Origin: a candidate division WOR-3 bacterium
Lineage (GTDB): Bacteria; Hydrothermota; Tepidihabitantia; SM23-42; JAOAFX01
DNA: 40,459 nt
Assembly: GCA_039802265.1 (NCBI GenBank)
Contig: JBDRWI010000014.1
Location: 1-40,459, forward strand
Direction of reading: 5' to 3'
Shown here piece after piece: positions 1 to 40,459 of the stretch. The notes beneath the pieces were generated by a model. It made no database searches and was not told the DNA's origin. It worked only from the letters and a program-made list of their open reading frames with translations. How positions within the stretch are numbered: position 1 is the stretch's first letter; the number at the start of each line of letters is the position of its first letter. A program made the position numbers and the translations under genes.

Positions 1-2
1 AT

Positions 3-767
3 GGTTTTTATTCAAAATGGATGTTATATCAGGGAATAATTGAGTTGAATAAAGAAACGAATTTATGGATTATATTTTTGGTTGCTGCAATGTTTGGAAG
101 CGTTTTGACTTTAGCATCATTTTTGAAAATGACACACTCTCTATTTTTAGGTGAAAGACCAAAGGAACTTGATAAGGTGCGTGAAGTGAGATTTGGAATG
201 ATAACGCCTACACTGATACTTGCTTTTCTTTGTATTATATTCGGTATTTTTGCCGAAAAAATTCCCCTCGCACGATTGATATATCCATCCTTACCATTCT
301 TTAAAATTGAACCGATTGGTTTCTGGTCTGCAGGATTAACGACAATTTTAATGATTTTAGGTCTTGTAATCGGATTGATTATATTTATTTTTGGAACCGG
401 ACTCAAGCCCAGGAAGGGAAAGGTATTTGTTGGCGGAGAGGTCCTTGATACTGAAGAGGCAAGGATTACCGGTCCGAATTTTTATTCATCTGTCCACCAA
501 ATTGATATGTTAGAAAAGACATACAAATTTGGTGAAGAGGGGGCGTTTGATTTTTATAATTATCTCCGCGGGGTATTGGGTGGATTTTCAGTTCTTTTCA
601 GAGAAGTGATTAATCAATTCTTTGTCATAATCTATCAGTCTTTGTCAAGAATTGTAGTTGCGCTTGGAAGTATCTTTTCTGCTATTCACACTGGTGAGTT
701 GCAGGGATATATAGGTTTGATATTTTTAGGGCTATTGATAATATTGCTACTGTTAGGAGTGAGATAA
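3..767 (+). CDS. Proton-conducting membrane subunit (MnhD/NuoL/HyfB family) with MbhI-like C-terminus; 5'-truncated by the window edge
   Basis: Frame is open from position 3 (GFYSKWMLYQ, matching the NGFxSKW motif); hydrophobic helices; C-terminal HTGELQGY. Confidence 0.8.
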   Translation, partial: GFYSKWMLYQGIIELNKETNLWIIFLVAAMFGSVLTLASFLKMTHSLFLGERPKELDKVREVRFGMITPTLILAFLCIIFGIFAEKIPLARLIYPSLPFFKIEPIGFWSAGLTTILMILGLVIGLIIFIFGTGLKPRKGKVFVGGEVLDTEEARITGPNFYSSVHQIDMLEKTYKFGEEGAFDFYNYLRGVLGGFSVLFREVINQFFVIIYQSLSRIVVALGSIFSAIHTGELQGYIGLIFLGLLIILLLLGVR

Positions 768-1303
768 TGATTGAGATATATCTATTTTTAGTCTTTATGA
801 TTATCGCTGCAATCATTGCGATTGAAATAAAGGATTTGCTTGCAGCAGCTATTGCTGTTGGCGCAGTTGGCTTTTCAGTGGCAATTCTTTTTATTTTGCT
901 CCAGGCACCAGACCTTGCTATTGTTCAGATTGTTGTAGAGATTCTTACATTGATAATATTTGTCGCTGTAATTTTCAGGACAACGGATATTGACGCGACC
1001 GTGGATAAAAAACTCACACCAGCACAGATTGTAGGTTTGGTTTTTTATGGGTTTTTTGTGATACTATTTATTGTTGTAATGGAGCGTATATTCAACACTC
1101 TGCCACCTTTCGGCTCACCAATTATGAAAGTGGCGAGCGAATATATAAAACTGGGTTTGCCCAAAGTCGGTGGTGCAAACATTGTGGCAGATATAATCCT
1201 TGATTTCCGCGGACTTGATACACTCGGTGAGGCAACGGTACTATTCACATCAGTGATTGGAGTACTGGCGGTGATGAGGAAATATGGGAAAAAGGCAACT
1301 TAA
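767..1303 (+). CDS. Mrp/Mbh subunit, DUF4040 plus MnhB N-terminal part (MbhD/E-like)
   Basis: LQAPDLAIVQIVVE and NIVADIILDFRGLDTLGEATVL motifs. Confidence 0.85.
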   Translation: MIEIYLFLVFMIIAAIIAIEIKDLLAAAIAVGAVGFSVAILFILLQAPDLAIVQIVVEILTLIIFVAVIFRTTDIDATVDKKLTPAQIVGLVFYGFFVILFIVVMERIFNTLPPFGSPIMKVASEYIKLGLPKVGGANIVADIILDFRGLDTLGEATVLFTSVIGVLAVMRKYGKKAT

Positions 1304-1367
1304 GGCAATTGGGGGCAATACGAGGCTTGTTAGAAAAAGGCAACTTAAGGCAATTGGGGGCAATTAG
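1284..1367 (+). CDS. Putative 27-aa bridging mini-ORF over the left arm of element 1
   Basis: GAGGA then ATG at 1284; open to TAG 1365-1367, which overlaps GTG 1367. Confidence 0.35.
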   Translation: MGKRQLKAIGGNTRLVRKRQLKAIGGN

Positions 1368-1372
1368 TGGCA
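1288..1372. repeat. Element 1 left arm: 10-nt-periodic GGCAA units containing a perfect 32-bp direct repeat
   Basis: GGC at 1294/1304/1314/1324 and 1339/1349/1359/1369; 1288-1319 is identical to 1333-1364. Confidence 0.9.
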
Positions 1373-1798
1373 GGAGGAAAAGAAGGCATAATGAGACAAA
1401 ATAAGATAAGAGAAGGCAAAAGAGGACATAAGAATATGATAGTATGGCAGAGTATTGATCAACTTGATATGATTGTTCAAAAAATTCTAAAAAAGATACC
1501 CAAGTATGAATTTAAATTGCGTTCACAGATTGATGACGCCTCAGATTCTGTAGGAGCAAATTTTGTAGAAGGTTATTACAGTGGATTTCTTACTGAATAT
1601 ATCAGGTTTTTGACATATAGTCGTAGGTCATTGGGCGAGCTTCAAGAGAGAATAAGAAGGGTTTTACGCAAAGGTTATATTACAAAAATTGAATTCGATG
1701 ATTTTGATGAAAGGTCTGGAAAGACAATGTTTCTTTTGAATCGCTTGATATACTCACTGAAGAACAAACAGAATTGCAAAAGGAGCAAAAGTGACTAA
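1367..1798 (+). CDS. Four-helix-bundle protein 1 (23S rRNA IVP-like; PF05635/TIGR02436 type)
   Basis: IVWQ...LRSQIDDASDSVGANFVEGY...YIRFLTYSRRSLGEL; alternative start at ATG 1391. Confidence 0.9.
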   Translation: MAGGKEGIMRQNKIREGKRGHKNMIVWQSIDQLDMIVQKILKKIPKYEFKLRSQIDDASDSVGANFVEGYYSGFLTEYIRFLTYSRRSLGELQERIRRVLRKGYITKIEFDDFDERSGKTMFLLNRLIYSLKNKQNCKRSKSD

Positions 1799-1967
1799 AT
1801 TATCACTGAGCGCCATTTATTATCTTTGGTTGCCCTGTTTTGTTCTTGGTTGCCATCAATTGCCACTTGTAGCCGTTAATTGCCCTGAATTGCCATTAAA
1901 TGCCCTGAAATGCCTTAAATTGCCATCGATTGCCTTGGTATGCCTTGTATATTGGAGGTATTTATGA
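1791..1967 (+). CDS. Putative 58-aa bridging ORF over the right arm of element 1
   Basis: AGGAG 1781-1785 then GTG 1791 overlapping the upstream stop; stop-free to TGA 1965-1967, overlapping mnhB ATG 1964 (ATGA). Confidence 0.4.
   Translation: MTKLSLSAIYYLWLPCFVLGCHQLPLVAVNCPELPLNALKCLKLPSIALVCLVYWRYL
1811..1950. repeat. Element 1 right arm: about 14 tandem 10-nt TGCCnTnnnT units, reverse complement of the left arm
   Basis: GCC at 1812, 1832 and every 10 nt from 1852 to 1942. Confidence 0.92.
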
Positions 1968-2395
1968 GTTTGATCGTCAGGCGTATCACAAACCTTGTCA
2001 GTGGTTTTATATTTATGTATGGTATCTATATTATTTTGCATGGACATTTAACACCGGGTGGTGGTTTTGCTGGTGGCGTTATTGTTTCGGGTGCATTAAT
2101 TTTGCGGGTCCTTTCTTTTGGAAGTGCTGCGGAAAAAGAAAAAAGATTATCTACGATTGGTTCGGTATTTGAAAGTATCGGTGCCCTGCTCTTCTGGGGT
2201 GCAGCGTTTACGGGATTATTGGTAGCAGGTGTATTCTTTTTGAACGAACCCATTTTTGGACTCGGTAAACCCTTACATCTTTTCAGTGCTGGTTTGATAC
2301 CAATATGTAATATTGCGATCGGTATAAAGGTTTCGGTTGGCCTATTATCTATTTTCCTTGCCCTTGCCGCATTGAAATATATAATGGAGGACTGA
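1964..2395 (+). CDS. mnhB: Na+/H+ antiporter MnhB-like subunit (MbhF)
   Basis: HGHLTPGGGFAGG motif; RBS GGAGG 1954-1958 before ATG 1964. Confidence 0.88.
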   Translation: MSLIVRRITNLVSGFIFMYGIYIILHGHLTPGGGFAGGVIVSGALILRVLSFGSAAEKEKRLSTIGSVFESIGALLFWGAAFTGLLVAGVFFLNEPIFGLGKPLHLFSAGLIPICNIAIGIKVSVGLLSIFLALAALKYIMED

Positions 2396-2396
2396 T

Positions 2397-2891
2397 ATGA
2401 GTGAAAAGCCGATAAACGTTAACCGTGAACCGTTTACCGATTATGAAAATTTTGTTTTTGATTTTGAAAAACTTGATGTCTATCAACTTGCGCTTGATTT
2501 TGTTGACGAAGTTTTTGAAATTACTTCTAAAATACCGTGGCAATTGCAAAGTTCGCTCGGTGACAATTTCAGACGTGCCGCACTTTCTATTGTGAGCAAT
2601 ATTGCTGAAGGCAGTGGTAAGATTTCTAATAGAGAGAAAAAGCATTACTACAAGATAGCACTAACATCCGACCGTGAATGTATCCCAATGATAACGCTTT
2701 TGAAAAGGCGTAAGCTCATAAGTCAGAATATTTATGAAAATCTCCGCGAAATTTGCATTCGTATTTCTTCTATGTTGATTAAACTTGAGCAATCGGTTAA
2801 CGGTAAACGGTCAACGGTAAAAGGTACGCATAATTATGATGTCGGTCAACGGTCAACGGTAAACGGTAGACGATATAATAAGGAGGACTAA
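2397..2891 (+). CDS. Four-helix-bundle protein 2 (23S rRNA IVP-like), with both repeat arms inside the ORF ends
   Basis: FDFEKLDVYQLA...FRRAALSIVSNIAEGSG...IALTSDREC. Confidence 0.92.
   Translation: MSEKPINVNREPFTDYENFVFDFEKLDVYQLALDFVDEVFEITSKIPWQLQSSLGDNFRRAALSIVSNIAEGSGKISNREKKHYYKIALTSDRECIPMITLLKRRKLISQNIYENLREICIRISSMLIKLEQSVNGKRSTVKGTHNYDVGQRSTVNGRRYNKED
2407..2441. repeat. Element 2 left arm: five 7-nt units, consensus AACCGTT
   Basis: agccgat aaacgtt aaccgtg aaccgtt taccgat. Confidence 0.85.
2792..2875. repeat. Element 2 right arm: two blocks of five 7-nt units, consensus AACGGTM
   Basis: 2792-2826 atcggtt aacggta aacggtc aacggta aaaggta; 2841-2875 gtcggtc aacggtc aacggta aacggta gacgata. 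Confidence 0.9.
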
Positions 2892-3229
2892 TGGTTGTTT
2901 TCGCAAGTTGTATGATTTTATTTCTAATTGGTTTGTATGCAGTTGTTGCAAAGCGCAATTTAATAAAGATTGCGATTGGATTTGCAATAATGGAGTATGC
3001 CGTAAATTTGCTCTTTGCATTAATTGGTTTTAAAAAGGGCGCGATTGCACCAATCATAACGAAACTTGATATGCCTCATAATTTTGTTGACCCGGTCCCC
3101 CAAGCACTTGTTCTTACCGCAATTGTGATTGGTCTTGGAACAACTGCATTGCTCCTATCCTTCATTGTGCGCATATACGAAAAGTTCAAGACATTTGATG
3201 TGAGTGAGATAAAGAAGTTAAAGGGCTAA
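2891..3229 (+). CDS. mnhC: Na+/H+ antiporter MnhC-like subunit (MbhG)
   Basis: VDPVPQALVLTAIVIG motif. Confidence 0.92.
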   Translation: MVVFASCMILFLIGLYAVVAKRNLIKIAIGFAIMEYAVNLLFALIGFKKGAIAPIITKLDMPHNFVDPVPQALVLTAIVIGLGTTALLLSFIVRIYEKFKTFDVSEIKKLKG

Positions 3230-3234
3230 CAAGA

Positions 3235-3345
3235 ATGGGTGAAGAAGGGAAAATAAGGTTGAAAAGGGGTAAAAAAGGGATAGTTGAAAAAGGTATGGGT
3301 GAAGAAGGAAGAAAAGAGGTGAATGGGGGAAAAGGAGTGAAAGGC
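3235..3345. repeat. Element 3 left arm: roughly 10-nt-periodic purine units (GGGTGAAGAA-like)
   Basis: gaagaaggga aaataaggtt gaaaaggggt aaaaaaggga; ATGGGTGAAGAAGG at both 3235 and 3295. Confidence 0.8.
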
Positions 3346-3723
3346 TTAATGGGCAAGGGATATACCAAGTTAATTGTATGGAAAAATGCTTGTGAATTGA
3401 GGAAATTAGTATATGAAATTACCAAAAAGTTCCCGACGAAAGAAATAAGGCGTGTAACGCAGATGCGTGATAGCGCAAGGTCTATAAAGCAGAATATTCA
3501 GGAAGGATACAAGAGAAGTTCAATCGGTGATTACATTCATCATCTTTCAATTGCCCAAGGTTCTCTTGGTGAACTTTCTGGCGATGTTGATGATTGTCTT
3601 GAGGATAATCTCATTAATAATAGAGAATATGCAGTTCTCAATAATTTAATTGTGCGGACAGATTATCTCCTGATGAGATTAATTCAATCACTCACCAAAA
3701 AGAAATTGGAGGTAACGGCATGA
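3235..3723 (+). CDS. Four-helix-bundle protein 3 (23S rRNA IVP-like); core may start at ATG 3349
   Basis: GYTKLIVWKNA...FP.KE...QMRDSARSIKQNIQEGY...IAQGSLGEL; AGGAG RBS before 3349. Confidence 0.9.
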   Translation: MGEEGKIRLKRGKKGIVEKGMGEEGRKEVNGGKGVKGLMGKGYTKLIVWKNACELRKLVYEITKKFPTKEIRRVTQMRDSARSIKQNIQEGYKRSSIGDYIHHLSIAQGSLGELSGDVDDCLEDNLINNREYAVLNNLIVRTDYLLMRLIQSLTKKKLEVTA

Positions 3724-3806
3724 TTAAAATATTATATCAAGCCGCGTTTTCCCCTCTTTACCCGTTTTTTCCCCTCTTCTCCCTTTTAATAAGGAGGAGA
3801 GCATGA
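3720..3806 (+). CDS. Putative 28-aa bridging mini-ORF over the right arm of element 3
   Basis: GGAGG 3708-3712 then ATG 3720; ATGA overlaps at both ends (four-helix-bundle stop and mnhD start). Confidence 0.4.
   Translation: MIKILYQAAFSPLYPFFPLFSLLIRRRA
3748..3788. repeat. Element 3 right arm: 10-nt-periodic CCC/pyrimidine units
   Basis: cccctcttta cccgtttttt cccctcttct cccttttaat; complementary to the left arm. Confidence 0.8.
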
Positions 3807-5293
3807 CCTTTCTACCACTTTTAATTGCTATACCTTTGTTATCTGCCTTCCTCATACCTCTTCTCTCTAAATTATGGAAACCATTTGCACCAATTATTGG
3901 CAATATTACTACTTTTTTATTATTTGTTCTTTCGTTATATGGAATTGCAGTAATCCAGGGATTTCCGATGCTCGTTTATAAATTTGGTAACTGGCCACCG
4001 CCGATCGGTATCGTATTTAGTTTTGATGCCCTATCGGCATTTATGGTATTGGTGATTTCAATTGTAGTATTTTCTGGGGCAATATTTGCTGTCCGTTATT
4101 TAAATCATTATACAGGTCAATGGAAATTCTGGACATTATATATGTTGATTACTACAGGTTTAATGGGTATTTCTGTAACCGGTGATTTATTCAATATGTT
4201 TGTCTGGATAGAAATCTCTGCAATCGCTTCTTATGCCCTTGTGAGTTTCGGTATAGAAGCAGAAGAACTTGAGGCTTCTTTTAAATATATGGTGATGGGC
4301 GAAATCGCCGGTATGACACTTCTTTTGACGATAGCATTGATTTATGCCAAGACTTCTACATTGAACCTTGCGGATATTGCCCTTTCTTTGCAATCAATAA
4401 AGGATTCGGCGTTCTACTGGTCCGTCCTTGCGCTTTTACTCTTTGCCTTTTCAGTAAAGGCAGCACTTGTGCCATTCCATTTCTGGCTCCCCGATGCCCA
4501 TCCGGCAGCACCTGCCCCCATTTCAAGCCTTCTATCCGGTGTATTTATCAAAGTCCTTGGAGTTTATACAAGTGCCCGGTTTATTTTTAATATATTCGGT
4601 CTCAATCGTGAAAATGCGCCTTTCTTCTTTAATATTCTTATTGGCTTGGGGCTTTTATCAATAATCTTCGCAGGAGTTACTGCACTAAACCAGAATGATT
4701 ATAAACGCCTGTTGGGATATTCTACGGTTTCCCAGGTTGGTTATATAATGCTTGGTTTAGGGGTTGGTAATTTTTATGGTGTTGCGGGTGCAATACTATA
4801 TATCCTTGCCCATGCACTTGCCAAAGGCTTACTATTTTTAACATCAGGTTCTGTAGTATATGCAACCGGCACGAGGGATATTAATAAACTGGGTGGTCTT
4901 GGTGAGAGAATGCCGACAACTGCCTGGAGTTTTAGATTTGGTGCTTTGTCTTTGATAGGACTTCCACCACTTGTGGGGTTCTTCGCAAAATTTTTAATCG
5001 CCATTGGTGCGATAAAACAAGGGTTCTTGTGGCTTGCAATCGTGGCAATTGGATTCAGCGGTGTTACCCTTGGTTATTTGCTAAAGATTGAAAACAATGT
5101 ATATTTGAAGAAAAATGGGGTAGAGGCTAAAGAATCTCCATTCCTTATGCGTGTGGCAATGGTATTTTTGGTCATTTTAATTATTCTCTTGGGAATTGGG
5201 TATAAACCAATGATGGATTTTGTGATACAACCGGCGGCTGAGGCTCTACTCAGAGGAACTGAATACATCAATCTGATATTGGGAGGATTATGA
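3803..5293 (+). CDS. mnhD: Na+/H+ antiporter MnhD-like subunit (MbhH)
   Basis: GDLFNMFVWIE, PFHFWLPDAHPAAP and KRLLGYSTVSQVGY motifs. Confidence 0.92.
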   Translation: MTFLPLLIAIPLLSAFLIPLLSKLWKPFAPIIGNITTFLLFVLSLYGIAVIQGFPMLVYKFGNWPPPIGIVFSFDALSAFMVLVISIVVFSGAIFAVRYLNHYTGQWKFWTLYMLITTGLMGISVTGDLFNMFVWIEISAIASYALVSFGIEAEELEASFKYMVMGEIAGMTLLLTIALIYAKTSTLNLADIALSLQSIKDSAFYWSVLALLLFAFSVKAALVPFHFWLPDAHPAAPAPISSLLSGVFIKVLGVYTSARFIFNIFGLNRENAPFFFNILIGLGLLSIIFAGVTALNQNDYKRLLGYSTVSQVGYIMLGLGVGNFYGVAGAILYILAHALAKGLLFLTSGSVVYATGTRDINKLGGLGERMPTTAWSFRFGALSLIGLPPLVGFFAKFLIAIGAIKQGFLWLAIVAIGFSGVTLGYLLKIENNVYLKKNGVEAKESPFLMRVAMVFLVILIILLGIGYKPMMDFVIQPAAEALLRGTEYINLILGGL

Positions 5294-5355
5294 GCGATAA
5301 GGGTGAAGAAGGGTTAAGAAGGGTCAATAAGGGTGAAAGGGGGGATGGGCAATGA
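5290..5355 (+). repeat. Solo element-3-type arm (10-nt GGGT units) read through by a 21-codon bridging ORF
   Basis: GGGT at 5301/5311/5321/5331 and GGGG at 5341; ATG 5290 to TGA 5355 with ATGA overlap at both ends. Confidence 0.8.
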
Positions 5356-5837
5356 AATATGTAATTTATTTCATCATTGGTTTTTGCTTGTGGTTGCTTT
5401 TAACTCTGACAACAAATTTAGATCATATACTTGTTGGTGTGATTGTAGTTCTCTTGGGGACAATATTATTTGGTGGTTATTTTACGGATAAACCACAAAA
5501 ATTGCTCCAGCCGCATAGATTATTCTGGTTGATAATTTATGTTCCTGTATTTATATGGTATATGATCAAAGCAAACCTTGATGTAGCATACCGAACTCTC
5601 CATCCCCAGAGACCATTGAAACCAGGTATTGTTAAGATTAAGACGAATCTGAAATCCGATACCGGAAAAGTATTTTTGGCGAACTCAATTACCCTTACCC
5701 CAGGAACGATGACCGTGGACATAGATGGAGATTATCTCTACATCCACTGGATTTATGTTCAGGCAACCGATATTGAGAATGCATCAAAGATTATTGCCCG
5801 ACCATTTGAGCGGTTTTTGAGGAGGATATTTGATTAG
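5352..5837 (+). CDS. mnhE: Na+/H+ antiporter MnhE-like subunit (MbhA)
   Basis: LANSITLTPGT and LYIHW motifs. Confidence 0.92.
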   Translation: MKYVIYFIIGFCLWLLLTLTTNLDHILVGVIVVLLGTILFGGYFTDKPQKLLQPHRLFWLIIYVPVFIWYMIKANLDVAYRTLHPQRPLKPGIVKIKTNLKSDTGKVFLANSITLTPGTMTVDIDGDYLYIHWIYVQATDIENASKIIARPFERFLRRIFD

Positions 5838-6081
5838 CACCCGAAACCCGAAAAGATGTTCAAGCGTTTTACGGTTGCGAAATGCGCTAAGGTTTAGAAA
5901 AGCGGTTTCGTGTTACGACCAACTACAGACGAATCGCTTTTCGCAACCAACAAACAACGACATTTCATTTGGATTATTGAAATTCGTGATTTGTTTGGGA
6001 TTTGGTGCTTGGGATTTGGGATTTATAGAGAAAAGTGCATTTGCTCGATTTATCTGGCATTCAATGAGGAGTGTATTATGA
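5830..6081 (+). repeat. Gene-less insert with 7-nt arms and an internal inverted repeat, spanned by an 83-codon bridging ORF
   Basis: cccgaaa x2 at 5840-5853; tttggga tttggtg cttggga tttggga at 5994-6021; inverted repeat 5873-5886 / 5935-5948. Confidence 0.7.
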
Positions 6082-6332
6082 TTCTGATGTTTATAGTTCT
6101 TACCTTCAGTGCGTTCTTATGTTTATATAGAATTCAGCAGGGTCCGACAATTCCGGACCGTGCCGTGGGTGTGGATATTATGGGAACGATATTTGTAAAT
6201 ATTACTGCTCTCACCGCAATATTCTATAATCTGCCTTATCTTATGGATCTGGCAATCATCATCGCCTTGTTCAGTTTTATTGGCACCCTTGCCCTTGCAA
6301 AGTATCTGGAAAGAAGGAGTTTAGATGATTAG
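6078..6332 (+). CDS. mnhF: Na+/H+ antiporter MnhF-like subunit (MbhB)
   Basis: GPTIPDRAVGVD...FIGTLALAKYL; RBS GAGGAG 6066-6071. Confidence 0.88.
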   Translation: MILMFIVLTFSAFLCLYRIQQGPTIPDRAVGVDIMGTIFVNITALTAIFYNLPYLMDLAIIIALFSFIGTLALAKYLERRSLDD

Positions 6333-6702
6333 CCCGATTGGCTGGATAATAATCTGGATTGGAATTTTGTTTAATTTGTTAGGAACCGTGGGACTTGTCC
6401 GATTCCCTGATATTTACAATCGTCTCCAGACTTCTACAAAATGTGTTACCCTTGGTTCATTCGGTTTAATGATTGGTATATTCTTGCTTTATGGCTTTTC
6501 CCAGACGGGTATAAAGGCGTTAATCTGTGGTGTATTCTTGCTTTTGACCAATCCTGTGGGTGCCCATGCAATACTGAAAGGGTCGCTCCATTATGGAATA
6601 AAACTCTGGAAAGAGTCTATTGTTGATAAATACGGTGCTGAGAAGCTTGGTGGAGAGCAGATAGAAGAAAAAGGGTTAAGAGGTGAGAATAAGGGTGAAT
6701 AA
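6325..6702 (+). CDS. mnhG: Na+/H+ antiporter MnhG-like subunit (MbhC)
   Basis: RFPDIYNRLQ...K.VTLG and TNPVGAHAI motifs. Confidence 0.9.
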   Translation: MISPIGWIIIWIGILFNLLGTVGLVRFPDIYNRLQTSTKCVTLGSFGLMIGIFLLYGFSQTGIKALICGVFLLLTNPVGAHAILKGSLHYGIKLWKESIVDKYGAEKLGGEQIEEKGLRGENKGE

Positions 6703-6712
6703 GAAAAATAAT

Positions 6713-6735
6713 GTAGGGCAAGGCTTTAGCCTTGC
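6713..6735 (+). repeat. GTAG-class REP-like hairpin
   Basis: GTAG-G-GCAAGGCT-TT-AGCCTTGC. Confidence 0.65.
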
Positions 6736-6755
6736 AAGAATATCCGGGAGGCAAG

Positions 6756-7361
6756 ATGCGTAAGCCAAAATTAAGGGAACTTGGTGAGGCAATAAGGGCG
6801 ATATTTAAAGGTCCTTATACAAGTAAATTTCCGTTTAAACCTTCGCCAGCGGCAAAAAGATTTCGTGGTAAAATAGAATTTAATTTTGACAAGTGCATTT
6901 TATGCGGTGCCTGCGTTGAGGTATGTCCGGCAAATGCCCGTGCCCAGATTGATGATAAAATCAAAAGAGTGCGCCGGGAGATCCATTATCAGGAGCGTTG
7001 TATATATTGTGGTCAGTGTGTAGCATACTGCACAACAAAAGAAGGGATATATCACACCCAGGAATATGACCTGGCGCAGATAACAAAAGAAGGTTATGAC
7101 AATGCGATTGAGAAGGAATTGATTCTTTGTGAGCGCTGCGGTGAGGTGATCACCACCCGGGCGCAGTTATTATGGATTGCACGCCGGGTTGGCGAACTTG
7201 CCTATGCCAATCCCAATCTATTTTTGGTATTATCACAAGAATTCGGTGAGGAGGCGATACCCAAAATGCCTTCTCCACCACCATACCGTAGTGAACATTT
7301 AAGATTTTTGTGTCCATCCTGTAGAAGAACCGTATATCTCCAGGAAGTCTGGGGATATTAA
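6756..7361 (+). CDS. 2x[4Fe-4S] subunit (MbhN/NuoI/EchF-like)
   Basis: CILCGACVEVCP and CIYCGQCVAYC, plus extra CERC and CPSC pairs; RBS GGAGG before ATG 6756. Confidence 0.85.
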   Translation: MRKPKLRELGEAIRAIFKGPYTSKFPFKPSPAAKRFRGKIEFNFDKCILCGACVEVCPANARAQIDDKIKRVRREIHYQERCIYCGQCVAYCTTKEGIYHTQEYDLAQITKEGYDNAIEKELILCERCGEVITTRAQLLWIARRVGELAYANPNLFLVLSQEFGEEAIPKMPSPPPYRSEHLRFLCPSCRRTVYLQEVWGY

Positions 7362-7615
7362 AAAATGGTTTTTGGTGAATGGGCTTAGATGCTGATATGG
7401 CAATTGGGTATAGTAAAAGTTAAATGTAAACTTTTGGTATCACCTGTTTTGCAATAGAAAAATATGTGCCAGGATTGAATCGTTATAGTTGTTGTAAACA
7501 AGATGTCTGGTATAATACATATTAGGGTATAATAAAACCAATATTTTTTATCATAATCTGTTTAGGACACAATAATTATTAACAAAGGTGAAGGGTGGTA
7601 AGAACAATCGCAAGG

Positions 7616-7643
7616 TTGACAATCTTCCGTTTATGAATATAAT
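7616..7643 (+). promoter_or_regulatory. Sigma70 promoter for the tRNA
   Basis: TTGACA-N16-TATAAT. Confidence 0.8.
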
Positions 7644-7664
7644 TAAAATTAAGTAAATATCAAT

Positions 7665-7738
7665 GGGCCCGTAGCTCAGGTGGTTAGAGCAGCTGACTCA
7701 TAATCAGCGGGTCGTGGGTTCAAGTCCTACCGGGCCCA
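7665..7738 (+). tRNA. tRNA with CAT anticodon, probably tRNA-Ile2 (lysidine); CCA not encoded
   Basis: Cloverleaf GGGCCCG...CGGGCCCA; anticodon arm GCTGA-CTCATAA-TCAGC; GTTCAA T-loop; C4 and C5 in the acceptor stem as in TilS substrates. Confidence 0.92.
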
Positions 7739-7762
7739 GTCTGCTTGAATTTTTAATAGATT

Positions 7763-8173
7763 ATGAACTGGTCTGTTCATCCAGCCCGGGATAATCCGGT
7801 AAAAACAATTCTAAGTTTAATTTTTATTTTTGGATTTCTTTTTTTTGTTCTCATCTTTTATGGTCTGTTATGGGCATTGCTGGGCTTCATTTTTCTCTTT
7901 GCCTCACTTCATTCCTATTTCTTTCCTACTTATTATGCCATCGATGAAGAATCCATTCAGATTAGGAATATCTTTACGACACAAAAGAGGAAGCTCAAGG
8001 AGTTTAAAAAGGTTTACTTGGGTAGAAATGGTGTGCTTTTTAGTCCGTTCAGGCATAAGACATTCTTGAACCAATTTCGGGGTGTCTATCTTTTATTACC
8101 ACCCGAAAAGGAAGAAATAATTTCTTATCTCAATAATCACATTGTTTCCATAATTGAGGGAAGAAGTGAGTGA
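7763..8173 (+). CDS. Hypothetical membrane protein (two TM helices and a small soluble domain)
   Basis: ORF with hydrophobic N-terminus, overlapping the next gene. Confidence 0.7.
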   Translation: MNWSVHPARDNPVKTILSLIFIFGFLFFVLIFYGLLWALLGFIFLFASLHSYFFPTYYAIDEESIQIRNIFTTQKRKLKEFKKVYLGRNGVLFSPFRHKTFLNQFRGVYLLLPPEKEEIISYLNNHIVSIIEGRSE

Positions 8174-9659
8174 TATAGACATACTCGCACAGCGGTATGC
8201 TGCAGATTTTACAATTCCAATAGGACTTGCTCAAATAATTGCCCGCCGTTTTCCGAAATACGATGAGGCACGGGATTTTTTAAGTCCATCGACAAGCAAA
8301 CTTTATCCTCCCAATACAATGCCTGATATAGAAGAGGCATCGAAGGAGATATACAATGCTATCCAGAGAGATTTTCCAATATTGATCTATTGCCACGATG
8401 ACCCTGATGGTTATACATCAGCAACGCTGATTTATAAAACAATTTGTGATTTGAGAAAAGGGGGTAGTCCCGAAATTTTTATCTATCCGATAAATCGTGA
8501 GAAGGATGGATATGTTTTAAATCCCGTGGTACTCGATGAATATATAAAAAAAGGAATCAAGACCATCATTACGGTTGATTTTGGAATAAGCAATCCAGAA
8601 AATTTTCGCATTGCCCGGGATAAAGGGCTTCACCTTGTGGTCTGTGACCATCACGAGACCAATATTACAAAATTTTCATTTCCGGCTGTTGACCCTAAAA
8701 GGGTTGATTCAAAATATCCTTTCCGTGAGCTTGCCGGGGTCGGCGTTGCCTTTAAATTGTCTCAATATTTATTCCAAAAATTTCTTGGATTGAATGCCCA
8801 TGATTACTACAATTTAAAAAAAGAATTTTGGGCGATTACGATGCTTGGAACTATTGCGGACCGGGTTACACCAATTAGTGAAAACAGGATTTTTTGTTAT
8901 GAAGGATTGAAGGCAATTAATAAACTTGACCTGCCATGGGTAAGATATTTCTTAAAAGACGGACCTATAGACTTTCCGAGGGTCATCTCCGAGTTAGTGC
9001 CGATATTCATATCTGCCGCACATTTAGATTCTAAGTTGGGCATTGAATTACTAAATTCTGGAGGCGTTGAATGGGTCTATAAAACCATAAATGAATTAAA
9101 GTTAGTTGAGGAAGAGCGTAAAAAATTAATTGAAAATTTTACCAGTGAGGCAATTAGTATGTCAAAGGTCTTTGAGGGAGTGGTGTTTTCAGTATTTACC
9201 AAAACTACCAATGGACTCAAATTGCACCATTTAGGTGGCATTGCATCCCGATTGAGAGATCACTTCGGTAAAACTGCCGTTGTCCTTTTGTTGCAGAATG
9301 GACGATATTTTGGTGAATTGAGGTCATACAAAATAGACCTTTATGAGTTGCTCAATAGTATGAAGTATCTATTTATTGATTTTGGGGGGCATAAAAGGGC
9401 AGCTGGATTTTCAATGGCGGAGGGGAATCTTGATAAGTTTATTGAAGAGGTGTGCAATTTTATATCAAGATATAGTAGATACGATTCTGAAATTAAAACT
9501 GAACCCGAGGCAACAATTGATAAGACGCAGGTAAGGATTCTTGAACCGCTTATGCCTTTTGGTGACGGGAATCGTGCTCCCATCTTGACTGATGGCGTGG
9601 ATTTATATACAATAGACCATAAGTTTAATATAATTGACTTAGGACTATGGCAAACTTAA
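8166..9659 (+). CDS. recJ: DHH-family phosphoesterase, RecJ-like ssDNA exonuclease (C-terminally short)
   Basis: DDPDG, TVDFG, DHH, GTIAD and GGHKRAAGF motifs; start uncertain (8154 or 8166). Confidence 0.8.
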   Translation: MSDIDILAQRYAADFTIPIGLAQIIARRFPKYDEARDFLSPSTSKLYPPNTMPDIEEASKEIYNAIQRDFPILIYCHDDPDGYTSATLIYKTICDLRKGGSPEIFIYPINREKDGYVLNPVVLDEYIKKGIKTIITVDFGISNPENFRIARDKGLHLVVCDHHETNITKFSFPAVDPKRVDSKYPFRELAGVGVAFKLSQYLFQKFLGLNAHDYYNLKKEFWAITMLGTIADRVTPISENRIFCYEGLKAINKLDLPWVRYFLKDGPIDFPRVISELVPIFISAAHLDSKLGIELLNSGGVEWVYKTINELKLVEEERKKLIENFTSEAISMSKVFEGVVFSVFTKTTNGLKLHHLGGIASRLRDHFGKTAVVLLLQNGRYFGELRSYKIDLYELLNSMKYLFIDFGGHKRAAGFSMAEGNLDKFIEEVCNFISRYSRYDSEIKTEPEATIDKTQVRILEPLMPFGDGNRAPILTDGVDLYTIDHKFNIIDLGLWQT

Positions 9660-10255
9660 ACTTCAATCTAAAGGAATTAAATATCAAGATAGTCTATTAC
9701 GGCACTGGTCTCTGCGGCAAGACAACCAATCTCCGTTCAATATTCGCTGCATTTCCGCAGGATAGGAAGGGCAAGATGATGAGCCTTGCTACAGAGTTGG
9801 ACCAGACTTTATTCTTTGATTTCCTGCCGGTTGATTTTGGTACTGTAAAGGGGTGGAAATTGAGATTTCACCTCTTTACCGTGCCGGGTCAGGTCTATTA
9901 TAATGTCTCAAGAAAACTTGTCCTAAAGGGGGTTGATGGGCTGGTCTTTGTTGTCGATTCACAGCAGGAGCGACTTGAAGAAAATATTGAAAGTTTTAAT
10001 AACCTGATGGACAATTTACGGGATTATGGCTTGAGTATTAAAGATATTCCAATGGTGATTCAATACAATAAGCGGGACTTACCCAATATTATGCCAATAA
10101 GTGACCTCCAGCTATATATTAACAAAGGTGGTTATACCTATTTTGAGGCAGTAGCAATAAGGGGTATTGGTGTATTTGATACCCTCAAGTCAATCTGCCA
10201 TCTGACAATTTTGAATCAGATTGATAAAATACCCAATATTAGTGATGGGAAATAA
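9647..10255 (+). CDS. mglA: MglA-family small GTPase
   Basis: KIVYYGTGLCGKTTNL, TLFFDFLP, TVPGQVYY and NKRD motifs. Confidence 0.88.
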   Translation: MANLNFNLKELNIKIVYYGTGLCGKTTNLRSIFAAFPQDRKGKMMSLATELDQTLFFDFLPVDFGTVKGWKLRFHLFTVPGQVYYNVSRKLVLKGVDGLVFVVDSQQERLEENIESFNNLMDNLRDYGLSIKDIPMVIQYNKRDLPNIMPISDLQLYINKGGYTYFEAVAIRGIGVFDTLKSICHLTILNQIDKIPNISDGK

Positions 10256-10377
10256 ATTCTCATTTTGATAAAATCTATTGTTTATGAAAATTTTCGATTC
10301 CTTATCTTTTTGTGCAATACTCATTTTTGCTATAGAAAGTTTTTCTTCATTTTTCAAGACTTAAGTCTTGCTGGGCG

Positions 10378-10392
10378 GGCACGAGATTTGCT
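10378..10392 (+). promoter_or_regulatory. Sigma54 -24/-12 promoter
   Basis: GGCACGAGATTTGCT fits GG-N10-GC; perfect palindrome CAAGACTTAAGTCTTG at 10355-10370. Confidence 0.7.
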
Positions 10393-10416
10393 ACTTACTT
10401 AAAGAGGAGGTGGCTT

Positions 10417-10962
10417 ATGAAATTTATCGCAGGGGTAATATTGGTCGTATCACTTATGTTTGGAGGCAGGCTGGGGATTGGCATAAGTGGTGGTGGTCAA
10501 TATGAGGTAAATTTTGGCGCATTAAAATATGAAACCTTACCGGCACTCTTTTATGGCGGTGAATTCCATCTCCAGGCTGAGGCACTACCGAGTATGTACC
10601 TTGAGCCCCTTGTTTTGTATCTGAATGATGGTAATAACAAGGTTCCTGCCGGTGGCGTTGGTTTAAGGATAAATGTTGCACCAAGATTGGGTAGATTCTT
10701 CCTTGCGCCATTTTTCGGACTTGAAGGTGACATACTATTTTACAATTCAGGGATTGACCTTAATCAGGCGTTGATGAACAACCAGTTGGCGGTTTATTTC
10801 CGCGAGTCATCACCGAAGACCGCGGGCCTTGGTTTTGGTGGTGTGTCATTATATTTTAGTAAATCCTTATCCCTTGATTGCCAGTATCGCTACTACAGTT
10901 TTGGTAATGGAATAGGTATTAAAATGGCATGGGCTGGGTTCACATACTACATAAACTGGTGA
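10417..10962 (+). CDS. Exported protein, probable small outer-membrane beta-barrel
   Basis: Signal-peptide-like N-terminus, alternating beta-strand pattern, aromatic C-terminus (FTYYINW); RBS GAGGAGG. Confidence 0.6.
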   Translation: MKFIAGVILVVSLMFGGRLGIGISGGGQYEVNFGALKYETLPALFYGGEFHLQAEALPSMYLEPLVLYLNDGNNKVPAGGVGLRINVAPRLGRFFLAPFFGLEGDILFYNSGIDLNQALMNNQLAVYFRESSPKTAGLGFGGVSLYFSKSLSLDCQYRYYSFGNGIGIKMAWAGFTYYINW

Positions 10963-10980
10963 TAAAAAAATTTGAATTTA

Positions 10981-12471
10981 CTATTTCTTCTGGTGGAGCA
11001 AACGGGATAGATAGGTGGGTTGAATCTTCAAGACCCGGCTTGCCCGGGTTTGATTGCCTCCGCACCTTTTTATTACCTCTTTGATATACTTGATTTTGAA
11101 TTCATTCACTGCCTCTTTCAGGCTTTTATCATAAGTAAAAGGTATCTCCGGGGATTCCTCAGGAAGCATGAGCGAATCATCATTTAAGGTTTCGGTCGAG
11201 GTCAGTACTACTGCACGTTCAATAACATTCTGCAGTTCCCGTACATTTCCGGGCCAGGGATAATTCATCAATCTATCAATCGCCCGGTCAGATATTCGCT
11301 TAATATTTTTGTTCATCTGCTTTGCATAATAGGTCAGGAAGTGTTCCGCAAGTATCAGGATATCGTCTTTTCTTTCGCGTAAGGGTGGAATATAGATGGG
11401 AAAGACATTCAAACGGTAGAAGAGGTCTTCTCTGAAGGATTTATTCTTGATCTTCTCTTCAAGATTTTGATTCGTCGCTGCGATGACCCGGACATCTACC
11501 CTTATGGTCTTGGTACTGCCCAGTCTTTCAAATTCCCTTTCCTGAAGAACCCGCAGGAGTTTGCTCTGCGTCTCCAGAGCGAGGTCGCCAATTTCATCAA
11601 GGAAGATTGTTCCCTGATTGGCGAGTTCAAATCTCCCTTTGCGCAGACTAAGTGCACCGGTAAATGCCCCCTTTTCATAACCGAAAAGTTCACTTTCAAG
11701 AAGGGTTGATGGAATTGCAGCACAACTTACTGCAATAAATGGTTTTTCTCTCCGGGGACTCAGGCGATGAATATAACGGGCAATCAGCTCTTTTCCGGTG
11801 CCGTTTTCACCGAGAATTAGAACTGATGTATTGCCAGGTGCAACCTTCTCAGCAAGGTTTAAGACATTCTTAAATTGTTCACTCCGTGATACAATTGCAT
11901 AGCGGGCGTCAATTTCATCCTTTAAAAGGTCTTTATATTCATGAATTCGCTGGTGAAACTGGGCATTTTGAATGACCTGCGCTGACTGATAAGCGATTAG
12001 AACCAGCAGGTCTTTATCCTCCTCGGTCCAGCCCTTTTCGTCTATTTTATTCAGTACTTCAATCACACCGATTGTCTTACCGGAGATAATAAGGGGGGCA
12101 GCAATTATTGAGCGGGTTACAAAGCCGGTTGATTTGTCAATCTTCGGATAGAAATTCTTATCCTGGGTTGTATCATTGACAATCTTTATCTTGCCCTCAC
12201 GAACACAGGCACCGGCGATTCCTTTATCAAGAGGAACTGTGAGATTTTTTAAACGCTGGGATACCTCACCCGTAACGCTGGCAAAGTATAGCTCATTGGT
12301 AGCCTCATCAAGCAATAAAAGGGAACTCGCCTCAGCCTTTAAAAGATTCTTTGCACTTTCAATAATAATATCAAGTATTTTGGAAAGTTCCAATGTAGAA
12401 GAGAGGGAACTGGTCATCTCAAAGAGAATTTCCAGTTGTTCACGCCCAATCTTTCTGATTATACTTTCCAT
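10981..12471 (-). CDS. Sigma54-dependent activator (GAF-AAA+-HTH, NifA/FhlA-like)
   Basis: GAF domain, GENGTGKE, ESELFGYEKGAFTGA, FLDEIGD and a Fis-type HTH. Confidence 0.93.
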   Translation of the reverse strand: MESIIRKIGREQLEILFEMTSSLSSTLELSKILDIIIESAKNLLKAEASSLLLLDEATNELYFASVTGEVSQRLKNLTVPLDKGIAGACVREGKIKIVNDTTQDKNFYPKIDKSTGFVTRSIIAAPLIISGKTIGVIEVLNKIDEKGWTEEDKDLLVLIAYQSAQVIQNAQFHQRIHEYKDLLKDEIDARYAIVSRSEQFKNVLNLAEKVAPGNTSVLILGENGTGKELIARYIHRLSPRREKPFIAVSCAAIPSTLLESELFGYEKGAFTGALSLRKGRFELANQGTIFLDEIGDLALETQSKLLRVLQEREFERLGSTKTIRVDVRVIAATNQNLEEKIKNKSFREDLFYRLNVFPIYIPPLRERKDDILILAEHFLTYYAKQMNKNIKRISDRAIDRLMNYPWPGNVRELQNVIERAVVLTSTETLNDDSLMLPEESPEIPFTYDKSLKEAVNEFKIKYIKEVIKRCGGNQTRASRVLKIQPTYLSRLLHQKK

Positions 12472-12615
12472 AAATTGATTATATCTAAAAATACCTTGCA
12501 GTCAAGGAAGCAGAAAGGCAATTTGAAATTCTTTGAAAATTAAATCTGCCTCCCAACAAGAGCGGGAGAAGCGAAATGCAACTTGACTTGGTTTAGATTT
12601 TGGATAGAATTGGTT

Positions 12616-13608
12616 GTGCTCACCCTCGGTATTGAAACATCCTGCGATGAGACATCAATCGGTGTTGTGAGAGATGGTAAGGTCCTTGCCAATGTAGTAT
12701 CTTCACAGATTACCCATACAAAATTTGGCGGCGTAGTTCCCGAAATTGCTGCGAGAAATCATATTAAAATAATTATGCCCTTAACCAATCTTGCCCTTGA
12801 AATTGCGGGTATTAAATTAAATGATGTTGACTTGATTGCCGCAACAAGGGGACCGGGATTGATTGGTTCACTTCTTGTTGGACTTTCCTATGCCAAGTCC
12901 CTTGCCATAGGCTTGAACAAACCCTTTATCGGCATTAATCATCTTGAGGGACACATCTATGCCTTACAATTGGGTAGATGTATACTTGACTATCCATACC
13001 TTGTGCTAATTGTATCAGGTGGACACACCGAAGTTGTTTTGGTAAAAAAGGAATTTGAATATGAAACCCTTGGGAAAACCCTTGATGATGCCTGCGGTGA
13101 GGCCTTTGATAAAGTTGCAAAGATGCTCGGTTTGCCCTATCCCGGTGGACCCTATATTGAGAAAGTAGCCAGGGACGGAAAATCAGGAGGTGTCAAATTT
13201 CCGGTTCCTAAACCCAGGGGTTTCAATTTTAGTTATGCAGGTTTAAAAACTGCTGTTCTGTACTATATAAAAGAAAATAGAAATTACAATCTGAGTGATG
13301 TTGCCTCCGGTTTTCAGGAGGCCGCATTAGACCATCTTGTTGATGTGACAAAAAGGGTAATAGAGACGTTAAAAAAGAGAATCAAATTTTTAGGGATAGT
13401 AGGCGGTGTCTCCGCCAATAAGCGACTCGCCGAGAAGTTTCGCGAATTAACACAGAAAAGAAAAATTACACTGCTCATACCCGATATACAATTCTGCACT
13501 GATAATGGAACAATGATTGCCCTTGCGGGAGAAAGAAGGTTTAAGAAATTCGGTCCATCTCCCTTATCACTTGAGGCTGTAGCAAGGGAGCCTCTGGATA
13601 GAACATAA
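12616..13608 (+). CDS. tsaD: tRNA threonylcarbamoyltransferase TsaD
   Basis: LGIETSCDET, HLEGH, VSGGHT and CTDNG motifs; likely GTG start at 12616. Confidence 0.95.
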   Translation: MLTLGIETSCDETSIGVVRDGKVLANVVSSQITHTKFGGVVPEIAARNHIKIIMPLTNLALEIAGIKLNDVDLIAATRGPGLIGSLLVGLSYAKSLAIGLNKPFIGINHLEGHIYALQLGRCILDYPYLVLIVSGGHTEVVLVKKEFEYETLGKTLDDACGEAFDKVAKMLGLPYPGGPYIEKVARDGKSGGVKFPVPKPRGFNFSYAGLKTAVLYYIKENRNYNLSDVASGFQEAALDHLVDVTKRVIETLKKRIKFLGIVGGVSANKRLAEKFRELTQKRKITLLIPDIQFCTDNGTMIALAGERRFKKFGPSPLSLEAVAREPLDRT

Positions 13609-13808
13609 TCCCTGTCTTCCCGCAGATAGATCCAAAATTCGAATATCTAAATCTCAACGATCTGAGTAAGATAGTTATTGGGATAGGGTTAAGATGCTGG
13701 TCTTTCTTAGTTAAGTTGTTAAAAGAAGCAGGCGTCCCAATTTTAAACTTTAAACTATTTTTACTTCTTTGTTTAGAATTTTGGGCTCTGGATTGAGAAT
13801 TGGGAAGT

Positions 13809-14408
13809 TTATCTTTTACGGCTTACCTTTTTAGTCTTCTTCTCTTTCTTTTTTCTTTTTTTCTCTTCTTTTTTCTTTCTTTTTTTCTCCTTCTCTACCT
13901 TTTTCTCTTTTACGATTTCTTTCTCTTTCTTAGCCGCTTCTTTTGTAACCTTCTCTTTCTTCACCTTTTCTTTCTTCTCTTTCTTACCTTCCACCTTCGC
14001 AATATATCGGTGCTCAATAAGTTTACGGCGTAAATTCAATGTTTCGGGTTCACTCTTCTCGGTTAGTTCAAGAATCGCCATCTCTGCACCATCGCCAAGC
14101 CTTGGACCAAGGTGATAGATTCGGGTGTATCCACCGATACGATTCGTGAATTTTGGTGCTATTTCATCACAGACAATTTTAACAAGCTTGTGGTCACACA
14201 GATAACGGTAGATATACCTCCTCGCGGATAGGTCACCCCTTTTAGCAATATCAATCAAGCGCTCGGCGAGACGCCGGGCCTCTTTTGCCTTTTGAATGGT
14301 TGTCTTGATTTTCTCAAAGATGAATAGCGCCCGGCACAAATTTCTTAAAAGGGCAACGCGGTGTGCCTTCTTCCTGCCCAGTTTTTTAATCCTTTTACCG
14401 TGTCTCAT
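13809..14408 (-). CDS. rplQ: 50S ribosomal protein L17 with Lys/Glu-rich tail
   Basis: MRHGKRIKKLGR and GGYTRI...GDGAEMA motifs. Confidence 0.95.
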   Translation of the reverse strand: MRHGKRIKKLGRKKAHRVALLRNLCRALFIFEKIKTTIQKAKEARRLAERLIDIAKRGDLSARRYIYRYLCDHKLVKIVCDEIAPKFTNRIGGYTRIYHLGPRLGDGAEMAILELTEKSEPETLNLRRKLIEHRYIAKVEGKKEKKEKVKKEKVTKEAAKKEKEIVKEKKVEKEKKRKKKEEKKRKKKEKKTKKVSRKR

Positions 14409-14416
14409 AAGTGCAG

Positions 14417-15487
14417 TTAAATATCTTCCTTCAGATACTTATCAACTTCCATTTCTAAATGCAAACCCATATTATGCAATATCTTCTCAAGTTCTTTTAG
14501 TGACTTTCTGCCGAAATTTTCATAGGACAAAAGTTCTCTTCCACTTTTGCGCACAAGGTCACCAATCGTCATTATATTCCGGCTCTTGAGACAATTGGAG
14601 GTCCGGACTGAAATCTCAAGTTCATCAATGCTCCTCTTCAATATCTCACGGATCCGGCGGTGCTCGGCATCAAGCTGTTCTTTTGAGGTAAATAATGGCT
14701 CAATCACCAGTTGTAACCCCTTCTTATTGAGTGTATCCCTTAATTCATCTACTGTTTTTCTGACTGAATCTTCAATCATATAGATAGGCCTACCCAGTTC
14801 CGTAAATAATAACAGATGATGTCTCAAAAGGCTTGCTGCCTCTACCACTGCCTCAAGGGGTGTCACTGTCCCGTCGGTCTTTACTTCAAGAACCAGATGG
14901 TCGTAGTCCGTCTTGGTTCCGACGCGCACATTCTGAACATTGAAATTTACTGAAAGCACTGGGGAGAATAGGGCATCCATAAAAATTGTACCGACCGGGG
15001 CATCCCCTTTCTTCAAATTTTCGGCAGTTACATAGCCTCTACCTGCCTCTACCTTCATCTCCATTGTGAGATTAACCTTTGAGTCATTCACGGTCAATAT
15101 TTTCTGGGTAGGGTTGGTAATGACTACCAGAGGATTTTTTTCTATATCACCGGCGAAATATTCTTTCTTTCCCTTTACCTTTAAATTGATATTTACCGGC
15201 GTATCACTAAATAATTTTACCCTTATCTTTTTTAGATTTAAAATTATCTTAACTACATCTTCTTCCACGCCGGGAATCGTTGAAAATTCCTGCGCCACAT
15301 CACTAATTCGGACACTGGTGATCGCTGCTCCTTGAATAGAAGAAAGGAGCATACGGCGCAGGGCATTACCGATAGTTATTCCATATCCCCTTTCCAGAGG
15401 CGAGACAATAAATCTACCAAAGGTGTCATTCGTAACTTCTTTATCTATCTCTATGCCTTTGGGCATTACCATTGGTTTTAAATGCAT
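14417..15487 (-). CDS. rpoA: RNA polymerase alpha subunit
   Basis: PLERGYGITIGNALRR and NFGRKSL motifs. Confidence 0.97.
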   Translation of the reverse strand: MHLKPMVMPKGIEIDKEVTNDTFGRFIVSPLERGYGITIGNALRRMLLSSIQGAAITSVRISDVAQEFSTIPGVEEDVVKIILNLKKIRVKLFSDTPVNINLKVKGKKEYFAGDIEKNPLVVITNPTQKILTVNDSKVNLTMEMKVEAGRGYVTAENLKKGDAPVGTIFMDALFSPVLSVNFNVQNVRVGTKTDYDHLVLEVKTDGTVTPLEAVVEAASLLRHHLLLFTELGRPIYMIEDSVRKTVDELRDTLNKKGLQLVIEPLFTSKEQLDAEHRRIREILKRSIDELEISVRTSNCLKSRNIMTIGDLVRKSGRELLSYENFGRKSLKELEKILHNMGLHLEMEVDKYLKEDI

Positions 15488-15495
15488 AAGACTCC

Positions 15496-16125
15496 TTACT
15501 TGGAATACAATTCAACAATTAAATTTTCCTGAATTGGTATTGTTACATCCTCACGCTTTGGCAGTCTAATTATAGTGCCGCTCATATTCTCTTTGTTAAA
15601 CTTAAGCCAGCCCACAATTTTTTCTGGGTCTCTTTCCTCTAACGCCCTTCTAACCAGTGGATTGTTCCGCATCGATTCACTGAGCGAAACCACTTGATTC
15701 ACCTTTACCTGGTATGATGGTATATCAACTTTCTTTCCATCAACGAGTATGTGGCCATGCCGGATTAGTTGCCGTGCCTGGGTCCTTGATGAGGCCATAC
15801 CCAGTTGATAGACAACATTATCAAGCCTTCTTTCCAGGGCGATCAAGAGATTTTCGCCTGGTGCACCGGCTTTTTTTACTGCCTCGGCGAAGAACTTACG
15901 GAACTGCCTTTCTAATAATCCATAGACAACCTTTACCTTCTGCTTCTCCCTCAGTTGTGAGGCATAGGATGTCAATTTTCTTCTGCCGGATTTTCCGTGC
16001 ATCCCCGGTGGATAACCGCGTCTGCCGAAAGAACATTTATCTGTATAGCAGCGACTTCCTCGCAGAAATAATTTTTCACCCTCCCGACGACAGATCTTAC
16101 ATTTCGGTCCAATATAACGTGCCAC
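15496..16125 (-). CDS. rpsD: 30S ribosomal protein S4
   Basis: GTG start, ARYIGPKCKICRREG and LERRLDNVV. Confidence 0.96.
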   Translation of the reverse strand: MARYIGPKCKICRREGEKLFLRGSRCYTDKCSFGRRGYPPGMHGKSGRRKLTSYASQLREKQKVKVVYGLLERQFRKFFAEAVKKAGAPGENLLIALERRLDNVVYQLGMASSRTQARQLIRHGHILVDGKKVDIPSYQVKVNQVVSLSESMRNNPLVRRALEERDPEKIVGWLKFNKENMSGTIIRLPKREDVTIPIQENLIVELYSK

Positions 16126-16127
16126 TT

Positions 16128-16520
16128 TCAAACCCTCCTTCGCCTTGGTGGGCGACATCCATTGTGTGGCAATGGGGTCACATCCTTTATCGCTGTAATG
16201 ACAAGTCCAACAGTCTGCAATGTCCTTATTGCCGCTTCTCTTCCTGGACCCGGTCCCTTGATTCTTACCTCGATTTTCTTTACACCCCGCGATAGTGCCT
16301 CCTTTCCCACGGCAGTTGCACACTGCTGAGCCGCATAGGCAGTTCCCTTCTTTGTTCCCTTGAAGCCGCATCTTCCAGCAGATGACCAGCACAGTGTATT
16401 TCCTTGATTATCGCAGATTGATATGATGGTATTATTAAATGAAGCAAAGATATTTGCGACACCTGCAATCTCAACCCGTGCGGCCCTTTTTTTCTTTGTT
16501 ACCTTCTGGCGAACGGGCAT
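16128..16520 (-). CDS. rpsK: 30S ribosomal protein S11
   Basis: ASFNNT and [13 protein letters not shown] motifs. Confidence 0.97.
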
Positions 16521-16564
16521 TAAAACCTCCTTCTACCTTTTTGCCGTTCCTTTAAGGGAGATAA

Positions 16565-16951
16565 TCATTTCTTTTCTCCTACTGCCCCTTTGCTTACCGC
16601 CACAGTTTTCCTCTTTCCCTTTCTTGTTCGGGCATTAGTTCGTGTTCGCTGTCCCCTTACGGGTAGTCCAATCTTATGCCGAATTCCGCGATAACAACCA
16701 ATATCAATCAACCTCTTTATATTCGCCGCAATATCAGCCCGCAGGATACCTTCAACCCGATAATCCGACTCAATAATCTTCCTGATTTTTGTTACCTCCT
16801 CATCGGTAAGGTCCTTTACTTTCTTGGTCGGGTCAACACCACAATTCAATACGATCTTACGGGCGGTAGAAAGCCCGATACCGTATATCGCCGTCAATCC
16901 ATATTCAACTTTCTTATTTAATGGTAAATCAACGCCGGCAATCCTGGGCAT
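16565..16951 (-). CDS. rpsM: 30S ribosomal protein S13
   Basis: RIAGVDLP and [18 protein letters not shown] motifs. Confidence 0.97.
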
Positions 16952-16954
16952 ATT

Positions 16955-17068
16955 CTATCCCTGTCGCTGTTTGTGCCGCGGATTCTTACAAATCACCATA
17001 ACTACACCCTTACGCTTTATAATCCGACAGGCAATACAACGCTTTTTAACTGATGACTTAACCTTCAA
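16955..17068 (-). CDS. rpmJ: 50S ribosomal protein L36 (absent from the ORF track)
   Basis: Hand translation from [49 protein letters not shown]. Confidence 0.95.
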
Positions 17069-17140
17069 TGTTAACTCCTTCTTTAAGAATTTCAGAAATA
17101 TTTATTATATATATTTTAGTAGAAAAATCAAGATGCATTT

Positions 17141-17359
17141 TTATTTATATCTCCACACAATCCGACCCCGGGAAAGGTCATAAGGAGAGAGTTCAAGCAA
17201 AACCCTATCACCGGGAAGTATCTTGATGTAACTCATTCTCATCTTTCCAGAGACATGGGCCAGAACCTTATGGCCATTGTCCAGTTCTACCCGAAACATC
17301 GCATTGGGCAGGGTTTCAATGATGGTGCCTTCAGTTTGAATTAAATCCTTGCGCGCCAT
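17141..17359 (-). CDS. infA: Translation initiation factor IF-1
   Basis: [14 protein letters not shown] and [10 protein letters not shown] motifs. Confidence 0.97.
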
Positions 17360-17364
17360 TTTAT

Positions 17365-18117
17365 TTATCCCTCGCTTACCCGGGTTACATTCAGATTGCC
17401 CTTCTCAAGGATAATAACCGTGTCTTCAAAATGGCAGGAAAGTGAGCGGTCACAGGTCAAAATCGTCCAGCCATTGGCTGCCGTCTTGACCCTGAACCCA
17501 CCACTATTTACCATCGGTTCAATAGCAAGCACCATACCTGAGACTATTTCGGGGTCCGGACCATTCCAGACAAAATTGGGAATCATTGGGTCTTCATGTA
17601 ATTCCCTACCCACACCATGGCCAGTGAGTTCGCGCACGACACTAAATCCATTCTTCTCCACAAATTCCTGTATTGCCAGAGAGATATCCGAAATTCTATT
17701 GCCACACTTTGCAACGTTTATACCTTTTTTCAGCGCCTCTTTTGTAACCGCAACCAATCGTGCCGCCTCCTGAGGAACTTTTCCCACTATGAATGTCCGG
17801 GCAGCATCAGCAATATATCCATTATATTTAACCCCAATATCAATCTTAACCAGGTCACCTTCTTTTATTACCCGGCTGTCAGGAATACCATGCACAACTT
17901 CCTCATTCAATGAGATACAGACACTCTTGGGAAATCCCCGATAATTGTAGAATGCGGGAAGGGCATTATTCTCCCTGATTTTATTATCAATTATGTCATT
18001 TAATTCTATGGTCTTCATTCCTTTCAAATCCATTTTCTCGATCATTGAGAAGATTTTGTAAATAATATTACCGGCAATGACCACATTCTTAATAGCCTCT
18101 TCATTTAAAATAGCCAT
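17365..18117 (-). CDS. map: Methionine aminopeptidase type I
   Basis: [18 protein letters not shown] and HFEDT motifs. Confidence 0.95.
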
Positions 18118-18751
18118 CGATTACCTGAATCAGTCTCTTGAAGACCGTTTCCTTGTCACCCAGTGCTGAAACCTGTCTGTAGATTCCCTGTGCCTTGTAG
18201 TATTCGGCAAGGGGTCTGGTTTCTTCATTATAGATTAAGAGCCGATTCTTTATTACCTGTGGGTCATCATCCGGCCGCTTCACCAGTCTTGCTCCGCACT
18301 TATCACAGATACCACTTCGCACCGGTGGATTCGTGGCTTCGTTAAATATTGCCCCACACACCGGACAGTAGTTCCGTCCGGAAATCCTTGTGATTATCTC
18401 CTCCTCGGGCAGATACAATTCAATTGCCAAAACAAGTTTCAGGTTGTGTTGAGCAAGGATGCGCTCCAATCCCAGAGCCTGGTTTAAATTCCGGGGGAAG
18501 CCGTCAAATAGGATATTTTTGTGGGAATTTTCCAAAACAAAATCTTCAACGATCTCAAAGACAATATCATCCGAAACCAGAGTTCCCTTTTTTAAAACCC
18601 CTTCAACCATCTTGCCAATTTTACTTCCCGCAGCAACTTCTTCCCTTAAGATATCGCCCATTGAAAACTTTTTAAGATTGTATTTTTGCATCAAAAGTTC
18701 AGCCTGCGTTCCCTTACCAGCACCAGGTGGTCCAAATAACAAAAACATCAA
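18101..18751 (-). CDS. adk: Adenylate kinase with Zn-type LID
   Basis: GPPGAGKGTQA, DGFPRN and CPVC/CDKC. Confidence 0.96.
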   Translation of the reverse strand: MMFLLFGPPGAGKGTQAELLMQKYNLKKFSMGDILREEVAAGSKIGKMVEGVLKKGTLVSDDIVFEIVEDFVLENSHKNILFDGFPRNLNQALGLERILAQHNLKLVLAIELYLPEEEIITRISGRNYCPVCGAIFNEATNPPVRSGICDKCGARLVKRPDDDPQVIKNRLLIYNEETRPLAEYYKAQGIYRQVSALGDKETVFKRLIQVIDGYFK

Positions 18752-20061
18752 CGGCGTCCCCTGATTCTACCCTTTTTCATAAATCCTTCATAATGATACA
18801 TCAACAACTGGGATTCAATCTGTTGTAATGTATCCAGTGCAACACCCACAATAATGAGCAGGGTGGTTCCACCAAAATAAAAAGGTACTTTTAAGAAATT
18901 GATCAGATACCACGGAACAAGGGCAATAAATCCTAAAAATATTGCACCCGGAAGGGTAATTTTGGAAAGCACTCCATCAACATAGTCGGCTGTCTTTTGC
19001 CCGGGCCTTATCCCGGGAATAAATCCTCCGTAGCGTTTCATATTATCCGCAAGTTCAGTAGGGTTAAAGACAATTGAGGTATAAAAATAGGTGAAGAAAA
19101 TAATCAGGGCAAAATAGATTAAATCATAGGCCCAGAAGCCGGGTTTGAATACATCGGTTAGATACTTGAGACTCGGCACATAGGCCGCAACTGTTCCCGG
19201 AAAGACCACCAGGGACTGGGCAAAGATTATGGGAATAACACCGGCAGTATTCACCCGGAGGGGCAAAAATGTAGACTGTCCTCCGTACATCCTCCGGCCG
19301 ATTACCCTCTTTGGATATTGAACTGGAATTCTGCGGGTTGCCTGGGTCATTACAATTACCGCTGCCACGATCAAGACCATAATCACTACCACAATTAAAA
19401 GATTGATAAGTGTTATACCACCTGTCCCAACCATCTGGGCGGTTCTCATAAAGTAGATTGGATATTCCTCAAGGCAGCCGATAAAAATCAGAAATGAAAT
19501 GCCATTGCCAATACCCTTTTCGGTTATCTGTTCTCCTATCCACATGGCAAATATTGCACCGCAGGTAAGGGTCAACATTGCCGTTAGCCGGAATGCCCAA
19601 CCGGGATTGTAAACTATCGCCATCGTGCCTTCTGGACCGTTAAATTTCTGCATCTCAAGGAATACCGCAATACCGAACGCCTGAAATGCCGCCAGCCCCA
19701 CAGTGAGATACCGGGTATACTGGGTAATCTTTCTTCTCCCTGCCTGGTCACGCTGCAATTTCTCAATTTGAGGAAATACTGAGCCGAGCAATTGAAAGAT
19801 GATGGAAGAAGATATATAAGGCATTACACCCAAAAATAGTATTGCCGCCCTTGATAGGGCACCACCCACAAATATATCATACATCCCGAATAGCGAACCC
19901 TGCTGTTTTAATTGCTGCATCAAAAGTCCAAGTGCCTGGGCGTTTATCCCGGGTAGGGGAAGATGTGCACCCAGACGGTAGACTGCTACCGCCCCCAAGG
20001 TAAAGAGAAGTTTCCTTTTTAAGTCAGGAACCCTGAATATATTCTGAAATGTGGAGATCAC
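18748..20061 (-). CDS. secY: Preprotein translocase SecY
   Basis: GIGNGIS, IPGIRPG and [11 protein letters not shown] motifs. Confidence 0.97.
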
Positions 20062-20498
20062 TCTATCCTCTCAATCCTTCCCTTTGCCGCCAAGATTTTC
20101 TCCTCTGCCTTCTTTGAAAAGGCATGTGCCTTTACTACCAGGGGATGTTTGAGTTCACCTTGACTCAAAACCTTTACCAGAGAATCGTCTTTGATTATCC
20201 CTCTTTCCTTTAACAATTGGGGCGTTACGATGGTGTTGGGTTCAAACCGGTTCAACTGGAATAGATTAACAATTTCATATTCCTTCTTGAAGATATTAAC
20301 AAATCCGCGCTTGGGAATTCTGCGGGTCAAAGGCATCTGACCACCTTCAAATCCCATTTTGAGTCGGTAGCCCGAGCGCTGTTTGTGCCCCTTGTGCCCT
20401 CGGGTTGAGGTCTTACCATGGCCAGAACCCGGTCCACAACCCACGCGCTTTCTTTTCTTTATCGCTCCGGAAGGAGGTCTCAATTCACTTAGTTTCAT
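20058..20498 (-). CDS. rplO: 50S ribosomal protein L15
   Basis: [18 protein letters not shown] motif. Confidence 0.97.
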
Positions 20499-20682
20499 CT
20501 TCTACTATCTCCTCAATTGCTACCATATAGGAGATCTTTTTCAACATTCCGCGAATTGCCTTATTATCGGGAAAAATCCTGGATTGTCCAATCTTTTTTA
20601 AACCTAATGCCCTGAGGGTGAGTTTGTGTTTTTTTATCTTGTCAATCAGACTTTTCTTTAAGGTCACCTTTATTTTCTTCAT
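20485..20682 (-). CDS. rpmD: 50S ribosomal protein L30
   Basis: [13 protein letters not shown]...LRALGL; lies between rpsE and rplO. Confidence 0.92.
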
Positions 20683-21181
20683 ATTGCCTTCGTTTAGCAA
20701 TAAAATAATCAATTGGTTTATTTCTCATTTCAGCAGTCTTTTGAATGGAACGAATTGACCTGAGTGCCTTTATCGTTGCCATTGCCAGATTTGTCGGATT
20801 TCTTGAGCCGAATGCCTTGGAAAGGATATTCTTTATTCCCGCGGCCTGACACACTGCCCGCACCGCATTTGAGGCAATTATTCCACTGCCCGGAAGGGCG
20901 GGTTTCAAAATCACCTTACTTGCTGAATATTTTCCGAAGACGGAATGTAAAATTGTGCCCTCGTGCACATTCACCTCAACCATATTCTTCTTTGCGATCT
21001 CGGTTGCCTTTTTTATTGCTGGAGCAACCTCGGCCGATTTTGCATGGCCAATACCCACTTTGCCTGAGCCATCACCAACGACCACACAGGCATATAGTTT
21101 TAATCGCTTTCCTCCTTTAATTACCTTTGAAACCCTTTTAAGTTCGACGAGCTTCTCCACCAGTTCTATCGTCTCTTCCAT
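20642..21181 (-). CDS. rpsE: 30S ribosomal protein S5
   Basis: RVSKVIKGGK and VVVGDG.G.VG motifs. Confidence 0.96.
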   Translation of the reverse strand: MEETIELVEKLVELKRVSKVIKGGKRLKLYACVVVGDGSGKVGIGHAKSAEVAPAIKKATEIAKKNMVEVNVHEGTILHSVFGKYSASKVILKPALPGSGIIASNAVRAVCQAAGIKNILSKAFGSRNPTNLAMATIKALRSIRSIQKTAEMRNKPIDYFIAKRRQYEENKGDLKEKSD

Positions 21182-21194
21182 AATTCTCCTTTTT

Positions 21195-21536
21195 TCAGAA
21201 CTTTAGCCCTGCTTCACGCGCGCCCTCAGCCAGTGCCTTTATCCGGCCATGATAACGATAGCCGGCGCGGTCAAAACTGACCTCCTTGATTCCCTTGCTT
21301 AATGCAATCTGGGCAATCATCCTGCCAATCTGTGCCGCAATCGCTGTTTTATTACCCTTTAATTCCGGTTTCTTTATTGAAGAAACCCCGCATATAACTT
21401 TGCCCTGTGTATCGTCAATAAGCTGTGCATAGATATGCTTGTTACTGCGGAATACACACAGTCTTGGTTTTTCCGGGGTTCCGATTACCTTTTTCCTTAC
21501 CCTTTTATGCCTTCTTTCTCTGCCAGTTAGTTTCAT
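21195..21536 (-). CDS. rplR: 50S ribosomal protein L18
   Basis: [15 protein letters not shown] and [16 protein letters not shown] motifs. Confidence 0.97.
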
Positions 21537-21544
21537 ACTTGATG

Positions 21545-22117
21545 CTATGTTGCCTGGACCACTGCCCTCTTACCAACTTTCTTTCTTAGATATTCATCCG
21601 CGTACTTTACGCCCTTATGTTTGTACGGGTCCGGCTCGCGTGTCTTTCTTATTAACGCCGCAATGTCACCAACAAGCTGTTTGTCAATTCCCTTTACTGT
21701 AATGTAGGTTAAATCACCCTTATCTGCACTCTTTACCGTCTGCAGTTCACACTTTATCCCCGCAGGTAATGGAATAGTTACCGGCTTTGTATACCCAACA
21801 AACAATTGAAGTCCACCCCCACCAAGTTGTGCCCTGTATCCGGTTCCCTGAACAACCAGGGTCTTTGAATAACCGCTCAGCACTCCGGTAATCATATTGG
21901 CAATCAGAGTCCGCGTGGTTCCCTGCTGACTGATTGATTGTTTTGTCTGGTCCTTATTCACGACAAAGATCGACCGGTCTTTTAATTCAACCCGGACATT
22001 ATCGGCAATCTTAAGCTCAAGCTGCCCGAGTGGGCCTTTTACCTGTACGAGATTGTCCTTGACCGAGATGTTCACCTTTTCCGGAATTGCTATTGGTTTA
22101 TTCCTCAGTTTTGCCAT
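21545..22117 (-). CDS. rplF: 50S ribosomal protein L6
   Basis: VKGPLGQL and [11 protein letters not shown] motifs. Confidence 0.95.
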
Positions 22118-22128
22118 AGTAAGATTTT

Positions 22129-22518
22129 TTAATAGACATAGCCAATTACTTCACCACCTACCCTTTCCCTCTTTGCCCGGACACCGGTCATCACACCCTT
22201 GGGGGTGGTGAGGATGACAACACCAAGACCTCCCAGAACCTTGGGAATTTCATCTTTTGAGACATATACCCTTCTTGAGCATCTTGAAACCCGCACGATG
22301 TCTTTTATCACTGATTCGCCTTCCTTTGAATATTTCAAAAGGATATTTATCTTTCGCGGTCGCTTCTCTGAATCGAGCGTAAAGTTATTAATAAACCCTT
22401 CCTCTAAGAGAATACGCAGAATTTCCACCTTCAATTTTGAATAAGGAATGGTTATCTCCGCCTTATTTGCGCGACAGCCATTTCTGATAATCGTAAACAT
22501 ATCAGCGATCGGGTCCAT
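22129..22518 (-). CDS. rpsH: 30S ribosomal protein S8
   Basis: DPIADMFTIIRNG and GLGVVILTTPKGV motifs. Confidence 0.97.
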   Translation of the reverse strand: MDPIADMFTIIRNGCRANKAEITIPYSKLKVEILRILLEEGFINNFTLDSEKRPRKINILLKYSKEGESVIKDIVRVSRCSRRVYVSKDEIPKVLGGLGVVILTTPKGVMTGVRAKRERVGGEVIGYVY

Positions 22519-22572
22519 AGGCCTCCCTGATCGTCAATGATAGATTGGCAATAATAAAATTCATAGACTTTA

Positions 22573-22600
22573 ATTATAATCAAATTTTAGAAAAAGTCAA
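22573..22600 (-). promoter_or_regulatory. Sigma70 promoter for the rpsH operon
   Basis: TTGACT-N16-TATAAT on the minus strand. Confidence 0.75.
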
Positions 22601-22711
22601 CTGTTGATTTAACAACTTTCAAAAAGCATAAATCTTTTAAAATTACCTTGCCTTATCCGGTGTAATGCCATTAGGTAAGAGGGGGGATAGGTGATAGAAA
22701 AACCCGGTTAA

Positions 22712-22739
22712 TTGACACCCTTTCAAAATTAGGTATAAT
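22712..22739 (+). promoter_or_regulatory. Sigma70 promoter for the Lon-like gene
   Basis: TTGACA-N16-TATAAT. Confidence 0.8.
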
Positions 22740-22778
22740 ATAGTCTAACGAATCAAGCGATAGTGAAAGGAGGATAAG

Positions 22779-25223
22779 ATGGCAGGGCGACGAAATCCAC
22801 TGGAATTAAAACCAGATGATTTGAGATGGGAATGTAATCCAAATTTATTAAAATTTAAATCAAGCGATGATATTGCAGTTTGCGAAGGGATTATCGGTCA
22901 ACCCCGGGCAGTTGAAGCCCTGAAGTTAGGCTTGAATGTCAAATATCCTGGCTATAATATTTTTATTACTGGTCCGGTGGGGACCGGTCGTACCACGGCG
23001 ATAACAAAATTGCTTGAAGAACTGAAGAGCAAAAAAGGAGAGTTGAAAGACCTTTTATATGTGAACAATTTTAAAAATCCTGATTTACCAAAACTCATTG
23101 TCCTTAATGCAGGGCAGGGGAAGAGATTAAAAGAAAGTATGTCCGAGCTCATCTATCACTTAAGGCAGAGCATCCCTCAGGTCTTTTCCAGTGAAGAGTA
23201 TCAGCGACGAAGACAGAAGATCATAAACAAATTTGAGGAAGAGCAGAAGAAGTTAATAACTGAATTTGAAAAGAAGGTTGAGGCACAGGGGTTCAAACTC
23301 GTCCAGGTTCAGATGGGACCGTTTGTTCGCCCGGCAATTTTACCAACAATTGATGGGAAGCCGGTAAATCTGGAGGAGTTTGAAACACTCATCCAGGAGG
23401 GCAAATTAAAAGAAGAAGATGTAAATCGGATAAAAGAGAATATTCAGAAACTTGAGGAAGAGATGGGCGCAATTTATACAAAGACAAAGGAATACCAGAA
23501 CGCGGCAAATGATGAGTTGAACCGATTAAACGAATGGATTGTAAAGCCGGTGGTGGTCGGGCTCATCGATGAAATCCGCAAAAAATTTGATAACAAAAAG
23601 ATTAATGAATATCTCGACGAGGTCCTCGCTGAGATTTTAACCAATCTTGACCGGTTCTTAAAGAAAGAGGCAAAACCCGACGAATTCCGGGAATTTGATG
23701 TAAATCTTTTGGTAGACAATTCCGAAAGCAAAACCATACCGGTCATCTTTGAGACATCACCATCTTTTAAGAATCTCTTTGGGACCATTGAAAGATACAC
23801 TGTGGCACCCGGGATGACGATAAGTGACTTTCTCAATATAAAGGCCGGTTCATTTCTGCGCGCCAACGGCGGTTATCTGGTCGTGAATGCATTTGATGCC
23901 TTAGTTGAACCCTGGGTCTGGCAGACACTGAAACGGGCATTGAGGAATGGTGTGGTGGATATTCAAGTCTTTGACCCATTCTATCTCTTCTCCAGTTCAG
24001 CATTAAAACCCGAACCAATATCGGTGGATGTAAAGGTGGTAATGATTGGTAGCGAATGGCTTTATTATTTGCTATACTACGGTGATGAGGACTTCAAGAC
24101 CATCTTCAAGGTAAAGGCTGACTTTGATACCGAGATGACAAAGGACATAAAAAATATCAATGAATATGCGTCCTTTATCAAATCAGTCTGCCAATCCGAG
24201 GGTCTACTTCCTTTTACCAAAGAGGCAATCGCCGATATTATTGAATACGGCGTGCGTTTGACTGGAAGGAAGGATAAGATATCCACCCGTTTTCATATTA
24301 TCGCCGACATCATAAGGGAATCTGATTACTGGGCGAGGCAGGCGAAGCGGAACGAAATAACTGCGGAGGATGTTGAAAACGCTATTGCCGGCTGGCAGCG
24401 CCGGGTAAATATGTATGAGGACAAAATTCACGAACTAATCCAGAAAGATATTCTTATGATACAAACCAGGGGGAAGGCGGTGGGGCAGGTAAATGGTCTT
24501 TCTATTTATCAACTCGGTGATTATACATTCGGGCGACCCACAAAAATAACGGCCAAGACATCCATTGGCCGCGCCGGTATCATCAATATTGAAAGAGAGG
24601 CAAACCTTGCCGGGAGAACATTTAATAAGGGGGTTCTGATTCTATCGGGATTCCTGCGCTCCCGCTACGCCCAGGATATCCCCCTCTCAATGGATACAAC
24701 AATTGGATTTGAGCAATCCTACAGTGAAATTGATGGAGATTCAGCATCCAGCGCCGAGGTCTATGCTATTCTATCGGCTCTCTCAAATGTTCCACTGAAT
24801 CAGGGCATTGCGGTAACCGGTTCGGTAAACCAAAACGGTGAAATTCAGCCAATCGGTGGCGTGAATGAAAAGATTGAAGGTTTCTATGAGGTGTGCAAGG
24901 CAAAGGGGCTTACCGGGAGTCAGGGTGTGATTATTCCTAAGGCCAATGTTGGTGATTTGATGCTGAAACCAGAGGTTGTGTCAGCGGTCAAGGCAGGAAA
25001 ATTTCATATTTATGCAATAAAGACAATTGACGAAGGAATTGAGATTCTCACCGGCATAAAGGCAGGAAAAAGGACAAAGGCAGGTTTTGAAAAGAACAGC
25101 ATAAATTATCTTGTTGAGAAAAAACTAAGGGAATACGCTGAAAAGATGAGGGGATACACTAAAGAAGATGAGAAGAAGAAAGAGGATAAAAAGAAGAAGG
25201 CCGGGGTTAATAAGAAAACTTAG
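22779..25223 (+). CDS. Lon-family (S16) protease, LonC-like
   Basis: IGQPRA, degenerate Walker A GPVGTGRTT, RANGGYL, and catalytic DGDSAS...GGVNEK. Confidence 0.88.
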   Translation: MAGRRNPLELKPDDLRWECNPNLLKFKSSDDIAVCEGIIGQPRAVEALKLGLNVKYPGYNIFITGPVGTGRTTAITKLLEELKSKKGELKDLLYVNNFKNPDLPKLIVLNAGQGKRLKESMSELIYHLRQSIPQVFSSEEYQRRRQKIINKFEEEQKKLITEFEKKVEAQGFKLVQVQMGPFVRPAILPTIDGKPVNLEEFETLIQEGKLKEEDVNRIKENIQKLEEEMGAIYTKTKEYQNAANDELNRLNEWIVKPVVVGLIDEIRKKFDNKKINEYLDEVLAEILTNLDRFLKKEAKPDEFREFDVNLLVDNSESKTIPVIFETSPSFKNLFGTIERYTVAPGMTISDFLNIKAGSFLRANGGYLVVNAFDALVEPWVWQTLKRALRNGVVDIQVFDPFYLFSSSALKPEPISVDVKVVMIGSEWLYYLLYYGDEDFKTIFKVKADFDTEMTKDIKNINEYASFIKSVCQSEGLLPFTKEAIADIIEYGVRLTGRKDKISTRFHIIADIIRESDYWARQAKRNEITAEDVENAIAGWQRRVNMYEDKIHELIQKDILMIQTRGKAVGQVNGLSIYQLGDYTFGRPTKITAKTSIGRAGIINIEREANLAGRTFNKGVLILSGFLRSRYAQDIPLSMDTTIGFEQSYSEIDGDSASSAEVYAILSALSNVPLNQGIAVTGSVNQNGEIQPIGGVNEKIEGFYEVCKAKGLTGSQGVIIPKANVGDLMLKPEVVSAVKAGKFHIYAIKTIDEGIEILTGIKAGKRTKAGFEKNSINYLVEKKLREYAEKMRGYTKEDEKKKEDKKKKAGVNKKT

Positions 25224-25252
25224 CAAGTTTTGCTCTAACCCCAGCCTCTGTG

Positions 25253-25474
25253 TTACTTCTTCAAACGATAGGTTGCTGGCTTTACCTTCTTGAATATATC
25301 CAGGTGCCGATTGATTGTGATATATACCGAGCGCTCAGGTTCCTTTCTGTGAAATTTGTAGCCTCTTTTCTTGAGGCGTTCGGTTATCTCTCGATAATGC
25401 AATGGTCCCTTGCTTTTCTTTAGAATATCAATTATTAATTCCTTTATCGTAGCGCGCTTCTTTTTTGCCTTCAT
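25253..25474 (-). CDS. Small basic winged-helix protein (HARE-HTH-like)
   Basis: TIKELIIDILKKSKGPLHYREIT...F.KVKPATYRL; RBS AAGGAGG; own promoter at 25546-25573. Confidence 0.7.
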   Translation of the reverse strand: MKAKKKRATIKELIIDILKKSKGPLHYREITERLKKRGYKFHRKEPERSVYITINRHLDIFKKVKPATYRLKK

Positions 25475-25587
25475 ACTACCTCCTTAAAATCTTTCCTGTT
25501 TCTCCCTACCATAGGGAGAAAGGGCCGCTCAGAAACATATAATACATTATACTGATAATTATTCAAATGTCAAGTAGCGGTTATTCA

Positions 25588-28035
25588 TCAAACTACAAAG
25601 TTCATTAACTTTCCAGGTACATATATTACATTTTTAATCTCTTTATTATTGAGATATTTCTTTATTTTTTCATCATTCAGAGCCAGATCTTTAATTCGCT
25701 CCTGTTCGGTTCCTTTTTCCACTACAATATGACTGCGCACCTTACCGTTGATCTGAACGACGATTGTCATAATATTTTCTGAAATATAATCTTTATCATA
25801 ATCCAGCCACTTTTCCAGAAGCAAGCTCCGCTCCCGGTTATAAACCAAAGACCACAATTCATCGGCAAGGTGGGGTGCAAAGGGAGATAAGAGATTGATC
25901 AATACATAGATGCCGTAGCCAAAGACAATGTCCTTTTCTTTATATAAATAAAGTTCATTGATTAATTCCCAAAGGGCCGCAATGGCGGTATTGAATTTGA
26001 ATCCCTCCAGGTCTTCATTCACCCGGAAGATGGTCTGATTGATTTTGATGTATAACTTTTGCTGTACCTGATTGAAGGGACCATTTGGTTTATCTTTGTA
26101 AACAAATTCTCTATTCTCGGTGACAAGGCGGTAGATTCTTTCTAAAAACCTCTGTGCTCCAGTTACCCCCTCATCACTCCATTCCATATCCCTTTCCGGG
26201 GGTGCCGCAAAAAGAATGGTAATTCTTGCGACATCGGCACCGTATTTCTCAACAAATGGTCCAACGGGAACTGCATTACCTTTAGACTTTGACATCACCT
26301 CTCCGTTTCTCAACACCATACCCTGGGTGAAGAGATTCACCGCTGGCTCGTCAACCGGTATCAAGCCCGCATCATACAGAACCTTGGTGAAGAATCGGAA
26401 ATAGATAAGATGACCTGTAGCATGTTCAATGCCACCAATATACTGGTCAATGGGTAGCCATTTTTGCGCATTCTCGTAGGTACAGAAAAACTTTTCATTC
26501 TTTGGGTCAAGGTATCTTAAAAAATACCAGGATGAACATACGAAGGTATCCATTGTATCCGGGTCACGATGCGCCGGACCGTTGCAGACAGGACAATTTG
26601 TATTGATAAATTCGCTCACTCCAGCCAGCGGAGACTTGCCTTTTGGGATAAAATCTTTTATTTCTTCCGGCAACATAACCGGCAATTGCGCTTCAGGGAC
26701 CGGTACTACACCACAACGGTCACAATAGATGATGGGAATTGGGGCACCCCAGTAGCGTTGCCGGGAAATCAACCAGTCTTTTATCCGGTAATTCAATGCC
26801 TTTCCACCCAGTCCTCTTTTTTGTAGGAATTCAGTGATTGCCGCAATGCCCTGTTTCGATTCCAGACCGCTGAATTGACCGGAGTTAACCATTATACCGT
26901 AGTCAACAAAGGCGTCTTGCATCCGAGCAGCATCAATTTCTCCCTGAACTGGCTTCACAACAACTTTTATTGGTAGATTATATTTTTTCGCAAATTGGAA
27001 ATCTCTTGAATCGTGGGCGGGCACACCCATAACTACTCCACTGCCATATTCAGCCAGGACATAATCTGCAACAAAGATTGGTATTTCTTCCTGATTTACC
27101 GGATTTAAGGCATAAAGACCGGTATGGACACCGTCCTTCTCTTTGCTGGCACGCTCAAGCAAACTCTTCTTACCCGCCTCACGGATGTAATTTCTGACTG
27201 CAGTTTCATTAGGTGTATTCCTGATCAATTCATCCATCAAAGGGTGTTCCGGAGCAATTGAAAGAAATGTAACACCGAAGATTGTATCAGCCCGGGTTGT
27301 AAAGACCTCAAGTTTTAGGTTTCTGTCTTTTACCATAAAACATACATTCGTTCCTTCACTTTTCCCAATCCAGTTTCTTTGCATCTGTTTTACCCGCTCG
27401 GGCCAGCCTGTTAATCTGTCTAAATCATTCAAAAGTCTTTCGGCATAATCTGTTATTTTGAAAAACCATTGATTCAACTTCCTTCGTTCAATTGGTGAAC
27501 GACAGTTGGAACGATAACATCTTCCTTCAACCACCTGTTCATTTGCTAAGACTGTCTGGCACCCGGGACACCAGTTTACATAAGCTTCTTTCTTATAAGC
27601 CAATCCCCTTTTATACATCAATAAAAACATCCACTGTGTCCATTTGTAGTAATCAGGCTGGCAGGTAATTATCTCCCGGGACCAATCATAACTAATTCCC
27701 AGTGATTTGAGCGATTCGTCAGATACCCTGATATTCTGGTAGGTCCACACCCGGGGATGAATTCCCTCCTCAATTGCCCGATTCTCAGCCGGCAGTCCAA
27801 ATGCATCCCAACCAAAGGGATGTAATACATCGTATCCCTTTCTCCTTTTGTACCGGGCAATTACATCGCCGATAACATAATTTTTGCAATGTCCCATATG
27901 GATATCGCCGGAAGGATAGGCAAACATAACCAGACAGTAATACTTATTCTGCGGATTATCCGGGGTTGAAAAAAGGCCCCGCTCCTGCCAGAATTTTTGC
28001 CATTTCTTTTCCACTAACAGATGGTGATAAATCAT
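25588..28035 (-). CDS. leuS: Leucyl-tRNA synthetase
   Basis: YPSGDIHMGH, DWLISRQRYWG and MSKSK motifs. Confidence 0.97.
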   Translation of the reverse strand: MIYHHLLVEKKWQKFWQERGLFSTPDNPQNKYYCLVMFAYPSGDIHMGHCKNYVIGDVIARYKRRKGYDVLHPFGWDAFGLPAENRAIEEGIHPRVWTYQNIRVSDESLKSLGISYDWSREIITCQPDYYKWTQWMFLLMYKRGLAYKKEAYVNWCPGCQTVLANEQVVEGRCYRSNCRSPIERRKLNQWFFKITDYAERLLNDLDRLTGWPERVKQMQRNWIGKSEGTNVCFMVKDRNLKLEVFTTRADTIFGVTFLSIAPEHPLMDELIRNTPNETAVRNYIREAGKKSLLERASKEKDGVHTGLYALNPVNQEEIPIFVADYVLAEYGSGVVMGVPAHDSRDFQFAKKYNLPIKVVVKPVQGEIDAARMQDAFVDYGIMVNSGQFSGLESKQGIAAITEFLQKRGLGGKALNYRIKDWLISRQRYWGAPIPIIYCDRCGVVPVPEAQLPVMLPEEIKDFIPKGKSPLAGVSEFINTNCPVCNGPAHRDPDTMDTFVCSSWYFLRYLDPKNEKFFCTYENAQKWLPIDQYIGGIEHATGHLIYFRFFTKVLYDAGLIPVDEPAVNLFTQGMVLRNGEVMSKSKGNAVPVGPFVEKYGADVARITILFAAPPERDMEWSDEGVTGAQRFLERIYRLVTENREFVYKDKPNGPFNQVQQKLYIKINQTIFRVNEDLEGFKFNTAIAALWELINELYLYKEKDIVFGYGIYVLINLLSPFAPHLADELWSLVYNRERSLLLEKWLDYDKDYISENIMTIVVQINGKVRSHIVVEKGTEQERIKDLALNDEKIKKYLNNKEIKNVIYVPGKLMNFVV

Positions 28036-28055
28036 AGTTTGAAGTTAGTTTTCTA

Positions 28056-28811
28056 CTATAAATTTAAGGAAGAAAGAATTTCGGCACCACACTTTTCACA
28101 ATACCAGGAATCAGGTGCATTCAAAAAACCACACTTCGGACAGGCAATTCCTTTTTCTTCTTTTTTAGAAACATCCCCAGCCGATTTCTTTATTTCTTCA
28201 AAAACCTCTGGAATTTCTGGTGCAACCAGTTCTTCAATCTTTTTCTCTTCTTCCGGTTGTTTTTCTTCCAGGATGTGTTCATCTATCTTCAAGGACTCCA
28301 TTTCAGTTATTTCTGTTTCCTTTCTTTCTTCACTCAGGATGTGTTCATCTATCTTCAAGGACTCCATTTCAGTTATTTCTGCTTCCCTTCTTTCTTCACC
28401 CTTAAGCAGTCCTTCAAGCCATTTTAGCCGCTGTGAAATCTGCTTCCGTTTATTGGTAACTTCTGAAAGACTATTCTTATGTTCAGTCATAAGTTCCTGA
28501 TATCTATTGTCATCGTATTCACCAATTGAATAACGCAACTCTGCCTCTTCAATTTTAAATCGGACTTCTCTTTCTTCACCATCCAAAATTTTATCCTCTT
28601 CTTTCAGGCGGGCAATCTCGGCCTCAACCAGTTCAACATTCTCTTTGAATTTCTCTTCAATCTGTTTTAGTTTACCCTCGTATTCCTTTTTTACCTTTTC
28701 GTAAACTTCAAAACTTACAGCCCCTTTCTTCTCTTCTATTTTCTGCAATTTGGTTAGTATATCATTCCTTTGGGCCTCGAGCTCCTGTAGTTTCTTTAAT
28801 TTATCATCCAT
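28056..28811 (-). CDS. Coiled-coil protein with C-terminal zinc ribbon
   Basis: E/K-rich heptads; CPKC...CEKC. Confidence 0.75.
   Translation of the reverse strand: MDDKLKKLQELEAQRNDILTKLQKIEEKKGAVSFEVYEKVKKEYEGKLKQIEEKFKENVELVEAEIARLKEEDKILDGEEREVRFKIEEAELRYSIGEYDDNRYQELMTEHKNSLSEVTNKRKQISQRLKWLEGLLKGEERREAEITEMESLKIDEHILSEERKETEITEMESLKIDEHILEEKQPEEEKKIEELVAPEIPEVFEEIKKSAGDVSKKEEKGIACPKCGFLNAPDSWYCEKCGAEILSSLNL
28269..28400. repeat. 66-bp in-frame tandem duplication (two 22-aa copies)
   Basis: 47-nt identical cores at 28269-28315 and 28335-28381. Confidence 0.92.
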
Positions 28812-29736
28812 ACTTCACCTCTTTTCTGAAATTTACCCTATTTCTTATCAAAAAAATTTCTAAGAGTATATCGGCAAATATCGAGCCAATCTTTATCCGA
28901 TGGTCAATCCGGGAAAGTTCATCAAGAATCTCCGCCCTGAAATTTCTGATTTCCTTTTTCTGCACACTGGAATTAGTGACCCTGACCAGGGCATCGATTA
29001 CTTCTGCCGGCGATTGAAGATAGGGTTTTATCTCCTCAAATCGTCTTAAGACTTCCGGTTTTCCATCTAAAAAAGCCCGTGCTACCGCATACTTATTGTA
29101 GTCGCTAACCCCTTTTATAAAATCTCCAGAAAACCCATGGGGTATTTTTTTTGCCTCACAAAGGTAGTTTTTGATTTTCAATAGTTCATTCTCCAACCCT
29201 AAAAGGTCTTTGCTAAATTCAGCTTCCAGATACTGGATAAGGTCGGAAGGGATATTAAATTTCATTTGATTCAATTTTGTAGTTAATAAATCATGAATAT
29301 ATTTTTTATCGGGCATCAAGAAAATATGCTGGGCATTGGGGAAGGCAGAGAAAATCTTCTGCTGAACTTCATTTATCTTTTTAAAGCCCATCTCTTTGTC
29401 AAGTTGATAGGTCATCACCAGACAGCAGGAATCGGGAAGATTACGCACCAGTTGAGCAAAATTTATCAGTTCACCTTTCTCCATCTCTTCAAGTTGTTTA
29501 ACAACAACCATCCGTCTCGATGAGGCAAAGGGAATGGTATAAAGTCGACTTACTATCTCTTCGGGGGTTGATTCGGTTAGCGTCAGAACTTCGTAATCAA
29601 AAGATTCATTCACGCTGATTGCGGACTTTATCATTCCAATGGCATCAGTGATCATTGATGGTTCATTTCCGACAAGCAAGTACTGCTTGGCGATTTTTTT
29701 CGCATCCAGTTGTGCCTTTAATTCTTTAATGTTCAT
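28804..29736 (-). CDS. holA: DNA polymerase III delta subunit
   Basis: YLLVGNE, PFASSRRMVVVK and ENELLKI motifs; close to leuS. Confidence 0.75.
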   Translation of the reverse strand: MNIKELKAQLDAKKIAKQYLLVGNEPSMITDAIGMIKSAISVNESFDYEVLTLTESTPEEIVSRLYTIPFASSRRMVVVKQLEEMEKGELINFAQLVRNLPDSCCLVMTYQLDKEMGFKKINEVQQKIFSAFPNAQHIFLMPDKKYIHDLLTTKLNQMKFNIPSDLIQYLEAEFSKDLLGLENELLKIKNYLCEAKKIPHGFSGDFIKGVSDYNKYAVARAFLDGKPEVLRRFEEIKPYLQSPAEVIDALVRVTNSSVQKKEIRNFRAEILDELSRIDHRIKIGSIFADILLEIFLIRNRVNFRKEVKYG

Positions 29737-29843
29737 TTTACCATTTTACACAAATTTTTAAAAGTGTCAAGAGTGGCTATGACAGCATGGTTTTTAACTA
29801 TTGATTATTGTTGACTTTTTGGGGTAGTTGAATAAAATATTCT

Positions 29844-30332
29844 ATGATTGGACTTGGCTATGACATTCACCGGCTTGTAGAAAATCGACGGTTATATCTC
29901 GGTGGTGTTAAGATTGACTATCCCAAGGGTCTTTTAGGTCATTCAGATGGTGATGTTTTGTGTCATGCAATCTGTGATGCCCTGTTAGGTGCCGCAAAGT
30001 TGGGGGATATCGGTCAATACTTTCCCCCAACTGACAAGCGGTATAAGGACATTTCCAGTTTGAAAATTTTAAAGAAGGTTGCTGAATTTTTAAAGAATTC
30101 AGGTTTTCATGTAAAGAGCATTGATGCCATAGTGATTACCGAGGAACCCAAGATTTCACCCTATGTGAGGGAAATGAAAAAAAATATTAGTCTGGCACTT
30201 GCAATTTCTGAAGATTACATTTCAATAAAAGGAAAGACCAACGAAGGGCTCGGTGATATTGGCGAGGGTCGGGCAATTGCCGCACTGGCGGTTTGTGAAA
30301 TTGGCAGGATATATGATACCCCTGAAAGATGA
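29844..30332 (+). CDS. ispF: 2-C-methyl-D-erythritol 2,4-cyclodiphosphate synthase
   Basis: IGLGYDIHRL and GHSDGDVLCHAICDALLGA motifs. Confidence 0.97.
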   Translation: MIGLGYDIHRLVENRRLYLGGVKIDYPKGLLGHSDGDVLCHAICDALLGAAKLGDIGQYFPPTDKRYKDISSLKILKKVAEFLKNSGFHVKSIDAIVITEEPKISPYVREMKKNISLALAISEDYISIKGKTNEGLGDIGEGRAIAALAVCEIGRIYDTPER

Positions 30333-31008
30333 CATTGAATCAATAAGTAAGCCAATTGTTACTTATATAATTCTCATTTTGAATATTATCGTCTACCTCT
30401 ATGAATTCCTTTTAGGACCATACAAAGAGCACTTTATCTGGCAGTTTGGGGCTGTTCCTTATGAAATTTTCAATCCCTATATGGTGAGTGGTGGATTCAC
30501 CATCTCTCCTTATCTAAAGATATTCTTCAGTATGTTCATCCATGCCAATTTCATGCATATCCTGGGGAATATGATCTTCCTGTGGGTCTTTTCTGACAAT
30601 GTAGAGGATAGAATTGGACACTTCAAATATCTGTTCCTTTACTTAATATGGGGTATTGCAGGGGTAATGCTACATAGTATATTGTCGCCAAATTCAAAGA
30701 TTCCCATGGTCGGTGCAAGTGGTGCCATATCCGGTGTGCTCGGTGCCTATGTTCTTTTCTATCCCCGGGCAAGAATTTTAGCATTAGTGCCTTTTGGCTT
30801 TTTCTTAAGGATGACCTATATACCCTCTTTCTTCTTCATCGGTATCTGGTTTCTTTATCAATTCTTCTTAGGACTCGCTGGAATCGGGAGTACCGGTGGA
30901 GGAGTCGCCTATTTTGCCCATATTGGTGGGTTTATTGCCGGTTTTTTAAGTGCAATCCCTTTTATGGGAAGGCGAAGAAGGAGGGAGATAGATTATGAGG
31001 TATTTTAA
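30313..31008 (+). CDS. Rhomboid intramembrane serine protease
   Basis: HILGNM, GASGAISG and AHIGGF motifs; start MIPLKD. Confidence 0.93.
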   Translation: MIPLKDDIESISKPIVTYIILILNIIVYLYEFLLGPYKEHFIWQFGAVPYEIFNPYMVSGGFTISPYLKIFFSMFIHANFMHILGNMIFLWVFSDNVEDRIGHFKYLFLYLIWGIAGVMLHSILSPNSKIPMVGASGAISGVLGAYVLFYPRARILALVPFGFFLRMTYIPSFFFIGIWFLYQFFLGLAGIGSTGGGVAYFAHIGGFIAGFLSAIPFMGRRRRREIDYEVF

Positions 31009-31028
31009 AATATCGGGGGAGGTAAAAA

Positions 31029-33680
31029 ATGATTCACTTTTTACTCTGGTGTGCCCTGGCTAACTATCGCGCACCGCTGGTAAACAAGGTTGACCCGAGA
31101 TGCTTTACGAATGAGGTGGTTCGTGCCTGGGTCTATTTCACGGACAAAGGTATCAGTGAAGAAGAACTCCCTGAGGCACTCAATGTAGTTAAGCAACGAA
31201 TGAATAGTTCATCTCTTATGAGGCGCAACTTAAGAAATTCAACTATTGATTATGCTGATATACCAGTCAATGATGATTATATAGAAGAAATTGAACGCTG
31301 CGGTGGATTACTGCTCTATCGTTCAAAATGGTTGAATGCCGCAAGTTTTTTGATTGCACGCGAAGACCTTGAAGAGATTGCCCAACTGGAGTTTGTGTAT
31401 AAGATTACCCCTATTGCAAAATTTAAACGTATTGAAGAACTTGAAATGAAAATTACACAACAGGATACGAGCCTCCATACTACTAAACAACTGGCGATGT
31501 TTCACATTGATTCACTGCACAGGCTCGGAGTCTATGGTACGAATGTAAAAGTTGGTTTTCTTGACACCGGGCTGAAAAGAAGGCACGCCGCCCTGGAAAG
31601 TATCAAGGTAATTGCCGAATATGACTTCCTTGGTGGCGACCAGGCCTTTATGGATGAAATCCCGGTGTGTAATAAATCCGGCACTTACTCCAGTATTGTC
31701 TTCCATAATAAAACTGCCCGGATAGAACTCTTTCTTATTGGCGACACAACTTATATGCACCAGCCAACCCGTGATGTTTTATATACCTATTCCACAGACA
31801 ACGGTAATACCTGGTCCGAAATAAAGAAACTAACCGAAAATTTCAATTCCTGGGCAAACGAACTGACAATCTGTGGCCGGGATACGGTCTTTCTATTTTA
31901 CCGTGACCGTAACGGGATTAAATACCTCGTGATGGATACCACAGTCATTGTTCAACCAGCCGCGGTTGCTGGACTGGGATACCGTGAACCGACGGCAGTG
32001 ATGTATGATGATACGGTCTATCTTTTTTATCAAAATAGAAATAGACTCTACTTTAAGAAGGGAACCATCAATGGTTTTTTTAATGAACTGACTGTTGATA
32101 CCTCCTCAGGGAATATCAAAATACCCAAGGCAATTGTTGGGAAAGCGAAGATTGGTCTTTTCTATTATAATCTACCTGGTGATTCCATATTTTTCCTCTG
32201 GGATTCAATCACGCTTATCGGGTTTGCTAAAAAGTTCATCGGGGTTAGGGGCAAGGACCCCGAGGCAATCGCCTGTAACGATACAATCTTTTTGATCTAC
32301 AAGGATGTTGGTCCTGCATCATCTCTGCGGCTTGGTTTTATGAAATCAGTAGACTTCGGGAAGAACTTTTCTTCGCCGGTTTTTCTTTCCGACAGTCTAA
32401 ATTCAATCGGCAAGATTTCCATCGCCAAAAGCGGGGGTTCTATTATGGTCAGTTGGGAGAGTGAAGGAAAGGTTTATTTCTGCACCTCCAGCGATAACGG
32501 CAATAATTTCTCAAATCTTGATTCTCTGAATAAAGAATTCGTCTACCTACCAACATTGGGGCTGGTTGGTCAACAATTTAAGACCTTCTACTGTGCGCGC
32601 GGCGACAACAACACCGATGATACAACGGGACATTCCCGACACGGCACTGAGATGCTCGGGCTGGTTGGCGGATATGCCTATGGTTACTACACCGGTGTTG
32701 CCCCTGGTGCTCAATTCATTGTTGCCAAAACCGAAAATCCGGACTCGGTATATGAGTTTCCAGTGGAGGAGGACACATGGATTGCAGGGTTAGAGTGGGC
32801 TGAGGCCAAAGGGGCTGATATCATCTCCAGTTCACTGGGTTATACAAACTGGTATGTCTGGCCCTATGACTATGATGGTAAGACCGCACCAACATCAATC
32901 GCCGCCTATGAGGCGACAAAAAGGGGTGTTATTGTCGTAACCGCTGCTGGGAATGTGGCAATTCCCCAGTTGGTTGTCCCGGGTGATGCAATGGGGGCGA
33001 TAACCGTGGGGGGTATTGATACACTATTTACCCGCTGGGAGTATTCAGGCTACGGACCGACCTATGATGGCAGAATAAAACCGGAAATCGTCTGCCTTGC
33101 TGCCGCACCGATTGTCATCAATCCCGATTCGGTGAATGACTATCTCTATTCGTTTGGAACTTCGGGGGCTACCGCAATGGTCTCTGGAATCTGTGCCTTA
33201 CTGCTTGAGGGTCATCCAAGATGGAATGTTGATTCAGTCAGAAATGCGCTCTTTATGACTGCGAGTTTTGCCGATTCAGCATCCCAGAGCCTTGGCTACG
33301 GCTGGCCGGATGCGGTTAAGGCGTTTTACTATACAACGCCCGAATATAATCCTGTGGCGAAGTGTGGTTTTCTGACGCCATTTCCCAATCCTTTCGTAGC
33401 CAAACAGCATAATTATATTTATCTGCCATTCTTTCTAAACACCAAGACCGATGTTCAATTCAGCATCTATTCTATTTCAGGTCGACTTATAAAGAGGAAG
33501 GACTTCTGGCGTCGGTCACCTGGAAGATATACCGATACCGACCCTGCCTCGCCCAATGCTGCCTTTATCTGGGATGGCAAGGACGAGTCGGGTAACTATG
33601 TAGCAAGTGGACTTTATTACTGCCTTATGTATACCTATGGCTTCGGGAATGATATGACAAAAATTGTAGTAGTCAGGTAA
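31029..33680 (+). CDS. Exported S8 peptidase with an inserted Asp-box domain and a FlgD-like C-terminal domain
   Basis: DTG, HGT and GTS triad; three SxDxGxxW/F boxes; FPNPF...WDGKDESG..VASGLY. Confidence 0.88.
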   Translation: MIHFLLWCALANYRAPLVNKVDPRCFTNEVVRAWVYFTDKGISEEELPEALNVVKQRMNSSSLMRRNLRNSTIDYADIPVNDDYIEEIERCGGLLLYRSKWLNAASFLIAREDLEEIAQLEFVYKITPIAKFKRIEELEMKITQQDTSLHTTKQLAMFHIDSLHRLGVYGTNVKVGFLDTGLKRRHAALESIKVIAEYDFLGGDQAFMDEIPVCNKSGTYSSIVFHNKTARIELFLIGDTTYMHQPTRDVLYTYSTDNGNTWSEIKKLTENFNSWANELTICGRDTVFLFYRDRNGIKYLVMDTTVIVQPAAVAGLGYREPTAVMYDDTVYLFYQNRNRLYFKKGTINGFFNELTVDTSSGNIKIPKAIVGKAKIGLFYYNLPGDSIFFLWDSITLIGFAKKFIGVRGKDPEAIACNDTIFLIYKDVGPASSLRLGFMKSVDFGKNFSSPVFLSDSLNSIGKISIAKSGGSIMVSWESEGKVYFCTSSDNGNNFSNLDSLNKEFVYLPTLGLVGQQFKTFYCARGDNNTDDTTGHSRHGTEMLGLVGGYAYGYYTGVAPGAQFIVAKTENPDSVYEFPVEEDTWIAGLEWAEAKGADIISSSLGYTNWYVWPYDYDGKTAPTSIAAYEATKRGVIVVTAAGNVAIPQLVVPGDAMGAITVGGIDTLFTRWEYSGYGPTYDGRIKPEIVCLAAAPIVINPDSVNDYLYSFGTSGATAMVSGICALLLEGHPRWNVDSVRNALFMTASFADSASQSLGYGWPDAVKAFYYTTPEYNPVAKCGFLTPFPNPFVAKQHNYIYLPFFLNTKTDVQFSIYSISGRLIKRKDFWRRSPGRYTDTDPASPNAAFIWDGKDESGNYVASGLYYCLMYTYGFGNDMTKIVVVR

Positions 33681-33693
33681 ATTGGGAGGTATT

Positions 33694-35016
33694 ATGTTTG
33701 AAAAAATATTTAAATTAAGCGAGAATAATACAAACATCAAGATTGAGATACTCGCCGGTATTACTACATTTATGACGATGGCATATATAATTGCGGCGAA
33801 TCCAATAATTCTATCCGGTGCCGGCATGGATAAGGGGGCAGTTACCCTGGCAACCTGTATCGTTGCCGGGCTTACCACAATTATTATGGGACTTCTTTCA
33901 AACTATCCCATTGCCCTGGCACCAGGGATGGGGCTGAATGCATTTTTCGCCTACTCAATCTGTGTTGGAATGGGTATTGACTGGCGGGTGGGACTTGGCT
34001 TCTTCTTCATTGAAGGGGTAATTATCGTCATAATAACCCTCACCAAACTGCGGGAAATTATCATTGATTCCATCCCGATGACCCTCAAGTGTGCAGTGAG
34101 TGTGGGAATTGGACTTTTTTTGGCATTCATTGGATTTCAGGAGGCGGGATTTATTGCCCAGCATAAAGATACATTCATTACTATTTCGCCAATTGCGAGC
34201 CCGGAGGTTTATCCCCGCATCATCCTTGCCAGTATTGTCCTTATTATTACCGCAATCCTTCTGGTCAGGAGAATTAGAGGCGCTATATTGATTGGTATTC
34301 TTATTGGTACCGGTTTGAGTTTTATTCCATTCTTCCGCACCCGGGGTGAGGTATTACAATTACTACAACCATCTCTAACCTCGACCCTCTTCAAATTAGA
34401 TATCATCGGTGCCCTGAAACTATCTTTTATTACACTAATATTCACCCTGCTTTTTGTGGACTTCTTTGATACCGCCGGAACGGTCATCGGTCTTGCGGTA
34501 AAGGCAAAATTCATTGATGAAAAGGGGCATATACCAAGAATCGGAAGGGTTTTGTTTGCGGATTCCTTGGGGCCGGTCCTCGGTGCCCTGGTCGGTACTT
34601 CAACCGTTACATCGTATATTGAAAGTGCAGCGGGCATTGAAGAAGGGGGGAGAACCGGTCTTACCGCCGTTACTACAGGTATTTTGTTTCTGATTGCAAC
34701 ATTTGCGGCACCCCTTGTCGGTTTTATCCCGGCAGTAGCAGTCGCCCCGGCATTGATAATTGTCGGAATTATGATGATGGAATCGGTGGTAAAGATAGAC
34801 TTCAATGACTATTCCGAGGCGGTCCCGGCTTTTATAACCATTGCCAGTATGCCTTTCACCTATAGCATCTCCAACGGAATCTCCCTTGGGTTTCTTTCTT
34901 ATGTATTAATTAAGTTACTCAGTGGCAAAGGCAGGGAGGTATCCCTCATTATGTATATACTTGGTGTTTTCTTTTTGATTTTCTTTATTGCCAGTCCGGT
35001 TTTCAAAAAAACCTGA
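33694..35016 (+). CDS. NCS2/AzgA-family purine permease
   Basis: AGITTFMTMAYI, APGMGLNAFF and YIESAAGI motifs. Confidence 0.93.
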   Translation: MFEKIFKLSENNTNIKIEILAGITTFMTMAYIIAANPIILSGAGMDKGAVTLATCIVAGLTTIIMGLLSNYPIALAPGMGLNAFFAYSICVGMGIDWRVGLGFFFIEGVIIVIITLTKLREIIIDSIPMTLKCAVSVGIGLFLAFIGFQEAGFIAQHKDTFITISPIASPEVYPRIILASIVLIITAILLVRRIRGAILIGILIGTGLSFIPFFRTRGEVLQLLQPSLTSTLFKLDIIGALKLSFITLIFTLLFVDFFDTAGTVIGLAVKAKFIDEKGHIPRIGRVLFADSLGPVLGALVGTSTVTSYIESAAGIEEGGRTGLTAVTTGILFLIATFAAPLVGFIPAVAVAPALIIVGIMMMESVVKIDFNDYSEAVPAFITIASMPFTYSISNGISLGFLSYVLIKLLSGKGREVSLIMYILGVFFLIFFIASPVFKKT

Positions 35017-35387
35017 TGTCTATCTTTGTGGTGCAGAAACACTATGCAACGCATCTGCACTGGGATTTGCGCCTTGAGATGGACGGGGTATTAAAATCCT
35101 GGGCTGTGCCCAAGGAACCGCCCCGGCAGTCGGGAATAAAAAGGCTCTGTATCCAGGTTGAAGACCATCCACTGGATTATGCTGATTTTGAAGGGACAAT
35201 TCCCGAGGGCGAATATGGTGCAGGTGAAGTAGAAATCTGGGATAAGGGTGAGTATGCGATTCTGGAGAATAAAAAGAGTATTATAAAATTCAGGCCTTAT
35301 GGCAAAAAGCTAAAAGGAATTTATGTTTTATACAAATTTCCTAAGGCCGGTAAGAGCGCCTGGTTACTATTTAAAAGGAAGGGCTAA
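35016..35387 (+). CDS. Stand-alone LigD 3'-phosphoesterase domain
   Basis: FVVQKHYATHLHWDLRLE...SWAVPK...EDHPLDY..FEG.IP..YGAG.V.IWD. Confidence 0.92.
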   Translation: MSIFVVQKHYATHLHWDLRLEMDGVLKSWAVPKEPPRQSGIKRLCIQVEDHPLDYADFEGTIPEGEYGAGEVEIWDKGEYAILENKKSIIKFRPYGKKLKGIYVLYKFPKAGKSAWLLFKRKG

Positions 35388-35560
35388 AGAAAATTACCGA
35401 AAAAGCTATATAGGGAACATCATTCCTTTGCAAACACTAATTTTGGCAAGAGCAATTGGTATAGCCCTTACCTGAATATCCTGTGGTCTTTCTTTATCAG
35501 GAATTTAAAAAATCTACTACAAATTCCCAATTCGAAGACGAGATTCTAAGATAGTTTAAA

Positions 35561-35672
35561 GGTTTGGGTTGGGAAAGAGAATTGGATATTGTCTATGGGT
35601 TGGGTGGCAGGTCTTAACCAAGTTTAAAATCCCAACCTATCAACTACCCATCCCAACCCCATTTCCAAACCC
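35561..35672. repeat. Intergenic imperfect inverted repeat of roughly 6-nt units (GGGTTG / CCCAAC)
   Basis: ggtttgggttggg...gggttgggt followed by cccaacc...cccatcccaaccccatttccaaaccc. Confidence 0.65.
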
Positions 35673-35786
35673 AGATTTCTTTCTTGAACAAACCGTGCGA
35701 AAGTACGGCTTGGGCTCGGTTACCAGAAGTTTCAAAATTCCTGTATAATAAAATTCTACTCCCTTTAATCCAAAATAAGGTCTAAG

Positions 35787-36434
35787 TCATTTAGTGGGTT
35801 TTAGCACATAAATCTCAGATTGGGCAGGTAGATTCTCCCTTTTTATCTCAACTTCACCATCAAATCTCTTTACCTTTTTATTTTTTATAAAATCCTCAAC
35901 CGGTGCAATCGGAAAGTCGCATTTGGCAGTCTTAAAGTGCATTGGAATTACTACCTTTGGTTTTAATAGATTTATGATATCCTCTGCATCTCTGGCATCA
36001 ATCGTGAAGTATCCACCAACCGGAATAAGTAAGATGTCAACATTGCCGACCGTTTCTGCCTCGGATTTTGAAAGGGTATGCCCGAGGTCACCGAGGTGAA
36101 CTAAATTCATCCCATCAATTTGCATGTTGAAGATAATGTCTCTGCCTCGTTCACTTCCTTTACTTTTATCGTGGAATACCTCGGTGCCGGTTATAGTAAT
36201 TCCCTTTAGTTCTTTTTTTCCGGCTTCCCGAACAAATACCGGATTACCCTTTATCTTCGTCTCATTATGGTCATCATGCTCATGGGAGATGGTAACGATA
36301 TCTGCCTCTTCGGTAATCGGGTCATATTTTATTCCCCCGCCATAACAACCCGGTTTATAGGGGTCGGTTATTATCCTCACCCCTGTTTCCGAGGTTATTA
36401 AAAATGAGGCATGTCCCAGGAATTTAATCTTCAT
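35787..36434 (-). CDS. MBL-fold metallo-hydrolase
   Basis: FLGHASF, SHEHDDH, HLGDLG and IPMH motifs. Confidence 0.9.
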   Translation of the reverse strand: MKIKFLGHASFLITSETGVRIITDPYKPGCYGGGIKYDPITEEADIVTISHEHDDHNETKIKGNPVFVREAGKKELKGITITGTEVFHDKSKGSERGRDIIFNMQIDGMNLVHLGDLGHTLSKSEAETVGNVDILLIPVGGYFTIDARDAEDIINLLKPKVVIPMHFKTAKCDFPIAPVEDFIKNKKVKRFDGEVEIKRENLPAQSEIYVLKPTK

Positions 36435-36454
36435 TTTACTCCTTTCTTTTAATT

Positions 36455-38713
36455 TTATTTAATGTTTTCTTCTTTTTTATTAAATCCCTTCTTTTCAATC
36501 CCTGTTGATTTTAAGACCCTTGCCCTTTTTACTACCTGCATCTTTTGGCTTACGGGTCTCTTTTCAAGGATATCAGCCTTTGATATTGAAACTTCCTTTG
36601 GACTCTCTGCAGTTAGCATAATTGGACCTTTTTCTTCAAGGAGCCTCTTTTCACGGTATTTTGCCGGAATCTCCGGGTCATTCGGGTCAGGATAGAGATG
36701 GGGGTCGGTATATTCTCCCTCTGCCAAATCAAGTCTTCTATTTTCAACCCCTTTTCTCTTTGCAACAATTCTATAATCAAATGTAGCATTGCTCTTGCCG
36801 TTATTGAGTTCAATCACATCAAAACCGGTTCTACCCTTCTTCACATAGACTCCATTACACTCATCAGTAAGTGTAATATAGACCTTCATGGGATTATTAT
36901 TATCTATTGTTACCGTCTCAAGGAATAATGGGTCTAACTCAATATGTGTCCTGCCGTTGTTCAATTGCCCACTGCCAAAGTCTTCAAACCAGACTTCTGG
37001 TGATTCAATTGTATATAATACCCTCGGTCCTCTTGAAGTCCTTACAACCGCATTCTTTGTCCCTGAACATCCCATATCACCAACTGCATAAACACCCCAT
37101 TGAGTGGTATTATTAGGATAGGGGTCAACTCCATAGACTCCAGCACCACTTTGTGTAGATGCGACATTTACACTACCATACACACCTCTGTAGCCACCAT
37201 AAAAATACCCACCATATCCATACCATTGGGTAACATAACCATTCCCGTAAACTGCATAGGCATCGGTAGAGGCAGGAGTAAAAGTGCCATAAACACCAAC
37301 ACCAGCCCCGCTTGTATGTTGACCAAAAACACCCGCCCCTGATGTATTGTTGCTCACTCCCTGCACTCCACTATAAGTTCCACCCAGCATTCCCCACCTT
37401 TCGGCACTTGCATCATTATATCCTACTACACCCATGCCATTGGTTGTTCCAGGTATTCCGAATACACCATAATTGCCATTTCCCACTACACCCGAACCAG
37501 CGACATAATTATAACTTGAAATATTATTCCCAACGCCAACTACCCCCAGGCCATTTGTAGCATTGCTCCTTCCATAAACACCGGACTGCCCGGCAGTTGC
37601 CGAATCGGTAGTCCCATAGACGCCATATCCCCGTCCCGCATTGCCAATTACGCCGGCACCTAATGATGGTCTCATCCTTGAACCAAGATTATTCCCAACC
37701 CCCCAGACACCAACGCCAATATCTTTCTGCGCACCCCAGGCAACAAGACCGGTGGTATCACCATTGAATAGACCACCTGCACCTTCGCCGGGATACCAGT
37801 AACCACCGAGTCCATTACCAATGCCATTTACACCAATACCTCGTGAATTTGTATGATAGCCATTAACCCCATAGCCATTTATGTCTCCGGTCTGTCCATA
37901 AGCGCCATCCGCCATGGAACCCAATGCACCATAGGCACCACTCATATAATTGTAGCCTCCGGTTGCATCACTTGTGCCACTATTTGTTCCACCATAGGCA
38001 CCTATTCCTGATGTATTATATCCGAATGTCCCCGCATAATCAACCCCGCCTGAATAGCCATAGACCGCATTGGCATTGGGATTGTAGCCAAATACTGCAA
38101 AGCCATCGGCATCGCTTATAAAATAGCCGCCAATATAACCACCCTCACCTTTTACACCAATACCCCAGTAATTGCTGGGCCAGCACCTTCCATATACACC
38201 AATCCCATCTGCATTTGACGCACCTGTAATCCTTGAAATCAAACCGGTATCGCCGGCAGTTGCATTTTCTACCTTGCCTTTGCTCCCTGTTCCGCCAATC
38301 CAGAATTTGGCATCAGTCTGTGGAGCGGTATACTGATTCTGAATGAATTCACCACCGGAACCGATATCTGCTGCCCAGTAGATATCAGCACCCGTGGACT
38401 TGAGTACATACCCTGAAGAGCCATAACTTACACCATCGTGAATTCCACCGGTTATTCTTATACTACCAGCAACATCAAGTTTGTATGGACCCGGTGTGGT
38501 TGTACCTATGCCCACATTAATACCTGTGCTATACGGATAGAAGTTATTTCCTGACTCAATCCATCCCCTTGTTGCCTCAAGCCAGGCGCGATTTCCTTCT
38601 TTGCTTTCTACCGGTATATCTATCTTCCGATTCAATGAATCGGCCGCGGGTGCATATAATAGGCTTGAAAGAACACCACAAATGGTAAGTAATTTAATAA
38701 TATGATGATTCAT
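36455..38713 (-). CDS. Exported Gly-rich repetitive (GVYG) protein, probable beta-helical fibre or adhesin
   Basis: Signal-like N-terminus; NVGIGTTTP..KLDV.G; many G[V/A]YG repeats; C-terminal ESPEVWFEDFGSG domain. Confidence 0.7.
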   Translation of the reverse strand: MNHHIIKLLTICGVLSSLLYAPAADSLNRKIDIPVESKEGNRAWLEATRGWIESGNNFYPYSTGINVGIGTTTPGPYKLDVAGSIRITGGIHDGVSYGSSGYVLKSTGADIYWAADIGSGGEFIQNQYTAPQTDAKFWIGGTGSKGKVENATAGDTGLISRITGASNADGIGVYGRCWPSNYWGIGVKGEGGYIGGYFISDADGFAVFGYNPNANAVYGYSGGVDYAGTFGYNTSGIGAYGGTNSGTSDATGGYNYMSGAYGALGSMADGAYGQTGDINGYGVNGYHTNSRGIGVNGIGNGLGGYWYPGEGAGGLFNGDTTGLVAWGAQKDIGVGVWGVGNNLGSRMRPSLGAGVIGNAGRGYGVYGTTDSATAGQSGVYGRSNATNGLGVVGVGNNISSYNYVAGSGVVGNGNYGVFGIPGTTNGMGVVGYNDASAERWGMLGGTYSGVQGVSNNTSGAGVFGQHTSGAGVGVYGTFTPASTDAYAVYGNGYVTQWYGYGGYFYGGYRGVYGSVNVASTQSGAGVYGVDPYPNNTTQWGVYAVGDMGCSGTKNAVVRTSRGPRVLYTIESPEVWFEDFGSGQLNNGRTHIELDPLFLETVTIDNNNPMKVYITLTDECNGVYVKKGRTGFDVIELNNGKSNATFDYRIVAKRKGVENRRLDLAEGEYTDPHLYPDPNDPEIPAKYREKRLLEEKGPIMLTAESPKEVSISKADILEKRPVSQKMQVVKRARVLKSTGIEKKGFNKKEENIK

Positions 38714-38912
38714 AAAATCCTCCTATTTTCAGGTAATAATTTATTCAAAAATTACCGCATGTCAAGGTTGTTTTTTAACTTTCTTTTTGTCTTTCCCTTT
38801 AATGGGGCTTTCAGATATTGCGACTTTTGGTTGCAAAAAATAATGAGGGTCAGCGTATTTACCTGTTGACAGGGATTGATAATTGATTATAATCTCAAAT
38901 TAAGGGGGTTTT

Positions 38913-39095
38913 ATGCGGATTCTCAAATATGTTACCTTTATTATCAGCATAATTACTATGATTCTGGCAATAATTGCCCGATTGTTTTCTCCGAATAAGG
39001 TTCTCTTTGACCTTGCTGCCCTTACTTATCTACGACTTACAGCGGTAATGCTCCTGTATACAATTACCATACATTTTCTCTTTTCAAAGGAATAA
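38913..39095 (+). CDS. Small two-TM membrane protein
   Basis: ORF after a TTGACA-N16-TATAAT promoter (38866-38893) and a GGGGG RBS. Confidence 0.6.
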   Translation: MRILKYVTFIISIITMILAIIARLFSPNKVLFDLAALTYLRLTAVMLLYTITIHFLFSKE

Positions 39096-39110
39096 TTTGA
39101 AAGGGGTAAT

Positions 39111-39389
39111 ATGCTTTCACAGATGCCAATAGATATCAAAAAGGTAAAAAAAGAAGAAGTAGATAAAGAGATATTGCGTGTCGGTATGATTGCTGAACTT
39201 GATGCAATAAATCTTTACGAGCAACTGGCGAGTATGACTGAGGATGAGAAGATAAAGACTATTCTCCTTGATATTGCAAGAGAAGAGAAGACCCATCTTG
39301 GTGAGTTCCAGACATTACTTTTAAATATAGATAAAGAACAGGTAGAAGAACTCAAAAAGGGCAAAGAAGAGGTGGAGGAATTATCGTAG
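39111..39389 (+). CDS. Short ferritin-like protein (EncFtn/Flp type)
   Basis: AELDAINLYEQ and EEKTH.GEF motifs. Confidence 0.85.
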   Translation: MLSQMPIDIKKVKKEEVDKEILRVGMIAELDAINLYEQLASMTEDEKIKTILLDIAREEKTHLGEFQTLLLNIDKEQVEELKKGKEEVEELS

Positions 39390-39639
39390 TTCCCTAACAA
39401 TAATTCTTACCACCTAATGAGTTACCGACTGGGTTTAAAAGTCTTGAGTTTTATCTCCGGCAGATAGGAAAGGATGTAGATATAATTGAGGCACTACAGA
39501 ATTTCCGGAGTTAATGCTTATGAATTTTATTTTTAGTTAAAAAAATCCTTTCATCAATTTATCTTGAAAACTAAATAATATTCATTATAATTAAGAATGA
39601 CTGATCTTATTTTGACAATATCTTCAACAGGAATCAATT

Positions 39640-40459
39640 ATGGCTGAGATAAAAAGCGAACTCAGAAAAAGGATAAGAGATAGTCAGAGAGGTGAAATCA
39701 CCGAGCATTATATCTACAAGGAACTTGCAAATTTTGTAAAAGATGAAGGCTTTAAAAAAATACTTCTCAGGATTTCCGATGAGGAATTAAAACACTATCA
39801 ATTTTTTAAATCCTTTACAAAAGAAGAATCCAAAACTGACAAGTTTAAAGTCTTTTTTTATGTCTGGATATCAAGAATTTTTGGTTTAAATTTTGGACTG
39901 AAACTTATGGAAAAAGGCGAGGACCTCGCCCAGCAAACATATGATGAAATAAAAAAAGTCGCACCTGAAATAGATAATATAATCAAGGATGAGAACAGAC
40001 ACGAAAATGAATTAATAAGTTTAATAAAAGAGGAGCGTCTGAAATATGTAAGTTCAATCGTGCTTGGTTTGAATGATGCCCTAATAGAAATAAGTGGGGC
40101 ACTTGTGGGATTTTCTCTGGCACTTCAGAAAACACAGATTGTTGGAATTGTTGGCTTGATTACCGGTATCGCCGGTGCCCTTTCAATGGGTGCTTCTTCC
40201 TATTTGTCAGCCAAGGAAGAGACTTCGGAGAAGGTTCCAATGAAAGCAGGTTTATACACTGGCCTTGCTTATATCGGCACGATCGTAATTCTTGTTCTAC
40301 CGTATTTTCTGTTGAAAAATATCGTTGTGTGTTTGGGATTCACAATTATTACTGTATTCCTCCTCATATACATTTTTAATTACTATGTTGCAGTTGCCAA
40401 AGAATTGAAATTTAGAGATAGATTTCTTGAAATGGCAGGAATAAGCCTTGGTGTTGCGG
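39640..40459 (+). CDS. Rubrerythrin-domain plus VIT1/CCC1 iron transporter fusion; 3'-truncated and absent from the ORF track
   Basis: Hand translation: QRGEITEH..Y...DEELKH...DENRHE...IVLGLNDAL.E...ALSMGASSYLS. Confidence 0.88.
   Translation, partial: MAEIKSELRKRIRDSQRGEITEHYIYKELANFVKDEGFKKILLRISDEELKHYQFFKSFTKEESKTDKFKVFFYVWISRIFGLNFGLKLMEKGEDLAQQTYDEIKKVAPEIDNIIKDENRHENELISLIKEERLKYVSSIVLGLNDALIEISGALVGFSLALQKTQIVGIVGLITGIAGALSMGASSYLSAKEETSEKVPMKAGLYTGLAYIGTIVILVLPYFLLKNIVVCLGFTIITVFLLIYIFNYYVAVAKELKFRDRFLEMAGISLGVA

Follow-up and report, generated by a model that had tools for sequence, protein, structure and literature searches.

In the Mrp/Mbh-type membrane-complex operon of a hot-spring bacterium, which hosts all six inserts of the window (the whole analysed stretch of 40,459 nt), host selection for translational coupling has probably retained those inserts that are bridged by open frames (estimated probability about 0.7). 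According to this reading, operon stop/start junctions would be the places where REP-like palindromes and repeat-armed cassettes, carrying a four-helix-bundle gene or some other cargo or reduced to arm-only relics, land or grow. The operon subunits would be translationally coupled, and an untranslated gap would uncouple the next subunit, so that the insert would be purged. The survivors would be inserts whose frame is both free of stops and correctly phased: the ribosome would terminate on the upstream gene, restart on the bridge, in many cases using the start signal that the displaced gene formerly had, cross and melt the arms, and then terminate on the next start. Bridge peptides would be by-products, and the constraint would belong to the host, being strongest in the multi-subunit-complex operons of this order. 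From sequence comparison we infer that the bridges are translated and that coupling is the target of selection.

Table 1. Operon genes, cargo genes, and bridging frames (window positions).
Feature	Position	Strand	Matches or remarks
MbhD/MbhE (MrpA C-terminal/MrpB-like) host subunit	767..1303	+	PF13244, PF20501
Bridge 1, 27 aa, ATG	1284..1367	+	spans 45-nt tandem duplication of 5' arm (repeat D4)
Cargo 1, four-helix-bundle protein	1367..1798	+	PF05635, TIGR02436
Bridge 2, 58 aa, GTG	1791..1967	+	crosses 10-nt-period 3' arm (repeats D3, I1)
mnhB	1964..2395	+	PF04039
Cargo 2, four-helix-bundle protein	2397..2891	+	PF05635; both heptamer arms within ORF
mnhC	2891..3229	+	PF00420, NF005621
Cargo 3, four-helix-bundle protein	3235..3723	+	PF05635
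Bridge 3, 28 aa	3720..3806	+	crosses pyrimidine-rich 3' arm (C 29%, G 8%); ATGA at each end
mnhD	3803..5293	+	PF00361, NF006240
Bridge 4, 21 aa	5290..5355	+	arm-only relic; ATGA at each end
mnhE	5352..5837	+	PF01899
Bridge 5, 83 aa, TTG	5830..6081	+	240-nt insert: heptamer arms and inner hairpin
mnhF	6078..6332	+	PF04066
mnhG	6325..6702	+	PF03334
Bridge 6, 22 aa, GTG	6695..6763	+	8-nt overlap at each end; over REP-like palindrome
4Fe-4S dicluster subunit (NuoI/HycF-like)	6756..7361	+	profile matches

Of the window inserts, three are PF05635 cassettes and the other three are relics, either arm-only or REP-like; the repeat types are decamer arms, heptamer arms, and a REP-like palindrome (Table 1). 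All three cargo genes exceed the PF05635 family cut-off and lie between protein genes; the PF05635/TIGR02436 protein matches PDB entries 2GSC and 2RLD. The GTG start of cargo 1 at 1367 is uncertain, with in-frame ATGs further downstream. An earlier sequence-only reading had described eight frames relaying translation across the inserts, and translating each of them finds no internal stop, which confirms the observation. Bridge 1 begins 20 nt inside the upstream gene and its TAG shares 1 nt with GTG 1367; with its −20 overlap it is the weakest link and fails the strict test given below. Bridge 2 overlaps the cargo 1 stop by 8 nt and ends in ATGA on mnhB. The cargo 2 ORF starts at +1 after the mnhB stop and ends in TAATG on mnhC, while cargo 3 with its in-frame arm begins 5 nt past the mnhC stop. 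Bridge 4 starts behind a GGAGG located in the last codons of mnhD. Bridge 5 has an 8-nt overlap at its start and ends in ATGA on mnhF, and its TTG and GGAGG occupy the mnhF SD/start position of insert-free relatives. The palindrome under bridge 6, which we take to be of the GTAG-type REP-like kind, is repeated in the genome (38 blastn rows for 6655-6750). At the end of four of the six window inserts the stop-to-start offset equals −4. No Pfam or NCBIfam family was matched by bridges 2 and 5. Arm sequence also supplies the last codons of the MbhD/MbhE gene (5' arm of insert 1; the gene ends earlier in relatives), the N-terminus of cargo 3 (purine-rich 5' arm translated in frame), and the C-terminal tail of MnhG (decamer arm, repeat D1).

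Relays were compared with a null in which insert ends were kept, the interior was shuffled with dinucleotides preserved, and 0-2 nt were added; start/stop offsets of −11..+6 were counted as strict and −20..+10 as loose. In the window, leaving out the 3' arm of element 2, which lies inside the cargo ORF, 7 of 8 tested segments relay strictly (P 8.8e-5) and 8 of 8 loosely (P 1.5e-4). Because kin and shared inserts are non-independent, P values are overstated. Among relatives (de-duplicated segments >30 nt, three inserts with non-PF05635 cargo omitted), strict relays are found in 45 of 60 segments versus 14.2 expected and loose ones in 55 of 60 versus 21.3. The excess is alike in arm-only, 5'-arm, and 3'-arm classes, and the loose test is failed by 5 of 72 segments. 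Bridging frames are thus rarer in shuffled sequence than in the window or its relatives, in line with the sequence-only reading, which had named shuffled arms as a check. It is nevertheless conceivable that stop-poor, low-complexity arms combined with ATGA-type starts yield open frames that are never translated: single window segments are unremarkable alone (null rates 0.06-0.64), and most mnh genes open with ATGA, which gives a stop for free. However, roughly one third of the count is reached under the null, which keeps composition and ends, relays fall from 45 to 19.6 of 60 when the real sequences are displaced by 1-2 nt, and the other two forward frames across the same window spans contain stops in 17 of 18 cases, which renders such a by-product very improbable.

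Relays also exceed expectation in other operons of the order. For ribosomal-protein operon inserts the strict and loose counts are 10/12 (6.4 expected) and 12/12 (8.2), and for V/A-ATPase operon inserts 5/13 (1.6) and 12/13 (4.9). From the ATPase set 12 "other gaps" were dropped, gaps of 306-307 nt having turned out to contain a real subunit gene below match thresholds. Bridges in this comparison are 57-186 nt long with ATGA at the end.

Across 30 relatives, inserts have been gained and lost: they are absent from most sister-family genomes, swapped between relatives, belong to several repeat families, and range from 21 to 660 nt with or without a cargo gene. Relay chains consist of up to three ORFs with offsets from −20 to +5. 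Where unrelated repeat families occupy one junction across relatives, all are bridged; at the E-F junction, 10 of 11 filled sites, the window's included, keep the relay, with inserts of 42-273 nt. The frame is under constraint and the bridge peptide is not. In 9 pairs hand-picked among open frames, bridge pN/pS is 0.81, whereas host genes have 0.03-0.11 and cargo genes 0.12-0.18, and no conserved leader or sensing peptide was found in these pairs. About 10.7 stops would be expected in bridge pairs and 0 are seen, and indels in the E-F bridge measure 3 and 36 nt (window and L033) or 3, 18, and 6 nt (L035 and L038). The proposal that coupling is preserved across the inserts is therefore supported, given the relay excess in relatives despite differing insert lengths and repeat families, the ends on the next start, and a frame kept without its peptide.

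According to their end points, 23 of 35 single frames stop within −11..+6 of the next start (3.8 expected), and 3 of 35 at +7..+40 (5.0 expected). Tight single bridges in relatives show an offset of −4 in 17 of 23 cases and TTG or GTG starts in 11 of 23, and many bridges begin 14-20 nt inside the upstream gene. These end points bear on the suggestion that ribosomes on the arms merely fend off Rho at C-rich 3' arms or RNase III at the arm-arm stem, the frame end being incidental. The host encodes both Rho and RNase III, element 3 has a C-rich, G-poor 3' arm, the arms are complementary and stem-capable (I1, I9), and element 1 (1280-1975) has a folding z of −3.6. RNase III is described as cutting PF05635 IVS stems of 23S rRNA (PMC4990558), and an IVS-like cut here would sever the mRNA. 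However, a ratio of 23:3 for ends on the start versus shortly before it, where 3.8:5.0 is expected, is hard to regard as incidental. Moreover, the folding of element 3 does not surpass that of shuffled sequence (z −1.4), the purine-only relic 5290-5355 has no stem (−1.1 kcal/mol) and is bridged as well, and in other phyla, cassettes bearing these arms have no bridges. Protection of this kind is unlikely as the explanation, and it could operate alongside coupling.

The sequence-only reading had also raised attenuation-like control, in which ribosome transit would toggle arm pairing and tune the downstream genes. The arms are able to pair, and integron attC short ORFs are said to relieve hairpin barriers (PMC8876359). 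However, the bridge peptide is unconserved, terminator-like sites number 4 versus 6.4 ± 2.3 by chance with none inside any insert, Rfam over 1-9000 matches a tRNA alone, and inserts are absent, swapped, or, within one sample, polymorphic. Folding of downstream ribosome sites shows no clear occlusion pattern. This part of the earlier interpretation is unsupported, and the chance that it holds is minimal.

A further claim, that the inserts themselves are designed for bridging, would make them MIRU-like, with the junction duplicated on insertion and the bridging ORF built in. Element 2 fits this best: an 11-nt direct repeat of the SD/stop/start junction, nearly perfect, lies on either side of it, and it has a clean empty allele (a run X4 contig skips 2395-2890 and is otherwise identical over 904+392 nt). 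Run X7 is probably DNA, so that this comparison does not bear on expression. The E-F ends form a degenerate repeat, the D-E insert has ATGA at both ends, and for PF05635 cassettes at other loci of the order, relays at the 3' side exceed the chance level (25/43 versus 14.8). However, junction duplication is strong in just 2 of 6 window inserts, and a junction repeat score of at least 10 is reached by 8 of 59 inserts versus 6.7% of cross-junction pairs, which makes general duplication unlikely; bridging of unrelated families at one junction points the same way. Outside the order there is no relay excess for PF05635 cassettes, neither in other phyla (5' 18/62 versus 18.6; 3' 7/50 versus 7.9) nor in the wider phylum (6/20 versus 4.9; 4/18 versus 4.4). 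A 5' excess in other phyla (21/69 versus 9.8) was discarded, the null having destroyed the cargo start; the value above is from the corrected null. Of the gaps with a REP-like palindrome, 1 of 5 relays, namely this operon's. Built-in bridging is improbable.

Genome-wide, a simple gene caller was used and missed small genes are included. Repeat-bearing gaps show a weak excess (24/128 versus 19.8), and repeat-free gaps are also above the null (164/543 versus 126.8), partly because of missed small genes and miscalled starts. The 189-nt window gap 16952-17140 resembles a missed small ribosomal gene. The relay is a property of the host operon and lineage, not of the element family.

As for coupling itself, it is reported to be nearly lost at about 20 nt, with overlaps enriched in heteromeric complexes (PMC10666635), and to be weaker for TTG/GTG starts or starts 14-20 nt inside the upstream gene (PMC12548453). 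It may be non-essential here, because most downstream genes carry their own GGAGG. In the sister family, gaps of 9-13 nt rather than overlaps separate the genes at many uninterrupted junctions.

Mycobacterial MIRUs and the short ORFs of integrons already exemplify the principle of a ribosome-carrying short ORF. A MIRU is one short conserved dispersed unit of about 40-100 bp, whose insertion duplicates an ATGA junction. MIRUs are described as inserting at start codons with a small ORF coupled at −4 nt, thought to render insertion harmless (Supply et al. 1997, as described in PMC12548453), and four of the six window inserts share the −4 offset. In contrast to MIRUs, the inserts form no single conserved unit but several families with optional cargo and chained ORFs, and the relay does not follow the element wherever it is located. 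Integron ORF-11/17/18 and attC short ORFs likewise act through being translated, not through their peptide, taking ribosomes past a hairpin so that they reach the next gene (PMC8876359); here this is predicted from sequence, and the inserts, unlike those of integrons, sit in core operons at stop/start junctions with low-complexity repeats as arms. ORF-bearing 23S rRNA IVSs also place a PF05635/TIGR02436 four-helix-bundle gene between complementary arms (PMC4990558), whereas the window cassettes lie in an mRNA operon and their arms in open frames. Bacterial MITE/REP-like elements are small intergenic repeats, some with frames fused to genes, comparable to the arms extending MnhG and cargo termini; the available part of PMC2229807 describes such in-frame fusions, not stop-to-start relays. 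In literature searched by title and abstract opening, with few subscription papers, no description of bridging ORFs in four-helix-bundle cassettes was found.

The comparison suggests that selection can act on mere translation across junk DNA, keeping frame and end point while the peptide is free to vary. It is relevant to the degree to which coupling requires stop and start to lie close together (PMC12548453, PMC10666635), offers dozens of natural test junctions, each with matched empty sites, and would account for the tolerance of repeat-armed four-helix-bundle cassettes in core operons. It also advises caution, since such short ORFs may appear in profiling yet not be functional proteins. A stronger version, at slightly less than even odds, is that complex operons of this order rely so much on termination-reinitiation that any insert needs a translated bridge to survive. 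If so, the lineage would produce numerous unannotated peptides that drift neutrally and are often hydrophobic owing to pyrimidine-rich arms. It would also provide a natural mutagenesis series for the offsets, start codons, and lengths that permit coupling, as well as a source from which new small proteins and terminal extensions could arise.

The host operon encodes an Mrp/Mbh-type membrane complex (MbhD/E, MnhB, C, D, E, F, G and a 4Fe-4S subunit), and 3 of its 6 inserts in the window carry a PF05635/TIGR02436 four-helix-bundle gene. The repeat families of the D-E, E-F and G-Fe inserts recur across the genome (see table). The short stop-free frames that a sequence-only reading had proposed as links between consecutive genes were all recovered by translation, none with an internal stop. 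They exceed a null in which insert ends are fixed, the interior is shuffled and 0–2 nt are added: 7/8 window segments relay under strict offsets of −11..+6 nt (P = 8.8e-5) and 8/8 under loose offsets of −20..+10 nt (P = 1.5e-4). The bridging relays are thus real and far beyond chance, and that they are an incidental by-product is very improbable.

Features of the window and of other contigs (C5, C13, C15, C23) of its genome
Feature	Contig	Position	Remarks
First bridging frame	window	1284-1367	least secure window bridge; 20-nt overlap
Element 2 (mnhB-mnhC)	window	2395-2890	absent from a contig of sequencing run X4
D-E insert (mnhD-mnhE)	window		purine-rich decamer arm relic
E-F insert (mnhE-mnhF)	window	5838-6070	240 nt, heptamer arms, inner hairpin
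Second copy of E-F insert	C13	38442-38614	173 nt, 77% identical
G-Fe insert (mnhG-4Fe-4S gene)	window		arm and REP-like palindrome
Ribosomal-protein/secY/RNA polymerase alpha cluster	window	13809-22518, − strand	0 repeat inserts vs 6 in the Mrp/Mbh operon; gene names from translations
Further PF05635 cassette	C15	38393-38710	
Further PF05635 cassette	C23	31926-32249	
Further PF05635 cassette	C5	7-192	

MnhE is present in 32/40 genomes searched, the window's own included, and the operon region was retrieved for 30 relatives. Junction by junction, inserts have been won, dropped and exchanged, and in most genomes of the sister family the sites stand empty, their gaps ranging from −4 to +13. Loose relays span 57/65 inserts >20 nt in the relatives and the window. 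With relative segments cut at cargo genes, near-identical ones collapsed, and three other-cargo inserts and segments ≤30 nt excluded, strict relays number 45/60 (14.2 expected) and loose ones 55/60 (21.3 expected), with P values that are too favourable because kin are non-independent, though insert lengths and repeat families vary. Moving the real sequences by 1–2 nt reduces strict relays to 19.6, and 5/72 segments fail both tests. E-F inserts of 42, 54, 132, 144, 156, 214, 240 and 273 nt all keep a frame that begins at one shared TTG and reaches the start of mnhF; a 136-nt insert lacks such a frame. Two relatives keep the relay via two ORFs: L044, where the g0-DE cassette has lost almost its whole four-helix-bundle gene, and L038, where the whole E-F junction is tandemly duplicated. 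Other cargo, at the mnhD-mnhE junctions of relatives L035 and L039 and the mnhG-4Fe-4S junction of L035, is, judging by motifs, presumably a DUF559 endonuclease-like gene flanked by GC-rich palindromes, along with a nucleotidyltransferase/HEPN-like pair.

Selection appears to act on the frame and not on the peptide, and the comparative evidence looks unusually clean. Over nine orthologous bridge pairs, hand-picked among open frames, pN/pS is 0.81, compared with 0.03–0.11 for host genes and 0.12–0.18 for cargo; these pairs, preselected as open, contain 0 stops vs ~10.7 expected. Indels in the E-F bridge are multiples of three. As for single frames in segments >60 nt, 23/35 end −11..+6 from the next start (3.8 expected), 3/35 at +7..+40 (5.0), 3/35 deeper (0.6) and 5/35 early (21.5), and 1/35 has no start (4.1). 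This clustering suggests that the frames serve to hand ribosomes over at the start codon and do not just cover the arms. Rho and RNase III are both encoded; shielding of the transcript from either is unlikely as the sole cause, but may add to selection for coupling. The attenuation-like regulation raised by the sequence-only reading is scarcely credible, with a terminator in 0 inserts and no conservation of the peptide.

The best reading, with a probability of about 0.7, is purifying selection by the host for in-phase stop-free bridging frames, which would spare only inserts that have one. Ribosomes would terminate, reinitiate on the bridge, traverse the arms and reinitiate once more, the peptides being junk; translation of the bridges is inferred. 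At E-F and D-E, the bridge often starts at the former position of the displaced gene's start signal.

A bridge built into the inserts by element design is improbable. Four-helix-bundle cassettes show no relay excess in other phyla (79 intact loci; 5′ 18/62 vs 18.6, 3′ 7/50 vs 7.9) or among 29 in the wider phylum (6/20 vs 4.9, 4/18 vs 4.4). In the window's own order outside the operon, a set of 60 of 271 matches with duplicates retained, the excess is moderate (19/41 vs 13.7 and 25/43 vs 14.8). Across the window's own genome, relays span 16/36 arm-bearing gaps (7.7 expected), 24/128 repeat-family gaps (19.8), 1/5 REP-like gaps and 164/543 other gaps (126.8). Inspected by eye, the three other PF05635 cassettes of this genome also have short frames in the space that separates the cargo from its neighbours, leaving gaps of up to ~13 nt. 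Among two further complex operons, taken from 20 of the relatives each, relays reach 10/12 strict (6.4 expected) and 12/12 loose (8.2) for ribosomal proteins, and 5/13 strict (1.6) and 12/13 loose (4.9) for V/A-ATPase, counted without 12 gaps containing real genes. Since cassettes beyond the order show no excess and these operons behave like the Mrp/Mbh one, the constraint lies with the host and bears most strongly on complex operons; the relay is general to complex operons of the order.

As for the origin of the insert ends, an X4 contig matches the window without any difference over 904+392 nt but lacks element 2, which lies between the two copies of a near-perfect 11-nt repeat comprising ribosome site, stop and start. 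Junction duplication of this kind supplies coupled ends at no cost at element 2 and, in degenerate form, at E-F, yet it is no general rule (8/59 inserts vs 6.7% background). Filled and empty alleles appear to coexist in X4 (empty-contig depth 6.9, low cover of the element), so element 2 would be young or lost through recombination between the flanking repeats. The window E-F insert has pS 0.21 against relative L033, below host synonymous sites (0.47–0.60); given this low divergence and the second genomic copy, the insert may be a structured RNA element or have been transferred recently.

MIRUs are reported to insert at start codons and to bring an ORF whose coupling is at −4 nt (PMC12548453, citing Supply 1997); the present relay works alike, yet is not a MIRU. 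Other papers describe integron ORF-11 and attC short ORFs that take ribosomes across hairpins whatever the peptide (PMC8876359), ORF-bearing 23S rRNA intervening sequences, similar to the cargo and arms here (PMC4990558), a link of PF05635 to Avd (PMC10053308) and open frames in MITEs (PMC2229807), and state that translational coupling requires very short distances and is commoner in heteromeric complexes (PMC10666635). The literature searched, with incomplete coverage, yielded no description of this relay in four-helix-bundle cassettes. The principle is already known, and the relay across inserts in complex operons of this order is a variant of it.
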